Source of the DNA: Bdellovibrionales bacterium
Lineage (GTDB): Bacteria > Bdellovibrionota > Bdellovibrionia > Bdellovibrionales > UBA1609
Direction: 5' to 3'
NCBI GenBank assembly: GCA_965205945.1
Contig: CBDBIB010000002.1
Coordinates: 160,001 to 224,000 of the forward strand
DNA length: 64,000 bases
Under the pieces are notes generated by a model, which was given only the letters and a program-made list of their open reading frames with translations, searched no databases and was not told the DNA's origin. Below are positions 1-64,000 of this stretch, piece by piece (the first letter of the stretch is position 1; every line of letters begins with the position of its first letter). A program made the translations under genes and the position numbers.

Positions 1-1
1 A

Positions 2-223
2 AAAGTTAAGAAAGGCTCAGAAAAAATTTTAAAAATTAAAGAGAATAAAGAGTTTTATACTCAAGATGTTTTCTTTCAAATTAAAAATGATGAAGGTAAG
101 ATTATTAAAAGTAGTTTTAGTTTCATGCCCAACACAAAACCTGGTGGTAAAAAAGATGGACAAGGTTGTGCGCTCTTATCATCAACCCCAAATTCAGCTT
201 TTGTATCAGAAGACTGTCTTTAA
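2..223 (+). CDS. 3' end of a gene running in from the window edge; hypothetical protein (frame reopens after TAA to 277)
   Basis: Open frame from base 2: KVKKGSEKILK...GQGCALLSSTPNSAFVSEDCL*; converges on gspK. Confidence 0.45.
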   Translation, partial: KVKKGSEKILKIKENKEFYTQDVFFQIKNDEGKIIKSSFSFMPNTKPGGKKDGQGCALLSSTPNSAFVSEDCL

Positions 224-281
224 AACAATCTATCTAAAAAGGGCGTTGTTGCATATGAGTGTTTAACCGCAAGGTAAAACT

Positions 282-1514
282 TTAGTCAATACTCATATGA
301 ATTATTAAGGGGCTTCCTTTAGGGGGAGGGGAGTCTTTTTGGTTAGAGTTATTTGAATTAGAGGAAGTTGCTGTGGATGAATTCTCATTAGAGGAATCAT
401 TTTTATCTAACTGTGTAATGAAAATTTCTTTTAAGGCATTTGCATCTAAGACATAAGCTGTAATAGTTGTTGTTACGTTTCCTGTGATGCCAGATGATGT
501 GACTAAAAAAGTAGAAAGAGGGGAGTAAACAATGGGTATGCCGTTTGAGTGAATTTCTTCAATTCTAGAAAAGTTAAGTTCATTTAAAAGGTTGTTAAAA
601 CTGTTTTCATCAAGATTTCCACTGTAAGCCTGTATCTGACTTCTGCGTTTTAAAAAATCTGCTGTAACTTGTTCAGTAAACTGAGGATCGATACTCATTA
701 AGACATTTTTTTCAGCAGTGTTTACATTGATTCCAAAGGTACCATGAATGGTGACAAGGTTTTTTAAGTGTTTAAATAAAAGGTCGTCCATTTTATCTAC
801 AAGCATGAGTTCAGATAAAGTCATAAAGGAGGAGTTTCTTGGATAACCTTGTTGCTCTTTAAAGGTATAAAAGCTTGACTCACTCCCGCCATTTCGAGAT
901 TCTTCATCTTTGTCTATCCAATCGGCAACGTTGTTTAAAACTTCCTTTATGGAATCTATGGAGTGTTCTTTTGATAGGTCGCGATCTGTTTGCAAAAGTT
1001 GTGTAAATGTGCGTAATAGGGTCTTTAATGTTTTGTCAGAAATGATTTTTATAGGGGACCCTAGGCTATTTAAATCTATTTTTTGTCCAGCGTCTTGGAT
1101 TTGGTGGAAAAAAGTAATGTTACTAATTAAGGATTTTTTTAAAATAGTTTTGGTTTCATCTTTTGAGATTAGCCCTGCATTTTCTGGAATTGTAATGGGC
1201 CATGGCAAAGGAAATTGCCAAATCATTGAAAGCTGTTGATCAAAGTTTATATTTTGACCCTCCACAGCTTTACTGATTGAGGCTTTTGCATGTTGAAAAG
1301 CCTTTATTCTTAATAAGGCCATATTTAAACCTGCTTTTGCAGAGTATTTAGATTTTAATTTTTTTAATTCTCTATTTGCAAGAGTAGATTCAGTAAGTGT
1401 TTCTATAGAGAGCTGAGTAACAATAAAACTAGCAATAGTAAAAAAGAAAAGAGCCATCATCAACGCAGCGCCGGTTTCATTTTTTCTATTTATAGTGATT
1501 CTTTTATTATACAT
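282..1514 (-). CDS. gspK: Type II secretion minor pseudopilin GspK
   Basis: Prepilin-like G-AALMMAL N-terminus, DWIDxD, ELMLV and INVNTA motifs; follows gspHIJ. Confidence 0.9.
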   Translation of the reverse strand: MYNKRITINRKNETGAALMMALFFFTIASFIVTQLSIETLTESTLANRELKKLKSKYSAKAGLNMALLRIKAFQHAKASISKAVEGQNINFDQQLSMIWQFPLPWPITIPENAGLISKDETKTILKKSLISNITFFHQIQDAGQKIDLNSLGSPIKIISDKTLKTLLRTFTQLLQTDRDLSKEHSIDSIKEVLNNVADWIDKDEESRNGGSESSFYTFKEQQGYPRNSSFMTLSELMLVDKMDDLLFKHLKNLVTIHGTFGINVNTAEKNVLMSIDPQFTEQVTADFLKRRSQIQAYSGNLDENSFNNLLNELNFSRIEEIHSNGIPIVYSPLSTFLVTSSGITGNVTTTITAYVLDANALKEIFITQLDKNDSSNENSSTATSSNSNNSNQKDSPPPKGSPLIIHMSID

Positions 1515-2467
1515 TATAAAGGGAGCTCTTCGGGTTGATTTATATCACTTATGGATTTTAAGGTTTCAAAGTCTTTGATCTTTTTAAAAGGATTGTTGTT
1601 TGCAAAATCAGTTTGAAAAACACCAGTTAGATATTTTTTTTTAAACTTTTTTTTATTTTTTTTATTAGGAATTTTTATTTCTAAAAATAAAGAAACAGCT
1701 GCAGGAAATTTATTTCCTGTACGCTCATCGCTTTTACTTCGACTATCCCAAGACTCAACCCAATCAACGGTTTCTTTTAAAATATCTTTATTTTGAAAAC
1801 TTAAATATTTAAATTTAGCTTTTTCAATATTCTCAATGAGGACAGACTCTTTTCCACCTTTGGTCACATCCTCATCAAGGTTATATGATACCGATCTCCA
1901 GAGGCATTTAGATTCTTGACCATTATATCTTCGACTCTTACAGGTTCTAATAAAGTATCCAATTTCAACTAAATCAGAAATTTTATCGGCAGATCTAAAG
2001 CGAACTCCTGAAGAAGAAGTAAAATAAACTTTTTCCTTATCGCCAACAAAATTAGTATAGATTTTTTCTTCAATAAGTGTACTTGGCTTTGGGCGAGGTT
2101 GAATATTCATACTTTTTTTTAGTTCTTTGGTTAATGTTAGAACAGTTATAAGAGGCCTAGGTTTTTCTTTCTTATTATACTCTGTGACTTTTTTTTTAAC
2201 ATTAGCATCATATCTTTTAATGCGCTCTTTTTGAGCCTCATTGTATAAGAATAAATTTAAATCACGAAAGTTAATAGCTTTTCCAATATCTTTTTTAATT
2301 ATATTCATCGCAGCTCTTAGTTGATTGATGTTATCTATGCCAGCTGTGATTCTTTTAGTTTGTATGGTGGACTTTCTAAGCATTTGTGTAGTTGTGATAC
2401 TTAGAATAGACATAAGAGATATTGCTATGAGTAGTTCTAAAAGAGTGAAGGCTTTTTGGTTTGTCAT
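1514..2467 (-). CDS. gspJ: Type II secretion minor pseudopilin GspJ
   Basis: AFTLLELLIAI prepilin motif; position between gspI and gspK. Confidence 0.85.
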   Translation of the reverse strand: MTNQKAFTLLELLIAISLMSILSITTTQMLRKSTIQTKRITAGIDNINQLRAAMNIIKKDIGKAINFRDLNLFLYNEAQKERIKRYDANVKKKVTEYNKKEKPRPLITVLTLTKELKKSMNIQPRPKPSTLIEEKIYTNFVGDKEKVYFTSSSGVRFRSADKISDLVEIGYFIRTCKSRRYNGQESKCLWRSVSYNLDEDVTKGGKESVLIENIEKAKFKYLSFQNKDILKETVDWVESWDSRSKSDERTGNKFPAAVSLFLEIKIPNKKNKKKFKKKYLTGVFQTDFANNNPFKKIKDFETLKSISDINQPEELPL

Positions 2468-2994
2468 AGTCCACTAACTTTTAAAGGAAGGTTGCCTAAT
2501 CCTAGATTTAAAGGGGTGTCGTAATTTACTAAAATTGTTGCAATAGAGAAACGATACTCTTGAGCTTTTGGGGAGGATTTATAAATTATTGTGACTTTTA
2601 CCTCCTTAATGGAATCTTCAAGGTATTTTTTCATTTGAGTTATGATTTTATGAGTGGTTTCGTTAAGAATACCTTTTTTTTGTATGAAAAGACGAGCTAT
2701 ATCAGGCATTTTAAATTCAGCACTCTCCCATTCCCATGTATACGCAGAAAGGTTTTTGTCCTTAAAATTTCCTTTTTGAAGGTCTGTAGGAAGGTTTTTT
2801 ATATCATTTTTATACATAATTTGGATTTCTGTCATTTTTTTTTCTAAAAGGTAAACAGCTTGAGTTTTTGCTTCTGATTTTTTAACTCTCCTTAAATTTC
2901 CTTTCCAGCTAGATGTAAGTAGGATCATTATGGAAGCTAAAATAGATAAAGCTATAATGACTTCTAAAAGAGTGAAGCCTTTTAAAGATTTCAT
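2464..2994 (-). CDS. gspI: Type II secretion minor pseudopilin GspI
   Basis: GFTLLEVIIAL prepilin motif; 4-bp overlaps with neighbours. Confidence 0.8.
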   Translation of the reverse strand: MKSLKGFTLLEVIIALSILASIMILLTSSWKGNLRRVKKSEAKTQAVYLLEKKMTEIQIMYKNDIKNLPTDLQKGNFKDKNLSAYTWEWESAEFKMPDIARLFIQKKGILNETTHKIITQMKKYLEDSIKEVKVTIIYKSSPKAQEYRFSIATILVNYDTPLNLGLGNLPLKVSGL

Positions 2995-3622
2995 CGATCC
3001 TGGAGCTCCTTTAAACTTTTATGACCGTTGACTGTAAAAAGTTCGCCACTAATGCTATCTGAAACTACAGTTATTTTATAAGATTCGTTAAGGTTTGTAA
3101 ATTGTATGCAGGTTTCTTCAACAAGGCCATGAGGAAAGTAGTGAAATGCTCCAAGGCCTTTATCAATAGGGTAATTAATCCCTGAAATTTCAATTTGATT
3201 AATTTTTAAATTTTTCGGCATTTTTAATTTTTCAAAATTAAATTTTCTAGCTTCTTTAAAGCCCTCATTGTTTTCTAGTTTAGTAGTTTTTTGGGTTTGA
3301 TCATTGTTTTGAAAATTTTAAGAATGTCTTTAAATTTTTCTCTAGATTTTTTTTCTGTTCCTAAAAGAATGGGTTTAGATGTTTTTTCAACCCAAATTTT
3401 AGGGGCTTTTTTATCATTTAATAAGAAAACAATTCTATATGTTGAGTTTTTTAATAAAGCTTGGTTTCTTATTCTTTTTGACATGGCAGAAAAGCGTCTA
3501 AAAAAACGTTGGAATTCTTTTTGAGGATTCTTGGGTCGTGTTGTAGCAAATACAGCTAAAGTGCCTAAAATACCTAACACTATAAGAATTTCAATAAGGG
3601 AGAATCCATTTTTCTTCGTCAT
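2991..3622 (-). pseudogene. gspH: Minor pseudopilin GspH, split by a 1-bp frameshift near 3312-3320
   Basis: GFSLIEILIVL N-terminus in ORF 3275-3622; a second frame is open from about 3319 (NFQNNDQTQKT...KLKMPKNL...FPHGLVEET) to 2991. Confidence 0.8.
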
Positions 3623-3692
3623 AATTTATTGTAGAATGTAATTGCTTAGGGTGGAAGTTAAATCTTTATAGAGTTTTTTTATATTAAGAATT

Positions 3693-4517
3693 TTAGTTTA
3701 ATAAAAGAACATGTGATTTTAGGTTTTCATAAATAAGGTTTAATGCTTTTTCAATTTTTTTTGAAATTTTAGAAAAAACTTCGGTTTTAAGGTTTTTAGT
3801 TTCTTCATCCATATATATTGATCTATTCATTTCTATTTGAATAGTGTGTCTGCCTTTAAAAGGGTTACCATAAGTTTGGGTTATTCGACCCCCTTTATAA
3901 GGCCAGTTTACCGTTACTTCAAAACCAGCACTCTTATAAGAAGAAACAACAAGATCTCTAAATTTAGGATCGCAACTTTGTCCATCTTGATCACTAATTA
4001 CTATTTCAGCTCTAGTTTCTCCAGGGTCTCTGTGTATCGCTGTCCCTTTAGAGGGCATACTGTGAACATCAATATGAAAAATACGCTTGTGGCCTTGTAA
4101 TTTAAAATATTCAAACTGTGCTTTAATAGCTTTATGAAAAGGGTCATAATAAGATTTTATTAAAATAGAGTGAAGCTCTTTTGATATAGGTTTTTTCATA
4201 AGAACCTCATCAATACTTGTTTTAACCCAATACAGCCCGTTTGAAAAAGTGCCAGCAGAGTTTGTGGATTTTTGAACACTATTAGCGTCAATATCTATAA
4301 CTAATCTGTTTAAATCAACAGCATATCTAGACCATGGAGTGTATATAAATGGAAGGCCTTTTTTTTTTGCTAGAGGTCTATAAAAGCTGTCTATAAAGCG
4401 GTCAACGTCTCTTAATAGAGTAATAGGGTTGATATCTTGTAGCCAGGTGGCTTCCATAGGAATTTTTTCGCCAGAGTGTGGGCATGATATAAATATAGGT
4501 AAATTTGATTCATTCAT
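3693..4517 (-). CDS. hutG: N-formylglutamate amidohydrolase
   Basis: SCPHSG, SRYAVDLNR, DVHSM, NWPYKGG, IQIEMNRSIY motifs. Confidence 0.9.
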   Translation of the reverse strand: MNESNLPIFISCPHSGEKIPMEATWLQDINPITLLRDVDRFIDSFYRPLAKKKGLPFIYTPWSRYAVDLNRLVIDIDANSVQKSTNSAGTFSNGLYWVKTSIDEVLMKKPISKELHSILIKSYYDPFHKAIKAQFEYFKLQGHKRIFHIDVHSMPSKGTAIHRDPGETRAEIVISDQDGQSCDPKFRDLVVSSYKSAGFEVTVNWPYKGGRITQTYGNPFKGRHTIQIEMNRSIYMDEETKNLKTEVFSKISKKIEKALNLIYENLKSHVLLLN

Positions 4518-4595
4518 AGTAGTTATTTAAACATGTTTTTTAGAATTTTAAAATATGTGTTTATGAGTTTTAGTTTATAAGTTAGTCTATTTTAT

Positions 4596-5147
4596 ATGAA
4601 AATTTATACTAAAACAGGGGATGCTGGACAAACAAGTTTGTTTTCAGGAGAGAGGGTTTCAAAAGCACATAAATTAATCCAATCATTTGGGCTTTTAGAT
4701 GAGCTTAACACTGGTATAGGCGTTCTTATTTGTAGTTTAAGGAGGGAAGAATTAAAAGAATTTAATGAGTTTATTGAGTTTTTTGAAAATTTACAGAGTC
4801 AAATTTTTTCTCTAGGAAGTTATTTAGCATCAGAGTGTAAGGATAAACGGCACATTTTAAATATTTTAAAATGGGTAGATCTGCAGGAAACCTATATGGA
4901 TAAATTAGATGGTGAATTAAAACCGCTTAAAAATTTTATTCTTCCAGGAGGGTCAAGTTTTTCTTGTAAAGCTCACTACTGCAGGGTTTTGGCTCGTAAA
5001 GCAGAGAGATGTGTTGTTGGTATAGAGCTTGGTTTAAAAACAGGTCCTGTGATTCTTTACTTAAATAGATTATCGGATTTGTTTTTTGTATTTGCAAGGT
5101 GGATAAATCATATTAAAAATATTGAGGAACCTATTTGGAAAAATTAA
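4596..5147 (+). CDS. PduO-type cob(I)alamin adenosyltransferase
   Basis: KIYTKTGDAGQT, FILPGG, LARKAER, YLNRLSD motifs. Confidence 0.92.
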   Translation: MKIYTKTGDAGQTSLFSGERVSKAHKLIQSFGLLDELNTGIGVLICSLRREELKEFNEFIEFFENLQSQIFSLGSYLASECKDKRHILNILKWVDLQETYMDKLDGELKPLKNFILPGGSSFSCKAHYCRVLARKAERCVVGIELGLKTGPVILYLNRLSDLFFVFARWINHIKNIEEPIWKN

Positions 5148-6283
5148 ATTGTGAAAGCCAAATGGTTAAAAATTTAGATAAAGAAGAGTTTGAAGAAATG
5201 GGCCCTAGCTTAAGTGGATCTTTTATGGATTTTTCTTTTAAAAAGGGGTCTGCAGCGTACTATGCTCAGTTTGGAGAAAACGTACAAAAAAGATATTTAG
5301 TAGGTGGAAATGGTAAGATAAAATCAGAATTTACAGCATTTACAAGAGATTTATATCAAAAGGATAAAAATAGTGTTGTAAAAGTTCTTTTTATTGTAAA
5401 CTTAAGAACTGTAAGCACCAGAGAGTCTTTAATAGGATGGTCTGAAAAAGTATTTCCTGAAATTTTAAAATTAAAAAAAGAATTTTCATGTGATCATGCT
5501 CTTTTCTTTTTATCTAGAAGAGAGAAATGGTTGTTTGATTTTTTTATTCGTCCAAGAAAAAAAAGAGAAGATCAAATAAGGTTTAGTCATTTGCGTGGAG
5601 TAAATATACAAATTGTTCAAGGAAAAAAATTTTCCTCAGAGGCTCCACTTAAACATGTTAAAATAAGGCGTGCTAAGGAAGAAGATCTTCAAAAATTAAG
5701 TGGGTATATAAAGCAAGCATCTATGCATGCACTACTTTCAAGAAATGTAGGTAAAGAACAAGTTTTAAAAGAGTTTAAGACAGTAAAAAATTTTTCTCCT
5801 AATGATGTGGCTCTAGCTTTTAATTCAAATAATGAAATTGTAGGGTCTTTGGGTGCAGTAGATATGACAGGTCATGCAGATATTAAATTTAAATTTAATG
5901 ATGTATTTGAACCCAACTTTAATATTCTTCAAGATTATTTAAGGCTAGCTTCTTGGGTTGCAGACTTAAGACCGGTTTCAAGAAAAAAACTGCAATTTGT
6001 AAGAATTTTTACACACATGTATTTTAATAATCATGATATTTTTTATTCTTTAATTTATTGGTGGATTGAGCAGACAAAACATATTTCTAAAAAAGAAAGG
6101 CCTGTATTTTTGTATCCTTTTTATGTGGGAGATTTAAAGGCAACAGCGTCAGAATCTCTTTTTGTAAGTAGTTTTAAGGGTGATATTTATTTAATTCAGG
6201 AAGAAGGAGAGCTGCCATCTAAACTGTTAAAACCAGTGCTTTTTTCTGAATCATTAGATATGGATTTAACATATTTAATTTAA
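5135..6283 (+). CDS. Hypothetical protein (possibly GNAT-like C-terminal half)
   Basis: 382-aa ORF co-oriented with pduO-like gene; IRRAKEEDL motif resembles a GNAT start. Confidence 0.6.
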   Translation: MEKLNCESQMVKNLDKEEFEEMGPSLSGSFMDFSFKKGSAAYYAQFGENVQKRYLVGGNGKIKSEFTAFTRDLYQKDKNSVVKVLFIVNLRTVSTRESLIGWSEKVFPEILKLKKEFSCDHALFFLSRREKWLFDFFIRPRKKREDQIRFSHLRGVNIQIVQGKKFSSEAPLKHVKIRRAKEEDLQKLSGYIKQASMHALLSRNVGKEQVLKEFKTVKNFSPNDVALAFNSNNEIVGSLGAVDMTGHADIKFKFNDVFEPNFNILQDYLRLASWVADLRPVSRKKLQFVRIFTHMYFNNHDIFYSLIYWWIEQTKHISKKERPVFLYPFYVGDLKATASESLFVSSFKGDIYLIQEEGELPSKLLKPVLFSESLDMDLTYLI

Positions 6284-6409
6284 TTAAAATATAGTTTGAG
6301 TAAAGTCTTTTAGGCTATTTTAAAAAGAGCCTAGACGATTTGCTTGCAGGTTATCCCACAAAGAGGGAAACTGTTATAAAGTATATTTAAATATTTTTGG
6401 TGGGAATGA

Positions 6410-7363
6410 ATGAATAGCAACCATTTTAAAAATGAAAAAATAAAAAGCATTTTAGTTTATTTTTTCTTGTTATACTTAGCATATGTTATTGCTGATATAT
6501 GTGTACTTAAATTTATTAAACCTAAATTTTTAGTTAAAATGTCAGAAAAAAACAAAAAGGGTTTAAGGGCTAGTACTTTTGAGCCTGAAACAAAAAGTTT
6601 TAAAGTTACTGAGTTAGGAGATAGAAGGATTTTTACTGATAAAATAATAGAACGTAATATATTTAATTCAAAAGAAATGCCTAAACCTATTGCAAGCTTT
6701 AAAGGTAGAAATAGACCTGAGGATTTTGAGGATGGAGAGCCTGTGCTATCAGCTTTACAACTTACATTAGAAGGGACAGTTGTTCATAGAAATCCATTTA
6801 GATCTCTTGCAACCATCACAAATTCAAAAAATACTATGAGTTATACAGTTGGTGATAAGGTAGCAGATTTTGCTGAAATTATAAGCGTGATTCGTAAAAA
6901 AGTTATTATCAGAAATTTAAAAACCAAAGGACTTGAATATATTAAAATTTCTAAGGATCAGGTTCCTGTAAAAGCACCCGTAGTTAGAAATAAATTTAGA
7001 TCTAGTAATGAAAAATCTAGTAATCTAATTAAAAAAGATGGCAATAGGTTTACTGCTAAAAGGGCTGATGTGGATGCTCAGATAGCAAATATTTCATCAT
7101 TAGCCAGGCAGGCAAAGAGTAGACTTGTTAGGGATCCTGCAACAGGTGAAGTTTTAGGTTATCAAATTTTTGATATTAAACCAGGGTTGTTACAAGGCTT
7201 AGGTATTCAAAATGAGGATATTATTATTGAGGTGAATGGAAGGCCAATTACTAACCCACTTCAGGCAACAAGTGCTTTTTCAAAGCTTAAAGATAAAAAT
7301 GAAATTAGAACTACAATAAATCGTGGTGGTCGAATTATTCAATTAGATTATATAATTGAATAA
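6410..7363 (+). CDS. gspC: Type II secretion protein GspC (PDZ-containing)
   Basis: N-terminal TM, HR domain, C-terminal PDZ (LGIQNEDIIIEVNG); precedes gspD. Confidence 0.88.
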   Translation: MNSNHFKNEKIKSILVYFFLLYLAYVIADICVLKFIKPKFLVKMSEKNKKGLRASTFEPETKSFKVTELGDRRIFTDKIIERNIFNSKEMPKPIASFKGRNRPEDFEDGEPVLSALQLTLEGTVVHRNPFRSLATITNSKNTMSYTVGDKVADFAEIISVIRKKVIIRNLKTKGLEYIKISKDQVPVKAPVVRNKFRSSNEKSSNLIKKDGNRFTAKRADVDAQIANISSLARQAKSRLVRDPATGEVLGYQIFDIKPGLLQGLGIQNEDIIIEVNGRPITNPLQATSAFSKLKDKNEIRTTINRGGRIIQLDYIIE

Positions 7364-7368
7364 GGTTT

Positions 7369-9621
7369 TTGAGAAAAAGGGGATTTATGAATAGAGTAAC
7401 AACAATATTTACAGTATTTTTTGTGATTACAAGTATATCTTTAAGTACTTCTTATGCTCAAACTAGAGAAACATATAAAGTAAAAGGGGCAAAAGGATAT
7501 TCAACAGATGAAACTGTAGGGCCTAAATCAAAAGCAGGTGTTAAATTTAGTGATGCATTTCCTGAAGAGATAAATGAAAAAAATTATCCAGATATGATTG
7601 ATACCTTTGATTACCCGAGTATTGAGATTAAAGATCTTATAAATGTTATTGCTGAATTAACAGGTAAGAGGTTTATTACTTCAGAAAAAATTAGCGGTAA
7701 AGTAACAATTAGTTCAAAAGAGCCTATTTCTGTTGCTGAAGCTTATAAGGTTTTTTTATCGGCTTTACAAATAAATGATTTGACAGTTGTTCCTTCAGGA
7801 AAATTTTTAAAGATTATTAAAACAAGAGATGCAATTAAACTGTCTATTGAGACTTATACAGGAAACTATTTCCCTGATTCAGATCAAATGATTATTAAGA
7901 CTGTTAAATTAAAATATATTCCTGTAGCTGAACTAGTTAAATCTTTAAGGTCATTATATTCTAAAGATGGTGATATTAAAGAATATGGACCTACAAACTC
8001 TCTTATTATATCTGATTGGGGTTCAAATGTAGAAAAAATTGTTGGAATCATTAGAGAGCTAGATGTACCAGGGTTTGAAGAAAAAATGGAAGTGATCCCT
8101 ATTAAGTATGCGTTAGCTAAGGATATTGCTAAATTGATTAATAATATTATTAATAAAGGTGAGAAAAGATCAAGCTCAATTCCTAGGTTTAGAAGATCTA
8201 GAAGTGGAGATTCTTCAGGAAAAAGTTCAGTTAGTCTGTCATATGTAACTGATGATACAAGAACTAATTCAATTATTGCCTTAGGTAATTCTGAAGGGAT
8301 CGATAAGGCAAGAGAGCTTGTAAGTATTCTTGATTCTAAGCGTGATGGAGAACAAGAAGGTGGGGTTCATGTTTATTATGTTAAGTATAATGATGCTGAA
8401 GAAATGGCAAAAACATTAGGTGGTATTGCTGCTGATTCTAAAAAAGCTCAGGCTGATGGAAATAGCGGTAGAGGTTCTTCAGTAAATTTACCAGCTACAG
8501 CACAACCTAAGACGCCAACACAAATTTTTGGAAATGAAGTGGCAGTAAAGGCTGATAAAAATATAAATGCTCTTTTGATAACAGCAAGTGCTCCTGATTA
8601 TCAAAAAATAAAAGGAATTTTGTCTAAAATAGATATTCCAAGAGATCAAGTTTTTGTTGAAACTATTATTATGGAAATCACGTCTGATAATTACAGAGAT
8701 GTGGGGATAGATATTGCTAAAATTGATACCGCAGGTGCAACCAGTGAGGCTAACCCTGCATCAAGTTTTGCTGTTCAAGGTGTGTTTGGAAATGAAAGTG
8801 GTGGTTTAAAAGACTTTCTAACAAACCCTATTGCTGCTTTAAGTGGTGGTATATTATCTTTTGGTAGCGGAGAGAAAAAGTATTTAAACATAGGTGGTTT
8901 AAGAACTACTGTAAATTCTATAACGGGTTTAGTAAAATTAATTCAACGTTATAAAGTTGGAAATATTTTATCTACTCCTACAATTATGGCAATGGACAAT
9001 GAGGAAGCAGAGTTAGAGGTTGGAAAGGAAGTTGTTGTAGGGGAGCAACAGATTTCAACTGCCGCTGGAGCAACAGTTTCAACTCAAAGAGCAAATGTAA
9101 ATACGAGTTTAAAAATTACTCCATCCATTAGTCCAGAATCTAATGCTGTTAGACTTAAAATAGATCAGAAAGTTAAGGACGTTGTGCAGCCAGGAGACCC
9201 TAATACTGATATCAACACAAAATCTTTAATTACAAATATTACTGTTCCAAATGGTGACACAGCAGTTTTAGGAGGTTTAGTGAGTGAGAAGATTTCAAGT
9301 ACAGTAAATAAAGTTCCTTTGTTAGGAGACCTCCCAATTCTAGGGTGGTTGTTTAGATCTAAAAAGAAAGATGTTAGGAAATCAAATTTAATGCTTTTTA
9401 TAACACCTAAAATTATTAGAAACCCTATGCAGAATAAAGAATTGTTAAAAGTAGAAATTAATAGGCGTTTAAATTTTATTAAAAAAAATATGAATGGAGT
9501 AGATCCTTTTGGAACTAAAATTGATGAAATTTCTAAAATAAATCCTCTTAATGAGAGTTCTAGTTGGGAGGAGGAAACTCCTAAGGAACTAAAAGAATAT
9601 CCGGTAATTGAGACAGAATGA
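7369..9621 (+). CDS. gspD: Type II secretion secretin GspD (likely start ATG 7387)
   Basis: N-domains plus secretin motif KVPLLGDLPILGWLFRS...LMLFITPKII. Confidence 0.95.
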   Translation: MRKRGFMNRVTTIFTVFFVITSISLSTSYAQTRETYKVKGAKGYSTDETVGPKSKAGVKFSDAFPEEINEKNYPDMIDTFDYPSIEIKDLINVIAELTGKRFITSEKISGKVTISSKEPISVAEAYKVFLSALQINDLTVVPSGKFLKIIKTRDAIKLSIETYTGNYFPDSDQMIIKTVKLKYIPVAELVKSLRSLYSKDGDIKEYGPTNSLIISDWGSNVEKIVGIIRELDVPGFEEKMEVIPIKYALAKDIAKLINNIINKGEKRSSSIPRFRRSRSGDSSGKSSVSLSYVTDDTRTNSIIALGNSEGIDKARELVSILDSKRDGEQEGGVHVYYVKYNDAEEMAKTLGGIAADSKKAQADGNSGRGSSVNLPATAQPKTPTQIFGNEVAVKADKNINALLITASAPDYQKIKGILSKIDIPRDQVFVETIIMEITSDNYRDVGIDIAKIDTAGATSEANPASSFAVQGVFGNESGGLKDFLTNPIAALSGGILSFGSGEKKYLNIGGLRTTVNSITGLVKLIQRYKVGNILSTPTIMAMDNEEAELEVGKEVVVGEQQISTAAGATVSTQRANVNTSLKITPSISPESNAVRLKIDQKVKDVVQPGDPNTDINTKSLITNITVPNGDTAVLGGLVSEKISSTVNKVPLLGDLPILGWLFRSKKKDVRKSNLMLFITPKIIRNPMQNKELLKVEINRRLNFIKKNMNGVDPFGTKIDEISKINPLNESSSWEEETPKELKEYPVIETE

Positions 9622-11318
9622 ATACGACAGGATCTTTAAAAACTTCTCTAGATTCAATTTTACTTAAAAGCACTTCTTTTTCAAAAGAAGAGTTAAGTTC
9701 ATTATTTTCAACGTCTTTGCCTTCTGGTGAAACCGTGGGAAAGATTTTAAGAGGGAAATCTTTTAAAACTTCTAGTGAAGCGGTAGGAAATCTGTCTAAA
9801 TTAATTGGTATTGATTTTGTCGAAGAGGTTCCTTTTGGCGAAATTTCTGGAGATTTAGTAAGAAATATACCAATTAATTATGCTAAAACAAATGGAGTTA
9901 TACCTTATAAGGAAGAAAAAGAAGAACTTTTTGTATTCTCCTCAAATCCTTTAAATTTTAATGTTTTAGATGATTTAAGAGTTCTTTTTAATAAAAAAAT
10001 AACGCCAATCATGTCAACAAGTGTGATTATTCAAGAGGCTATTAATAAAGTTTATGAAAAAAGTACATCTGGTTTAGATGGTTTTGATGAAGTTAGTGGT
10101 GAAGAGTATGACTTAGAGGATCCGGTTATAGATTTATTAGAAGCTGGTGAAGATGATGCTCCAGTCATTAAACTTGTAAACTCTTTGTTATTTAGAGCTG
10201 TAAAAGAAAAAGCTTCAGATGTTCATCTAGAACCTTATGAAAGAGATATGGTGGTGAGATTTAGAATTGATGGAATTTTGTTTGATATATTTAAACCACC
10301 TAAAAAGTTACAAAATGCAATCACTTCTAGGATTAAAGTTATGGCGAATTTAAATATTGCTGAAAAAAGACTCCCACAGGATGGAAGAATTCCTTTAAAA
10401 CTTGCAGGTAAAGATATTGATGTACGTTTATCCACTGTGCCAACAGCTTTTGGAGAACGAGTGGTCATGCGTCTTCAAGATAGATCTAATATTATTCTAG
10501 ATCTTAATCAGTTAGGTTTTTCAGCTGAGTCTTTGGTTCAAATCAATCATATCTTGGAAAAAACCTACGGTATTTTGTTAGTAACAGGTCCTACAGGTAG
10601 TGGTAAATCAACTACACTTTATTCTTGTATGTCTAAAATAAACACTATTGACAGAAATATTGTGACTGTTGAAAACCCTGTAGAGCAAAGAATTCATGGA
10701 ATTGGGCAGATTCAAACTAATGAAAGAATTGGTCTTACTTTTGGAACTGCACTAAGAGCTATTTTAAGGCAAGATCCTAATGTTATTATGATAGGAGAGA
10801 TTAGAGACCTAGAAACAGCTGAGATTGCAATCAACGCATCTTTAACTGGTCACTTAGTTTTGTCTACTATTCATACCAATGATTCATCAGGCGTATTTCC
10901 AAGACTTATTGATATGGGGTGTGAACCTTTTTTGATTGCAACATCTTTACTTGGTGTAATTGCTCAAAGACTTGTTAGAGTTTTGTGCGATCATTGTAAA
11001 ATTCCTTATGTACCTTCAGCTATTGAGGTGAAGGCCTTAGGTTTAACGGTAGAACAGGTAAAAAATGCTACTATTCACAAGCCTGTTGGGTGTAGTGAGT
11101 GCAATCATAAAGGTTATGGGGGGCGAACTTTGATTATGGAACTTTTAGTTTTAGATGATAAAGTACGATCTTTAATTATGCAAAGAATAGATAGTGGAAC
11201 AATTAAAAAAGTTGCTGAAAAAAATGGAATGAAAACTTTTAGAGATCATGGAGTTTCTAAGGTTCTAAATGGAATCACTTCTATTGAAGAAGTGATTACA
11301 AACACACAAGTAGATTAG
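9618..11318 (+). CDS. gspE: Type II secretion ATPase GspE
   Basis: ASDVHLEP, RLPQDGRI, Walker A GPTGSGKST, LRQDPNVIMIGEIRD, CxxC pairs. Confidence 0.96.
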   Translation: MNTTGSLKTSLDSILLKSTSFSKEELSSLFSTSLPSGETVGKILRGKSFKTSSEAVGNLSKLIGIDFVEEVPFGEISGDLVRNIPINYAKTNGVIPYKEEKEELFVFSSNPLNFNVLDDLRVLFNKKITPIMSTSVIIQEAINKVYEKSTSGLDGFDEVSGEEYDLEDPVIDLLEAGEDDAPVIKLVNSLLFRAVKEKASDVHLEPYERDMVVRFRIDGILFDIFKPPKKLQNAITSRIKVMANLNIAEKRLPQDGRIPLKLAGKDIDVRLSTVPTAFGERVVMRLQDRSNIILDLNQLGFSAESLVQINHILEKTYGILLVTGPTGSGKSTTLYSCMSKINTIDRNIVTVENPVEQRIHGIGQIQTNERIGLTFGTALRAILRQDPNVIMIGEIRDLETAEIAINASLTGHLVLSTIHTNDSSGVFPRLIDMGCEPFLIATSLLGVIAQRLVRVLCDHCKIPYVPSAIEVKALGLTVEQVKNATIHKPVGCSECNHKGYGGRTLIMELLVLDDKVRSLIMQRIDSGTIKKVAEKNGMKTFRDHGVSKVLNGITSIEEVITNTQVD

Positions 11319-11327
11319 AGTATATAA

Positions 11328-12542
11328 ATGCCCTTATATAAATATAAAGCTTTAAATAGGCAGGGAAAAAAAGTGAAAGGAGTTATTGATGCTGATAACT
11401 CTAAGGCAGCTCGTTTAGAGCTTAAAAAAAAAGGCCTTTATGTAACAGATGTTTATAATAAATCTCAAAGAAATGCAAAAGCAAAAGGCGGTGTAAGTTC
11501 TAGAGCAAAAGTTAAAATTGATGAGCTATCTCTTATAACCAGGCAGTTAGCAACACTTCTTAAAGCTAATATTCCTTTAGTAGAAGCTTTGGCAATATCT
11601 GCAGACCAATCAGATAATATAGTTTTAAAAGAGGCTTTTTCAGATATTAGAAATCAAGTTAATGAAGGGGGAGCCCTTCATAATGCGTTATTAAAGTACC
11701 CTGGAATGTTTAATAAAGTTTATGTTTCAATGTGTGAAGCCGGTGAAATATCAGGAACTCTTGATGTTATTCTTGTTAGGCTTGCTGAGTTTACAGAGAA
11801 TCAAAGCGAATTAAAAGCTAAGTTAAAATCAGCAATGACTTATCCAATGATTATGCTTTCTTTTATGACTTTGTTAGTAGGTGGATTGTTTGTTTTTATG
11901 ATTCCTCAGATGAAACAAATTTTTGAAGATAATGAAGATTTAGAACTTCCCGTATTATCAAAAGTAGTTTTTGCAACAAGTGATTTCTTATTAGCATATT
12001 GGGTTTTTATTGTAGTAAGTTTTATGTTCTCTATATTTTTATTTCAAATTTGGAAGAAATCCCCTTCAGGAAGTAATGCTTGGGATGCGATTAAGTTAAA
12101 ACTTCCAGTTTTTGGAAGCTTAATTAGAATGGTGGCTGTTGCAAGGTTTACAAGAACCTTAGCAACACTATTAGATGGTGGCGTTCCTATGCTTAATGCA
12201 ATGTCTATTGTTAGAAATGTTGTAGATAATGAAGTGTTAGCAGTGGCTTTAGATGAGGCTAGAGATAATATTAGTGAAGGAGAGTCTATTGGAGGTCCTC
12301 TTAAAAAATCTGGAGAATTTCCATTAATTGTGGTTCATATGGTAAGTATTGGTGAAAAAACAGGTGAGCTTGAAAGTATGCTGCTACAGGTGAGTGATTC
12401 TTACGACTTTCAGGTAAAAAATAAGGTAGATAGTTTTACATCTATTTTAGAACCCGTTATGTTAGTTTTAATGGGGCTTATTGTGGCAGTTATTGTATTT
12501 GCAGTAGTGCTGCCAATGCTTGCAATGCAGGGGGCGGCTTAA
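11328..12542 (+). CDS. gspF: Type II secretion inner-membrane platform protein GspF
   Basis: RQLATLLKA, GEISGTLD, GEKTGELE, LEPVML motifs. Confidence 0.95.
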   Translation: MPLYKYKALNRQGKKVKGVIDADNSKAARLELKKKGLYVTDVYNKSQRNAKAKGGVSSRAKVKIDELSLITRQLATLLKANIPLVEALAISADQSDNIVLKEAFSDIRNQVNEGGALHNALLKYPGMFNKVYVSMCEAGEISGTLDVILVRLAEFTENQSELKAKLKSAMTYPMIMLSFMTLLVGGLFVFMIPQMKQIFEDNEDLELPVLSKVVFATSDFLLAYWVFIVVSFMFSIFLFQIWKKSPSGSNAWDAIKLKLPVFGSLIRMVAVARFTRTLATLLDGGVPMLNAMSIVRNVVDNEVLAVALDEARDNISEGESIGGPLKKSGEFPLIVVHMVSIGEKTGELESMLLQVSDSYDFQVKNKVDSFTSILEPVMLVLMGLIVAVIVFAVVLPMLAMQGAA

Positions 12543-12590
12543 AGATTTAAAGAGGATAATTTTGTGTTTTTAATATAGAAGGAGAAAAAA

Positions 12591-13010
12591 ATGATAAGAG
12601 TAAATAATCAAAAAGGTATGAGCTTAGTTGAGATATTAGTTGTTTTAGCTATTATCGGCGTTATTGGGACAACAATTGCTAGTAATGTTATAGGTAGAAA
12701 TAAAAAAGCTAAATATGATACTGCAAAAATTCAAATATCTAAAATTGCTAACGCAATTAATGAATTTTATAGTGACTGTGACCAGGTTCCAGAGTCTTTA
12801 GATCAGCTTATTGATCAACCAAGTGAAAATGTTTGTGAATTTTGGGGTTTGGGTGGAGCATACGTTAAAAAGCAAGACCTTGTAGACCCATGGAAGCAAG
12901 AATTTATATATGAAGTAAAGGGGAGTGATTTTGTTATTACAAGCTATGGTGCTGATAAGTCTCAAGGTGGAGAAGGCTTAGGAAAAGATATTTCAAGTGA
13001 GGATCTTTAA
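12591..13010 (+). CDS. gspG: Major pseudopilin GspG
   Basis: GMSLVEILVVL prepilin motif, DPWKQ, SYGAD...GGEG...DI; SD AAGGAG upstream. Confidence 0.93.
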   Translation: MIRVNNQKGMSLVEILVVLAIIGVIGTTIASNVIGRNKKAKYDTAKIQISKIANAINEFYSDCDQVPESLDQLIDQPSENVCEFWGLGGAYVKKQDLVDPWKQEFIYEVKGSDFVITSYGADKSQGGEGLGKDISSEDL

Positions 13011-13262
13011 AAAATAATTTTTAAGATTAAAACTTTTTATTAAAGTATTATCTATAGATTATATAGTTTTACTAAAAATTGATGGGGTTATATTACTCCA
13101 TTAATGATTTACAGGTTTAGTATTTTTATTAAGAAGAAAAGTCTTAAACTTAAGTAATTAATTAAATTCATACCTACTAATCTATTTTTTTTATATTTGA
13201 GTTAAGATTACGCTGAATAGATATCTTTAAAGTAAGGAGTCTTAACTGCAATAAGGACATGT

Positions 13263-13853
13263 TTAAGAAGAGGTTTTAAATCCTTTTTTTTCTAGTTCTG
13301 TTAAAAGTTGAACCAAGGGAAGGCCTTTAATAGAGGTTTTATCTGTAGTTTGAACTGATGTAAATAAGGAATTTCCGTTTTCTTCAAATTTAAAACTTCC
13401 AGCACAATCATAAGGTTTATCTAAAAGAAGGTATTTTGTAATTTCCTTATTTGAGAGTTTTTTAAAGTTTAATTGAGTATTGCATTCAAAAAAAACATCA
13501 TTACCATTAGTATCATGTAAGTATGTAGCAGTTACTAATAAGGCAGATTTTCCAGATACAGATGAAAGTTGTTTAAAGGAACCATTAAAATCTTTACCCT
13601 TTCCTAAAACTGTATTGTTTAAAATCAAGGCTTGATCAGCACCGATAATTATGGAATTAGGATGATCTTTTAAAAGTGATAAGGCTTTGTGTTTTGCTAA
13701 AAACATACAAAGTTCATGTGGAGGGCCTTTAAAGTTATCTTTAAGAAGATTTTCATCGCAAAGAGGTTTTGTGGTTAAAAAACTAATATTTAAACTTTTA
13801 AGCAAAGCCTTTTTATAGGGGCTTTTACTTGCAAGGATTAAAATTTTCTTCAT
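13263..13853 (-). CDS. maf: Maf-family nucleotide pyrophosphatase
   Basis: LILASKSP, IIGADQ, PYDCAGSF, GLPL motifs. Confidence 0.9.
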   Translation of the reverse strand: MKKILILASKSPYKKALLKSLNISFLTTKPLCDENLLKDNFKGPPHELCMFLAKHKALSLLKDHPNSIIIGADQALILNNTVLGKGKDFNGSFKQLSSVSGKSALLVTATYLHDTNGNDVFFECNTQLNFKKLSNKEITKYLLLDKPYDCAGSFKFEENGNSLFTSVQTTDKTSIKGLPLVQLLTELEKKGFKTSS

Positions 13854-13901
13854 TTTTATAACCTCATTATCTTTGACTTTTTATATAATGCTTTAGACAC
13901 T

Positions 13902-14969
13902 TTGGGTATGCAAAGTTATATACACCAAATTAGTCCTATAGCTGTATCTATTTATGGAAATATTGCCATACGCTGGTATGGATTAGCTTATCTAGCAGGC
14001 TTAGTGTTGGGTTTATTACTCATGAGGAAAATGAGTAAAAGAGGGGGTAACCTTTTAGATTTTGAACAACTTTCAGACTTTTTAACATGGATAGCTTTGG
14101 GAGTTATGGGTGGAGGAAGACTTGGATATTGCTTATTTTACTCTCCTGATCTTTTAATTGATTTTTCTACAAGCTTTCCTTTTTGGGGAGGGTTAAGAAT
14201 ATGGGAAGGTGGGATGTCTAGCCATGGTGGAGCTCTAGGGGTTCTTATAGCTTCTTATTTTTTTAGTAGAAAACATAAAGTCTTTTGGATGCATACTAGT
14301 GACCTTACTGTTTTAGGTGCAAGCCTTGGTTTTTTCTTTGGAAGAATTGCTAACTTTATAAATGGTGAGCTTTATGGAAGAGTTGTTAAAAAACCAATTT
14401 CATGGGCTGTAAAGTTCCCTCAAGAGCTAACAGAGTGGGTTTATTATAGCCAAAATAAGTTAATGAATTTAGAACCACTTGCTCAAAAATTTGCAGGAAC
14501 TATAGGTGTGCCACAGGGATTAACAGTTTATAATTGGGTAGAGCTTGTTTCTAGATATGCTTTAGATTCTAAAGCAAAGAGTATTGTTGAGGGCTTTGTT
14601 TTATGGATTCAAAATCAGTGTATAGAAAAAAATCAGTTGGTATTAGAAGCTTTGCAAACAGTTTTACCAGCAAGGTATCCATCACAGCTTATTCAAGCTT
14701 TGTGTGAAGGTTTATTAGTCTTTATCATATTAAACGTTATTTGGTTGAAGCCTAGAAAACCTGGTGTTTTAACAGCATGGTTTGGTATTTTGTATGCATT
14801 TACAAGAATTATTGGAGAGCAGTTTAGAATGCCAGATGCACAAATAGGTTTTCAGGCTTTCGGATTAACAAGAGGTCAATGGTTAAGTGTAGGGATGTTG
14901 ATAGCGGGAGTTATACTTTTAATTTACTCTTTAAGACGTGATGTTGAAAAAATAAAAGGCTGGTCGTAA
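13902..14969 (+). CDS. lgt: Prolipoprotein diacylglyceryl transferase
   Basis: IRWYGLAY, GGMSSHGG, GRIANFINGELYGR, PSQL motifs. Confidence 0.96.
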   Translation: MGMQSYIHQISPIAVSIYGNIAIRWYGLAYLAGLVLGLLLMRKMSKRGGNLLDFEQLSDFLTWIALGVMGGGRLGYCLFYSPDLLIDFSTSFPFWGGLRIWEGGMSSHGGALGVLIASYFFSRKHKVFWMHTSDLTVLGASLGFFFGRIANFINGELYGRVVKKPISWAVKFPQELTEWVYYSQNKLMNLEPLAQKFAGTIGVPQGLTVYNWVELVSRYALDSKAKSIVEGFVLWIQNQCIEKNQLVLEALQTVLPARYPSQLIQALCEGLLVFIILNVIWLKPRKPGVLTAWFGILYAFTRIIGEQFRMPDAQIGFQAFGLTRGQWLSVGMLIAGVILLIYSLRRDVEKIKGWS

Positions 14970-15116
14970 ACCTAGATAAAACTATCTTAGATTAAATTTG
15001 AATCACTATGTTTTTAAAAGAAAGTACTTCTTAATAACGTTTTAGATATTAGATAAAATGGGGGAATAGGGTGCTTAAGATTAATGATATGCTATGACCC
15101 TTTGTTCTCTTTAGTA

Positions 15117-15530
15117 GCTTGAGTTCAGACTTTTTAAATCTGGTTTAATACTCTATTTTCATGGGCTTAAACACGTATTGCTGGTTTAAAAGGACGTAGA
15201 CAATATGGCAGTTAATGCTGATAAAAGATTCACTATGAAGTTTTTTAGGACTTTGATGTTAAGAGTGTTCAATATGAAACTCTTTCTTTAAAATTCCTAA
15301 AACAGTTTTAACAATATATCTTTTTCTCAGTAAAAGTTTATCAAAAAGTGGTACAAACTTATTCTTCATATTTGATTTTAAATTAGTAATTAACTTAAAC
15401 ACTTTTAGCCATAAGTTTTTTTAAAGAGGTTCTTTTAAGATATACCCCTTATCTCCAAAAAGCTTTCCAAATAAACCATCTGTAAGGTTCTCTAAAGGTT
15501 TGATGGCGACTGATTCTTTTGTTGTTACAA
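15117..15530 (-). mobile_element. IS982-family relic (transposase C-terminal half with stops/frameshifts plus right end)
   Basis: Minus-strand translation GKLFGDKGYI...LITNLKSNMKN...DKLLLRKRYIVKTV...IEHS*HQSP...FIVNLLSAL..YC.RPFKP; end GCTTGAGTTC resembles ACCTGAGTTC. Confidence 0.8.
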
Positions 15531-15889
15531 ACACTAATAGGGCTTGAGTCTAGAATAGATATTCCTGTAATTTGATTCCATGAGTGAGTTTAGGAAAATA
15601 AAGAGTTAAGGTGCTCAATATTTTTTAAGTTCCACAAACCTATTATAGGACAAGAGTTTTGGGAAATAAGGTTTTAGAAATTTTTAAACATAGCCTATAT
15701 AAAAAGCTTTAAAATTTCTAAAACCAGAAAACTGGAACAACAAACAGATTGTGATAACTTTAGATTCAGATAACGCAGGGGGAAAACCCTTTCTTCCTTT
15801 TTCTGGGTGTGAGTTTGCGCTGTTCGTAATTTAGTCCTAAAATAAAGTCGTCAACAAGAGTAAAAACCTCTATAATTTGGTTCTCTTTG

Positions 15890-16025
15890 AACTCTTGTTA
15901 ATGGCGACTTAACTACACATGTTACTAATATGAGCCATATGTATTGAGTAATGCAGCTTTAGTAACCCCCTAACATCTCTGGTTGGAATACTTTTAAAGT
16001 TATTAATATGGATGGTGTGCTTTTA
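15890..16025 (+). pseudogene. Degenerate orphan fragment of a DUF285/BspA-repeat adhesin tip
   Basis: Aligns with 22617-22750 (actcttgttaatgg...catgttacta.tatga...atgcagctttag...); small indels break the frame. Confidence 0.75.
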
Positions 16026-16058
16026 TAAAACATGCCGATAAGGAGGATTATGTTACTA
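16016..16058 (+). repeat. Left 43-bp inverted repeat containing a dif-like site (16031-16058)
   Basis: CATGCCGATAA-GGAGGA-TTATGTTACTA fits 11-6-11 XerC/spacer/XerD layout; 41/43 identical to reverse complement of 16527-16569. Confidence 0.85.
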
Positions 16059-16526
16059 CGTCTATTTACGTCTATTTTAAAATTATATTTAAGTTTAAAA
16101 GTATTTAATTATAAAAGTTTAGACTTTATTTTTTTAAAATTATTATTTTCAATAAAATTTTTATCATTAAAAATAAGGACTGCTTTAGAATTTACTTTAA
16201 AAATATTTAATATTTAGCGCTCTTTTTTTAAAGCTTAGATTTAAATATCTTTATTTATCATAGCTGTTATTTTAACCAACATCTAAGTTTAAAAGTTATT
16301 AAGATACAGCATATGTATTATATAAAATTAAATAAATATTTAAAGCGATATTCTTTAAGGTTTTTTTTTAATATTTATTTGTATAGAGCTATTATTTAAA
16401 TAAGAAAATCTTGTTAATTAAACGTAACTATTTTGCAACATTTTTATGTCACAAAGAAATTTACACTTAAGCACCATAGTTAAAATCAGCAGGTCAAATC
16501 AAAAATAATGTGGTTTTAAGCAGAAA

Positions 16527-16569
16527 TAGTAACATAATCCTCCTTATCGGCATATTTTGTAAAAGCACA
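16527..16569 (-). repeat. Right 43-bp inverted repeat containing a dif-like site (16527-16554)
   Basis: Reverse complement reads TATGCCGATAA-GGAGGA-TTATGTTACTA, same 6-bp spacer as the left copy. Confidence 0.85.
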
Positions 16570-16625
16570 GATTTTAAATGAAAATAAAAATGTAGAATTA
16601 GAGCTAAAAAACTATTTAATTTCCT

Positions 16626-16652
16626 CTAATTGTTAAGCTTTTCATCCGAAAT
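16626..16652 (+). promoter_or_regulatory. Candidate sigma-28-like promoter for the adhesin
   Basis: CTAA-N15-TCCGAAAT (consensus TAAA-N15-GCCGATAA), 7 nt before ATG 16660. Confidence 0.3.
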
Positions 16653-19600
16653 ATACAATATGTATAGAGTATATGACTTATTAAAAAATTTCATAGAAAT
16701 AGGTGTGAAAGCTCTAACTTTCTTCACAATTTTACTATTAACTCCCCATTCTCTAGCCACCCCAAGTTCTTTTGTTTTTCAAGGTCAAATTGTAAAACCC
16801 AATGGAGACGCTTTAGAAGAAAATAATGTCAGCTTTCTTGTTCAAGTTTTATCCTCCATGGATCATTGTCTTCTTTACGAAGAAAGTTTTAATCTTAATA
16901 TGATAGGATCAAAGGGAGTTTTTAACTTAAACGTTGGGTCTGGAATAAACACAGGAAATGGAGGCTTAACAAATTTATCTAAAGCTTTAGACAATTCTTT
17001 TTTAAACAATAAAAGTCTTAGTTGTGCCTTTGGGTCTTCATACACTCCAACCTTAAACGATACAAGAAGGCTTAGAGTAACTTTTGATCATGGCAGCGGC
17101 CCTCTTACTTTAACAAATGATCATATAATTCACAGTGTGCCCTATGCTCAGTATGCCGGCAAACTTGGTGGAAAAGCTGTTAATGATTTTATTCAAGTAA
17201 GTCGTGGTGTTACTCAAAGCAATTTAGAGACCGTGTTTGATAATGATGCCAATCAAAGGGAGCTTATGGCTTTAATTAATGGCAGCTCTAATCAATACTC
17301 CCCATTAAGCATCAGTGGAGCTAGCTCTTTACCGAGTTTTTCAAGCTCTCATCCACCACCTAATTCTCAGGCAGGAGATATTTGGTATAACTCTACAAAT
17401 AATCAAATCATGTACTACAATGGATCAGCAGCCACTGTTGTTGGTAAAGGTAGTGGAACTGTAACCAGTATTACAGCAGGAAGTGGCTTAAGTGGTGGAA
17501 CCATTACAAACAGTGGTACAATTTTAATTGCACCAGGGGGTGTTTTAAACAGTCATCTTGCAAGTGGTATTCATGCAAATAAAATCACAAGTGGAATTCT
17601 ACCAAGCTCAGTGGTTCCCACAGGAACTGACAATACAAAACTTCCTCTTACAGGAGGGGTTTTATTAGGTGACCTTAACTTTAATAATAATCAGATTCTA
17701 AACACAAGTCATATTATGCAAAACCCAGGAAGTACCATGACCTTAGGTTCTTATACGAATTTAGAAGAAGTTAGTCTTTTAGGGTCTATGAACATGAGCA
17801 ATGCTGGGGCTACTTGGTACAATAGTGACTCTGGAGCGCTTAAGTATTGGAATGGTGTTAGCTTAGAAGTTTTAAGCACCTTAAGTAGTGCATCAAGTGT
17901 TTTAGTCAATGCTCCTTTAACTTCTTCAGGTGGTAGCAACCCAACAATAAGCATCAACCTTGGTAGGGGTTTATACAACAACAGTGGAAACATAGATTTA
18001 GATTTAGATTCTTCTGGGGGTTTAGAGTTTAATATAAATAAATTAAAAGTAAAAGTAGGAAGTGGTTTAAAAATTACGCCAAGGGGTTTAGAAGCAGATA
18101 TAGGAAGTGGTTTAGGACAGCTCATGCAAGTGGACACTCTTCCTGTGTGTACTAGTGGGGAAAAGATTCAACGAAACCCTGGTGCTATAATAAGCTATTC
18201 TTGCGTGGCTGATATTGATACGGACACAGACACAAGTCTTTTAGGAAGCCAGGCTCAAGGGGATCTTACAGGAACCTACCCAAACCCTAGTCTTACACCA
18301 ACGGGTGTAACCCAAGGGGCGTACCCAAAAGTTAGAGTTGATGTTAAAGGAAGAGTGGTTGAGGGTTTAAGTTTATTAAAATCTGATATACCAGATTTAA
18401 ATGGAGAAAAGATCACTTCAGGAATCATTAGCACAGCTAGATTAGATGTTGGCACAGGGAGCAATCAGCTTATTAAGCTTGATAGCTCTTTAAGACTGCC
18501 TGCTGTTGATGGAAGTCGGCTTATAAACTTACCAAGTAGTGCTGATAATATGGGAGATGGTATAGCTCGATTAAATATAAATCTTAACCAAAATTATTTA
18601 AGTGGAGACGGTGATAATGAGGGAATTATTATTGATGCTAGTGGAAGGGTTGGGGTTGGTAAGGCTAGTCCTGAGGCTTTATTAGACGTTGCTGGAACAG
18701 CAAGAATAACACAAATTTGTGATGAAAGAGGAGCAAATTGTAAGGATGTGTCTGAAGGTTGGAGTTTAGCAAGTCTGGCGGCAAACACGGTGACCTACAC
18801 TCCATTTGGAAACATTCAGGCTACAGATGTAGAAGGTGCACTTAATGAACTTGAATCTAGAAAAGCTCCAATAACTAGAACTATTAGAACGGCTTTAAAC
18901 AGTGGATTAAGTGGAGGCGGAGATTTATCAACTGATAGAAGTTTAAGTGTAGACATTAACAAAACTACAGAAAAAACTACGGCTGATTCTTTAGACAGTG
19001 TTTTAATGTATGATGTTTCTCAAAGTGGTCTTAAAAAAATAACACATTCAAACTTTTTAAACGGTTATTTAAAAGCTTCTTTAGGCACAAGTCGAGGCAA
19101 CGCAATGGATGCTGGTGGGGTGCCTAGTTGTGAAGCCAATGAAAAACTTCAAATGAGTGAAGGTCCTATTTATTTATGGTCATGTGTGACAGACACAAGT
19201 CTTTTAGGAAGCCAGGCTCAAGGGGATCTTACAGGAACCTACCCAAACCCTAGTCTTACACCAACGGGTGTAACCCAAGGGGCGTACCCAAAAGTTAGAG
19301 TTGATGTTAAAGGAAGAGTGGTTGAGGGTTTAAGTTTATTAAAATCTGATATACCAGATTTAAATGGAGAAAAGATCACTTCAGGAACCATTAGCACAGC
19401 TAGATTAGATGTTGGCACAGGGAGCAATCAGCTTATTAAGCTTGATAGCTCTTTAAGACTGCCTGCTGTTGATGGAAGTCGGCTTATAAACTTACCAAGC
19501 AGTGCTGATAATATGGGAGATAGTATAGCTCGATTAAATATAAGTCTTAATCAAAATTATTTAAGTGGAGACGGTGATAATGAGGGAATTATTATTGATG

Positions 19601-22600
19601 CTAGTGGAAGGGTTGGGGTTGGTAAGGCTAGTCCTGAGGCTTTATTAGACGTTGCTGGAACAGCAAGAATAACACAAATTTGTGATGAAAGAGGAGCAAA
19701 TTGTAAGAATGTGTCTGAAGGTTGGAGTTTAGCAAGTCTGGCGGCAAACACAGTGACCTACACTCCATTTGGAAACATTCAGGCTACAGATGTAGAAGGT
19801 GCACTTAATGAACTTGAATCTAGAAAAGCTCCAATAACTAGAACTATTACAACGGCTTTAAACAGTGGATTAAGTGGAGGTGGAGATTTATCGACTGATA
19901 GAAGTTTAAGTGTAGACATTAACAAAACTACAGAAAAAACTACGGCTGATTCTTTAGACAGTGTTTTAATATATGATGTTTCTCAAAGTGGTCTTAAAAA
20001 AATAACACATTCAAACTTTTTAAACGGTTATTTAAAAGCCTCTTTAGGAAAAAGTCGAGGCAACGCAATGGATGCTGGTGGAGTGCCTAGTTGTGAAAGC
20101 AATGAAAAACTTCAAATGAGTGAAGGTCCTATTTATTCCTGGTCATGTGAAGTTGATCAAAACACAAGTCTTTTAGGAAGCCAGGCTCAAGGGGATCTTA
20201 CAGGAACCTACCCAAACCCTAGTCTTACACCAACGGGTGTAACCCCAGGGACGTACCCAAAAGTTAGAGTTGATGTTAAAGGAAGAGTGGTTGAGGGTTT
20301 AAGTTTATTAAAATCTGATATACCAGATTTAAATGGAGAAAAGATCACTTCAGGAACCATTAGCACAGCTAGATTAGATGTTGGCACAGGGAGTAATCAG
20401 CTTGTTAAGCTTGATAGCTCTTTAAGACTGCCTGCTGTTGATGGAAGTCGGCTTATAAACTTACCAAGCAGTGCTGATAATATGGGAGATAGTATAGCTC
20501 GATTAAATATAAATCTTAACCAAAATTATTTAAGTGGAGACGGTGATAATGAGGGAATTATTATTGATGCTAGTGGAAGGGTTGGAGTTGGTAAGGCTAG
20601 TCCTGAGGCTTTATTAGACGTTGCTGGAACAGCAAGAATAACACAAATTTGTGATGAAAGAGGAGCAAATTGTAAGGATGTGTCTGAAGGTTGGAGTTTA
20701 GCAAGTCTAGCGGCAAACACGGTGACCTACACTCCATTTGGAAACATTCAGGCTACAGATGTAGAAGGTGCACTTAATGAACTTGAATCTAGAAAAGCTC
20801 CAATAACTAGAACTATTAGAACGGCTTTAAACAGTGGATTAAGTGGAGGTGGAGATTTATCAACTAATAGAAGTTTAAGTGTAGACATTAACGGAACTAC
20901 AGAAAAAACTACGGCTGATTCTTTAGACAGTGTTTTAATGTATGATGTTTCTCAAAGTGGTCTTAAAAAAATAACACATTCAAACTTTTTAAACGGTTAT
21001 TTAAAAGCCTCTTTAGGAAAAAATGCAGGCAACGCAATGGATGCTGGTGGGGTGCCTAGTTGTGAAAGCAATGAAAAACTTCAAATGAGTAATGGCCCTA
21101 TTTATTTATGGTCATGTGTGACAGACACAAGTCTTTTAGGAAGCCAGGCTCAAGGGGATCTTACAGGAACCTACCCGAACCCTAGTCTTATACCAACGGG
21201 TGTAACCCAAGGGACGTACCCAAAAGTTAGAGTTGATGTTAAAGGAAGAGTGGTTGAGGGTTTAAGTTTATTAAAATCTGATATACCAGATTTAAATGGA
21301 GAAAAGATCACTTCAGGAACCATTAGCACAGCTAGATTAGATGTTGGCACAGGGAGCAATCAGCTTATTAAGCTTGATAGCTCTTTAAGACTGCCTGCTG
21401 TTGATGGAAGTCGGCTTATAAACTTACCAAGCAGTGCTGATAATATGGGAGATGGCAGGGCTCGATTAAATATAAATCTTAACCAAAATTATTTAAGTGG
21501 AGACGGCGATGATGAAGGAATCACTATTAACAATAATGGTGATGTTTCTGTCTCTGGAAGCATTTCTACTCCAGGATCTATTAGTACATCTACTGTTACA
21601 TTTTTAAAAAAAGTTGGAACAGTTACAACCCCTTGTGACAGTTTAACTGAGGGTACTTTAAGGTATAATTCTTTAGGAAAAAAACTGGAGTTTTGCGATG
21701 GGGTAGTGTGGAAAACTTTTTTAAGTAACAATGATCCAACAATTTCTATTACAAACTCTTTAAGTGGATCTTACATTAATTCTATTAATGAGGGAGGTTT
21801 TAGGGTTTTAGGAACATGTTCTGAAAATGGTGAGCTTATCACATTCTCACATGGTACAAGCTTTATTACTTGTTCTAATAAAAGCTTTAGTGGTGATATT
21901 GATTTTTCAAGCCTAAGTGATGGTCCACTTTCACTAACTGCTAGTATCACAAACATTGCTGGAAATTCTAAAACTTCAGGTGTTTTAAATCTAATAAAAG
22001 ATACTAAACCCCCTATTGTCAGTATTGGAAGCCATATAATAAGCAGTTCAAATTCTATAGACTTTCCCATAACTGTAAGCCAAGACTTTAGTAGTATAAA
22101 CCTAGAAAAGAGCAATGTCAGCCTTACTGGAGCTACTACAGGTTGCACAGTTTTAGTAACAAATGGAACAACTATTAATCCAAGTATTAGGATTTCAGAC
22201 TGCAGTGATGAAACCGGAAATATTCAAATTACAATCGCCTCTGGTGTTGCACAAGATGCAGCCGGAAACCTGTCTGATGTAGTTAGTTTAAGCACTGAAA
22301 TACAAAATTTAGGAACCCCTTTTACAGCTAAATTTAGAATTTATGGTAGTGATTTGAATTTAAATCTTAGGTTAAATTCTTCTTATACATATAACTTTAT
22401 GGTTAATTGGGGGGATGGAACCTCGGGAGTTGTTACTTCATCAAGTGATTTAGATAAAAATCATACTTATTCATCTTCAGGGACTTATATAGTTAAAATC
22501 ACTGGGCGCTGCCCATATCTTAACTTTCGTGATAGCGAGCAAATAATTGAGGTTACAGAATTAGGAGACACAGGGTGGGAAAGTTTTAGTTATATGTTTT

Positions 22601-23565
22601 ATAAAGCAGATAACTTAACTCTTGTTAATGGTGGCTCAACTAGACATGTTACTAGTATGAACTCTATGTTTTCTTATGCAGCTTTAGCTAACCCTGACAC
22701 CTCTAACTGGGACACTTCTAAGGTTACTAGTATGGGCTATATGTTTTCTTATGCAGCTTTAGCTAACCCTGACACCTCTAACTGGGACACTTCTAAGGTT
22801 ACTAATATGAGCTGGATGTTTTATGATGCAGCTTTAGCTAACCCTGACACCTCTGACTGGGACACTTCTAAGGTTACTGATATGGGCTTGATGTTTTATG
22901 ATGCAGCTTTAGCTAACCCTGACACCTCTAACTGGGACACTTCTAAGGTTACTGCTATGAACTCTATGTTTTATAATGCAGATTTAGCTAACCCTGACAC
23001 CTCTGACTGGGACACTTCTAAGGTTACTGATATGGGCTTTATGTTTTCTTATGCAGCTTTAGCTAACCCTGACACCTCTAACTGGGACACTTCTAAGGTT
23101 ACTAATATGGGCTTGATGTTTTATAATGCAGATTTAGCTAACCCTGACACCTCTGACTGGGACACTTCTAAGGTTACTAATATGTATCAGATGTTTTATA
23201 ATGCAGCTTTAGCTAACCCTGACACCTCTAACTGGGACACTTCTAAGGTTACTAATATGGGCTTGATGTTTTATAATGCAGATTTAGCTAACCCTGACAC
23301 CTCTGACTGGGACACTTCTAAGGTTACTCGTATGGGCTATATGTTTTATAATGCAGATTTAGCTAACCCTGACACCTCTGACTGGGACACTTCTAAGGTT
23401 ACTGATATGGAGAGTATGTTTAATAATGCAGCTTCTTTTGATCAAGACATCAGTTCATGGAATGTTTCTAACGTTGTCTATTGCGAGAGTTTTTCAAGCC
23501 GAACTTTAACTTCTTGGACTCGTGCTGAAAAACCTAATTTTACACGTTGTAGCCCTGGTTATTAA
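16630..23565 (+). CDS. Giant mosaic fibre-like surface adhesin: signal peptide, Bdellovibrio fibre-type N-domain, repeated tail-fibre stalk, Ig/PKD-like domains, DUF285/BspA repeat tip (true start probably 16660 or later)
   Basis: FQGQIVKPNG..LE..NVSF N-domain; GDLTGTYPNP, VDVKGRV, KITSGTISTARL, LPAVDGSRL, GLSGGGDLS fibre motifs; VNWGDG PKD-like; WDTSKVTxMxxMF repeats. Confidence 0.85.
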   Translation: MLSFSSEIYNMYRVYDLLKNFIEIGVKALTFFTILLLTPHSLATPSSFVFQGQIVKPNGDALEENNVSFLVQVLSSMDHCLLYEESFNLNMIGSKGVFNLNVGSGINTGNGGLTNLSKALDNSFLNNKSLSCAFGSSYTPTLNDTRRLRVTFDHGSGPLTLTNDHIIHSVPYAQYAGKLGGKAVNDFIQVSRGVTQSNLETVFDNDANQRELMALINGSSNQYSPLSISGASSLPSFSSSHPPPNSQAGDIWYNSTNNQIMYYNGSAATVVGKGSGTVTSITAGSGLSGGTITNSGTILIAPGGVLNSHLASGIHANKITSGILPSSVVPTGTDNTKLPLTGGVLLGDLNFNNNQILNTSHIMQNPGSTMTLGSYTNLEEVSLLGSMNMSNAGATWYNSDSGALKYWNGVSLEVLSTLSSASSVLVNAPLTSSGGSNPTISINLGRGLYNNSGNIDLDLDSSGGLEFNINKLKVKVGSGLKITPRGLEADIGSGLGQLMQVDTLPVCTSGEKIQRNPGAIISYSCVADIDTDTDTSLLGSQAQGDLTGTYPNPSLTPTGVTQGAYPKVRVDVKGRVVEGLSLLKSDIPDLNGEKITSGIISTARLDVGTGSNQLIKLDSSLRLPAVDGSRLINLPSSADNMGDGIARLNINLNQNYLSGDGDNEGIIIDASGRVGVGKASPEALLDVAGTARITQICDERGANCKDVSEGWSLASLAANTVTYTPFGNIQATDVEGALNELESRKAPITRTIRTALNSGLSGGGDLSTDRSLSVDINKTTEKTTADSLDSVLMYDVSQSGLKKITHSNFLNGYLKASLGTSRGNAMDAGGVPSCEANEKLQMSEGPIYLWSCVTDTSLLGSQAQGDLTGTYPNPSLTPTGVTQGAYPKVRVDVKGRVVEGLSLLKSDIPDLNGEKITSGTISTARLDVGTGSNQLIKLDSSLRLPAVDGSRLINLPSSADNMGDSIARLNISLNQNYLSGDGDNEGIIIDASGRVGVGKASPEALLDVAGTARITQICDERGANCKNVSEGWSLASLAANTVTYTPFGNIQATDVEGALNELESRKAPITRTITTALNSGLSGGGDLSTDRSLSVDINKTTEKTTADSLDSVLIYDVSQSGLKKITHSNFLNGYLKASLGKSRGNAMDAGGVPSCESNEKLQMSEGPIYSWSCEVDQNTSLLGSQAQGDLTGTYPNPSLTPTGVTPGTYPKVRVDVKGRVVEGLSLLKSDIPDLNGEKITSGTISTARLDVGTGSNQLVKLDSSLRLPAVDGSRLINLPSSADNMGDSIARLNINLNQNYLSGDGDNEGIIIDASGRVGVGKASPEALLDVAGTARITQICDERGANCKDVSEGWSLASLAANTVTYTPFGNIQATDVEGALNELESRKAPITRTIRTALNSGLSGGGDLSTNRSLSVDINGTTEKTTADSLDSVLMYDVSQSGLKKITHSNFLNGYLKASLGKNAGNAMDAGGVPSCESNEKLQMSNGPIYLWSCVTDTSLLGSQAQGDLTGTYPNPSLIPTGVTQGTYPKVRVDVKGRVVEGLSLLKSDIPDLNGEKITSGTISTARLDVGTGSNQLIKLDSSLRLPAVDGSRLINLPSSADNMGDGRARLNINLNQNYLSGDGDDEGITINNNGDVSVSGSISTPGSISTSTVTFLKKVGTVTTPCDSLTEGTLRYNSLGKKLEFCDGVVWKTFLSNNDPTISITNSLSGSYINSINEGGFRVLGTCSENGELITFSHGTSFITCSNKSFSGDIDFSSLSDGPLSLTASITNIAGNSKTSGVLNLIKDTKPPIVSIGSHIISSSNSIDFPITVSQDFSSINLEKSNVSLTGATTGCTVLVTNGTTINPSIRISDCSDETGNIQITIASGVAQDAAGNLSDVVSLSTEIQNLGTPFTAKFRIYGSDLNLNLRLNSSYTYNFMVNWGDGTSGVVTSSSDLDKNHTYSSSGTYIVKITGRCPYLNFRDSEQIIEVTELGDTGWESFSYMFYKADNLTLVNGGSTRHVTSMNSMFSYAALANPDTSNWDTSKVTSMGYMFSYAALANPDTSNWDTSKVTNMSWMFYDAALANPDTSDWDTSKVTDMGLMFYDAALANPDTSNWDTSKVTAMNSMFYNADLANPDTSDWDTSKVTDMGFMFSYAALANPDTSNWDTSKVTNMGLMFYNADLANPDTSDWDTSKVTNMYQMFYNAALANPDTSNWDTSKVTNMGLMFYNADLANPDTSDWDTSKVTRMGYMFYNADLANPDTSDWDTSKVTDMESMFNNAASFDQDISSWNVSNVVYCESFSSRTLTSWTRAEKPNFTRCSPGY
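18229..21520 (+). repeat. Intragenic tandem repeat, about 3.4 copies of a 963-969-bp (321-323 aa) unit
   Basis: Unit starts (g/a)acacaagtcttttaggaagcc at 18229, 19192, 20161, 21124; copies nearly identical. Confidence 0.97.
22648..23472 (+). repeat. DUF285/BspA (PARCEL-type) array: 10 full 75-bp units plus one divergent capping unit
   Basis: gttact recurs every 75 bp from 22648 to 23398; unit VTxMxxMFxxA(A/D)LANPDTS(N/D)WDTSK. Confidence 0.97.
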
Positions 23566-23828
23566 TTTATTTTTTTTTGATGAATAGAAGAGCTTACTTT
23601 AAGAGATCTGCTTTATGTAAGACAGTACCCTTTTTTAACAAGCTCACTAAAGGTTTTATGGCAATTAATTTTATTATTATAAATAACAATGAGGCTAAGA
23701 GTCTCTACAACGAATATTTCAATGCAAAGATTTGATTGTATAAGCGGATGTAGAAAAACAAAAAAATGAGGTGTTTAAAGATTTCCTAATTTCTACAAAT
23801 CTGTTGTAAGATAACCCGAAGAAGATCA

Positions 23829-23987
23829 CCTATTTGATAAACTGTTACTGAGGAATAAGATATATTGTTAAGACTGTTTTGTCAGTATTAACAGTATATT
23901 GTCTGTGCCCTTTTAAACCATCAATCCATATTCAAAAACCCACAAAAATAGAATGTTACAGCAGATTTAAAAAGTTCGAATTCGGGT
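23829..23987 (+). mobile_element. Internally deleted IS982-family relic with right end
   Basis: Inverted homolog of 15117-15346 lacking about 70 bp; LFDKLLLR...YCLCPFKPSIH; ends GAATTCGGGT. Confidence 0.75.
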
Positions 23988-24097
23988 TAGTAATGTTAAT
24001 TGAATGAAATAATCCTTAAAAAGAATTTTCTAAAAGTCTTTATTATTTTTTTTAATTCTAATTTAGGAGTTTTTTTATAAGGTTAGTATAAAATATT

Positions 24098-24706
24098 TTA
24101 TTCAAAAGGAGCTTTTATAATGCCTTTTGCAAGTTCAATAGTCTTAAATTTATTATTTTTAATTTTAAAAACTCCAAGATTTGTAATTACTTTTGAGACG
24201 CAGCCAACACCTGTTAAGGGTAGAGTACATTTTTTTAAAAGTTTTGAGTTTCCTTTTTTATCTGTGTGTTGCATGACTACGATTACTTTTTTTGAAGAAG
24301 CAACTAGGTCCATGGCTCCTCCCATGCCTTTAACCATTTTTCCAGGAATCATCCAGTTAGCGATGTCGCCATTTTCTGCAACTTGCATAGCACCTAAAAT
24401 AGTTAAGTCTACATGCTGACCTCTAATCATTGCAAAGCTTTCTGCTGAATCAAAAAATGAAGCTCCAGGAACAGCTGTTACTGTTTGTTTTCCTGCATTG
24501 ATAAGATCGGCTTGGACATCTTCATCTTTTGGGAAAGGTCCCATTCCTAGCAAACCATTTTCACTTTGCAAAAGAACAGATTTTGTCTGAGGAATAAAGT
24601 TTGAGACTAGAGTAGGAATACCAATTCCTAGGTTTACTGTAAACCCATCTTTAATCTCTTGAGCAGCTTTCATTGCCATTTGATCTCTTGTCCATCCTTG
24701 AGTCAT
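24098..24706 (-). CDS. scoB: 3-oxoacid CoA-transferase subunit B
   Basis: [25 protein letters not shown] motifs. Confidence 0.94.
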
Positions 24707-25401
24707 GGTTCACTCCTTACAGTTCTTTGCTCTATGCGTTTTTCAAATTTTTCACCTTTAATAACTCTTTGAACGTAGATTCCTGGAACATGCACTTGAT
24801 CAGGATTTATTAAACCAATAGGTACAATTTCTTCAACCTCTGCAACAGTTATCGTTCCAGCTTTTGCCATAATAGGGTTAAAGTTAGCAGCAGTTTTATT
24901 AAAAATTAAGTTTCCATAGGCATCAGCTTTTTGAGCTTTTATGAAAGCAAAATCAGCATGAAGAGCTTTTTCTAAAATGTAAGTTCGTCCATTAAAGATT
25001 TTATGTTCTTTGTCTTCAGCTACTTTTGTTCCAACACCGGTTGCCGTGTAAAACCCTGGAATTCCAGCTCCACCAGCTCTTATTTTTTCAGCTAAAGTTC
25101 CTTGTGGAGTAAGTTCTACGTCTAAAACTCCAGATAAAAATTGTTCTGCAAAAAGTTTATTTTCTCCAACATAACTTGAGATCATTTTTTTTATTTGTTT
25201 TGTTTCTAGTAAAAGCCCCAAACCAAAACCGTCAATACCAGCGTTATTTGATATGCAAGTTAGGCCGGTGACGCCAGATTGTTTAAGTGCAGCTATGGCA
25301 TTTTCTGGAATGCCACAAAGACCAAATCCTCCAACCATTAAAGTCATATTATTTTTTACACCTTTAATAGCTTCATTAATTGAATTTACAACCTTATTCA
25401 T
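24703..25401 (-). CDS. scoA: 3-oxoacid CoA-transferase subunit A
   Basis: [31 protein letters not shown] motifs. Confidence 0.94.
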
Positions 25402-25409
25402 GCTTTCTC

Positions 25410-26585
25410 CTATATTCTTTCAACTAACACAGCCACAGCTTCTCCACCACCAATGCAAATACTGGCTATTCCAAATTGTTTATTTTGAGTGTGTAATGCG
25501 TTTATAAGAGTTGTAAAAATTCTTGCACCACTTGCTCCAATAGGGTGGCCAAGGGACACAGCTCCACCATGTACATTTACTTTTTCATTTGGTATAGCTA
25601 ATTCTTTTTGAGCAGCCATTGTTACTACAGCAAAAGCTTCATTTATCTCAAAAAGGTCTATATCAGAAACTGTTTTATTAGTTTTTTCTAAAAGACTTTT
25701 TATTGCAAAAATAGGTGCTGTTGTAAACCACTTAGGGTCTTGTGCAAAAGTTGTATAGTTAATAATTTTAGCCAAAGGTTTTACTAAAGTTTCAGATGAA
25801 AGGTTACTGTTTGCTAAAACTAATGCACAGGCGCCATCATTAATCTTACTTGCGTTTGCAGCAGTGATTGTGCCTCCTTTTTCAAAGGCAGGCTTTAAGC
25901 CTAATATTTTATCAAATCGAGCTTTTCTAGGCTCGTCATCTATTGCTATAAATGTTGATCTTTTATGATCTTTTATTTCAACTGGAATAAGCTCATTTTC
26001 AAAAAAACCTTTTTCTTGGGCCATTTGTGATTTTTTATAGCTTTTTATTGCAAATTGATCCTGTTCTTCACGGGTAAATGAGTACTCCTTAACACAGAGC
26101 TCAGCAGCATTGCCCATATGCCAATTATTATTAGGATCCCAAAGGCCATCTTTAAGCATAGTGTCTTCAATTTTAATATGACCCATGCGGTATCCTGTTC
26201 TTGAATTTGGTAAAATATGGGGAGTTAAAGACATGTTCTCCATTCCCCCAACAATTACAGCTTTAGTATGCCCAAGTCGTATAGAATCAGCCCCTAACAT
26301 CAGGGCTTTTAAACCTGAACCACAAACTTTATTAATAGTCATTGATGTAATGCTTTTGGGAAGATCTGCCGCAATAATAGCTTGTCTTGCAGGGGCCTGG
26401 CCTAAACCAGCTGTAAGAACGTTACCCATTATACATTCTCCAATAAGAGAAGGGTTAAAACCACTTTTTAAAACAGCTTCTTTAATGGCTATAGCTCCAA
26501 GCTGTGTAGCTGGTAGAGTAGAAAGAGAGCCACCAAAGGCTCCAATAGGTGTTCTTTTTGCTGAAAAAACAAGTATATCTAACAT
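25410..26585 (-). CDS. atoB: Acetyl-CoA C-acetyltransferase (thiolase)
   Basis: [25 protein letters not shown] motifs. Confidence 0.94.
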
Positions 26586-26723
26586 ATTTAGCTCCTGTAG
26601 TAAATTTTTTTAAGATGGTTCATGCTTGCGACCAAGAAAGAATCCTGTCATATTGATGGATATATTTAAAGTTAAAACGTATTAAATTTAATAAAATCTA
26701 TAATTTAATAATTTAGAGGGCAG

Positions 26724-27704
26724 ATGGCTACTAAAAAGAAAATAAAAAAGAAAAAAACTATTGTAAAGAAGAAAGTAGCTAGAAAGAAAGCTGGAGTAAA
26801 AGCAGTAATTAAGAAGAAAACAACAAAAAAAGCTAGTTTAAAAAAGAAGGCGACAAAAAAAAAGGTTGTTAGAAAAAAGGCTACTGCAAAAAAGAAAGTT
26901 GCTAGAAAAACCTTTGTGAAAAAAAAGGCTACTGCAAAAAAGAAAGTTGCTAGAAAAACCTTTGTGAAAAAAAAGGCTACTGCAAAAAAGAAAGTTGCTA
27001 GAAAAACCTTTGTGAAAAAAAAGGCTGCTGCAAAAAAGAAAGTTGCTAAAAAAGCTGTTCCTAAGAAAAAAAAAATAATTAAAAAAGTAGTACCAAAAAA
27101 AGTTAAAAGTAGGAAAAAGGTTGTAACTAAGAAAGTTATTACAAAGAAAAAAGTAACTAAAATAGTTAAAGAGCCTAAAAGTACTTTGGCTAAATCAGAC
27201 TTTAAGTTAGTAAAAAAGGCCGGTTTAAAGGTTGATGAAGCTTTAAGATCTAAAATTTTAAAAAAAGTTGGAAAAATTGTTAAGTCTTTTAAAACTTTAG
27301 AAGAAGCAAAGGCTATAACACAAGAAAAAATTACAGAGGCCTTGGCTAATATAGCAAGTGCTAAAAGTACAGGAACAGTGTCTATTACAGATGCAGAGGG
27401 TCGTATTTTATGTAGATCTGTTAATTGCGATCAAGTTTCAGTAGTTGAAGGGTATTGTCGATACCATTACTTATTGTATTGGAAGAAAATTCAGCTTAGA
27501 AGAAAAATTCTTTCAGAAGGGAAATTAGAAAAATACGTTCAAGAGCTTACAGCAAGATACCCAGATAAATACTTAGATATTTTATTAAAAGATTTAGCTT
27601 CAGAGAAAAGCTTTCAACAGACTTGTCATGAATTAGGTATTGGTGGTAGTGAGAATGAAATGGATCCTGATGATGAGAATAATGACAATGATCCTGATTT
27701 TTAG
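26724..27704 (+). CDS. Histone H1-like Lys/Ala-rich protein with C-terminal Cys/His domain and acidic tail
   Basis: About 150 aa of [17 protein letters not shown] sequence, then C-x4-C-x8-C-x2-H, then [13 protein letters not shown]. Confidence 0.8.
26871..27050 (+). repeat. 48-bp (16 aa) tandem repeat, 3 full copies plus a partial
   Basis: [16 protein letters not shown] units at 26871, 26919, 26967, 27015. Confidence 0.9.
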
Positions 27705-27811
27705 GAATGTTTAAATTAAAAATTATTTTAATTATAGAATATAATATATTTTATTTAAATGGCCTTGCTTGAGTACAAGTTTGTTAATTCTAAGTATTTT
27801 TAAAAAAGTGT

Positions 27812-28345
27812 TTATTTAAAAGTAAATTTAGAGTTTTGAAGAGTTTTAACAATTTTTTGAATTTCATCTGAATCTGAGGTATCTCCAATAATAAGTGTTT
27901 CTTTAGGTGGAGGTGTTTTGCTCTCATTTAAAAGTATATTAGCTTGAAGCTCTAGTTTTGTGTTTGTAGCATCAAATTTATAAAAAATATCAGATTTTTC
28001 ATTTATTAGATTCCAATAGTAGGAGAAATGTTCAAGGTTATTATTTTTAAAATAATCAGTAAAAAGCTTTTTGGTGCTAAAAACTAGGTTTTCTAAAGAG
28101 TTTATAACATTAGTTTTAGAGCTTGTGGTTTTAACTGAGGTGTCAAAATTTGTTTGTACTATGCTGTTGTTTTTAACGTAGCCTATGCGAAGTATGATTT
28201 CTCCCTGATAAATACGCCCGAAGGTAAAAAATGAACCTTCATTTGCGGGTTTTTTAAAGTCTTTTTTAAAACTGTCTTTAATGGCTTTAAGCAGCTCTAT
28301 GGGTAAGAGAGTATAGGCTGTGTTTCTTTTATTTCTTGGAGTGAT
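27812..28345 (-). CDS. Hypothetical protein, 177 aa, absent from the ORF track; apparent ATC start
   Basis: Open frame ITPRNKRNTAYTLLP...GRIYQGEIILRIGY...TNTKLELQANILL...FK*; AAGGAGG lies 5 nt before ATC. Confidence 0.8.
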   Translation of the reverse strand: MTPRNKRNTAYTLLPIELLKAIKDSFKKDFKKPANEGSFFTFGRIYQGEIILRIGYVKNNSIVQTNFDTSVKTTSSKTNVINSLENLVFSTKKLFTDYFKNNNLEHFSYYWNLINEKSDIFYKFDATNTKLELQANILLNESKTPPPKETLIIGDTSDSDEIQKIVKTLQNSKFTFK

Positions 28346-28470
28346 TAGAGCCTCCTTAACGCTACGCGCTAATAAGAAGTTTTTTATAGAAACATTTTTA
28401 GGGATCTTGGATAAAGAGTCAAGACATTGACCCTGTAAACCCTTAGATTTAATATCATTATGGAGGCTTT

Positions 28471-29901
28471 TTGGTGAGTAGAGAAATCATTAGATACAAG
28501 TCTATTGGTGAGCCACTAATCCCAAGTGTTCTAAGGGGTTTAGAAAAAGATCTAGAACCACAAGGTCTTTTTGTGTCTACTTATGGTTGTCAGATGAACA
28601 CTAATGATAGTGAGCGTATAATTTTTCTTTTAGAGTTGATGAATTATACTCAAGTTTTAACTCCTGGGCAGGCAAGTTTAATTATTATAAACTCGTGTTC
28701 AGTAAGAGAAAAACCTGTTCATAAGGTTCAGTCTGAAGTCGGTAGATATAGGAAATTAAAAGATAAAAATCCTAATTTAAAAATTGGAGTTGTTGGTTGT
28801 GTGGCTCAACAAGAAAAAGATAAACTTTTAAAAACCCTACCCCTTTTAGACTTTGTCCTAGGGCCAGACAATATAGATTCTCTTCCTAAAATCATATCAG
28901 ATATGAATAAGGCAGGAGATAACTACAGTAGAATAAATGCAGCTAAATTTAAGCATCAAGAACCTTATCACGTTCAAACTTTAGTAAGAAACACTGGAGT
29001 GTCAACTTTTGTGAACATAACTAAAGGTTGTGATAACTTTTGTACTTTTTGTGTAGTTCCTTATACAAGGGGACGTGAACGTAGTAGGCCTTATGCTCAT
29101 TTAGTTGATGATATAAATAATCTTGTTAAAAAAGGTGTTAAAGAAGTTACTTTACTTGGTCAGAATGTAAATTCATATGAGTGTGAGACTGGAGTGAATT
29201 TTGCAAATCTTTTAAAGGGCTTGTCAAAGGACACAGGTGTTCAGCGTATTAGGTATACAACAAGTCATCCTAAAGATTTTTCAGATGAACTTATTCAAGT
29301 TTTAAAAAAATACAAAGATAAAATTCCTGAATATATTCATTTACCCGTACAATCAGGAAGTTCTACAGTTTTAAAAAATATGAATAGAGGCTATACAAGA
29401 GAACACTATTTAAATATTGTTAAACAGATTAAAAAGCAAATTCCTCAGGTTTCTTTGTCTACAGATATTATTATAGGTTTTCCGGGAGAAACTGAGGCGC
29501 AGTTTAAAGAAACCCTCTCGTTATTAGAAGAGGTTGGATTTGAGGTAGTTTATGCTTTTAAATATAGTCGACGACCTTTTACTAAAGCAGCAAAGTTTCA
29601 TAGTCAAATTCCTGAAAATATTCAAAAAGAAAGACTTAAAAGGCTATTTACCCTTCAAAGCTTTATAGCCGAGAAGGTTTTTAAAAGATATTTAAATCAA
29701 ACATGTAGTGTGCTAGTAGAAGGTAAGGATTTAGGAACTGGTTTTTACAAAGGCAGAAATCCACAGAATAAAATGGTTTATTTTAAATCCTTGCAAAACT
29801 GCTTAGATGTTGATCTAACAGGGAAAACGGTTTTTGTTAAAATCACAAAAATTATGAGATCTACTCTTAGAGGTGAAATAGTATCTGGGGAAATGAATTG
29901 A
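28471..29901 (+). CDS. miaB: tRNA-i6A37 methylthiotransferase MiaB
   Basis: TYGCQMN, CSVRE, GCVAQ, radical SAM CDNFCTFC, TRAM domain. Confidence 0.95.
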   Translation: MVSREIIRYKSIGEPLIPSVLRGLEKDLEPQGLFVSTYGCQMNTNDSERIIFLLELMNYTQVLTPGQASLIIINSCSVREKPVHKVQSEVGRYRKLKDKNPNLKIGVVGCVAQQEKDKLLKTLPLLDFVLGPDNIDSLPKIISDMNKAGDNYSRINAAKFKHQEPYHVQTLVRNTGVSTFVNITKGCDNFCTFCVVPYTRGRERSRPYAHLVDDINNLVKKGVKEVTLLGQNVNSYECETGVNFANLLKGLSKDTGVQRIRYTTSHPKDFSDELIQVLKKYKDKIPEYIHLPVQSGSSTVLKNMNRGYTREHYLNIVKQIKKQIPQVSLSTDIIIGFPGETEAQFKETLSLLEEVGFEVVYAFKYSRRPFTKAAKFHSQIPENIQKERLKRLFTLQSFIAEKVFKRYLNQTCSVLVEGKDLGTGFYKGRNPQNKMVYFKSLQNCLDVDLTGKTVFVKITKIMRSTLRGEIVSGEMN

Positions 29902-30377
29902 TGATTGAACAGGTAAAAATTATACCTCAAACTTTTGCTCTTGATGAAAAAACTCAACAAGGGTTGGTTGTATTTGAAACTATTCAAGAAAAAACTAAGT
30001 TTTCTGTTTATTTAAATGAAAGTATTGAGGTGGGTTTGTTTTTAAAAGAGGCTTTTAAAAGGCAAGAATCTGGTTTTGCTCTTTCTAAAAAAATTTTTGA
30101 ATCTTTAGGGTACAGGCTAGATAAAGGGGTTATAAATGAGCTTGATGGAGAGCAGGAAAAAATTATTATTGTTTTAAAAGGCGTTGATAAGCTTTTAAAA
30201 AAAGTTCAAGTGAGTATGTTAGAGTTATTGGGGATGTGGACGCTAGAAAACTTTCCTATGTTTGCAAGCACAAAGTTTATTGAAAATTGTAGAGATATTA
30301 AAGTTAAACTTAAAGAAACATCAAAACCTTTGAAAAAAGATTTATATAAAAGATATGGTCAAAAATATTTGATGTAG
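29898..30377 (+). CDS. Hypothetical protein, possibly divergent DUF151/bifunctional nuclease family
   Basis: Overlaps miaB stop; weak resemblance only. Confidence 0.5.
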   Translation: MMIEQVKIIPQTFALDEKTQQGLVVFETIQEKTKFSVYLNESIEVGLFLKEAFKRQESGFALSKKIFESLGYRLDKGVINELDGEQEKIIIVLKGVDKLLKKVQVSMLELLGMWTLENFPMFASTKFIENCRDIKVKLKETSKPLKKDLYKRYGQKYLM

Positions 30378-30393
30378 AAAAGGGAGTTTAAGC

Positions 30394-30933
30394 TTGTTGC
30401 ATTTAACAAAAAAGCCAGAAGTTAAAAAATCTTGCTTTATCGCGCCTTCAGCGCATCTTTGTGGCGCTGTAACTTTAGGGGAAAATTCCTCAGTTTGGTT
30501 TCAATGTGTTTTAAGAGCGGACGTGATGCCAATTACAGTAGGTGACAATACTAATATTCAGGATGGATCAATTGTTCACGGGAGTCTTAATAAGGCTCAA
30601 ACAATCATTGGAAGTGGTGTGACTATTGGACATAAAGTAATACTGCATGGTTGTAAAATTGAAAATGATTGTATTATCGGTATGGGAGCTATAATTATGG
30701 ATAATGCTGTTATTTCTAAAAATTGTATTGTTGGTGCTGGAGCTTTAGTTACTGAAAATTCCACATTTGAAGAAAAAATGCTTATTCTTGGCTCACCAGC
30801 TAAACAAGTTAGAAAACTTAAAGAGAGTGAGCTTTCTTGGATTGAATCTAATGCTAGACACTATATACGTTATTCAAGATCGTATATGACAGGAACTGAC
30901 CTAGAAGCTTACGAGGAAAAAAATGAAAGTTAA
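30394..30933 (+). CDS. Gamma carbonic anhydrase-family hexapeptide-repeat protein
   Basis: LRAD, TNIQDGSIVH, TIGHKVILHGC motifs. Confidence 0.92.
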   Translation: MLHLTKKPEVKKSCFIAPSAHLCGAVTLGENSSVWFQCVLRADVMPITVGDNTNIQDGSIVHGSLNKAQTIIGSGVTIGHKVILHGCKIENDCIIGMGAIIMDNAVISKNCIVGAGALVTENSTFEEKMLILGSPAKQVRKLKESELSWIESNARHYIRYSRSYMTGTDLEAYEEKNES

Positions 30934-32377
30934 AAAAGGGCTAACATTTGATGATATACTTTTAGTGCCACAGTACTCCGATACTATTCCAGTATCTATT
31001 AACCCTTCTACTCATTTTGCAAGAGATGTTTATTTAAACATTCCATTAATTTCAGCGGCCATGGATACAGTAACTGAAAGTAGAGTTGCTCAAGTTATGG
31101 CTCAAATGGGAGGACTGGGAATTATTCATAAAAATCTTTCCATTGAGTCTCAGGCTTTTGAAGTTGAACGGGTGAAGAAATATGAAAGTGGTATGATTCA
31201 AGAGCCCATAACTCTTGCTCCAGATGTGCTTGTAAGCGATGCACTTATGGTTATGAAAAAGTATTCAATTAGTGGAGTTCCTATAACAGTAAATAGAAAA
31301 CTTGTAGGAATTTTAACAAACAGGGATTTAAGATTTGAAACAAATATAGAACAGCCTATTTCTCAAATAATGACTAAAGAAAATGTAGTAACAGCAAAAG
31401 AGGGGACAACTTTAGAGGAGGCAAAAAAAGTTTTACAAAAACATAGAATTGAAAAGCTTCCTGTTGTTGATGATGCTGGCAATTTATGCGGTCTTATTAC
31501 TATTAAAGATATTGAAAAATCTATTACATATCCAAACGCAACAAAAGACTCTTATGGGAGATTATTGGTAGGAGCAGCCTTAGATGTTAGTCATGGTGGT
31601 ATTAAAAGAGCAGAAGCCTTAATTGCGTCAGGTTGTGATGTTATAGTTATAGATACAGCTCATGGACATTCTAAAAATGTTTTAAATTCTGTAAAAGAAA
31701 TAAGATTAAAATTTAAGGATTTAATAATAGTTGCTGGAAATGTTGTGACTCCTGAAGCCACAGAGGCTTTAATTCATGCAGGTGCTGATGTGGTTAAAGT
31801 TGGTGTAGGTTCAGGAAGTATATGCACAACAAGAGTTATTTCTGGCGTGGGGCTTCCTCAGGTATCAGCTGTTTATGAATGTGCAAAGGCTGCAAAAAAG
31901 TTAGGAAAAACTATTATTTCAGATGGTGGATCAAAATTTTCAGGAGATGTTGTAAAGGCTTTAGCTGTGGGCGCAAATACTGTAATGCTTGGTAGTATGC
32001 TTGCTGGTTGTGATGAAAGTCCTGGAGAAACTTTATTGTATCAAGGACGTACTTATAAAATTTATAGGGGGATGGGCAGTTTAGGAGCTATGAAACAAGG
32101 CTCTAAAGCTCGCTATTTTCAAGAGTCTGTAAATGATTTAGATAAACTTGTTCCAGAGGGCATAGAGGGCCGTATTCCATATAAGGGATCTATAAGCGGT
32201 ATAATTCATCAAATTGTTGGTGGTATTAAATCAGGTATGGGCTATTGTGGTGCAAGCTCAGTATCGGATCTTCACAAGCATACTCAGTTTGTTGAAATTT
32301 CAGGAGCAGGACTTAAAGAGTCTCATGTTCATGATGTTGCAATTACTAAAGAAGCTCCTAATTATAGATTAGATTAA
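30923..32377 (+). CDS. guaB: IMP dehydrogenase
   Basis: LTFDD, SAAMDTVT, CBS pair, GSICTTR, YRGMGS. Confidence 0.97.
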   Translation: MKVKKGLTFDDILLVPQYSDTIPVSINPSTHFARDVYLNIPLISAAMDTVTESRVAQVMAQMGGLGIIHKNLSIESQAFEVERVKKYESGMIQEPITLAPDVLVSDALMVMKKYSISGVPITVNRKLVGILTNRDLRFETNIEQPISQIMTKENVVTAKEGTTLEEAKKVLQKHRIEKLPVVDDAGNLCGLITIKDIEKSITYPNATKDSYGRLLVGAALDVSHGGIKRAEALIASGCDVIVIDTAHGHSKNVLNSVKEIRLKFKDLIIVAGNVVTPEATEALIHAGADVVKVGVGSGSICTTRVISGVGLPQVSAVYECAKAAKKLGKTIISDGGSKFSGDVVKALAVGANTVMLGSMLAGCDESPGETLLYQGRTYKIYRGMGSLGAMKQGSKARYFQESVNDLDKLVPEGIEGRIPYKGSISGIIHQIVGGIKSGMGYCGASSVSDLHKHTQFVEISGAGLKESHVHDVAITKEAPNYRLD

Positions 32378-32387
32378 GGCATATAAG

Positions 32388-33932
32388 TTGAAATTATTTG
32401 ATGAGGCTATAAAAGAGAGTGTAATCATTTTAGATTTTGGTTCACAATTTACTCAATTGATTGCAAGAAGATTAAGAGAGCTTAATGTTTATTCACAGAT
32501 TGTGCTTTTTTCCATGGACTTAGAAGAGATTAAGGCAAGAAAACCTAAAGCTATTATTTTAAGCGGAGGGCCTCATTCAGTTTATAATAAGAACTCTCCA
32601 AATAGAGAAATAAAACCACTTTTACAAATAGCTCCAGTTCTAGGTATTTGTTATGGAATGCAACTTTACTGTCATCAAATGGGTGGAAAAGTTGAGCCAT
32701 GTGATGTTAGAGAATATGGAAAAAGTACCATTAAGTGGAGTAAAGAGGTTTTAAAAGGCAAGACGCAGCAGTCTGTGTGGATGTCTCATGGAGATTTAGT
32801 TACAGCTCTTTCATCAGATACTAAAGTGATTGCCACATCTTTAAATGGTTATCCTGCAGCTATTAAGGCAGATGGTTTTATAGGATATCAATTTCATCCA
32901 GAAGTTGCTCATACGGATTTTGGAAAAGAACTTTTAGAATATTTTTTATTTGACTTTGCAAAGATTCAAAAAAATTGGTCTTTAACAAAAGTTTTTTATC
33001 GTATTAAAGAAAAAATAAATAAAGTTGTTAAACCAGATGATGTAGTTTTGTGTGCTCTAAGTGGCGGTGTGGATTCAGCGGTTGTTGCAGTTTTACTTAC
33101 TCAAATTTTAGGAAAAGATAAGGTTAAGTGTATTTTTGTAGACACAGGTTTTCTTAGAAAAGGTGAATATAAAAAAGTAATGTCAAAAATGAAATCGTTA
33201 GGACTTAATATTAAAGGAACTGATGCTAGTAAGATATTTTTATCTAAATTAAGTGGCGTACTGGATCCAGAAAAGAAGAGAAAGATTATTGGCTATACTT
33301 TTATTGATGTTTTTAAAGAGGAAATAAAAACTTTACAAAGAGTTAACTGGCTTGCTCAAGGAACACTCTATCCAGATGTCATAGAGAGTGTTTCACTAAA
33401 TGGTCAATCAGTGACAATAAAAAGTCATCATAATGTAGGTGGTTTACCAGAGGATTTAGAATTGGCTCTTTTAGAGCCTATAAGAGAACTCTTTAAAGAT
33501 GAGGTTCGTGCATTAGGAAGGTATTTAAAAATGCCAGAAGATGTTTTAAAAAGGCATCCTTTTCCTGGTCCAGGTCTTGCTATTAGAGTTTTAGGGATTG
33601 TTACTTTAGAAGATATTTTTATTTTACAAGAGGCTGATGATATTTTTATATCTTCATTAAAAGAAGAAGGGATATACGATAATATTTGGCAAGCTTTTTG
33701 TGTTCTTCTACCGGTTAAAACAGTTGGAGTACAAGGAGATGGAAGAACCTATGAAAAAGTTTTATCTCTTCGAGCTGTAAACTCAGTTGATGGAATGACA
33801 GCGGATTGGTTTGAATTTGATTATAAATTTTTAAAGAAAGTTTCTAATAGAATTACAAATAAAGTTAAAGGTGTGAATCGTGTAGTGTATGATATTACAA
33901 GTAAACCCCCTGGTACAATTGAGTGGGAGTAG
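32388..33932 (+). CDS. guaA: GMP synthase (glutamine-hydrolysing)
   Basis: LDFGSQF, GICYGMQ, QFHPEV, SGGVDS, SKPPGTIEWE. Confidence 0.97.
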   Translation: MKLFDEAIKESVIILDFGSQFTQLIARRLRELNVYSQIVLFSMDLEEIKARKPKAIILSGGPHSVYNKNSPNREIKPLLQIAPVLGICYGMQLYCHQMGGKVEPCDVREYGKSTIKWSKEVLKGKTQQSVWMSHGDLVTALSSDTKVIATSLNGYPAAIKADGFIGYQFHPEVAHTDFGKELLEYFLFDFAKIQKNWSLTKVFYRIKEKINKVVKPDDVVLCALSGGVDSAVVAVLLTQILGKDKVKCIFVDTGFLRKGEYKKVMSKMKSLGLNIKGTDASKIFLSKLSGVLDPEKKRKIIGYTFIDVFKEEIKTLQRVNWLAQGTLYPDVIESVSLNGQSVTIKSHHNVGGLPEDLELALLEPIRELFKDEVRALGRYLKMPEDVLKRHPFPGPGLAIRVLGIVTLEDIFILQEADDIFISSLKEEGIYDNIWQAFCVLLPVKTVGVQGDGRTYEKVLSLRAVNSVDGMTADWFEFDYKFLKKVSNRITNKVKGVNRVVYDITSKPPGTIEWE

Positions 33933-33940
33933 ATAAGTAA

Positions 33941-36900
33941 ATGAGTTTTTGTCATCTTCATAGTCATTCACACTACTCTCTTTTAAAGTGCTCAAGTTCT
34001 ATTACAGCCCTTGTTAAAAAAAATAAATCTTTAGGTTATAAAGCGCTAGCATTAACAGATATGAATAATATGTTTGGAGCGGTGGAGTTTTATTTTGAAG
34101 CCAAAAAAGAAGGGATTAAACCTATTATTGGTTTAGATATTTGCTTGTTTGGGGAATTTATTAAAACCCCTTTAGACACATATAGTTTAGTTCTTTTAGC
34201 AATGAACTATACGGGGTATCAAGAGCTTAGTCGTATAGTGAGTTTTGCTCATAAACAAAATAATCTTGATGGTGTACAAAGGGCAACAATTCAAATTATA
34301 AAAGAAAATTCTAAGAATATTATTGCCTTAACTGGTGGCCATGAAGGGTTTTTGATTCAAAGTTTTTTAAAAGAAGGGAGTAATAAGGCTGAAGAAAAAC
34401 TTCTTTGTTTAAAGAAAATTTTTGCTGACAGACTTTATATTGAAATAAATAGGCAAGGCTTAGGTTATGAATCAGATTTTTTGTCTTTTGCACTAAAGAT
34501 GTCTAAAAAGCATGGTATTGAATTAGTTGCAGCAAACGACACAAGGTATACAGAAAATAATGATTTAGTTACTCATAATATTTTGATTGGAGCTAGTTTA
34601 AATAAAACTTTAGATAAAGTTATGAGTCAATCATTAATAAATAGTGAGTTTTATATAAAATCAAAAGAATCTATGCAGGATCTTTTTCTTGGTGATAAGT
34701 TTGGTAAAGCTTTAAATAATACAAAAGTGATTGCAGATCGTTGTAATATTGAATTTGTTTTATCAAACTCTCATGGAAAGCCCATTTATCATCTCCCAGC
34801 GTTTCCTACAAAAGAGGGGAGATCATCAAAAGAAGAGATTAAAGAAATTGCCTTTAAAGGTTTAAAGAGAAGATTTTCTTTTTTAGAAAATCAAACAAAG
34901 AAAAAACTTAGTTCTAAAGAAAAGACTCTTTATATAAAGCGTTTAGAGTATGAGCTTAAGGTAATTAATGGAATGGGTTTTAATGGTTATTTTTTAATTG
35001 TACAAGATTTTATAAATTGGTCTAAAAAAAACAGTATTCCTGTAGGGCCTGGTCGAGGGTCTGGAGCAGGCTCACTGGTGGCTTATTGTTTAAATATTAC
35101 AGATTTAAATCCTATTCCATATTCATTAACTTTTGAAAGATTTTTAAACCCTGAGCGTGTAAGTATGCCGGATTTTGATATTGATTTTTGTCAAGAACGA
35201 AGGGGGGAGGTTATTGATTATGTAACCCAAACTTACGGTGAAGAGTCAGTTTCTCAGATTATAACCTATGGAAAGCTTCAAACCAGAGCAGCTCTTCGTG
35301 ATGTGGGTAGAGTTTTAAGCTTTAGTTTCATGGAAGTAAATGATATAGTAAAGTTGATTCCTGATGTTTTAGGAATCAGTCTTCAAGAAGCGCTAGACAC
35401 AGAGCCTCGGTTAAAAGATATGATGCAGGATAATCCTCAAGTACATAAATTAATAAGTCTTGCTATAAAAGTAGAGGGTTTAGTAAGGCATGCTGGAATT
35501 CATGCTGCAGGTGTTATTATTGCAAATGGTAATATTGTAGATCATGCTCCTTTAACCAAAGGCGCAGATGGTGAAAACGTTGTTCAATTTGATATGAAGA
35601 GCTCTGAAAAGATTGGGCTTATTAAATTTGATTTTTTAGGACTTAAAACACTTACATATATTCAGTATGCTCTAGATTGTATTAAAAAAACTAAAGGTAA
35701 AGAGATAAAGGCAGAAGAAATTTTAATTGATGATCCAGGAATTTATGAGCTTATGTCTAAAGGCGACAATTATGGAGTTTTTCAGTTTGAAAGTGAAGGG
35801 ATTACAGACTTAACGATTAAAGCTAAACCCTCATGCTTTACAGATATTGTTGCATTAAATGCTTTATATAGACCAGGTCCTATGGAGATGATTCCTGACT
35901 ATCTTAAAAGAAAGAGTGGGAAGAAAAAACCAGAGTATATTTTTCCAGAGCTTAAAGAGATTTTAAAAGAAACTTACGGGATCATTGTTTATCAAGAACA
36001 TGTACAGCTTATAGCTTCTAAAGTTGCAAGCTACACTCTTGGTGAAGCTGATTTGCTTAGACGTGCTATGAGTAAAAAAATTACAAAAGAAATGGCTCAG
36101 CAAAAAACAAGATTTTTAAAAGGAGCTTTAGATAATAAATTTAACCTTAAAAAATCTGAAATTCTTTTTGATCTTATGGCAGAATTTGCAAAATATGGTT
36201 TTAATAAAAGCCATGCTGCTGCATACTGTGTTATAACAGCTCAAACAGCTTGGCTTAAACATTATTATCCTGTTGAGTTTTTTGCAGCTCTTTTAACAAC
36301 AGAGATTTCAAATATAGAGAATATTACAAAGTATATAAAGGATGCAAAAAAGCATAATATTAAAATTGTTCCTCCCCATATAAACACTTCTAAATATGTG
36401 TTTGATACAGATGGGGAAAAAATTTTTTTCTCACTAGGTGCAATTAAAGGTGTGGGGCAAAATATTGTAGAACTTATTGTTAAAGCTAGAGAGTCTCTTT
36501 TAAATAAAAAATTTAGTTCATTAGAAGAGTTTTTTTTAACTGTAGACACTAAAAAATTTAATAAAAAATCAATTGAAAGCTTAGCAAAGGCTGGAGCTTT
36601 TGATGGTTTTGGGTATACAAGAAGTCAACTTTTTTCTCAAGGGTTTAAGTTTTTAGATGCAGCAGAAAAGAAAAGAAAAGAGTACGAAATTGGTCAGTTT
36701 AATCTTTTTGATACTAGAGATTCAGATGAAGACAGTTTTAAAATTAATATTGTTAAGAAGCTTGAATGGGACAATAGAGCAAAACTTCAACTTGAAAAAG
36801 AAGTTTTAGGGTTTTATTTAACAGCTCATCCTTTACAAGCGTATAGTTCACTTCGTTCATCATTAAAATCAATTTTAATTACGAAACTTGATAAAGAAAA

Positions 36901-37414
36901 TGATAAAAAAGAAATCATGATTTTTGCTCTTATTTCTAAAATAAAAGAGTTTATTACTAAAAAGGGAAGTCGTATGGCTTTTGCTGAGGCTGAAGATGAA
37001 GAGGGTTTAATTGAGCTCATTATTTTTCCAGATGTTTTTAAAGAAGTAAAAAATCTTTTAATACAAGAAAAACCTTTACTCATCTCTGGAACTTTTCAAA
37101 TTCAAGAAGGTAAGGGTGGAAAGATTTTAGTCACTAGCATTAAAGATCCTATTTATCAGTTTAAAAAAATAAAATCAGTGTCTTTATTTTTAGAAAATCC
37201 TAAAGAAATTGAGGTGGATGAATTTTTTAAGTTTGCTAAATTAAGGCCCGGTGGAACAAAAATTCATCTAGATTTAGCTTTAAAGCAAAATGAGTTGGAT
37301 TTAAGGGTTAAAATGGATGTATTAGAGCCTAAAGGGGTTGAAATTGACTTTGATTTTTTAGATAGATTAGCTAAAATGTTTAAAGGTTATCGTGGCTTAG
37401 AAATGGGAGTATAA
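33941..37414 (+). CDS. dnaE: DNA polymerase III alpha subunit
   Basis: PHP HLHSHSHYS, GPGRGSGAGS, MPDFDIDF, KFDFLGL, YGFNKSHA. Confidence 0.98.
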   Translation: MSFCHLHSHSHYSLLKCSSSITALVKKNKSLGYKALALTDMNNMFGAVEFYFEAKKEGIKPIIGLDICLFGEFIKTPLDTYSLVLLAMNYTGYQELSRIVSFAHKQNNLDGVQRATIQIIKENSKNIIALTGGHEGFLIQSFLKEGSNKAEEKLLCLKKIFADRLYIEINRQGLGYESDFLSFALKMSKKHGIELVAANDTRYTENNDLVTHNILIGASLNKTLDKVMSQSLINSEFYIKSKESMQDLFLGDKFGKALNNTKVIADRCNIEFVLSNSHGKPIYHLPAFPTKEGRSSKEEIKEIAFKGLKRRFSFLENQTKKKLSSKEKTLYIKRLEYELKVINGMGFNGYFLIVQDFINWSKKNSIPVGPGRGSGAGSLVAYCLNITDLNPIPYSLTFERFLNPERVSMPDFDIDFCQERRGEVIDYVTQTYGEESVSQIITYGKLQTRAALRDVGRVLSFSFMEVNDIVKLIPDVLGISLQEALDTEPRLKDMMQDNPQVHKLISLAIKVEGLVRHAGIHAAGVIIANGNIVDHAPLTKGADGENVVQFDMKSSEKIGLIKFDFLGLKTLTYIQYALDCIKKTKGKEIKAEEILIDDPGIYELMSKGDNYGVFQFESEGITDLTIKAKPSCFTDIVALNALYRPGPMEMIPDYLKRKSGKKKPEYIFPELKEILKETYGIIVYQEHVQLIASKVASYTLGEADLLRRAMSKKITKEMAQQKTRFLKGALDNKFNLKKSEILFDLMAEFAKYGFNKSHAAAYCVITAQTAWLKHYYPVEFFAALLTTEISNIENITKYIKDAKKHNIKIVPPHINTSKYVFDTDGEKIFFSLGAIKGVGQNIVELIVKARESLLNKKFSSLEEFFLTVDTKKFNKKSIESLAKAGAFDGFGYTRSQLFSQGFKFLDAAEKKRKEYEIGQFNLFDTRDSDEDSFKINIVKKLEWDNRAKLQLEKEVLGFYLTAHPLQAYSSLRSSLKSILITKLDKENDKKEIMIFALISKIKEFITKKGSRMAFAEAEDEEGLIELIIFPDVFKEVKNLLIQEKPLLISGTFQIQEGKGGKILVTSIKDPIYQFKKIKSVSLFLENPKEIEVDEFFKFAKLRPGGTKIHLDLALKQNELDLRVKMDVLEPKGVEIDFDFLDRLAKMFKGYRGLEMGV

Positions 37415-38565
37415 TGAATTTTTTATTTTTTTTATCAGTATTAATTTTTTCTACTTACGCAAATGCAGTAAGTTTATCCACAATAAATATTTATGAGATA
37501 AGTAAAATTAAGAACGAAAATGTTGATATGTGGGATAAGAAAAATGATGCAATTAAAAATGCTAAAAAAAAAGCAACATTAAGATTAGCTGCAAAGGTTT
37601 TAAAACCAGAAGTTTTTAAAGAAGCAAAAAAACGGTTAGAAAAAAAAGTGGTTCCTTACTCGAGTAGATACTTGATTAGTTTTGTTGTAAAATCACATGG
37701 AGTAGAAGAGTCCGGGGATTTTAAGGCTTACTATGTTAATATAGAGTTTAAGTACTCTTTAAAAAATCTTAGAAATTTTTTAAAAGATAAAGGATTTCAA
37801 ATTAATGATTTGAAAAAACATAAGGTAATAGCTTTTGTTGAAATTTTAGATGCTACAGTTGTGAAATCATATAGATGGTGGAGGGATGAGAATTTAGACC
37901 TACATCCAGTTATAATGCCTTTTCAAATTAAACTCTTAGAGTCTTTAAAAGAAGAAGGGTATGAACTTATTCCAATACAGATATTAAAGGCCTTTGATGG
38001 ATTTAAAAGTACAGCAAGTCAAATGGGTGCTCAGTATTATATTAAGGGATCACTAAGAATTAAAAGAAAAGATAATATGTATAAAGTAAATAGTGGTAGT
38101 TTTAATTTTTATCAAACTCTTTCTCAAAAACTTGTTTCAACTATAGATTTAAAAAAAATTGGGTATTTATTGGGAGAAAAAGAAGATAAAGAAAACATAA
38201 ATGTTAAGCCAAAAGAGCTAGAAGATTTATTAAAAAAAGCTTTTGTGGGTGCAGCAAAAAAAATGAAAGCTTCTGAAAATGTAGATCATTTAAATTTTGG
38301 ATTGACTCAGATCAGTTTTCAAGGGGTGAACTCACCGTTACAGCTTAAAAATATTAAAGCTGTAATTCGATCAGGCTTAAAAGATAATATTTCATCTTTA
38401 GTTGAAAGGCATATTCAAAATGGTAAAGTAGTTTTTTATGCAAGAACTACACTAACACCACAAAGATTATTGTCAGTTATGAACTCAAGAGTTTTTGGGC
38501 TAGGAACTTATAAAGGAGCGTTAAAAGAAGATGGAAAATCTTTGCTGTTTAGAGTCGCTCAATAA
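37414..38565 (+). CDS. Exported hypothetical protein
   Basis: Signal peptide (ANA); translationally coupled to dnaE. Confidence 0.7.
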   Translation: MNFLFFLSVLIFSTYANAVSLSTINIYEISKIKNENVDMWDKKNDAIKNAKKKATLRLAAKVLKPEVFKEAKKRLEKKVVPYSSRYLISFVVKSHGVEESGDFKAYYVNIEFKYSLKNLRNFLKDKGFQINDLKKHKVIAFVEILDATVVKSYRWWRDENLDLHPVIMPFQIKLLESLKEEGYELIPIQILKAFDGFKSTASQMGAQYYIKGSLRIKRKDNMYKVNSGSFNFYQTLSQKLVSTIDLKKIGYLLGEKEDKENINVKPKELEDLLKKAFVGAAKKMKASENVDHLNFGLTQISFQGVNSPLQLKNIKAVIRSGLKDNISSLVERHIQNGKVVFYARTTLTPQRLLSVMNSRVFGLGTYKGALKEDGKSLLFRVAQ

Positions 38566-39184
38566 AAAAAAATCTTATCAAGAATATTTTGGTGAAGAAT
38601 GGTCTTTCTTTAAAAGTTTTGAAAATCAGTTAGAAAAAATTAAAAAAGTTAGAAAAAATGAAGAAAATATTTATATTCTTTCAGGCGTTCATGCTCCTGT
38701 TTTTACATTAGGACAGTCATTAAAAAATAAAGAACTTTTAACTGGTAAATTTATACAAACAGATAGAGGGGGGCGTGTGATGTATCACGGTCCGGGTCAA
38801 TTAACATTGTACTTTATTTTTAAATATCAAAAATATTTTTTAGGGCCGAAAGAATATGTTAGATTTCTTTTTGATATGTGTATTAAACATTTTAAAGAAA
38901 AGCATAAAATAAATGTTTACTATAGGAACAATGGTCTTTGGAACAAAGAAAATAAAAAAATTGGATTTGTAGGGCTTAGAATTAAAAACGGTATATCTTA
39001 TCATGGTTTTTCCTTAAATTATAATACTGATTTAAGAGAATTTTTAAAACATAGTCCCTGTGATATATCGGGTGATAAGGTAGGAAATTTATTTAACAAA
39101 AAGGCTTTAAAACCCTTACTTAAAATAGAGGCTAATATTTTAATGAATGATTTTCTTAGAGGATTGACTTTAAGAAAAGCCTAA
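38531..39184 (+). CDS. lipB: Octanoyltransferase LipB
   Basis: HAPVFTLG, DRGGRVMYHGPGQL, KIGFVGL, HGFSLN, PC. Confidence 0.9.
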   Translation: MENLCCLESLNKKKSYQEYFGEEWSFFKSFENQLEKIKKVRKNEENIYILSGVHAPVFTLGQSLKNKELLTGKFIQTDRGGRVMYHGPGQLTLYFIFKYQKYFLGPKEYVRFLFDMCIKHFKEKHKINVYYRNNGLWNKENKKIGFVGLRIKNGISYHGFSLNYNTDLREFLKHSPCDISGDKVGNLFNKKALKPLLKIEANILMNDFLRGLTLRKA

Positions 39185-39209
39185 TTAAGATGGGTTTTCT
39201 TATTATAAA

Positions 39210-39286
39210 GAGCCTGTAGCTCAGTTGGTTAGAGTACTACGTTGACATCGTAGGGGTCAGCAGTTCGAATCTGCTCAGGCTCACCA
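39210..39286 (+). tRNA. tRNA-Val (GAC)
   Basis: 77-nt cloverleaf: GAGCCTG/CAGGCTC acceptor, CTACG-TTGACAT-CGTAG anticodon arm, GTTCGAATC, encoded CCA. Confidence 0.97.
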
Positions 39287-39482
39287 GTGACTTTTAGGGT
39301 ATATTACGCCCAGATCAAACATACACCTTCATTAGGCTTAAATACCTTGTTTTACGGGAGTTTTTTTAATATTAGAGCTTGTGCATGCTGTGCATATAGA
39401 TCAATCAAAAGTATTGAGAAGCAAAAAAAGTGTGGGATTAGAGTGGGAACTCTAACTAATCATCAAAGATTGGTGGTGCGAC

Positions 39483-40259
39483 ATGGCTAAGAGATTTACA
39501 GATTCGGAAAAGTTTAGAGATTCTTGGTACAGAAAATTAAGCCTTAAGCACAAATGTCTTTGGGAATATATTTTGTGTGAATGTGACCACGCCGGCATTT
39601 TGAAGTTTGATGAAGATCTTGCATCTTTTCAAATAGGTGGAGAAGTGAGCACTGAAGAGCTTGAAAATGTGTTTGGTGATAGAATATTAAAGCTTAGCAA
39701 TGAGAAGTTTTTTATCCCTAAGTTTTTGATATTTCAGTACCCATCAGGGCTAAACTCTTTAAAGCCCTTGGTGAAGAGTGTTCGTAAAGTATTGAAACAA
39801 CACGGCTTAGAAAAAACTGTTCAAGAATCGTATGGTAATCATTATTTAACCATTAATGAATCATTAGATAACGGTTACGCAACTGTTAAGGATAAGGATA
39901 AGGATAAGGATAAGGATAAGGATAAGGATAAAGAAAGAAAGGGGATTAAAAAAAATGAATCCCCAAAATTTCAACTTAAAACTTTTCAAGAGGTTATTGA
40001 AAATGTCGGCGAAGAGACTTTAAAAAAATGGAGCGAGCGCTATCCAGACATGATCTGGATGAAGTCTGAGATTGAAGACGCAATCGAGTACCACGGCGTT
40101 AAAAAACCTCCGACTTGTGCAGGCGGCTGGTCGATATTCATTTCAGGTTGGCTTAAGCGCGCAAAGAAACCACAGGCTCAAGCAAAAACTTTTGACGACA
40201 TCAAGCGAGACAAAACTTTAGAAGCTCACGAAGAGTATTTGAGGGAGGCTGTGTTGTGA
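39483..40259 (+). CDS. Phage-type replication initiator
   Basis: MAKRFTD...W.RKL...LW.YIL..CDHAGI N-terminus, DK-repeat linker, internal 11-bp repeats. Confidence 0.75.
   Translation: MAKRFTDSEKFRDSWYRKLSLKHKCLWEYILCECDHAGILKFDEDLASFQIGGEVSTEELENVFGDRILKLSNEKFFIPKFLIFQYPSGLNSLKPLVKSVRKVLKQHGLEKTVQESYGNHYLTINESLDNGYATVKDKDKDKDKDKDKDKERKGIKKNESPKFQLKTFQEVIENVGEETLKKWSERYPDMIWMKSEIEDAIEYHGVKKPPTCAGGWSIFISGWLKRAKKPQAQAKTFDDIKRDKTLEAHEEYLREAVL
39814..39890 (+). repeat. Seven contiguous imperfect 11-bp repeats (putative iterons)
   Basis: aaactgttcaa gaatcgtatgg taatcattatt taaccattaat gaatcattaga taacggttacg caactgttaag. Confidence 0.6.
39891..39932 (+). repeat. (GATAAG)6 + GATAAA microsatellite encoding the DK linker
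   Basis: Directly visible. Confidence 0.9.
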
Positions 40260-40747
40260 GCAAACAAAAGCTTTCTAAACTCGTTACAATTCTCGGGCGG
40301 ACATTTAATCAACAGCTTAGCAAAGAGCATTACTATGCTTACGAATTAGTACTTTTAGATGAAGTTAAAGACTTTGAGGGTCTTTGCAAAAAAGCAGTTA
40401 AGTCTTTTGAAAGAATGCCTTCTCCTAAACAGCTTTTAGATATTTCTAGAGGCAATGAACTTTCATCAAAACAAAAAAGCGTAGAGTTGATGGGTCAGCT
40501 GAAGCTTCATATTCAAAAACATGGATATTACAATTTTGAAAATGCTAAACGCACTGCAAGCCCAATGCTTTGGAGTTTAGTTCAAAAACTTGGCGGGTGG
40601 TCGAACGCTTGTAGAATAAATTTAAATGACAGTTCAGCTTACGCACAGGCAAGAGACTTTGCTGAAGTTATTTTGCTAAAAACAAAAACTGAATTTGCAC
40701 AACTTAAAAGCAAAAGTGAAATAAGAGCGCTAAGGGGTCAACGATAA
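40256..40747 (+). CDS. Phage replication-associated protein (DUF6475 / helicase-loader-like)
   Basis: Overlaps initiator stop; MPSPKQL, HGYY, VQKLGGW..AC motifs. Confidence 0.65.
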   Translation: MSKQKLSKLVTILGRTFNQQLSKEHYYAYELVLLDEVKDFEGLCKKAVKSFERMPSPKQLLDISRGNELSSKQKSVELMGQLKLHIQKHGYYNFENAKRTASPMLWSLVQKLGGWSNACRINLNDSSAYAQARDFAEVILLKTKTEFAQLKSKSEIRALRGQR

Positions 40748-40816
40748 TATAAGTTTTAGAGTGATCTTTTTTTTTAATTTCAGAAAGGAAAGAGTTCTAA
40801 GTGCTCTATTTCACCT

Positions 40817-41170
40817 TTAACGACTTTTTTTATACCTCTTGTTATTGCTTCTCTTATTTCTTTTATTAGCTCTCTCGAGAAGAGTTTCTATACCGTCAAT
40901 ATGAGGCACACAAAACTCTAAAACAGTTGTGATATCAAAACAATCAACCTCTTGTTTACCGTGAACACCTGATGTCATAACACGGTCTGTTGGTGTGAGT
41001 TCAAGGTCTTTTGCGAGCTGAACGTTTATGACAGATTTAGTTGCACCAGTGTCCCATAATGCCTTTTGGGTTTTGAAGTGTTTTTCAGAGAAGGGATTTA
41101 TAAGGTTGGCAAAGGTGCATAATTGAACGACTCTGCCATTGTACTCAATTTCAAAAGCGTTGTATTTCAT
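40817..41170 (-). CDS. Retropepsin-like aspartyl protease, probably internally deleted
   Basis: ALWDTGATKSVI catalytic motif; no downstream hhGxD motif. Confidence 0.75.
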   Translation of the reverse strand: MKYNAFEIEYNGRVVQLCTFANLINPFSEKHFKTQKALWDTGATKSVINVQLAKDLELTPTDRVMTSGVHGKQEVDCFDITTVLEFCVPHIDGIETLLERANKRNKRSNNKRYKKSR

Positions 41171-41422
41171 TTAAGAGAATTTTACATTAAAGCCAAAATA
41201 GTGAGCAGTGTCGTCCTTGTCGGTTACATCTTTAACTAAAATTTGACCTAGTTTATGTCCTTTTGAAATAGCGTCTTTAATTGCTATAATTCGCTCTTTA
41301 TAAGAGCCTACCAGTTTAAAATGGGAGTCTAAAACAATAACCTTACCATTGTATTTTTTTACAAATTCAGCTTTATTTTTGTTATAGAAGTCATTTATTT
41401 TTTTAACCATCTCATAAGGCAT
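41171..41422 (-). CDS. Small DUF5678-like protein upstream of the aspartyl protease
   Basis: FY..N..EFVKKYNGKVIVL...VGSY pattern; abuts protease start. Confidence 0.65.
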   Translation of the reverse strand: MPYEMVKKINDFYNKNKAEFVKKYNGKVIVLDSHFKLVGSYKERIIAIKDAISKGHKLGQILVKDVTDKDDTAHYFGFNVKFS

Positions 41423-41504
41423 AGCAGTTTATCTCCATATATCAACTATTATACGGTATAATTGAAAAAATATCACTAACCTATAAAATAAAACAGAGAT
41501 GGCT

Positions 41505-41729
41505 TTAGCCAGTCTCTTTTTGAGCTTTTAGCTTCTCGCCAAGCCCTTTTAAATCATCAAGAACAGATTGGCCTTTCTCAAGCTCTGTAACTCGAGATTT
41601 AAGCTGCTCAATTTCTTTATTTTTAGCTTCAATTTGAGTGTTTAAGGCCTTTTCAACAGTGTTGTTTTTATTAATAACCAAACCTTTTATCTCGGCTAAA
41701 ACAGCATCAGTTTCTATCTCAGTCCTCTT
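41505..41729 (-). pseudogene. 5'-truncated coiled-coil gene fragment
   Basis: Open frame KRTEIETDAVLAEIKG...KNKEIEQLKSRVTELEKG...KETG* without a convincing start. Confidence 0.5.
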
Positions 41730-41731
41730 AA

Positions 41732-41923
41732 ATGAGCCGCTTTATTAATTATGTTATTTTTTCTGTCTTATTTTTTCAAATAGGGTGTGTAAATTCCGAA
41801 GACATTGTTCAAGTACCTATTCCTCCAACATTAAGTTTTATAAATTTAACTTCAAGTGAGGAAGCAACCTTAGTAGCCACGCCAAGTTTTACTTGGACTG
41901 TTAATCGTTCATCGACTTATTAA
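41732..41923 (+). CDS. Short putative lipoprotein, probably a truncated N-terminal fragment
   Basis: Hydrophobic signal ending QIGC; stops abruptly at the antitoxin gene. Confidence 0.4.
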   Translation: MSRFINYVIFSVLFFQIGCVNSEDIVQVPIPPTLSFINLTSSEEATLVATPSFTWTVNRSSTY

Positions 41924-41925
41924 AA

Positions 41926-42225
41926 CTACGCAGCTTTAGAGATTTTAAGCTTTACCTTATACCCTAAGGCAGCAAGCACTCGAAGCATAAGGTCTGTAGA
42001 AATATCCATAGTGTTTCTGTTTAAAAGGGCCGTCATTCTGGTCCTGGAACTTCCAGCAAGCTTTGCTAATTCAGCATGGGTGATACCGCTTTTTTCCACT
42101 ATTTTGATGATTTTAGAATTAAGCTCAGATTTAAACTCAATTTCAGCTCCGTCAATAGGTGATAAACCTAGAGCTACTGCAAGCTCCTCAGCAGTCTTTG
42201 TTTTTACAGTCTTTACTCTAGCCAT
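41926..42225 (-). CDS. higA: HigA-type XRE HTH antitoxin
   Basis: GITHAELAKLAGSSRTRMTALL HTH; downstream of and overlapping a RelE-like toxin. Confidence 0.85.
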   Translation of the reverse strand: MARVKTVKTKTAEELAVALGLSPIDGAEIEFKSELNSKIIKIVEKSGITHAELAKLAGSSRTRMTALLNRNTMDISTDLMLRVLAALGYKVKLKISKAA

Positions 42226-42550
42226 CTACTAACTCCTTTAGCCTCTTTTGACCCGTAGAAATCTCTTTTTGGGGAGTTTTCTGGGTTTTCTTCATAAACG
42301 CGTGAAACACTACAATTCTGTCTTTAAGACGAGTCAAGTAAAAGGTTCTGTAAATACCTGAAGTGTCTTTTACCCTAAGTTCTTCAACACCTTTTGCCAC
42401 CGACTTCATAGGCCGTGACAATGGCATAGACAGCTTTTCACCTTTTTGCAGGTCTCTAATAGCTTTACCCAGTTCCTTTTTTATAGGTTCTGGAAACTTC
42501 TTAATCGCCTTTAAGGCCGCTGGATGAAACTCTACGTCTTTCACAAGCAC
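42218..42550 (-). CDS. higB: HigB/RelE-family (Gp49-like) toxin
   Basis: GVEELRV, GIYRTFY, VFHAFMKKTQKTP motifs. Confidence 0.9.
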   Translation of the reverse strand: MLVKDVEFHPAALKAIKKFPEPIKKELGKAIRDLQKGEKLSMPLSRPMKSVAKGVEELRVKDTSGIYRTFYLTRLKDRIVVFHAFMKKTQKTPQKEISTGQKRLKELVDG

Positions 42551-42553
42551 AGT

Positions 42554-42569
42554 GTCTCACATTTGAGAC
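42554..42569. promoter_or_regulatory. Palindromic putative HigA operator
   Basis: GTCTCA-catt-TGAGAC directly upstream of the toxin start. Confidence 0.55.
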
Positions 42570-42599
42570 TATAAATCAAACTTAGTTTAAAATCTCTGT

Positions 42600-42791
42600 T
42601 CATTTAGTCCTCTCCCACTCGTAGGTTTTTTTCGTGAGCTCTCGATTAAACCTTTGAATTGACCCAAGACCTCTCTGGCTTAATTTCACCGCTTCAGCCT
42701 TAAAATAGTCATAGACTCCTGAGCCCGTGACGTACATGATGCTGTAAAAAATCAACGCCATGAGCGCATTTAAAAACTCTCTAAACATCAC
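42600..42791 (-). CDS. Small hypothetical membrane protein
   Basis: 63-aa ORF with N-terminal hydrophobic helix. Confidence 0.45.
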   Translation of the reverse strand: MMFREFLNALMALIFYSIMYVTGSGVYDYFKAEAVKLSQRGLGSIQRFNRELTKKTYEWERTK

Positions 42792-43026
42792 CGGCTTCCA
42801 CTTGTTACGTCTTTATTTTTCACCACATTTACAGTTACCCACTGGATGACTACATAGATCCTCTTCATCTCTTCACTCCTTTCAAAAAAGAATGACAAAA
42901 TGGTTGGTGAACGGCAGCTGGTCGCAATCCCCCTTAATCCGTAAATTAGGTTAAAATTGCGATCACTGCGACCAAACTCGATGAATATTGATGTATACCT
43001 GTGCATATCCGTAGAAGTTTCATGAC

Positions 43027-44175
43027 TAGACCTCCCCAAAAATACTGGACAGTTTTCTAAGTGCGAACTAAACCTACAAGGAGAGGTAAAAAGGCATGGA
43101 GAAGAAGAAAGAGGCTACAGAGTCTAAAAAAAAGTATAATACTTTTTCAGAAGAATTTAAAGAAGAAGCTGTTGAATTGGCAAATAGAGTTGGAAACAGC
43201 TAGGCATCAAGAGATCTAGGAACTACTGAAACCAGCATTAGAAATTGGAGAAAAAAGCTAAATCTAAAACTCCTGAAAGCTTATTAAAAGAGGAAAATAA
43301 GAAGTCATATAGAGAACTTGAGAAAGAAAATAAGCGTTTAAAAAAAGAGCTTGGTTGGATGGAGGAAATTAATACAGTGTTAAAAAAAAGCACAGCGATT
43401 TTCTCCTCAGATCAGATCAAAAAGTCAAAATCATGAAAGAGCTAAGTTTAACAATTCCCGTCTATTTTTTTATGCATTTTTTTTGGAGTAAGTAAGAGTA
43501 CTTTTTATTATTTAAATAATAAAAAAAGCTCAAAATCGTTTCAAAGGAAAACAAAAATAAAGGAAAAAATTAAGAGCATTTTTCAATCATCGTATAAAAC
43601 TTATGGTTCACCACGTATTTATGAGGAGTTAAAAAATAAGGGCATTTGGATAAGTGAGAACACAGTGGCTAAGTATATGGTTGAAATGGGCTTAGATGTT
43701 AGACACAAGAAGGTTTTTAAGGTTAAGACAACAGATTCAAAGCATAAGTATAAAATAGCACCAAGACTGTTTAAGGTTGAAAAAGAAGAGTCTTTGCCAA
43801 AAGATCCTGGAAGAATTCTAGCCGGCGACATAACATATTTAAGGCAAGGGACAGGGAGAAACTTTTTATACTTAGCCGTAGTAATTGATTTATTTAACCG
43901 TGAAGTTGTTGGTTGGAGTATAGGTAAAAGCTTAGAGACAAGATTGGTGTTAAAAGCACTTAAAATGGCCATAAAAAAAGTTGGCTCAAGTGCTGAAGTG
44001 ATTTTTCATTCAGATCGTGGGGTTCAATACGCTAGTGATACTTATAGACAGTTTTTAAAAAACAAAAAGATAAGACCAAGTATGAGTAGAAAAGGGAACT
44101 ACTATGATAATGCATATGTTGAAAGTTGGTTTTTAAGTTTAAAAAAAGAATTTCTATATAGAAAAAACTATACTG
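43027..44175 (+). mobile_element. IS3-family relic (disrupted orfA, A8G slip site, 3'-truncated orfB)
   Basis: Left end TAGACCTCCCCAAAAATACTGGACAG; orfA from 43096 with TAG at 43201; YGSPRI, GDITY, DLFNREVVGW, HSDRGVQY, DNAYVES. Confidence 0.9.
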
Positions 44176-44398
44176 ATCTTTTACGGAGAGAGGGAAAACT
44201 ACAACAAGGGATTGGCCCATAAGTTTTTAATTTTTTTTATCATCTTTTTTTTGACATTTTTTAAAATAATTTCATAAGGATCTTTTTGTGGTGGAGGGAG
44301 GGGAGAAATATGATATTATTCTAGTCATAAAGATAAAAAATAATTAGTAACGCTTAGTAAAAAATCGTTACTTTAGTGAGTTTATAGAGTTCCAAATT

Positions 44399-47200
44399 AT
44401 GAGTGGTTTTTATATGGAGGAGAGAAATATGATAAAAACATGGTTTCGTTGTTTTTCAATTTTATTTTTAGCTTTTTTTATTTTTGGTTTTACAGTAGAA
44501 AGTCAAAAAGCTAGGGATTCTTTTGTAGATAAAAAATTCCCTGAATCACTTAATCGTTTTGCCAATGAACAATTTTATGAGAAATTAAATCGACAGAGAA
44601 TTGTTAAAAGGTTGAAAGAAGATCAGTATAAGTCTCGTCAACTTTTAAGAATAGCTTTGATTGATACTGGAGTTGAGCCTTTCCATCCTAATTTGATAGA
44701 TCAAATTGATTTTAATTTTGAAGATAAAAAAGGTCGATTAAGAATGGGAAAAGATATTATGGGACAAGATTATTTTGCTTCCTCTAATCTAATAGATCCA
44801 TCCGTATTCGCTTTTGGTGCTAAATTGCAAGGTCCTCTTATAGAGCAGTATGTAGAGAACCCTTTGGGTTTAATGAAAAAAATGAATGATCGTTTTTTAA
44901 ATATACTTATTACAGAGATGAATAGTAATCCTCAATTTGAAAATACATTATTTCGTGATAAATTCACCAGAGATTCTATGAATATCTTTGGGGCTTACAG
45001 TCTCCTTATGCCATCTAGTGATGATCCTAAATATCAAGAAAAAAAAGGCACTTTGATTAAGGGCAAACGAAATTATGCTATAAAAGATAAGGAATCGGGA
45101 AAATATTTATATAATGCAAAAGAGATTCATAATATCTACGATAGGCCCTGGTTTGTTAACTCTGAAACAGGTTTAATGGGCTTTGTACAAGGAACTTCAA
45201 ACTTGGTGCTCATAGAGAAAGGTTTTGAATTCCTTGAATTGATTTCTGAGTCCTTTCAGAAGGTGAACAATGAGTTAAAAGTTATAGACGCTATGAAAAG
45301 TTATAAAGAATTCGTAGAAAAAAGAAGTAATGGGAATTCTTTGAGTTTGAGTGAGTTTATACGTGATTTGTCTAGAATGTTGTACTATAAAAATTATGGT
45401 GTGAATAGCTTTCATCCTATTCGTGACTGGGTGGCAAACATCTATGATAGTTTGATCTCTGATCCAGAAAAAGAGCAGCGTATTTTAACCGAAAAATTCA
45501 CAGTTAAGCCTAATGAACTTTTTAAGATGGTGGAGTATGGATTTAAAAAATCGGAAGAGGTTTACCAGTTTTTAGAGAAAAATGTAGATTCATTAGAGAA
45601 AGGGATAGAAGCACCACAATTGGTTGTTGAACAATTAAAAGTGCTTGCTGAATTGTTTAAAGGTTATCGTAAAAATGCCAGCAAAAATGTCAAATTTAAC
45701 CTTGTGGATTTACTGAGTCCTCATGCAACTGTGCCTTTTAGCTCAGAGTCAAGGAGGCAATACTTTTTTGCTTATCATCCTTATATTGCCAAATCTTCTA
45801 AGAATAGTCATGGAACCCATGTAGCCTTAACCGGTAGTGTTCAAAATAAGAATTTAAGAGTGTTTCCTATAAGAGTAATAACATCTCCTGCTTACTTAAG
45901 TCCTGAGCAGCAAAAAGAAATGAAGTCTATTTTTAAGGTAGATTTTAAGAAGTGGTTAAAGCTTCCTTTAGTTATAAAGGGTTTAAAAGAGAGATTTGGT
46001 GATGTTATTGATTTTTCTTCGAAAAGTCATGGCGTGGAGTCATTAATGAGCCTTCTTAATACAACAATAGATTTGTCTTTTAAAAGGGAGATCTTAAGAT
46101 ATACAGCGAGCTCAGAGCTTATTGAAGCTATTAAGGAAGTAGGCAAACAGAAGATTAAGTTAGTCAATATTTCCTTGGGAGGAGAATTCTCTAACCATGT
46201 GTCAAGTCAATTTAAAGAAAGTGTGGAGGAAAGGGTAAGCAACTCCTATAGGTTTTTACTTTATGAGTACTATAAATTTAGAATTGGAGAGACAATTTTA
46301 AAACATGCACAGCAAACCTTATTTATTGTTGCCGCAGGAAATGAAGGCCGGTGGACAGATGGTCAATCAAGAAGTACTTTGCCAGGCAATATCTCGTCAC
46401 TTTGGCTTGCAGAGCATGAAACTTCTAAGAAAGACGTAGCTCCAAATAATAGAGTGAATAATATATTAACCGTGGGCAGTTTAGATAGGAAAGGTAAGGC
46501 GTTGTCTCCTTTTACAAACATTCCCGTTTACACTCGAAATCTTATTTTTGCCCGCGGAGAGACAGTTCTAGCTGCAGGAGTAGCATATGATAGCCTTATT
46601 ATGCAAGAGATAATGGAACATGCACTTCCAGGAGCTGTCAATCGTGCTTCTACTTTAGATCTGAATGAGGATTTAATAAAACAATTTTTGGTAAAAAAAG
46701 GGTATTTAACTAGACAAGAGGCTAGTGATTCTAGAAAATTTCACAGCCAGAAAAGATTATTTGAGAATTATATTAGGGTTAGTCATGATACTTTGAAAAT
46801 TCAGACAGTCCATCTTTTAAACAAGTACCGTCCAAATACTATGTCAATGACAGGAACTTCTATGGCTGCCCCCAGTGTTTGGGGTTATATAGCCAACTTT
46901 GTACAGAAAGAAATGGTGAAAAGAGGTTTATCTAGCGAAGAGGTTTGGTTTCATAAGGATTTTAGCCCTAAAGAGTTAATAAGAGAGGTGAAATCCAGAA
47001 CGGTTGGCTTAGGGGGTTATTCTAAGAGCCCTTATCGCTTATTACCAGAAAAGGAGATTAATAGAGTCAAAAGGGACAAAGGCGGAGCTGCTATAATGAA
47101 ATATATCCAGATTCAGCAGGAAAAGGTTAAAGCGGCTAATGAAGTATTGTTTACTAGTGCTTTAAAAAGAAAAGTGATTACGTGTAAGAGTTTTTTGTAG
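44399..47200 (+). CDS. Secreted S8 subtilisin-like serine protease with large insertions
   Basis: IDTG, HGTHVA, AAGNEG, GTSMAAP in correct order; signal peptide. Confidence 0.9.
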   Translation: MSGFYMEERNMIKTWFRCFSILFLAFFIFGFTVESQKARDSFVDKKFPESLNRFANEQFYEKLNRQRIVKRLKEDQYKSRQLLRIALIDTGVEPFHPNLIDQIDFNFEDKKGRLRMGKDIMGQDYFASSNLIDPSVFAFGAKLQGPLIEQYVENPLGLMKKMNDRFLNILITEMNSNPQFENTLFRDKFTRDSMNIFGAYSLLMPSSDDPKYQEKKGTLIKGKRNYAIKDKESGKYLYNAKEIHNIYDRPWFVNSETGLMGFVQGTSNLVLIEKGFEFLELISESFQKVNNELKVIDAMKSYKEFVEKRSNGNSLSLSEFIRDLSRMLYYKNYGVNSFHPIRDWVANIYDSLISDPEKEQRILTEKFTVKPNELFKMVEYGFKKSEEVYQFLEKNVDSLEKGIEAPQLVVEQLKVLAELFKGYRKNASKNVKFNLVDLLSPHATVPFSSESRRQYFFAYHPYIAKSSKNSHGTHVALTGSVQNKNLRVFPIRVITSPAYLSPEQQKEMKSIFKVDFKKWLKLPLVIKGLKERFGDVIDFSSKSHGVESLMSLLNTTIDLSFKREILRYTASSELIEAIKEVGKQKIKLVNISLGGEFSNHVSSQFKESVEERVSNSYRFLLYEYYKFRIGETILKHAQQTLFIVAAGNEGRWTDGQSRSTLPGNISSLWLAEHETSKKDVAPNNRVNNILTVGSLDRKGKALSPFTNIPVYTRNLIFARGETVLAAGVAYDSLIMQEIMEHALPGAVNRASTLDLNEDLIKQFLVKKGYLTRQEASDSRKFHSQKRLFENYIRVSHDTLKIQTVHLLNKYRPNTMSMTGTSMAAPSVWGYIANFVQKEMVKRGLSSEEVWFHKDFSPKELIREVKSRTVGLGGYSKSPYRLLPEKEINRVKRDKGGAAIMKYIQIQQEKVKAANEVLFTSALKRKVITCKSFL

Positions 47201-47246
47201 GAGAGATGAAAAAATTATTACTAGGGTGCAGTCTAATGTACTACTA

Positions 47247-47322
47247 ACCTGAGTTCAAACTTTTAAAATCTGCTATAATACTTATTTTCGTAGGTTTGAA
47301 TACGGGTTGATAGTTTAAAAGA
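47247..47322 (-). mobile_element. Isolated IS982-family right end
   Basis: ACCTGAGTTCAAACTTTTAAAATCTG... homologous to the ends at 15117 and 23987. Confidence 0.65.
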
Positions 47323-47718
47323 GCAGCTCTAGATGAAGCAGATGGAGAAATTTTATCAATGTGTTTAAGTGAAAAATCTTTTAACGATAATCAAGTTTTT
47401 GATGATTTAGTTGAAGGCTTGAGAGAGTGAAATTTCAGACATCAGTACTCGTGGAGCTTATGATGATTCAAAGATTTATAATAAGTGTGAAGAGCTAGGA
47501 ATAAATTCGTTAATACTCTAAAGAGAAATTCAAAGTTAAAACAGTATGGAAACAGCAAAGCTAAGCTTATAAAGCGAGATGAGGTTTTAAGAAATATAAA
47601 AAAATTAAAGCGATGGAGATTAGAATCTGTTTACTTAAGAAGATTAATTTCTCAAACGGCTATGTACAGTTTTAGGAATATTTTTGGAGGAACTTTAAGC
47701 TTTAGAGGATTTTAGAGT
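47323..47718 (+). mobile_element. IS5-family (IS903 group) transposase relic
   Basis: Broken translation LDEADGEIL...GAYDD...RDEVLR...W.LESVY.RR.ISQTAMYSFRNIFGGTL. Confidence 0.75.
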
Positions 47719-48400
47719 GAGCCTGTAAATTAAATTGTGTAACTGCTTAACAGTGTACTAGGATTAAGCACTCTAAGGAGTAAGCAGAATGAACATAGAA
47801 GAAATAGGCAAAGAACTTTCTAAGAAAGTAAAAACACAAAAAGATTTACTAGATATTACAGGTCAACTTATGAAAGTTGTTTTAGAATCTGCTCTAAACA
47901 TAGAGTTAAATGATCGTTTAGGGTATTCTAAAAATACTAAATCTGAATTTAGAAAAGTTAACGCTAGAAATGGTTTTAGTAAAAAAATGATTAAGGGCGA
48001 AAAAGGTGAGCTTAAACTCTAGCCTCTCTATCACGGAGAGTCTAGCTTTGAGCCACAAATTGTTCCTAAAAGTAAAACTCGGATGCAAGGTTTTTAAGAA
48101 AAATATTTTAGCTTTATACTCTGCATAGTGGTTAAAGTTTATTAAAACAATAGAGTGATAAACAAAGCTATTTATCTTGCTCTAGGTTTAATGGGGCTTT
48201 GGGTTTTGAGAAAATGAAGGGGCAAAATTCTGGCTTAACGTTTTAACTGATCTAGAAAACAAAGGTCTAAAAGATGTTTTTATTTTTTTGAATTGATGGG
48301 CTCATAGGCTTCCCAGAGACCATAGCAGTAGCGTAGTCGAAGTCTAAGATTCAACTTTGCATTGTTTCATGCAAATTAGGAACTCCCTTGGGAACGTGCT
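47719..48400 (+). mobile_element. IS256-family relic
   Basis: Left end GAGCCTGTAAATTAAATTGTGTAA; ORF 47789-48022 (LGY...NARNG); downstream fragments NKAIYLALG, EGAKFWLNVLTDL, QLCIV. Confidence 0.85.
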
Positions 48401-48454
48401 GTTTAAAAAACTGATTAATTTTATGTTGGCAGATGAGGCGTTTTTGTTTAGAAT

Positions 48455-49981
48455 ATGAGAAATATAACAAAGGGGAGTAGGATGTCTTTTATTGAGGATT
48501 TAAGGAAACAATTTTTAATTTTTACAGAAGATCATATGATTAATATGATTATCGCTTTAATTTTTTTAGTCATTGGGATAGCTTTAATATATGTAGCAGT
48601 ATTAATATTAAAAAAGCTTATCTTTCCAATGCTAAAACTGAATTACTATTTTGGTAAACTTATGGGAAGAACTGAGCCACTATTTAATTTAGAGAAGTCC
48701 TTGATAAGAATATTCTTTATAATTTCTATTCTTACTATTTTTGCGTTAGCAGCTCAATTTGCTCAAGTAGATTATTTTATAGATATTTTTAATAATATTT
48801 TTACATGGATCGGGACTTTGGTGATTTTAACATTAAATGCATTAAGGCCTATAGCATTAGCACTTATATTTTCTTACTTGGTTCGTGCAGGGATTGTATG
48901 GTTTGGACACAAGGTGAAATTAGATGATCGTATAGGACAAAGACTTAATACTGGTGATGTAATTTCATTTAGTTTAACAAAGAGTATATCAGAAATAGCA
49001 TATGGCGTTGTATTTTTATATTTTCTTCCTGAAATTCTTAAAGGTATCGGGTTAGAGCAGCTGAGTGGACCTATTACAAAAATGTTTGAAGAAGTTGTAT
49101 CTTTTTTTCCAAGGCTTATTGTTGCAGGAATTATAGTTTTTCTGGGCTGGTTTGTGGCTAGACTTGTAAGGCAAACAGTTGAGAGTTTATTGGTTTCAAT
49201 GGGTGTTGATGGTGCTATTAAAAAGGTATTTGGTAAGAATGTTTTAGGCTCTTTAAAGATCTCTAAGATTATACCTACAATTATATACATGTTTATTATA
49301 GTTTTAGCGGTTATTCAAGCATTAGGAAAACTAAAGCTTGAAACCTTAACAGCACCAATTGAAAAACTCTTAAACTCTGCAGTTCAAGGTTTACCAACAG
49401 TAGTTTTTGCGGTGCTTTCAGTTTTAGGAGCTATGTATATTGGAGGTGTTATCTCTAATTTTGTATCAGGGCTTTTAAAAGATGTTGGTTTTGATAATAT
49501 TTATACAAAGCTGGGTCTATCAGAAATTAAAACAGGTGTTAAAACTCCATCAGAAATTATTGGATTTTTAGTGTCAACAGCTTTGGTGGTTATTATCACC
49601 ATGCAGGCTTTAGGAAGTTTAGGGTTTAATAATTTATCTGAAATTTTAAATACGCTTATATATAGATTTATTGATGTAATGGTAGGTATGTTTGTTTTTG
49701 GTATTGGCCTTTATGTAGCTAAGAAAGTTTCTTCTTGGGTTGAACAAGCTACTCAAGTACATTATGGTAAATTTTTAGCACTGGTGTCTAAATTTGTAAT
49801 CATTGTTATTTCTGGAGCCATGGCTCTTCAGCAAGTTGGAATTGCAGATGAAATTGTTAAAATAGCTTTTGCTCTTGCTATGGGTTCTATTGCTTTAGGA
49901 ACTGCAATAGCAATAGGTTTAGGCTCTAAAGATATAGCTGGTGAAGTTATAAGAGACTTTGTTTCTAAATTTAGAAAATAA
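48455..49981 (+). CDS. TM-helix-repeat membrane protein (CmpX / mechanosensitive-channel associated)
   Basis: Repeated PxLxxAxxIxxxGxxVA helices; terminal AIAIGLGSKDIAG. Confidence 0.8.
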   Translation: MRNITKGSRMSFIEDLRKQFLIFTEDHMINMIIALIFLVIGIALIYVAVLILKKLIFPMLKLNYYFGKLMGRTEPLFNLEKSLIRIFFIISILTIFALAAQFAQVDYFIDIFNNIFTWIGTLVILTLNALRPIALALIFSYLVRAGIVWFGHKVKLDDRIGQRLNTGDVISFSLTKSISEIAYGVVFLYFLPEILKGIGLEQLSGPITKMFEEVVSFFPRLIVAGIIVFLGWFVARLVRQTVESLLVSMGVDGAIKKVFGKNVLGSLKISKIIPTIIYMFIIVLAVIQALGKLKLETLTAPIEKLLNSAVQGLPTVVFAVLSVLGAMYIGGVISNFVSGLLKDVGFDNIYTKLGLSEIKTGVKTPSEIIGFLVSTALVVIITMQALGSLGFNNLSEILNTLIYRFIDVMVGMFVFGIGLYVAKKVSSWVEQATQVHYGKFLALVSKFVIIVISGAMALQQVGIADEIVKIAFALAMGSIALGTAIAIGLGSKDIAGEVIRDFVSKFRK

Positions 49982-50034
49982 AAGATATTAAGATTTTTAA
50001 AAATTAGAAACAAAAAAAATCGTAACTTTTTAGG

Positions 50035-50841
50035 TTACGATTTTTTAATTAATTTTTTAATGAATTCTTTTTGAGTTCTTAAATGATCAGGGATTTTATA
50101 TCCTGGCTTGATTAAAGAAGTTATAAAATTCTTAGCCTTAACAAGCTTGTCCTGAGTAATATATAAATCTATTAAAGCTTGAACCACAGTAATTTGATAT
50201 ATTTCAGGTTCAGCCTTGATAAGCTTTAAGAAGATATTTTCAGCATCACTAAGATCTTGAGTTTGAGTTAAAGATTTTCCATATGAGAATAAAGTAAGCT
50301 TATCATCTCCTCCACTTAGAAAGTATTTTTTAAGATATTTAGTACTATCAACAAATCTTTTTTGTCTAAATAAAAGCATGCCCATTTTTTGATTTACATC
50401 AGTATTGTCGGGATATTTTTTTAGGAAAATAGTATACATTTTTTCAGCTTGGATTAAAAGACTCTTTTTAAAAGACATATCACCTAAAGAAAGTGCTTGA
50501 TTTGGAGAAATAGTTCCTAAAACTCTAGAAATTTCTAAGGGAGTAACTTTAATAGATTCTTTTCCCCATTTTGCCGTATGAATAAAACTAGTTATTAAAA
50601 AAAGAGACAAGCCTATTATAACGTAACTAGAACTCTTATTTTTTTTAAATTCAAATTTAGTTTGAGATGTGCTTCGGCTATACCCACAGGTACAAATTAC
50701 CATTTCTTCATCCATGCGCTCTACAGGGATGAGTGCTTCACAATCAGGGCAAATTTCTTGTTGTAACATAATGTTTCTCCTTTGATGTTTATTTCTACAT
50801 TTAAAGAGGAAAGCAAAATAGGGGCAAAGCTTTAATGCCAT
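50035..50841 (-). CDS. Zn-ribbon + TM + TPR-like protein (likely start ATG 50769)
   Basis: CPDC...CTCG, one TM helix, helical repeats; GGAG before MLQQEIC. Confidence 0.7.
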   Translation of the reverse strand: MALKLCPYFAFLFKCRNKHQRRNIMLQQEICPDCEALIPVERMDEEMVICTCGYSRSTSQTKFEFKKNKSSSYVIIGLSLFLITSFIHTAKWGKESIKVTPLEISRVLGTISPNQALSLGDMSFKKSLLIQAEKMYTIFLKKYPDNTDVNQKMGMLLFRQKRFVDSTKYLKKYFLSGGDDKLTLFSYGKSLTQTQDLSDAENIFLKLIKAEPEIYQITVVQALIDLYITQDKLVKAKNFITSLIKPGYKIPDHLRTQKEFIKKLIKKS

Positions 50842-51232
50842 TAATTTAGATTTGAGAAGTTTTAGCAGGAAAATTTTTCAAAAATAAGCCTTAAAATTGT
50901 TATTCATTGGCCGTTTATTTTTCAGGATTTAATTAAAAGATCATAAAAAAGTAGAAATAACCTTTTATAAGAATCAGTTTTATTAACAAGTTTAATTTTA
51001 AAAAACTAGCAAACAAAGGGTTTAGGAAATTAGTGGCCATAAGAAATCTGAATTTTATTAGATTATATGAGGTTTATTGAAAATATGTGGGAGTCAGAGA
51101 AAGGGTATTTATAAACGTTTTTTGATGTTTTAAAAATTAAATTACTAAAATAAGAGAGGCTATGTGTAATCAAGCCAAGTTTTAATTAAAGGTTTTCTTG
51201 TCTAATTTTATAGACAAGCTATAATAAAGCCT

Positions 51233-52231
51233 ATGGGAAAAGTACTTACAGGAATTAAAGCAACAGGTGTTCATCTTGGTAATTGGGTAGGTGCTATTCA
51301 GCCTGCATTAGATATGATTAAAAATAGTACTGATATGGGATATTTTTTTATTGCAGATTATCATGCATTAAATGCTGTAAAGGATGCTAAAACTTTAGTT
51401 GATACTACAGCAGAAGTTGCAGCAACCTGGCTTGCCTTAGGTTTAGACCCTAAAAAAACAATTTTTTATAAACAATCTGATATTCCAGAAATTATGGAAA
51501 TCTCAGTGATTTTAGCATCAGTCGCCTCAAAAGGTCTATTAAATAGAGCACATGCGTATAAAGCTAAAACAGCTTTAAATCAAAAAGAGGGAAAGCTTGA
51601 TTTAGACCATGGTGTGAATATGGGACTGTTTACTTACCCGCTTTTAATGGCAGCAGATATTTTAGCATTTAATGCAAACAAGGTTCCTGTTGGAGAAGAT
51701 AATACTCAACATCTAGAGATTACAAGAGATATTGCTAGAAAGTTTAATAGGTTTTTTAAAAGTAAAACCTTTGTCCTTCCTGAGCTTGTAGTTAGAAAAG
51801 GCAGGAAACTACTTCCTGGAATAGATGGACGGAAAATGAGTGCTTCATATAATAATCATATTCCAATTTTTTTATGTGAAAAAAAACTTAGAAAAATAAT
51901 CATGAAGATTACAACAGACTCTACCCCTCCTGGAGAATCTAAAGAAATAAAAGCAAATTTGATTTTTAAACTCTATTCTGAATTTGCAAATATGGAACAA
52001 ATTCAAGCTTTAGAAAAAAAATATGCTCAAGGGATTTCTTGGGGAGAGGCTAAGCAAGAGCTTTTTCAAGTTTTAGATGAAAGGCTTTCAGGACCTAGAC
52101 AGATATATAATTACTATATGCAAAATAAAGATGATTTAAATACTATTTTAAAAGAAGGTGCTAGAAAAGCTCGAGAAACCACAAGGTTAGTACTTAGGGA
52201 TGTTAAAAAAGCTATTGGTGCTGTTAACTAA
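51233..52231 (+). CDS. trpS: Tryptophan--tRNA ligase
   Basis: HLGN, IADYHA, YPLLMAADIL, VPVGED, KMSAS. Confidence 0.95.
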   Translation: MGKVLTGIKATGVHLGNWVGAIQPALDMIKNSTDMGYFFIADYHALNAVKDAKTLVDTTAEVAATWLALGLDPKKTIFYKQSDIPEIMEISVILASVASKGLLNRAHAYKAKTALNQKEGKLDLDHGVNMGLFTYPLLMAADILAFNANKVPVGEDNTQHLEITRDIARKFNRFFKSKTFVLPELVVRKGRKLLPGIDGRKMSASYNNHIPIFLCEKKLRKIIMKITTDSTPPGESKEIKANLIFKLYSEFANMEQIQALEKKYAQGISWGEAKQELFQVLDERLSGPRQIYNYYMQNKDDLNTILKEGARKARETTRLVLRDVKKAIGAVN

Positions 52232-52463
52232 CTTAAAGCAGAGTAAGTATAACAATTTTTTAAATCATATTAGAAAATATACTCATATTTTTTTACTCTT
52301 AAAAGTATTAAAGTTTTTTTAAAAGGGGGTGTGCCTTAGGTAAATTTTTAAGTTCGTATATAGGTTGCAAAACTGTTGAAAGTATCAAAAAAAAACTATA
52401 GGTTTACACAATTTTATGGTGTATTAAAATGTAGAAGTTTAGATGAGTTACTATAAGTTAAAT

Positions 52464-53870
52464 TTATAGTTGTCTTACACGTTTATTTACATCAAGGGCT
52501 GCTTCTCTCATAGTTTCTGAAAGAGTAGGGTGGGCATGAAAGCTTCTTGCCATATCTTCAGAACTTCCTCCAAACTCCATTGTTATAATAGCTTCAGCAA
52601 TTAGGTCAGAAGCATTTGGCCCTATAATATGAACACCTATAATTTCATCGTTGTCAGCCCTACAGATAATTTTAACCATTCCCTCAGTGCAGCCTAGAGA
52701 TTTTGCTCTACCGTTTGCCAAGAATGGAAATTTACCAACTTTAATTTTTCCAAATTCAGAGCTCGCCTCTTCTTCAGTTAATCCTACAGATGCGACTTCG
52801 GGCCATGTATAGATTACAGAGGGGATTGTTTTGTAATTAACATGCCCAGTTTGTCCTGCAAGTGTTTCAGCAATACAAACCCCTTCTTCTTCAGCTTTAT
52901 GTGCAAGCATAGGACCTGGAATCACATCACCAATTGCAAAAATATTTGAAACAGAGGTTTGAAAACGGCTATTTACTTTAATAGTGCCACGTTTATTTAA
53001 TTTAACACGAGTGTTCTCTAACCCTAAACCCTTAGTATATGGAATTCTTCCAGCAGCAACTAAAACAACATCACAATCGTGTGTTGTTAAAGATTTTAAA
53101 GAAACATTTTTAATTTGAAGGTTTAAACTATTTTTATCTTTAATCACAGAATTTACTTTATGGCCAAGTATAAATTTAAGCCCTTGTTTTTCTAAAGACT
53201 TATGAAGCACTTTAACAATAGATTTATCAGTATTGCCTGCAATGTTTTCTTCAAATTCAACAATAGTTACTTTAGAGCCAAGTCTTGCCCAAACAGAACC
53301 AAGCTCAAGACCTATAACTCCGCCACCAATAACATAAAGTTTTTTAGGAACAGTAGATAGTTTTAGGGCACCAGTTGATGAAACAATTTTTTCCTCATCA
53401 ATGTTAAATTCTAGAGGGTTAGGAGCACTTCCTGTAGCAATAATAAAATTTTTAGCTTTAATGGTTTGAGCACTACCATTATTTAAAGAGACTGTAATTT
53501 CTTTGTCGTTTAAAAAAGAAGCTGTTCCAAAAAATGTAGTAATTTTGTTTTTGTTCATTAAAAAATTAATACCATTTGTAAGATCTAAAACAATTTTATT
53601 CTTACGCTTCATCATTTGTGATAAATTTAATTTTACAGAAGAAAAATCAACCCCATGATTTTTAAAATCATGTTGGGCTTTAGAAAAAAATTCTGAAGAT
53701 TGAAGGAGAGCTTTTGATGGAATACACCCCACATTAAGACATGTTCCTCCTAAAGTGCTTGCTTTTTCAATAATAGCTGTTTTTAAGCCAAGTTGTGATG
53801 CTCTGATTGCGCTAGTGTAGCCACCAGGGCCAGATCCAATAATGACCAGGTCAAACTCTTTCATATACAA
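52464..53870 (-). CDS. lpdA: Dihydrolipoamide dehydrogenase
   Basis: GSGPGG, GGTCLNVGCIPSK, HAHPTLSE. Confidence 0.97.
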   Translation of the reverse strand: MYMKEFDLVIIGSGPGGYTSAIRASQLGLKTAIIEKASTLGGTCLNVGCIPSKALLQSSEFFSKAQHDFKNHGVDFSSVKLNLSQMMKRKNKIVLDLTNGINFLMNKNKITTFFGTASFLNDKEITVSLNNGSAQTIKAKNFIIATGSAPNPLEFNIDEEKIVSSTGALKLSTVPKKLYVIGGGVIGLELGSVWARLGSKVTIVEFEENIAGNTDKSIVKVLHKSLEKQGLKFILGHKVNSVIKDKNSLNLQIKNVSLKSLTTHDCDVVLVAAGRIPYTKGLGLENTRVKLNKRGTIKVNSRFQTSVSNIFAIGDVIPGPMLAHKAEEEGVCIAETLAGQTGHVNYKTIPSVIYTWPEVASVGLTEEEASSEFGKIKVGKFPFLANGRAKSLGCTEGMVKIICRADNDEIIGVHIIGPNASDLIAEAIITMEFGGSSEDMARSFHAHPTLSETMREAALDVNKRVRQL

Positions 53871-53879
53871 AAAACTCCC

Positions 53880-55094
53880 TTATACACCTAAAATTAATCG
53901 TCTTGGATCCTCTAAGCGTTCTTTAACTTTAACTAAAAAACTAACAGATTCTTTTCCGTCAATGATTCTATGATCATAAGATAAGGCAAGATACATCATT
54001 GGACGGATTTGAATTTCACCATTTATAACTATTGGTCTATCTTGGATTTTATGCATTCCTAAGATAGCGCTTTGTGGAGGGTTTAAAATTGGTGTGGACA
54101 TTAAAGATCCATAAACACCTCCGTTACTGATAGTAAAAGTTCCGCTAGTAAGATCATTAATAGTAAGTTTATTATTTTCAGATTTAATAGCAAAATTTTT
54201 AATAGAACCTTCAATTTCATGAATTTTCATTAGGTCAGCATCCTTAACAACAGGAACAACTAAACCTTTAGGACCTCCAATAGCAATCCCCATATTTACA
54301 AAGTCATTGAAAACAAGGTGAGTCCCATCAATTTGTCCATTAAGAGCAGGAAATTCTTTTAAAGTTTCACAAACAGATTTTACGAAAAACCCCATATAAC
54401 CTAAACGAATTTTGTACTTTGTTTTAAAATCATCTTGATACTTTTTTTTAAGGGCTATAACTTGTGTCATATCAATTTCATTAAAAGTAGTAAGAATAGC
54501 GGCTGTTTGTTGTGCTAGTACTAAACGTTCTGCAATTTTTTTACGAAGGGTAGTCATTTTTTCTCGCCTACTTTGCCTATTTGTAAAAGAAGGGGCTTTA
54601 AAAATAGGGGTAGGATCGGTCTTACTAGGGGTAACTGTTGGTGTAGAAGCATTTAAAGCATCGCTTTTAGTAATATTTCCTTTTGGACCAGTTGCAAAAG
54701 TTTTAGAAGCTAAAATACCACGTTCATTTAAGATTTTTTTAGCAGCAGGACCTGGAACTCCGGAAGCTGAAGAAGAAATCTGACTTAAAGTTGCTGTGGG
54801 AGTAGAGGTTTTTTCAGTTTTTTGAGGAGCATTTTCTTTTTTTAAAGGTTTAGCGATTGCAGAATCAATTTGGCCAATGACCGCTCCCACATTAATAGTG
54901 TCACCATTGGAAGCCTTAGTGGTTAAAACCCCGGAGGATTCAGCTATGAGTTCAACAGAAGCTTTGTCTGTCTCAAGAGTTACAAGAGCTTCGTTTTTTT
55001 CCACATAATCACCAGATTGTTTAAGCCATTCATCAATGACTGCTTCAGTAACAGATTCTCCGATGGAGGGTATTTTTATGTCTACATTGCTCAC
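53880..55094 (-). CDS. sucB: 2-oxoglutarate dehydrogenase E2
   Basis: Lipoyl [20 protein letters not shown]. Confidence 0.96.
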
Positions 55095-55106
55095 TAGGCT
55101 TTCTCC

Positions 55107-57845
55107 TTAATAAAATTTAAAGCATGAATTAATAATATCATTTTGTTCTTTTTTATGTATTAATGGAGAGCCTGTTGCAGGTGAAGACCGTTCAGTTCTT
55201 CCTAAATAATACAGTTCAGGCTCTTTTTTTATCATTTGTAAAACTTTTTTTAATTTTGGTGCAATAAACCAATAAGCACCCATATTTTGAGGTTCTTCTT
55301 GTGCCCATACAAATTCTTTTGCATTTTTATAGGTTAAAAGTATGGTTGATAATTTTTCATCAGGGAAAGGATAAAGTTGTTCAATTCTAATAAGAGCAAC
55401 ATCTTTACAAACAGTCTTTTCTTGGACCTGTAAAAGATCGTAGTAAAGTTTTCCTGAGCATATTACAATACGTTTAGCGTTTAAGTGTTGATTATCAGGA
55501 ATTACTTCCATGAACTTTCCATGAGTTAAATCTTTTTTACTAGCTATGACTTTTGAGTGCCGGAGTAAAGATTTTGGAGACATAATAATAAGAGGTTTTC
55601 TAAAATCTCTTTTAATCTGTCTTCTTAGACCATGGAACAATTGGGCTGGAGTTGTAAAGTTACAAACCTGCATATTGTTTTGAGCACAAAGCTGTAAAAA
55701 TCTTTCAAGTCTAGCACTTGAATGTTCGGGACCTTGACCTTCATAACCATGAGGAAGAAGAAGGACTAAGCCGTTTGATCTATACCACTTTGCTTCACCA
55801 CTTGAAATAAATTGGTCAATAATAATTTGTGCGCCATTTGCAAAATCACCAAATTGAGCTTCCCAAATAGTTAGAAATTGTGGATCTGAAATAGAGTTTC
55901 CATATTCAAAACCTAAAACTGCCATTTCAGATAAAGGACTGTTATAAATACAAAATTCCTGGTCTGGGTTTACTGTGGATAAAGGAGAATATTCATTGTT
56001 GTTTTCTGAATCAAAATAAACAGAATGTCTATGAGTGAAGGTTCCTCGCTTACAATCTTGTCCAGATAAACGAACTGGAGTTCCTTCAGCGATTAAGCTT
56101 CCATAACATAGAAGTTCTGTAGTTCCCCAATCAAGTTTATCTTCATCAAACATTTTTTTACGATTGCTCATAAGGCGTTTAATTTTACTGTGAGCCTTAA
56201 AATTCTTTGGTGTGGTGGTTATTTTTTCAATAATATTTTCTAAGTCAGAAAGTTTTGTTTGAGTAGGGTATTCTTTTTTAAGATCTTTAGAATCGGCCCA
56301 TTTAAGACCTTGCCAAAGGCCTGTAAAAGCAAAAGGCTTTACTTTAGGAGGAGCTATTTTTATTTCATCGTGTATCTTTTGTAGGTTATCAATTTTTGAA
56401 TTAAAAAAGTTTTGACTCTCTATATCTGTAAATTTTTTTTTGTCAGAAAGTTCTTTCGCATACTGAGCATAAACAGTAGGGTGTTTTTTAATTTTTGAGT
56501 ACATAATGGGTTGTGTAAAAGCAGGCTCATCGCCTTCATTATGTCCAAATCTTCTATATCCAATAAGATCAATAAGAACATCTTGTTTAAATTCTTGTCT
56601 AAAGCGAAGAGCCATATCCATTGCTCGAACACAGGCTTCTGGATTGTCAGCATTCACTAAAATAACAGGAGCTTTAATTGTTTTAGCAATATCTGAAGCA
56701 TAATTTGTACTTCTTGAATCATTTGGAATTGTTGTAAAGCCTATTTGGTTATTCATGATGATGTGAATGGATCCGCCTACTTTATAGCCGTCTAGTTGAG
56801 AAAGTTGGAAGGTTTCACTAACAACACCTTGTCCAATAACAGCAGCGTCACCATGTATAAGAATAGGTATAACTTTTTCTCTTTTTTTAGTGTCATTTAA
56901 TCGACGTTGTTTTGCTCTGGTCATTCCACAGACAACAGGGGATACGGCTTCAAGATGTGAAGGGTTAAAAGCTAAAGAAACATGGCATTTTTTTCCTTTC
57001 AAAGTTTCTTTCTCCGCAGAAAAGCCCATATGGTATTTAACATCAGCATCGTATTCTTTTAAAGCTCCCATATGACCGTTAAATTCAGCAAGGATGAGTT
57101 TTAAACCTTTATTCATAAAGTTGGTTAAAACGTTTACTCGGCCTCTATGTGCCATGGCAATAATGATCTCTTTAATAGATAGATCATTTACGCCTTTTTC
57201 AACAAGATATTCAAGCATTGGAATAAGAGAATCACAACCTTCAATGGAGAATCTTTTTGCTCCTATATAGCGAGTATGAATAAATTTTTCTAAAGATTCT
57301 GTTCTTGCTAGTTGCTTAAGAATATTGATTTGTAGGTCTTTAGTAATTTTAAATTTTTGATTTTCAAATTCATTCCAAAACCATCTTCTTATATTGGGCG
57401 AGCACTCGGCAGCTTGAAGGGTAATGTTTCCACAATATATTTTTTCTAAAGAGTCAACAATTGTAGATAAGGGGGAGGCTGGAAGGCCTATTTTTGAGGC
57501 GACAGAAAACTTTTTTGTCTTGCTGATGCTTTTAATATTTAAATTGGTAAAGGATTTAAATTTATTTGTATTTGAAGAAAGTTTTAAAGGATCAAGCTTT
57601 GCATTTAAGTGACCATAGTCACGGTAAATTCGAATAATTTCATGAACATTAATCTCATCGGATGAAAAGAATCCTTTTTCAAAAGATTGATCAAGCTTTT
57701 TGGATTTTGCAAACTCCATGCCTTCAAAAAAACGAGTCCACTCATGATCAACTTGTGAGGGATCCTTGGTAAAGAGTTCATAAATGGACTCTAAATATTC
57801 AAGATTTGTTCTAGATAAATAGTCGGAGTGCTCATTAATTTTCAT
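55107..57845 (-). CDS. sucA: 2-oxoglutarate dehydrogenase E1
   Basis: MAHRGR, NPSHLE, HGDAA, WEAQFGDF, HGYEGQGPEHSS. Confidence 0.97.
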   Translation of the reverse strand: MKINEHSDYLSRTNLEYLESIYELFTKDPSQVDHEWTRFFEGMEFAKSKKLDQSFEKGFFSSDEINVHEIIRIYRDYGHLNAKLDPLKLSSNTNKFKSFTNLNIKSISKTKKFSVASKIGLPASPLSTIVDSLEKIYCGNITLQAAECSPNIRRWFWNEFENQKFKITKDLQINILKQLARTESLEKFIHTRYIGAKRFSIEGCDSLIPMLEYLVEKGVNDLSIKEIIIAMAHRGRVNVLTNFMNKGLKLILAEFNGHMGALKEYDADVKYHMGFSAEKETLKGKKCHVSLAFNPSHLEAVSPVVCGMTRAKQRRLNDTKKREKVIPILIHGDAAVIGQGVVSETFQLSQLDGYKVGGSIHIIMNNQIGFTTIPNDSRSTNYASDIAKTIKAPVILVNADNPEACVRAMDMALRFRQEFKQDVLIDLIGYRRFGHNEGDEPAFTQPIMYSKIKKHPTVYAQYAKELSDKKKFTDIESQNFFNSKIDNLQKIHDEIKIAPPKVKPFAFTGLWQGLKWADSKDLKKEYPTQTKLSDLENIIEKITTTPKNFKAHSKIKRLMSNRKKMFDEDKLDWGTTELLCYGSLIAEGTPVRLSGQDCKRGTFTHRHSVYFDSENNNEYSPLSTVNPDQEFCIYNSPLSEMAVLGFEYGNSISDPQFLTIWEAQFGDFANGAQIIIDQFISSGEAKWYRSNGLVLLLPHGYEGQGPEHSSARLERFLQLCAQNNMQVCNFTTPAQLFHGLRRQIKRDFRKPLIIMSPKSLLRHSKVIASKKDLTHGKFMEVIPDNQHLNAKRIVICSGKLYYDLLQVQEKTVCKDVALIRIEQLYPFPDEKLSTILLTYKNAKEFVWAQEEPQNMGAYWFIAPKLKKVLQMIKKEPELYYLGRTERSSPATGSPLIHKKEQNDIINSCFKFY

Positions 57846-57974
57846 TTTTAAAAGCCCCTTTAAATTTTATTTACACTCTACCTTAAGAAGAGGGGTTTGG
57901 CTATGCGAAGATATGGTATTGGGCAAAGTTTTCTAGACTTGCTTCTGGGGTATTAAGCGTAGAAAATATGGTAT

Positions 57975-58517
57975 ATGGACTTAGATAAGGTAATATTTAA
58001 AACAATTAACAGTTACAAAATGCCTTCCATTTTTGATAATATCTTTGCATATTTACATGGTTTTATAAATATAGAAATTATATTTTTTCTTTTTTCTGTT
58101 ATTTTATTTCTCATAGTGGTAGTAGCTCCTAAAAAAGGACCTAGAGCTGTAAGTGCAACTTTTATAGTAACAATGATTACTTATTTTGGAATGGATAACG
58201 TTAAAAAGCTATTACTTAGGCCATATCCTGTTTTGAGTAATGATTTTAAGACTATTTTAAGAGTAGAAGTTATGCAATCTGTTAGTGCCTTTCCAGTGAT
58301 GTCAACGTTTATGTTTGCAGTTATAATAATGTCTATTATATTTTACTTTGAAAGATACTCAATAGTGTTTATTTTTATATCCTTAATCTACGCAATGATG
58401 CCTATTTATTTAGGGTTTGCTTATCCCTCAGATGCTTTTGGATCATTAATCTTAGGCTTTGTATTAAGTTATATCTTTATGCAATTTTTATCTAAAATTC
58501 AATATTTCTCTAGATAA
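57975..58517 (+). CDS. PAP2-like membrane protein with degenerate catalytic motifs
   Basis: K-x4-RPYP, SAFP, IYLGxxYPSD; catalytic His residues not evident. Confidence 0.65.
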   Translation: MDLDKVIFKTINSYKMPSIFDNIFAYLHGFINIEIIFFLFSVILFLIVVVAPKKGPRAVSATFIVTMITYFGMDNVKKLLLRPYPVLSNDFKTILRVEVMQSVSAFPVMSTFMFAVIIMSIIFYFERYSIVFIFISLIYAMMPIYLGFAYPSDAFGSLILGFVLSYIFMQFLSKIQYFSR

Positions 58518-58739
58518 AATTCACTTGATTATAAATTACAGAATGAAAACACAGGTTAATATATGCCTTTTAGGCAAAAAAGGTCCTAAGTTCTTAGTGT
58601 AAATTGATTTTCTTAAATTTTCTTAATAAGTAATCTATATTAATAAAGACTCGTAATTAAATAATTTATTAAAAGATAATGTTCTTAATTAATAAAATAA
58701 ATTAAAACATGTTGGTAAAGTAAGCGAATTAAAAAATTT

Positions 58740-58877
58740 CTAGCGATTTTTGTGTTTTTTGCAAGTTTTAGTGCACTCTTTTTTAACAGTTTCTTTTTTA
58801 ATCTTGCAAGAATCACATTTTGAGTGTATTGCACAAGATCCTAGAAAAAATAAACTAGATAAAATAATATACTTCAT
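58740..58877 (-). CDS. Small Cys/Lys-rich lipoprotein, 45 aa (below ORF-track cutoff)
   Basis: MKYIILSSLFFLGSCAIHSKCDSCKIKKETVKKECTKTCKKHKNR*; lipobox LGSC; SD AAGGAG. Confidence 0.7.
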   Translation of the reverse strand: MKYIILSSLFFLGSCAIHSKCDSCKIKKETVKKECTKTCKKHKNR

Positions 58878-59207
58878 AATAACTCCTTTTAAGTGTTTTA
58901 TTAATTTTTTTTAGATAAAACTCTTTTATATTTTAAGTTAGATTTAGTTGCAAGGGAAAAAACAAGTAGTACTTGGTCATACTACTATAGTGTAATTAAT
59001 AAATAGGCTTTGGAACTTTTATAGCCTTATTTTTTAGCTTTTATCTTTATAATCATTAAAATATACTGCTTAGAATCAAGTTCTACTTTATTACAAGACT
59101 CTATAATTGTGTAGGATAAACAAAGATTTTTTTGCTTTTTAAGGGGCTTTCTGGTGTTGGAATCTAAATTCACTAGTTGTGGGTTAAGCAATACCTTATC
59201 GAGTATA

Positions 59208-60440
59208 TCAAGAATAAGAGTGAAGTTTTATTTTCTCTTTAATATGATTGATAATTTTATTAGTTGCTCCTGTAGACTTTAATAATCTAGCTTGAATTAA
59301 GATTTTTAAGTTAGAAAGTCCTTCTTGATCAAGAAGGAGTAAATTTGAGAGCTTCTTTGAAAAATCTATTTTATTCTTACAAACTTTTACAAAGGAATGT
59401 TTTTTTGAATAGTATTTAGCTTCAGTATTATTATTAATGTAAGGGCCTACTAACACAGGTAAACCGTGTGAAAGAGGCTCTATAACAGAGTGAACTTTCT
59501 TTTTAAAGGCACCTCCTACAAAAGCTAAGTCGCTTTGAGCATAAAGATTAAATAAAAGGCCTGTGGAGTCTACAATTATAACTTTATTTTCTAAGTCAGG
59601 ATCAAGTGAATAAAGGCTAGGGGAGAAAGATTTAAAGATATTTTGAAGTTCTTTGATATTTTTTTTTGTAGGATCATGAGGAACTGCAATAACTTTATTT
59701 AGAGTTTTTTTATTTAAGGCTTTTATAACACCGTGTGAAATTTGTTTTAGATCTTTGTTCAAAACAGAGCCTAGTATTAGAGTGCGACCTTCTTTTTTAG
59801 GTTTAAAGTTAAGATTTTTTACTCTATTTACAATCTCATCAATTCTAGGGTCGCCGTCAACAGATAGGTTATAGTTATGATTGAATTTTTTAATAAATAG
59901 CTCCTTATCATTTTCTGAAACAAAGCTTATGTGATCAATTTTTTTATAAGTTAAAGAGAATAAAAGTTTTTCTCCAAAACAGCTTTTAGAGTTTTCCATT
60001 TTGGCAAACACAATGGAGGGGATATTTTTAGCTTTTATTTGGTAAATAAGCTCAGGCCAAAGATCAGTCCTTGAGAAAAGAATTATTTTAGGATTTATTC
60101 TTTTTATAAGACTAGCAATAGGAGCTTTTAAATCAACGGGCATGGGAATATATCCATCAATAAGATTAAAATTTTTAAGAGTATTAAAATATGAAGGAGA
60201 TGAATAAGAAACAATAATTTTTTCTAAAGGATATTGTTTTTTTAAAGATCTTATTAAAAATTTAGCATGTTCAAATTCACCAGAAGAGGTATGGATCCAA
60301 ATAGTTTGGATATTAGTATTTTTTACTAAGTTTGTTTTTCTATTAAACAGGTAATGCCTTGTTTTTTTTGAAAATAATATTCCAAAAAGCATAAAAAAAG
60401 GAAAAATTAGTAAACAGATCAAGCGATAGATTAAAATCAT
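59208..60440 (-). CDS. waaA: Kdo transferase
   Basis: IWIHTSSGE, DLWPEL, VPH, AFVGG, HSVIEP motifs. Confidence 0.88.
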   Translation of the reverse strand: MILIYRLICLLIFPFFMLFGILFSKKTRHYLFNRKTNLVKNTNIQTIWIHTSSGEFEHAKFLIRSLKKQYPLEKIIVSYSSPSYFNTLKNFNLIDGYIPMPVDLKAPIASLIKRINPKIILFSRTDLWPELIYQIKAKNIPSIVFAKMENSKSCFGEKLLFSLTYKKIDHISFVSENDKELFIKKFNHNYNLSVDGDPRIDEIVNRVKNLNFKPKKEGRTLILGSVLNKDLKQISHGVIKALNKKTLNKVIAVPHDPTKKNIKELQNIFKSFSPSLYSLDPDLENKVIIVDSTGLLFNLYAQSDLAFVGGAFKKKVHSVIEPLSHGLPVLVGPYINNNTEAKYYSKKHSFVKVCKNKIDFSKKLSNLLLLDQEGLSNLKILIQARLLKSTGATNKIINHIKEKIKLHSYS

Positions 60441-61444
60441 GGGCGTAAACTTTCTAGTATTTTTTTGCTTTTTTCTAAAACTTCTTCAGGAGTTATAGAA
60501 ACTAGGCATTTTTTAAAAGTTGAGTTTTTACATTTACCACGCCCATCCTTACTACAGGGCTGACAACTTAGATTTTTATAAATTATAGTAGAGCTTTGTC
60601 TTAAAGGTCTTCCAAAGGCTGAAGGCCCCATTAAAGCAATAGTTTTTATTCCAAAATAATCAGCTATATGAAGAACACCTGTATCGCCAGAAATAAGAAG
60701 AGGTGAGTTTTTAATAGTTTGTATAGTTTCATTCCAAGAAGCTTTTCCTGAAAAGTTATTAAAATTGCTCACTTTTATAGAAATATCTTTTATAAAATGA
60801 TCATTAGGACCTCCAATAAATTTTATGGTATGACCTTTAGATATAAGCTTTTTTCCTAAATCAACCCAGTAGTCTTTAGGCCATTTTTTCAAACACCATG
60901 CAGCTGAAGGTGCAAGAAGGATAGGGCCTTTGGTTTTAAAAGAGGTTCTTTTATTTATACTAAGCTTTAAAGGATCTAAAAACGAAGAAGCACCATTAAA
61001 TGGTTTTGGAAATGTATTGATTTTCAAATTAAAAAGTAAGAAACGTTTAAATCTAAATTTTGACCTAGTTTTAAAGTGAAAAAAAACTAAGGGGTTTAAA
61101 ATAAGAAGAAAAAATTTTAAAAGAAGGCTTCTTTGATTGTTGTGAGCATCGTAAATTAAAGAGTAGTTTTTCTTAGATATTTTTTTTGCAAGTGACCAGA
61201 GAGAAGAATCAGATTTTGTATAAGATAAAACTTGGCTGTAAGGAAATAAAGAGTTTGAAAAGGCTTTGACAAAGTCTTTTTTTGTTAAAAGATCTACCTT
61301 AAATCCTTTCTTAACCAATGAATCTGCAGCAAATGTGGATTGTACAATATCTCCAAAAGAAGAAAATCTAATAATAAGGGCAGATTTAGAGTAATGTAAC
61401 ATAATACTTCCTGTTGCTGTTTTCAACTTTATTTGCATTTTCAC
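60437..61444 (-). CDS. GT9 LPS heptosyltransferase
   Basis: IIRFSSFGD, KKWP, GDTGVLHIA, CQPCS motifs; true start probably slightly downstream. Confidence 0.88.
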   Translation of the reverse strand: MKMQIKLKTATGSIMLHYSKSALIIRFSSFGDIVQSTFAADSLVKKGFKVDLLTKKDFVKAFSNSLFPYSQVLSYTKSDSSLWSLAKKISKKNYSLIYDAHNNQRSLLLKFFLLILNPLVFFHFKTRSKFRFKRFLLFNLKINTFPKPFNGASSFLDPLKLSINKRTSFKTKGPILLAPSAAWCLKKWPKDYWVDLGKKLISKGHTIKFIGGPNDHFIKDISIKVSNFNNFSGKASWNETIQTIKNSPLLISGDTGVLHIADYFGIKTIALMGPSAFGRPLRQSSTIIYKNLSCQPCSKDGRGKCKNSTFKKCLVSITPEEVLEKSKKILESLRP

Positions 61445-61546
61445 TTTTTTAAATTAAAAAATCAAAGAGTTCTTTAAAAAATAAATTTAGCATTAGTTGA
61501 AAACATAGATTTTTCATGGTTTTGATAAACCTTAGCAATAGGGGAG

Positions 61547-62510
61547 TTGAATATGTCCTTAGAAATTCAAGGCGAAATTAGAAAAGTTCCTGAATTAAAT
61601 CTTTACGACTATTTAGAGGATGATATTGCAAAAAAACAAAAGTTTATTGATGTTCTTTTTTATGGACTTAAAGAATATGGATTTATTGTTTTAACGGGGC
61701 ACCATATTTCAGAAGGTCTTTTAAACAAGGCCTACTCTCTTTTAGAATCTTTATTTAACTTACCTGAAGATGTGAAAAGAAAAAACTCTATGCCTGAAAA
61801 AGGTTTTCAAAGAGGTTATACCCCATTTGGAACTGAACATGCAAAAAACTCTAAAGTGGCTGATTTAAAAGAATTTTGGCATATAGGTAGGGAAGGTTAT
61901 GAGGGGCTTGATAATTATTGGCTTGAAAATGTAGCTGCGGAATCTTTAAAAAATTTTAAAACTGAATTTATTAAATTATTCAACATGTTAGATAAAATAG
62001 GTAATATTTTACTAGAGGCTTTAACAGTCCCATTAAAGCTTCCTAAAGACTATTTTATGAAGAGAGTGTCTAAAGGAAATTCAATTCTAAGGCTCCTACA
62101 TTATCCACCAGTACAAGAAGGGACTCAATCTAGTGCTGTAAGAGCAGCGCCTCATGAGGACATTAACCTTATTACAATTTTAGTTGCTGCTACTAAATCT
62201 GGACTTCAATTAAAAGATAGAGATGGAAAGTGGCTTAACGTAAACCCTCCTAAGAACTCATTGATTATTGATTCTGGTGATATGCTTTCTAGAATAACTA
62301 ATGAGGTCATCCCTTCAACTACTCATCAGGTAATTAATTCTAATAACTCTAATGAGAGTAGGTATTCAATGCCTTTTTTCATTCATCCAAATTCTGATAC
62401 TATATTAGAATGCATTCCATCATGTGTGGGAGAAGGGGAGAAATATCCTAGATATCTTAGCTGATAAGTTTCTTAAACAAAGACTTAGAGAAATTGGTTT
62501 AGATGTGTAA
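61547..62510 (+). CDS. 2OG-Fe(II) oxygenase (IPNS/DIOX family); last helix shifted by a 1-bp insertion near 62450
   Basis: LRLLHYP, HEDIN, H, RYSMPFF; ORF stops at 62464 but +1 frame gives DILADKFLKQRLREIGLDV* to 62510. Confidence 0.88.
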
Positions 62511-62806
62511 AGCTTATGAATTTGAATTTAAGCAATAACTAAAGTAATTTAAAATAGAGTTGTTGCACGTAAAGCCACTGGTTCTTTGTGATTTAAATTT
62601 TAAAGAGCAGAGGGAGGGGCTTATTCCTCATTTTAGTGATTCTAAATTTCTTTTTCTTTTAAGAGTTTAAACGCTGAAACTAAAAAGAAAGCTTAAAGCA
62701 AAAGGTATAGAAGAAGAGTTGAGGCTTTAGGCTGTATGAGAGGTTTAAGTACATTGTTAAGTAGTTACACAATTTAATTTACAGACTCAATTCATCCACT
62801 AAACGC

Positions 62807-63001
62807 CTAATTTTTCATCATTACCTTGAGTTTTTCACACTTTTTTTTCTTACCGCAGAACTGGCAGTCTTCGCCTTTACCCATTATTTTACTCAAGCCA
62901 CCGCAAGAACCTTTTAAAGGAGCTCTGCCCATGAGCACGCCTATAGCCATAGCTATTAAAAAAAAGGAAGTAATTACCGTTGTAATGAGAAAGTAAAACA
63001 T
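62807..63001 (-). CDS. NqrM/DUF539-family small membrane protein
   Basis: MAIGV.MGR..LKGSCGGL...C..C pattern. Confidence 0.82.
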   Translation of the reverse strand: MFYFLITTVITSFFLIAMAIGVLMGRAPLKGSCGGLSKIMGKGEDCQFCGKKKKCEKLKVMMKN

Positions 63002-63192
63002 AAATATGTCATCTACTCATGACTATGATTCGTCAAGAGTTTAGCTCTGTATTATAGGAATATTAGCAAAATCCTTATAATTTAAAGAGTGAAATCAATT
63101 AGATTTATTGCACATATAATAACATTGCTTGATAAGTTCTTCTTGTTTATCTTGTGCATAAATTGGATTGGTTTTTACTGCAGGAGGAGATA

Positions 63193-63999
63193 ATGTCATT
63201 TGAATTAATTGAAAAACATGGTGAACATGAGGAAGTGATTTTTTGTCACAATAAGAGTGTGGGGTTAAAGGCAATCATTGCTATTCATAACACAGCTTTA
63301 GGTCCAGCTCTTGGTGGAACAAGAATGTGGAATTATAGAACTGAAGAAGAGGCCTTAGTAGATGTGTTAAGGCTTTCAAAAGGAATGACCTATAAAGCAT
63401 CTGCTGCAGGTTTAAACCTTGGTGGTGGCAAGGCTGTTATTATTGCTAATCCTAAAACAGATAAATCAGAGGGATTATTTAGAGCTTTTGGTACATTTGT
63501 AAATTCTCTTGGTGGAAAGTATATTACAGCTGAAGATGTGGGAACTACTGTTAAAGACATGGAGCATATTTTTGCCGAAACTCCATTTGTAACAGGTATA
63601 CCTGAGGCACTTGGTGGGTCAGGAGATCCTAGCCCGTATACAGCATATAGTGTTTTAATGAGTATTAAAGCGTCTGTTAAAAAAAAGCTTGGCAAAGACT
63701 CGCTAAAAGGTGTTCACATTGCGGTTCAAGGTTTAGGAAATGTTGGCAAGAATTTAGTGAAGTACTTATATGATGAGGGAGCTGAATTAACAGTTGCAGA
63801 TATTGATGATGAAAAAGTAGAGTATATTTGTAAGGCCTATGGTGCAGAAAATATAGATCCTACAGGAATTATTACAAGTAAGTGTGATGTCTTTGCTCCG
63901 TGTGCTTTAGGTTCTGTTATAAATGATGGTACAATTTCTAAGCTTCAAGCTAGAATTATTGCAGGAGGTGCAAATAATATACTTGCAGAATCTAGACAT
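63193..63999 (+). CDS. ldh: Leucine dehydrogenase (Glu/Leu/Phe/Val family), truncated by window end
   Basis: SD GGAGG; MSFELIEKHGEHEEV, LGPALGGTRM, GMTYK, LGGGK, TAEDVG, QGLGNVG, GGANN. Confidence 0.92.
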   Translation, partial: MSFELIEKHGEHEEVIFCHNKSVGLKAIIAIHNTALGPALGGTRMWNYRTEEEALVDVLRLSKGMTYKASAAGLNLGGGKAVIIANPKTDKSEGLFRAFGTFVNSLGGKYITAEDVGTTVKDMEHIFAETPFVTGIPEALGGSGDPSPYTAYSVLMSIKASVKKKLGKDSLKGVHIAVQGLGNVGKNLVKYLYDEGAELTVADIDDEKVEYICKAYGAENIDPTGIITSKCDVFAPCALGSVINDGTISKLQARIIAGGANNILAESRH

Positions 64000-64000
64000 G

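Follow-up and report, generated by a model that had tools for sequence, protein, structure and literature searches.

What is an inverted pair of dif-like sites doing directly upstream of a gene for a giant fibre or adhesin? The question is raised by a window of 64,000 nucleotides (the whole stretch of DNA analysed here, C2:160001-224000 of a 1.87-Mb genome of 32.5% GC in 5 contigs), in which two short inverted repeats enclose an AT-rich segment before such a gene (Table 1). The structure is real and non-random, the reading given in an earlier note on this DNA was largely right, and the locus is best described as an invertible switch using dif mimics, a new variant of such switches. The explanation favoured here, with a probability of roughly 0.55, is that the locus is one of nine copies of an invertible switch, that the host XerC/XerD do the inverting and that the fibres to be expressed are set in this way.

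Table 1. Positions of the features discussed, numbered from the first nucleotide of the window.
Feature	Position	Strand	Description
Distal flank, type X	15890-16015	+	non-coding decayed DUF285-repeat remnant, common to 6/8 full switch loci
Left inverted repeat	16016-16068	+	core 16031-16058, spacer GGAGGA 16042-16047
AT-rich segment, apparently invertible	16059-16526	.	468 nt, GC 0.16-0.24
R end of the segment	16393-16526	+	sole part of the segment conserved between species; also kept in the half copy (C1:289256-289432)
Right inverted repeat	16517-16569	-	core 16527-16554, spacer 16538-16543, XerD-type arm on the inner side
Proximal flank, type Y (fibre gene leader)	16570-16659	+	near-identical before 9/9 paralogs, few positions differ
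Degenerate FliA-type box, CTAAT-N15-CCGAAA	16626-16651	+	8/11 to TTAAG-N16-CCGATA
Giant fibre/adhesin gene	16660-23565	+	2301 aa from ATG 16660; ORF open from TTG 16630

A repeat search of the window returned one strong inverted pair, with arms of 53 nt that were 89% complementary, and direct reading of the sequence gave 41/43 agreement over the first 43 nt, the two mismatches falling at outer positions 11 and 16. Both arms hold (C/T)ATGCCGATAA-GGAGGA-TTATGTTACTA with the TTATGTTACTA sides pointing inward, and the left core is composed of an XerC-type arm (CATGCCGATAA), the spacer GGAGGA and an XerD-type arm (TTATGTTACTA). The pattern GATAA-N6-TTATGTTAC, allowing up to one mismatch, was found twice in the window against 0.05 occurrences expected, a count that 0 of 100 shuffles reached. 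The ATG of the fibre gene follows 90 nt past the right repeat. These observations agree with the earlier description of inverted 43-bp repeats with inward XerD-like arms, a 468-bp AT-rich segment between them and a likely start about 90 bp beyond. No direct repeats or target-site duplication were visible at the ends of the unit, either in the window sequence or in the alignment of its copies.

The likeness of these cores to dif was assessed against the genome's own candidate site. A scan of the genome for ATAA-N6-TTATGTTA gave 20 matches, comprising 17 switch cores, two unrelated sites and C1:58571-58598, which reads AATGCTGATAA-GGTATA-TTATGTTACAA and is the sole non-switch site to combine ATAA-N6-TTATGTTA with a GATAA arm. 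The cumulative GC-skew maximum of contig C1 lies in the 50-60 kb bin that holds this site, with the skew passing from positive to negative; the site is identical at 25/25 positions to one site of a second species, G003, and single-copy relatives are present in other genomes of the family (9 matched among 41 genomes), the reversed-pattern control giving 0 in G000. The dif of B. bacteriovorus HD100 is listed as TCTTCTGATAA-GTTATA-TTATGTAACGG in the accessible part of PMC2731167, and 21 of its 28 positions equal those of C1:58571-58598. Because of the skew maximum, the single sites of relatives and the likeness to the HD100 site, C1:58571-58598 is probably the genome's own dif. Compared with it, the window core preserves 9/11 and 10/11 positions of the arms and 3/6 of the spacer (GGAGGA vs GGTATA), and the claim that the repeats hold dif-like 11-6-11 sites is thus upheld for both arms and for their spacing. 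Judged by their sequence, the switch ends are dif mimics, with the arm types and 11-6-11 spacing of dif and a private 6-bp central region.

Partner Xer sites need a shared central region for complete exchange. Among the 8 full loci of the genome, the two spacers were equal in 7 (GGAGGA in 6, and GGGGGA in both cores of C3:589946/590426) and unequal in the remaining one, C1:521587/522066, which pairs GGAGGA with GGGGGA.

The 554-bp unit was found in 8 full-length copies (7 at 94-100% identity and 1 at 84%) and one half copy. A core lies 131 nt before the ATG in 9/9 paralogous fibre genes and no copies occur elsewhere in the genome; therefore, the copies are parts of a duplicated gene unit. The protein encoded in the window presents a signal-peptide-like N-terminus and three C-terminal DUF285 stretches (PF03382, E 6.4e-83), and a phmmer comparison with PDB sequences gave 0 matches. 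A tblastn search with its first 300 aa recovered the 9 genes of this genome at 99.3-100% identity, whereas the C-terminal 300 aa share 75-86% identity among six DUF285-tipped paralogs and are unrelated in three others, one of them cut by a contig end. Since the N-termini are constant and the C-termini divergent, the family consists of a constant base and a variable tip. The neighbours are housekeeping genes (T2SS/pilus, maf and lgt), and the contigs are large.

All copies of the unit were aligned with 400-nt flanks, which fell into the types X and Y. By blastn, the X flank of the window matches distal flanks at other loci with 97-100% identity and 75-bp DUF285 repeats within the fibre genes with 75-81%, and by blastx it matches residues 1987-2027 of the paralogs at 47-52% identity over 40 aa. 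Another repeat family lies directly upstream of it, at 15121-15890. Relative to X and Y, C2:61989 and C3:99315 carry the segment the same way round as the window and C1:68060, C2:116498 and C1:521565 carry it reversed, while two further loci carry a Y-type flank on both sides (Y'/Y). In terms of the genes, the R end is proximal in four (the window, where it faces the gene in what is termed state A, C2:61898, C3:100004 and the half copy at C1:289165, which has a single repeat), and the L end is proximal in five.

The comparison between opposite states locates the exchange. The window and C1:68060 are 100% identical over 143 nt in each flank, with the 554-bp unit inverted between them. In the outer repeat, two polymorphic bases (TATAAAAC next to X, TACAAAAT next to Y) keep to their flank whichever way the segment lies, and the bases just inside the core (ACTAC... 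vs ACTAT...) travel with the segment, so the junctions lie within the 27-nt core ATGCCGATAAGGAGGATTATGTTACTA. These comparisons support a past inversion of the segment through exchange within the core, and the earlier proposal of an invertible segment is borne out by paralogs with identical flanks in opposite orientations and junctions in the core, as well as by a like case in G003, described below. The inner sequences are mosaic, and the segments of C2:61989 (A state) and C3:589924 (B state) are the same but for a 10-nt indel and a single base; such near-identity of segments in opposite states indicates that orientation is not an old, diverged character. Given that one spacer is common to the switch sites, recombination between loci should also be possible, and the two Y'/Y loci suggest that it has occurred.

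Public sequence data were also consulted. Of the eight runs listed, 4 contain part of the stretch, all of them as Logan contigs and none as RNA. Over 15400-17400, the contigs of these 4 runs stop at the repeats (beginning at 16032 or ending at 16553) and none spans a repeat together with unique flank, for which reason two orientations at one locus are not visible in such data. In run X4, a 151-nt contig connects the L end with the Y flank (16067/16529, on opposite strands), a junction that is also present at paralogous loci. Searches of metagenome contigs gave 0 matches for the exact 25-nt core and 0 for a 37-nt degenerate pattern of the R end plus arm. Across 109 family genomes, TTATGTYRC-N455-485-GYRACATAA was found in this genome only, at 7 loci, and in none of the other 108, the gap range being one that leaves out G003 (about 506) and C3:99315.

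A search with the fibre N-terminus in 4 congeners placed the family in G003 only, with 16 matches, 12 of them covering residues 1-285. Two of these 12 full-length paralogs, C5:413101 and C5:531456, carry a switch, with inverted cores of the form GTGCTGATAA-TATGGA-TTATGTTACTA whose first bases are 531 nt apart and an ATG about 110 nt later; among 9 loci on other contigs, the site was absent in 8 and a weak site lay 1.1 kb upstream in 1. The two switch loci have equal outer flanks and swapped inner ends, and BLAST showed them to be exact mutual inversions over 556 nt, the plus and minus matches overlapping by 30 nt at the repeats. Their perfect repeat is the 27-nt Xer core alone, with arms like dif and a spacer unlike both dif and the switch spacer of the window's genome. 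Conserved arms, a paired change of spacer and decay elsewhere form the pattern that selection for Xer binding would leave.

Inside the segment, no conserved ORF was found, a 61-aa ORF at 16032-16217 not being conserved in G003. The only sequence other than the arms that can be aligned between species is about 135 nt at the R end (in the window, C3:99315, C1:289165 and the 2 G003 loci). The half copy starts at a point corresponding to about 16393, has lost the distal repeat and retains the R end beside an intact 1694-aa gene. Because it is conserved across species and retained by the half copy, the R end is suggested as a candidate outward-reading promoter or leader. The same conserved 135-nt end weighs against the emptied dif module that the earlier note had offered as an alternative, and lost cargo is not evident. 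Two other candidates were discarded. GGAGGA followed by TTATG, taken as a ribosome-binding site and start, was rejected on the G003 spacer, TATGGA, and the lack of conservation of the region. In an Rfam search of 14000-17500 at E up to 1, no family reached its gathering score; the single weak match, snoR116 at 15210-15281 (21.7 bits vs 47, E 0.73), lies below the gathering score and outside the segment, and is taken as chance.

Where the gene's transcription starts was approached by promoter scans. The sigma-70 scan gave 13 matches in 950 nt vs 6.5 in shuffles of this AT-rich DNA, and at such near-background values no convincing promoter could be read in the R end. The same closeness to background leaves little weight to a sigma-70-like match, TTGTTA-18-TACAAT, found at 16630-16659, in line with the earlier caveat that a candidate promoter lies outside the segment. 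A sigma-28 promoter built on the CCGATA of the XerC-type arm, which equals the -10 element in the FliA consensus of Bdellovibrio, was considered and rejected, as it would read into the segment and lacks TTAAG 16 nt upstream in either flank.

The leader itself also holds a candidate. The attack-phase (FliA) consensus of B. bacteriovorus is given as TTAAG-N16-CCGATA in the accessible text of PMC3627812. Measured against it, a box matching at 8/11 positions with 15-nt spacing stands in the leaders of all 9 paralogs, and in G003 the match is 9/11 in both switch loci and 10/11 in 7/7 scored switch-less paralogs, a scoring that left out 5 further loci without a start motif. The last 60 nt or so of the Y leader are common to the switch-less G003 paralogs. 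Since this box is outside the switch, the promoter of the gene may not be within the segment. Either the box is a promoter modulated by the switch or it decayed where the switch took over; the second reading is favoured, at odds that are about even.

Which recombinase might act on these sites was considered from the gene content of both species. PF00589 matched 5 proteins in the genome: an XerD-like protein of 302 aa (C2:242734-243642; TIGR02225, 263 bits vs an NCBIfam equivalog cut-off of 329.6), an XerC-like protein of 305 aa (C3:142843-143760; TIGR02224, 160 bits vs 335), a 430-aa integrase (C3:770484) and ORFs of 198 and 265 aa. The residues R..K..HxxR..H..Y are present in both Xer-like proteins, whose roles are assigned by likeness only because both score below the equivalog cut-offs. 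One serine recombinase was matched, a 238-aa ORF at C3:212660, and an IS110/Piv-type gene was absent. None of the 9 switch loci adjoins a recombinase gene, and the tyrosine recombinase closest to the window locus, at C2:242734, is 66 kb off. G003 has 2 PF00589 proteins genome-wide, both XerC/XerD-like, and one large serine recombinase with a 628-aa open frame. The xerC-like genes of the two genomes are orthologous (85% nt identity, recO-gmhB synteny), and in G003 the order recO-gmhB-[switch-fibre-orf]-xerC places this gene beside one switch-fibre cassette; therefore, it could encode an invertase dedicated to the switch and not the enzyme of dif. Action of XerC/XerD on the switch is the simplest reading of these genes, with the XerC-like protein as a possible specialised partner in view of the G003 linkage.

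Under the favoured explanation, the housekeeping XerC/XerD pair would bind both inverted cores and exchange strands where the arms meet the identical central regions, and the 468-nt segment would thereby be flipped, the private spacer blocking productive recombination of the switch sites with dif. The R end probably carries a promoter or leader directed outward, across the repeat and into the gene, in which case the window copy would be ON and the five copies of opposite orientation OFF, and the outcome would be a combinatorial choice of displayed fibre tips, heritable yet reversible. Xer catalysis, ongoing switching in living populations and control of expression by orientation are all inferred.

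The switch may be real and yet be flipped by another recombinase, its dif likeness reflecting shared enzyme ancestry rather than use of the dimer-resolution machinery. The candidates would be the 238-aa serine recombinase, the 430-aa integrase or the divergent XerC-like protein acting alone, as in Mollicutes. This is considered unlikely, even though the XerC-like protein falls far below its cut-off, at 160 bits vs 335, its G003 counterpart stands right beside a switch-fibre cassette and, according to the available part of PMC3599477, the XerC of Ureaplasma inverts phase-variable loci while a different recombinase binds dif. In fact, G003 has only two tyrosine recombinases, and dedicating one to the switch would leave no spare for dif; the serine recombinases of the two species differ in kind (238-aa ORF vs 628-aa open frame); and each core has two different arms, as dif has, which fits a site for an XerC/XerD heterodimer.

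It also seems improbable that the loci are fossils of rare RecA-dependent inversions between 43-53-nt repeats, spread by duplication or gene conversion, with no programmed switching and no regulation. The mosaic copies do show gene conversion among loci, the length of the repeats in the window's genome would permit homologous exchange from time to time, and the Logan contigs, which break at the repeats, give no population-level signal of two orientations. Yet the G003 pair is inverted although its perfect repeat is only the 27-nt Xer core, every junction lies inside the core, and the arms are dif-like in both species, with spacers that changed together in repeat pairs while the remaining segment diverged beyond alignment. 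Least credible, and very unlikely, is a mobile non-autonomous element, whether a MITE or a cargo-less dif module of the kind found on Acinetobacter plasmids, inserted before the fibre genes. Terminal inverted repeats, a length of about 550 bp free of any ORF, 8 full copies plus a half copy, the other repeat family just upstream (15121-15890) and the presence of the switch in only 2/12 G003 full-length paralogs, as expected of a gain, would suit such an element. Against it, every copy keeps the distance of 131 nt to the ATG of a paralogous gene and none is found elsewhere, the ends show no target-site duplication, homologous sites carry the segment in either orientation with the exchange placed within the core, and the core is otherwise present only at dif in this genome, hence there is no autonomous partner. 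The earlier note had named a common MITE or IS end as the observation that would count against its reading; the unit, although repeated 9 times, does not behave as such an end, since every copy occupies the corresponding spot upstream of a paralogous gene.

An invertible switch is, as a rule, operated by a dedicated invertase, and Xer sites outside dif are known on plasmids and integrating elements. The XerC/XerD-driven switch proposed here shares features with several described systems and coincides with none of those compared. In fimS (FimB/FimE) and the capsule invertons of Bacteroides, a few hundred bp likewise lie between short inverted repeats upstream of genes for surface structures, and several loci per genome with one repeat type likewise yield combinatorial surface variation; unlike them, the present loci have no adjoining dedicated invertase gene, their repeats copy dif and the promoter in the segment is only a candidate. 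The closest parallel in site structure is found on Acinetobacter plasmids, where, as far as the accessible text of PMC9947245 describes them, oppositely oriented pXerC/D sites with identical central regions undergo reversible inversions shown by PCR. Those pdif pairs resemble the present ones in having oppositely oriented 28-bp sites with identical central regions and a segment found in both orientations, and in both cases the inversion is proposed to be catalysed by the Xer recombinases of the host (PMC9947245, same portion). They differ in that the Acinetobacter pairs are plasmid-borne and bound resistance or other modules of several kb (PMC9947245, same portion), whereas the present sites are chromosomal and enclose a 468-nt non-coding segment before nine paralogs, a position that suggests gene regulation.

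Xer-named invertases of Mollicutes offer a further comparison. In Ureaplasma parvum, XerC/UU222 inverts phase-variable loci and dif is bound by a separate enzyme, CodV (PMC3599477, as far as its text was available). An Xer-family tyrosine recombinase, short repeats and surface-protein variation would be common to both systems, the role of the enzyme being presumed in the present one; unlike Ureaplasma, whose repeats are not described as dif copies in the available portion of that paper, the present system has dif mimics as its sites, and in G003 such enzymes number only two overall. As for the protein family, the accessible text of PMC10769870 describes the mosaic adhesive trimer (MAT) fibres of predatory B. 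bacteriovorus as a family of long surface fibres with a trimeric beta-prism shaft, which have, like the present proteins, an invariant N-terminal part and variable C-terminal tips, a likeness by paralog pattern only. Nothing on promoters, heterogeneity, subpopulations or control by inversion appears in that text. Literature searches on Xer/dif together with inversion or invertons, which covered few of the subscription journals, found no description of an invertible switch built on dif mimics, nor did the literature searched yield a report of phase variation by inversion among Bdellovibrio-like predators.

A wider proposal is put forward tentatively, and is doubtful as a whole: that XerC/XerD were recruited as a genome-wide invertase through private-spacer copies of dif, with up to 2^8 fibre repertoires and switching coupled to division. 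Eight independently flippable loci and one fixed locus would give a predatory bacterium this number of repertoires. Xer activity being linked to replication and septation, the flipping could be coupled to division of the filamentous growth form, and siblings from one prey cell could then emerge with different prey-binding fibres.

If true, the flipping of regulatory DNA by chromosomal dif mimics ahead of every member of a surface-fibre family would represent a new use of the Xer machinery, and it would provide a worked example of a private central region keeping Xer sites apart from dif. Moreover, should prey be what the fibres recognise, the switch would let the bacterium hedge its bets over prey range.

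Variation in the core spacers of the switch loci of this genome (G000) occurred in both matched and unmatched form. At C3:589946/590426, both cores carried the variant GGGGGA, and this matched pair looks, from the core sequences, like a central-region change passed between partner sites; at C1:521587/522066 the same variant was found in one core only, and such an unmatched pair may represent a locked switch. Two switch loci (C3:589924-590554 and C1:651587-652328) presented the Y flank, which is the fibre-gene leader, on both sides, with the distal Y flank ending after approximately 80 nt or shortly past the ATG. Recombination of a switch site at one locus with a switch site at another would be expected to give this arrangement. 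Moreover, the short tandem duplication at the L end of the segment was present in three of the seven close switch copies and missing from four, and the comparison with orientation state in these seven copies revealed no correspondence.

Features associated with the switch and with dif-like sites
Feature	Location	Sequence or contents
10-nt tandem duplication, L end of the segment	window 16059-16078	tacgtctatt
18-nt hairpin within the upstream repeat	window 15670-15725	arms GGTTTTAGAAATTTTTAA / TTTAAAATTTCTAAAACC
Inserted cassette, congener G003	C5:528000-538500 (L061)	switch, 1074-aa fibre gene, 224-aa ORF
Second dif-like site, degenerate, G000	C1:423630-423647	ATACTGATAA-GTTTTC-TTATGCTACAA
Two facing dif-like cores, relative of another genus (G022)	C52:2842-2902 (L019/L024)	both spacers GTTATA
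dif-like core, congener G002	C94:1-25 (L020)	spacer TTAAAC

No ORF lies between lgt and the switch (window 15121-15890); a separate non-coding repeat family, with at least 10 partial copies across the genome at 72-97% identity, occupied this gap. Pieces of this family were also located directly 3′ of fibre genes (e.g., window 23830-23983) and adjoining the probable dif (C1:58387-58500 and 59073-59218). In the public sequencing run X1, the summed contig depth at its hairpin was 10-20 times that of adjacent bins, and this piece is therefore highly repeated in the sample.

In G003, a switch-fibre cassette was inserted between gmhB and the xerC-like gene, which directly adjoin each other in G000 (L010). 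Regarding other dif-like sites, the flanks of the degenerate G000 site were 79% like the dif block, and this site may be a relic attachment site. The XerC-type arms of the facing G022 cores were separated by just ~12 nt. The G002 core, whose spacer differed again, marked the exact start of its contig and adjoined an unrelated reverse-strand ORF; this genome also has a separate dif-like site (C71:18089).

The 219 bp up to dif were 99.5% identical between G000 (C1:58388-58606) and G003 (C11:2271-2489, L063), whereas the recO-gmhB-xerC region of the two genomes shared only ~85% identity, and the identity of the dif block ended directly past the XerD arm. Judging from these alignments, such conservation indicates either strong constraint or the recent transfer of DNA ending at dif. 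Could such transferred DNA be an Xer-exploiting element?
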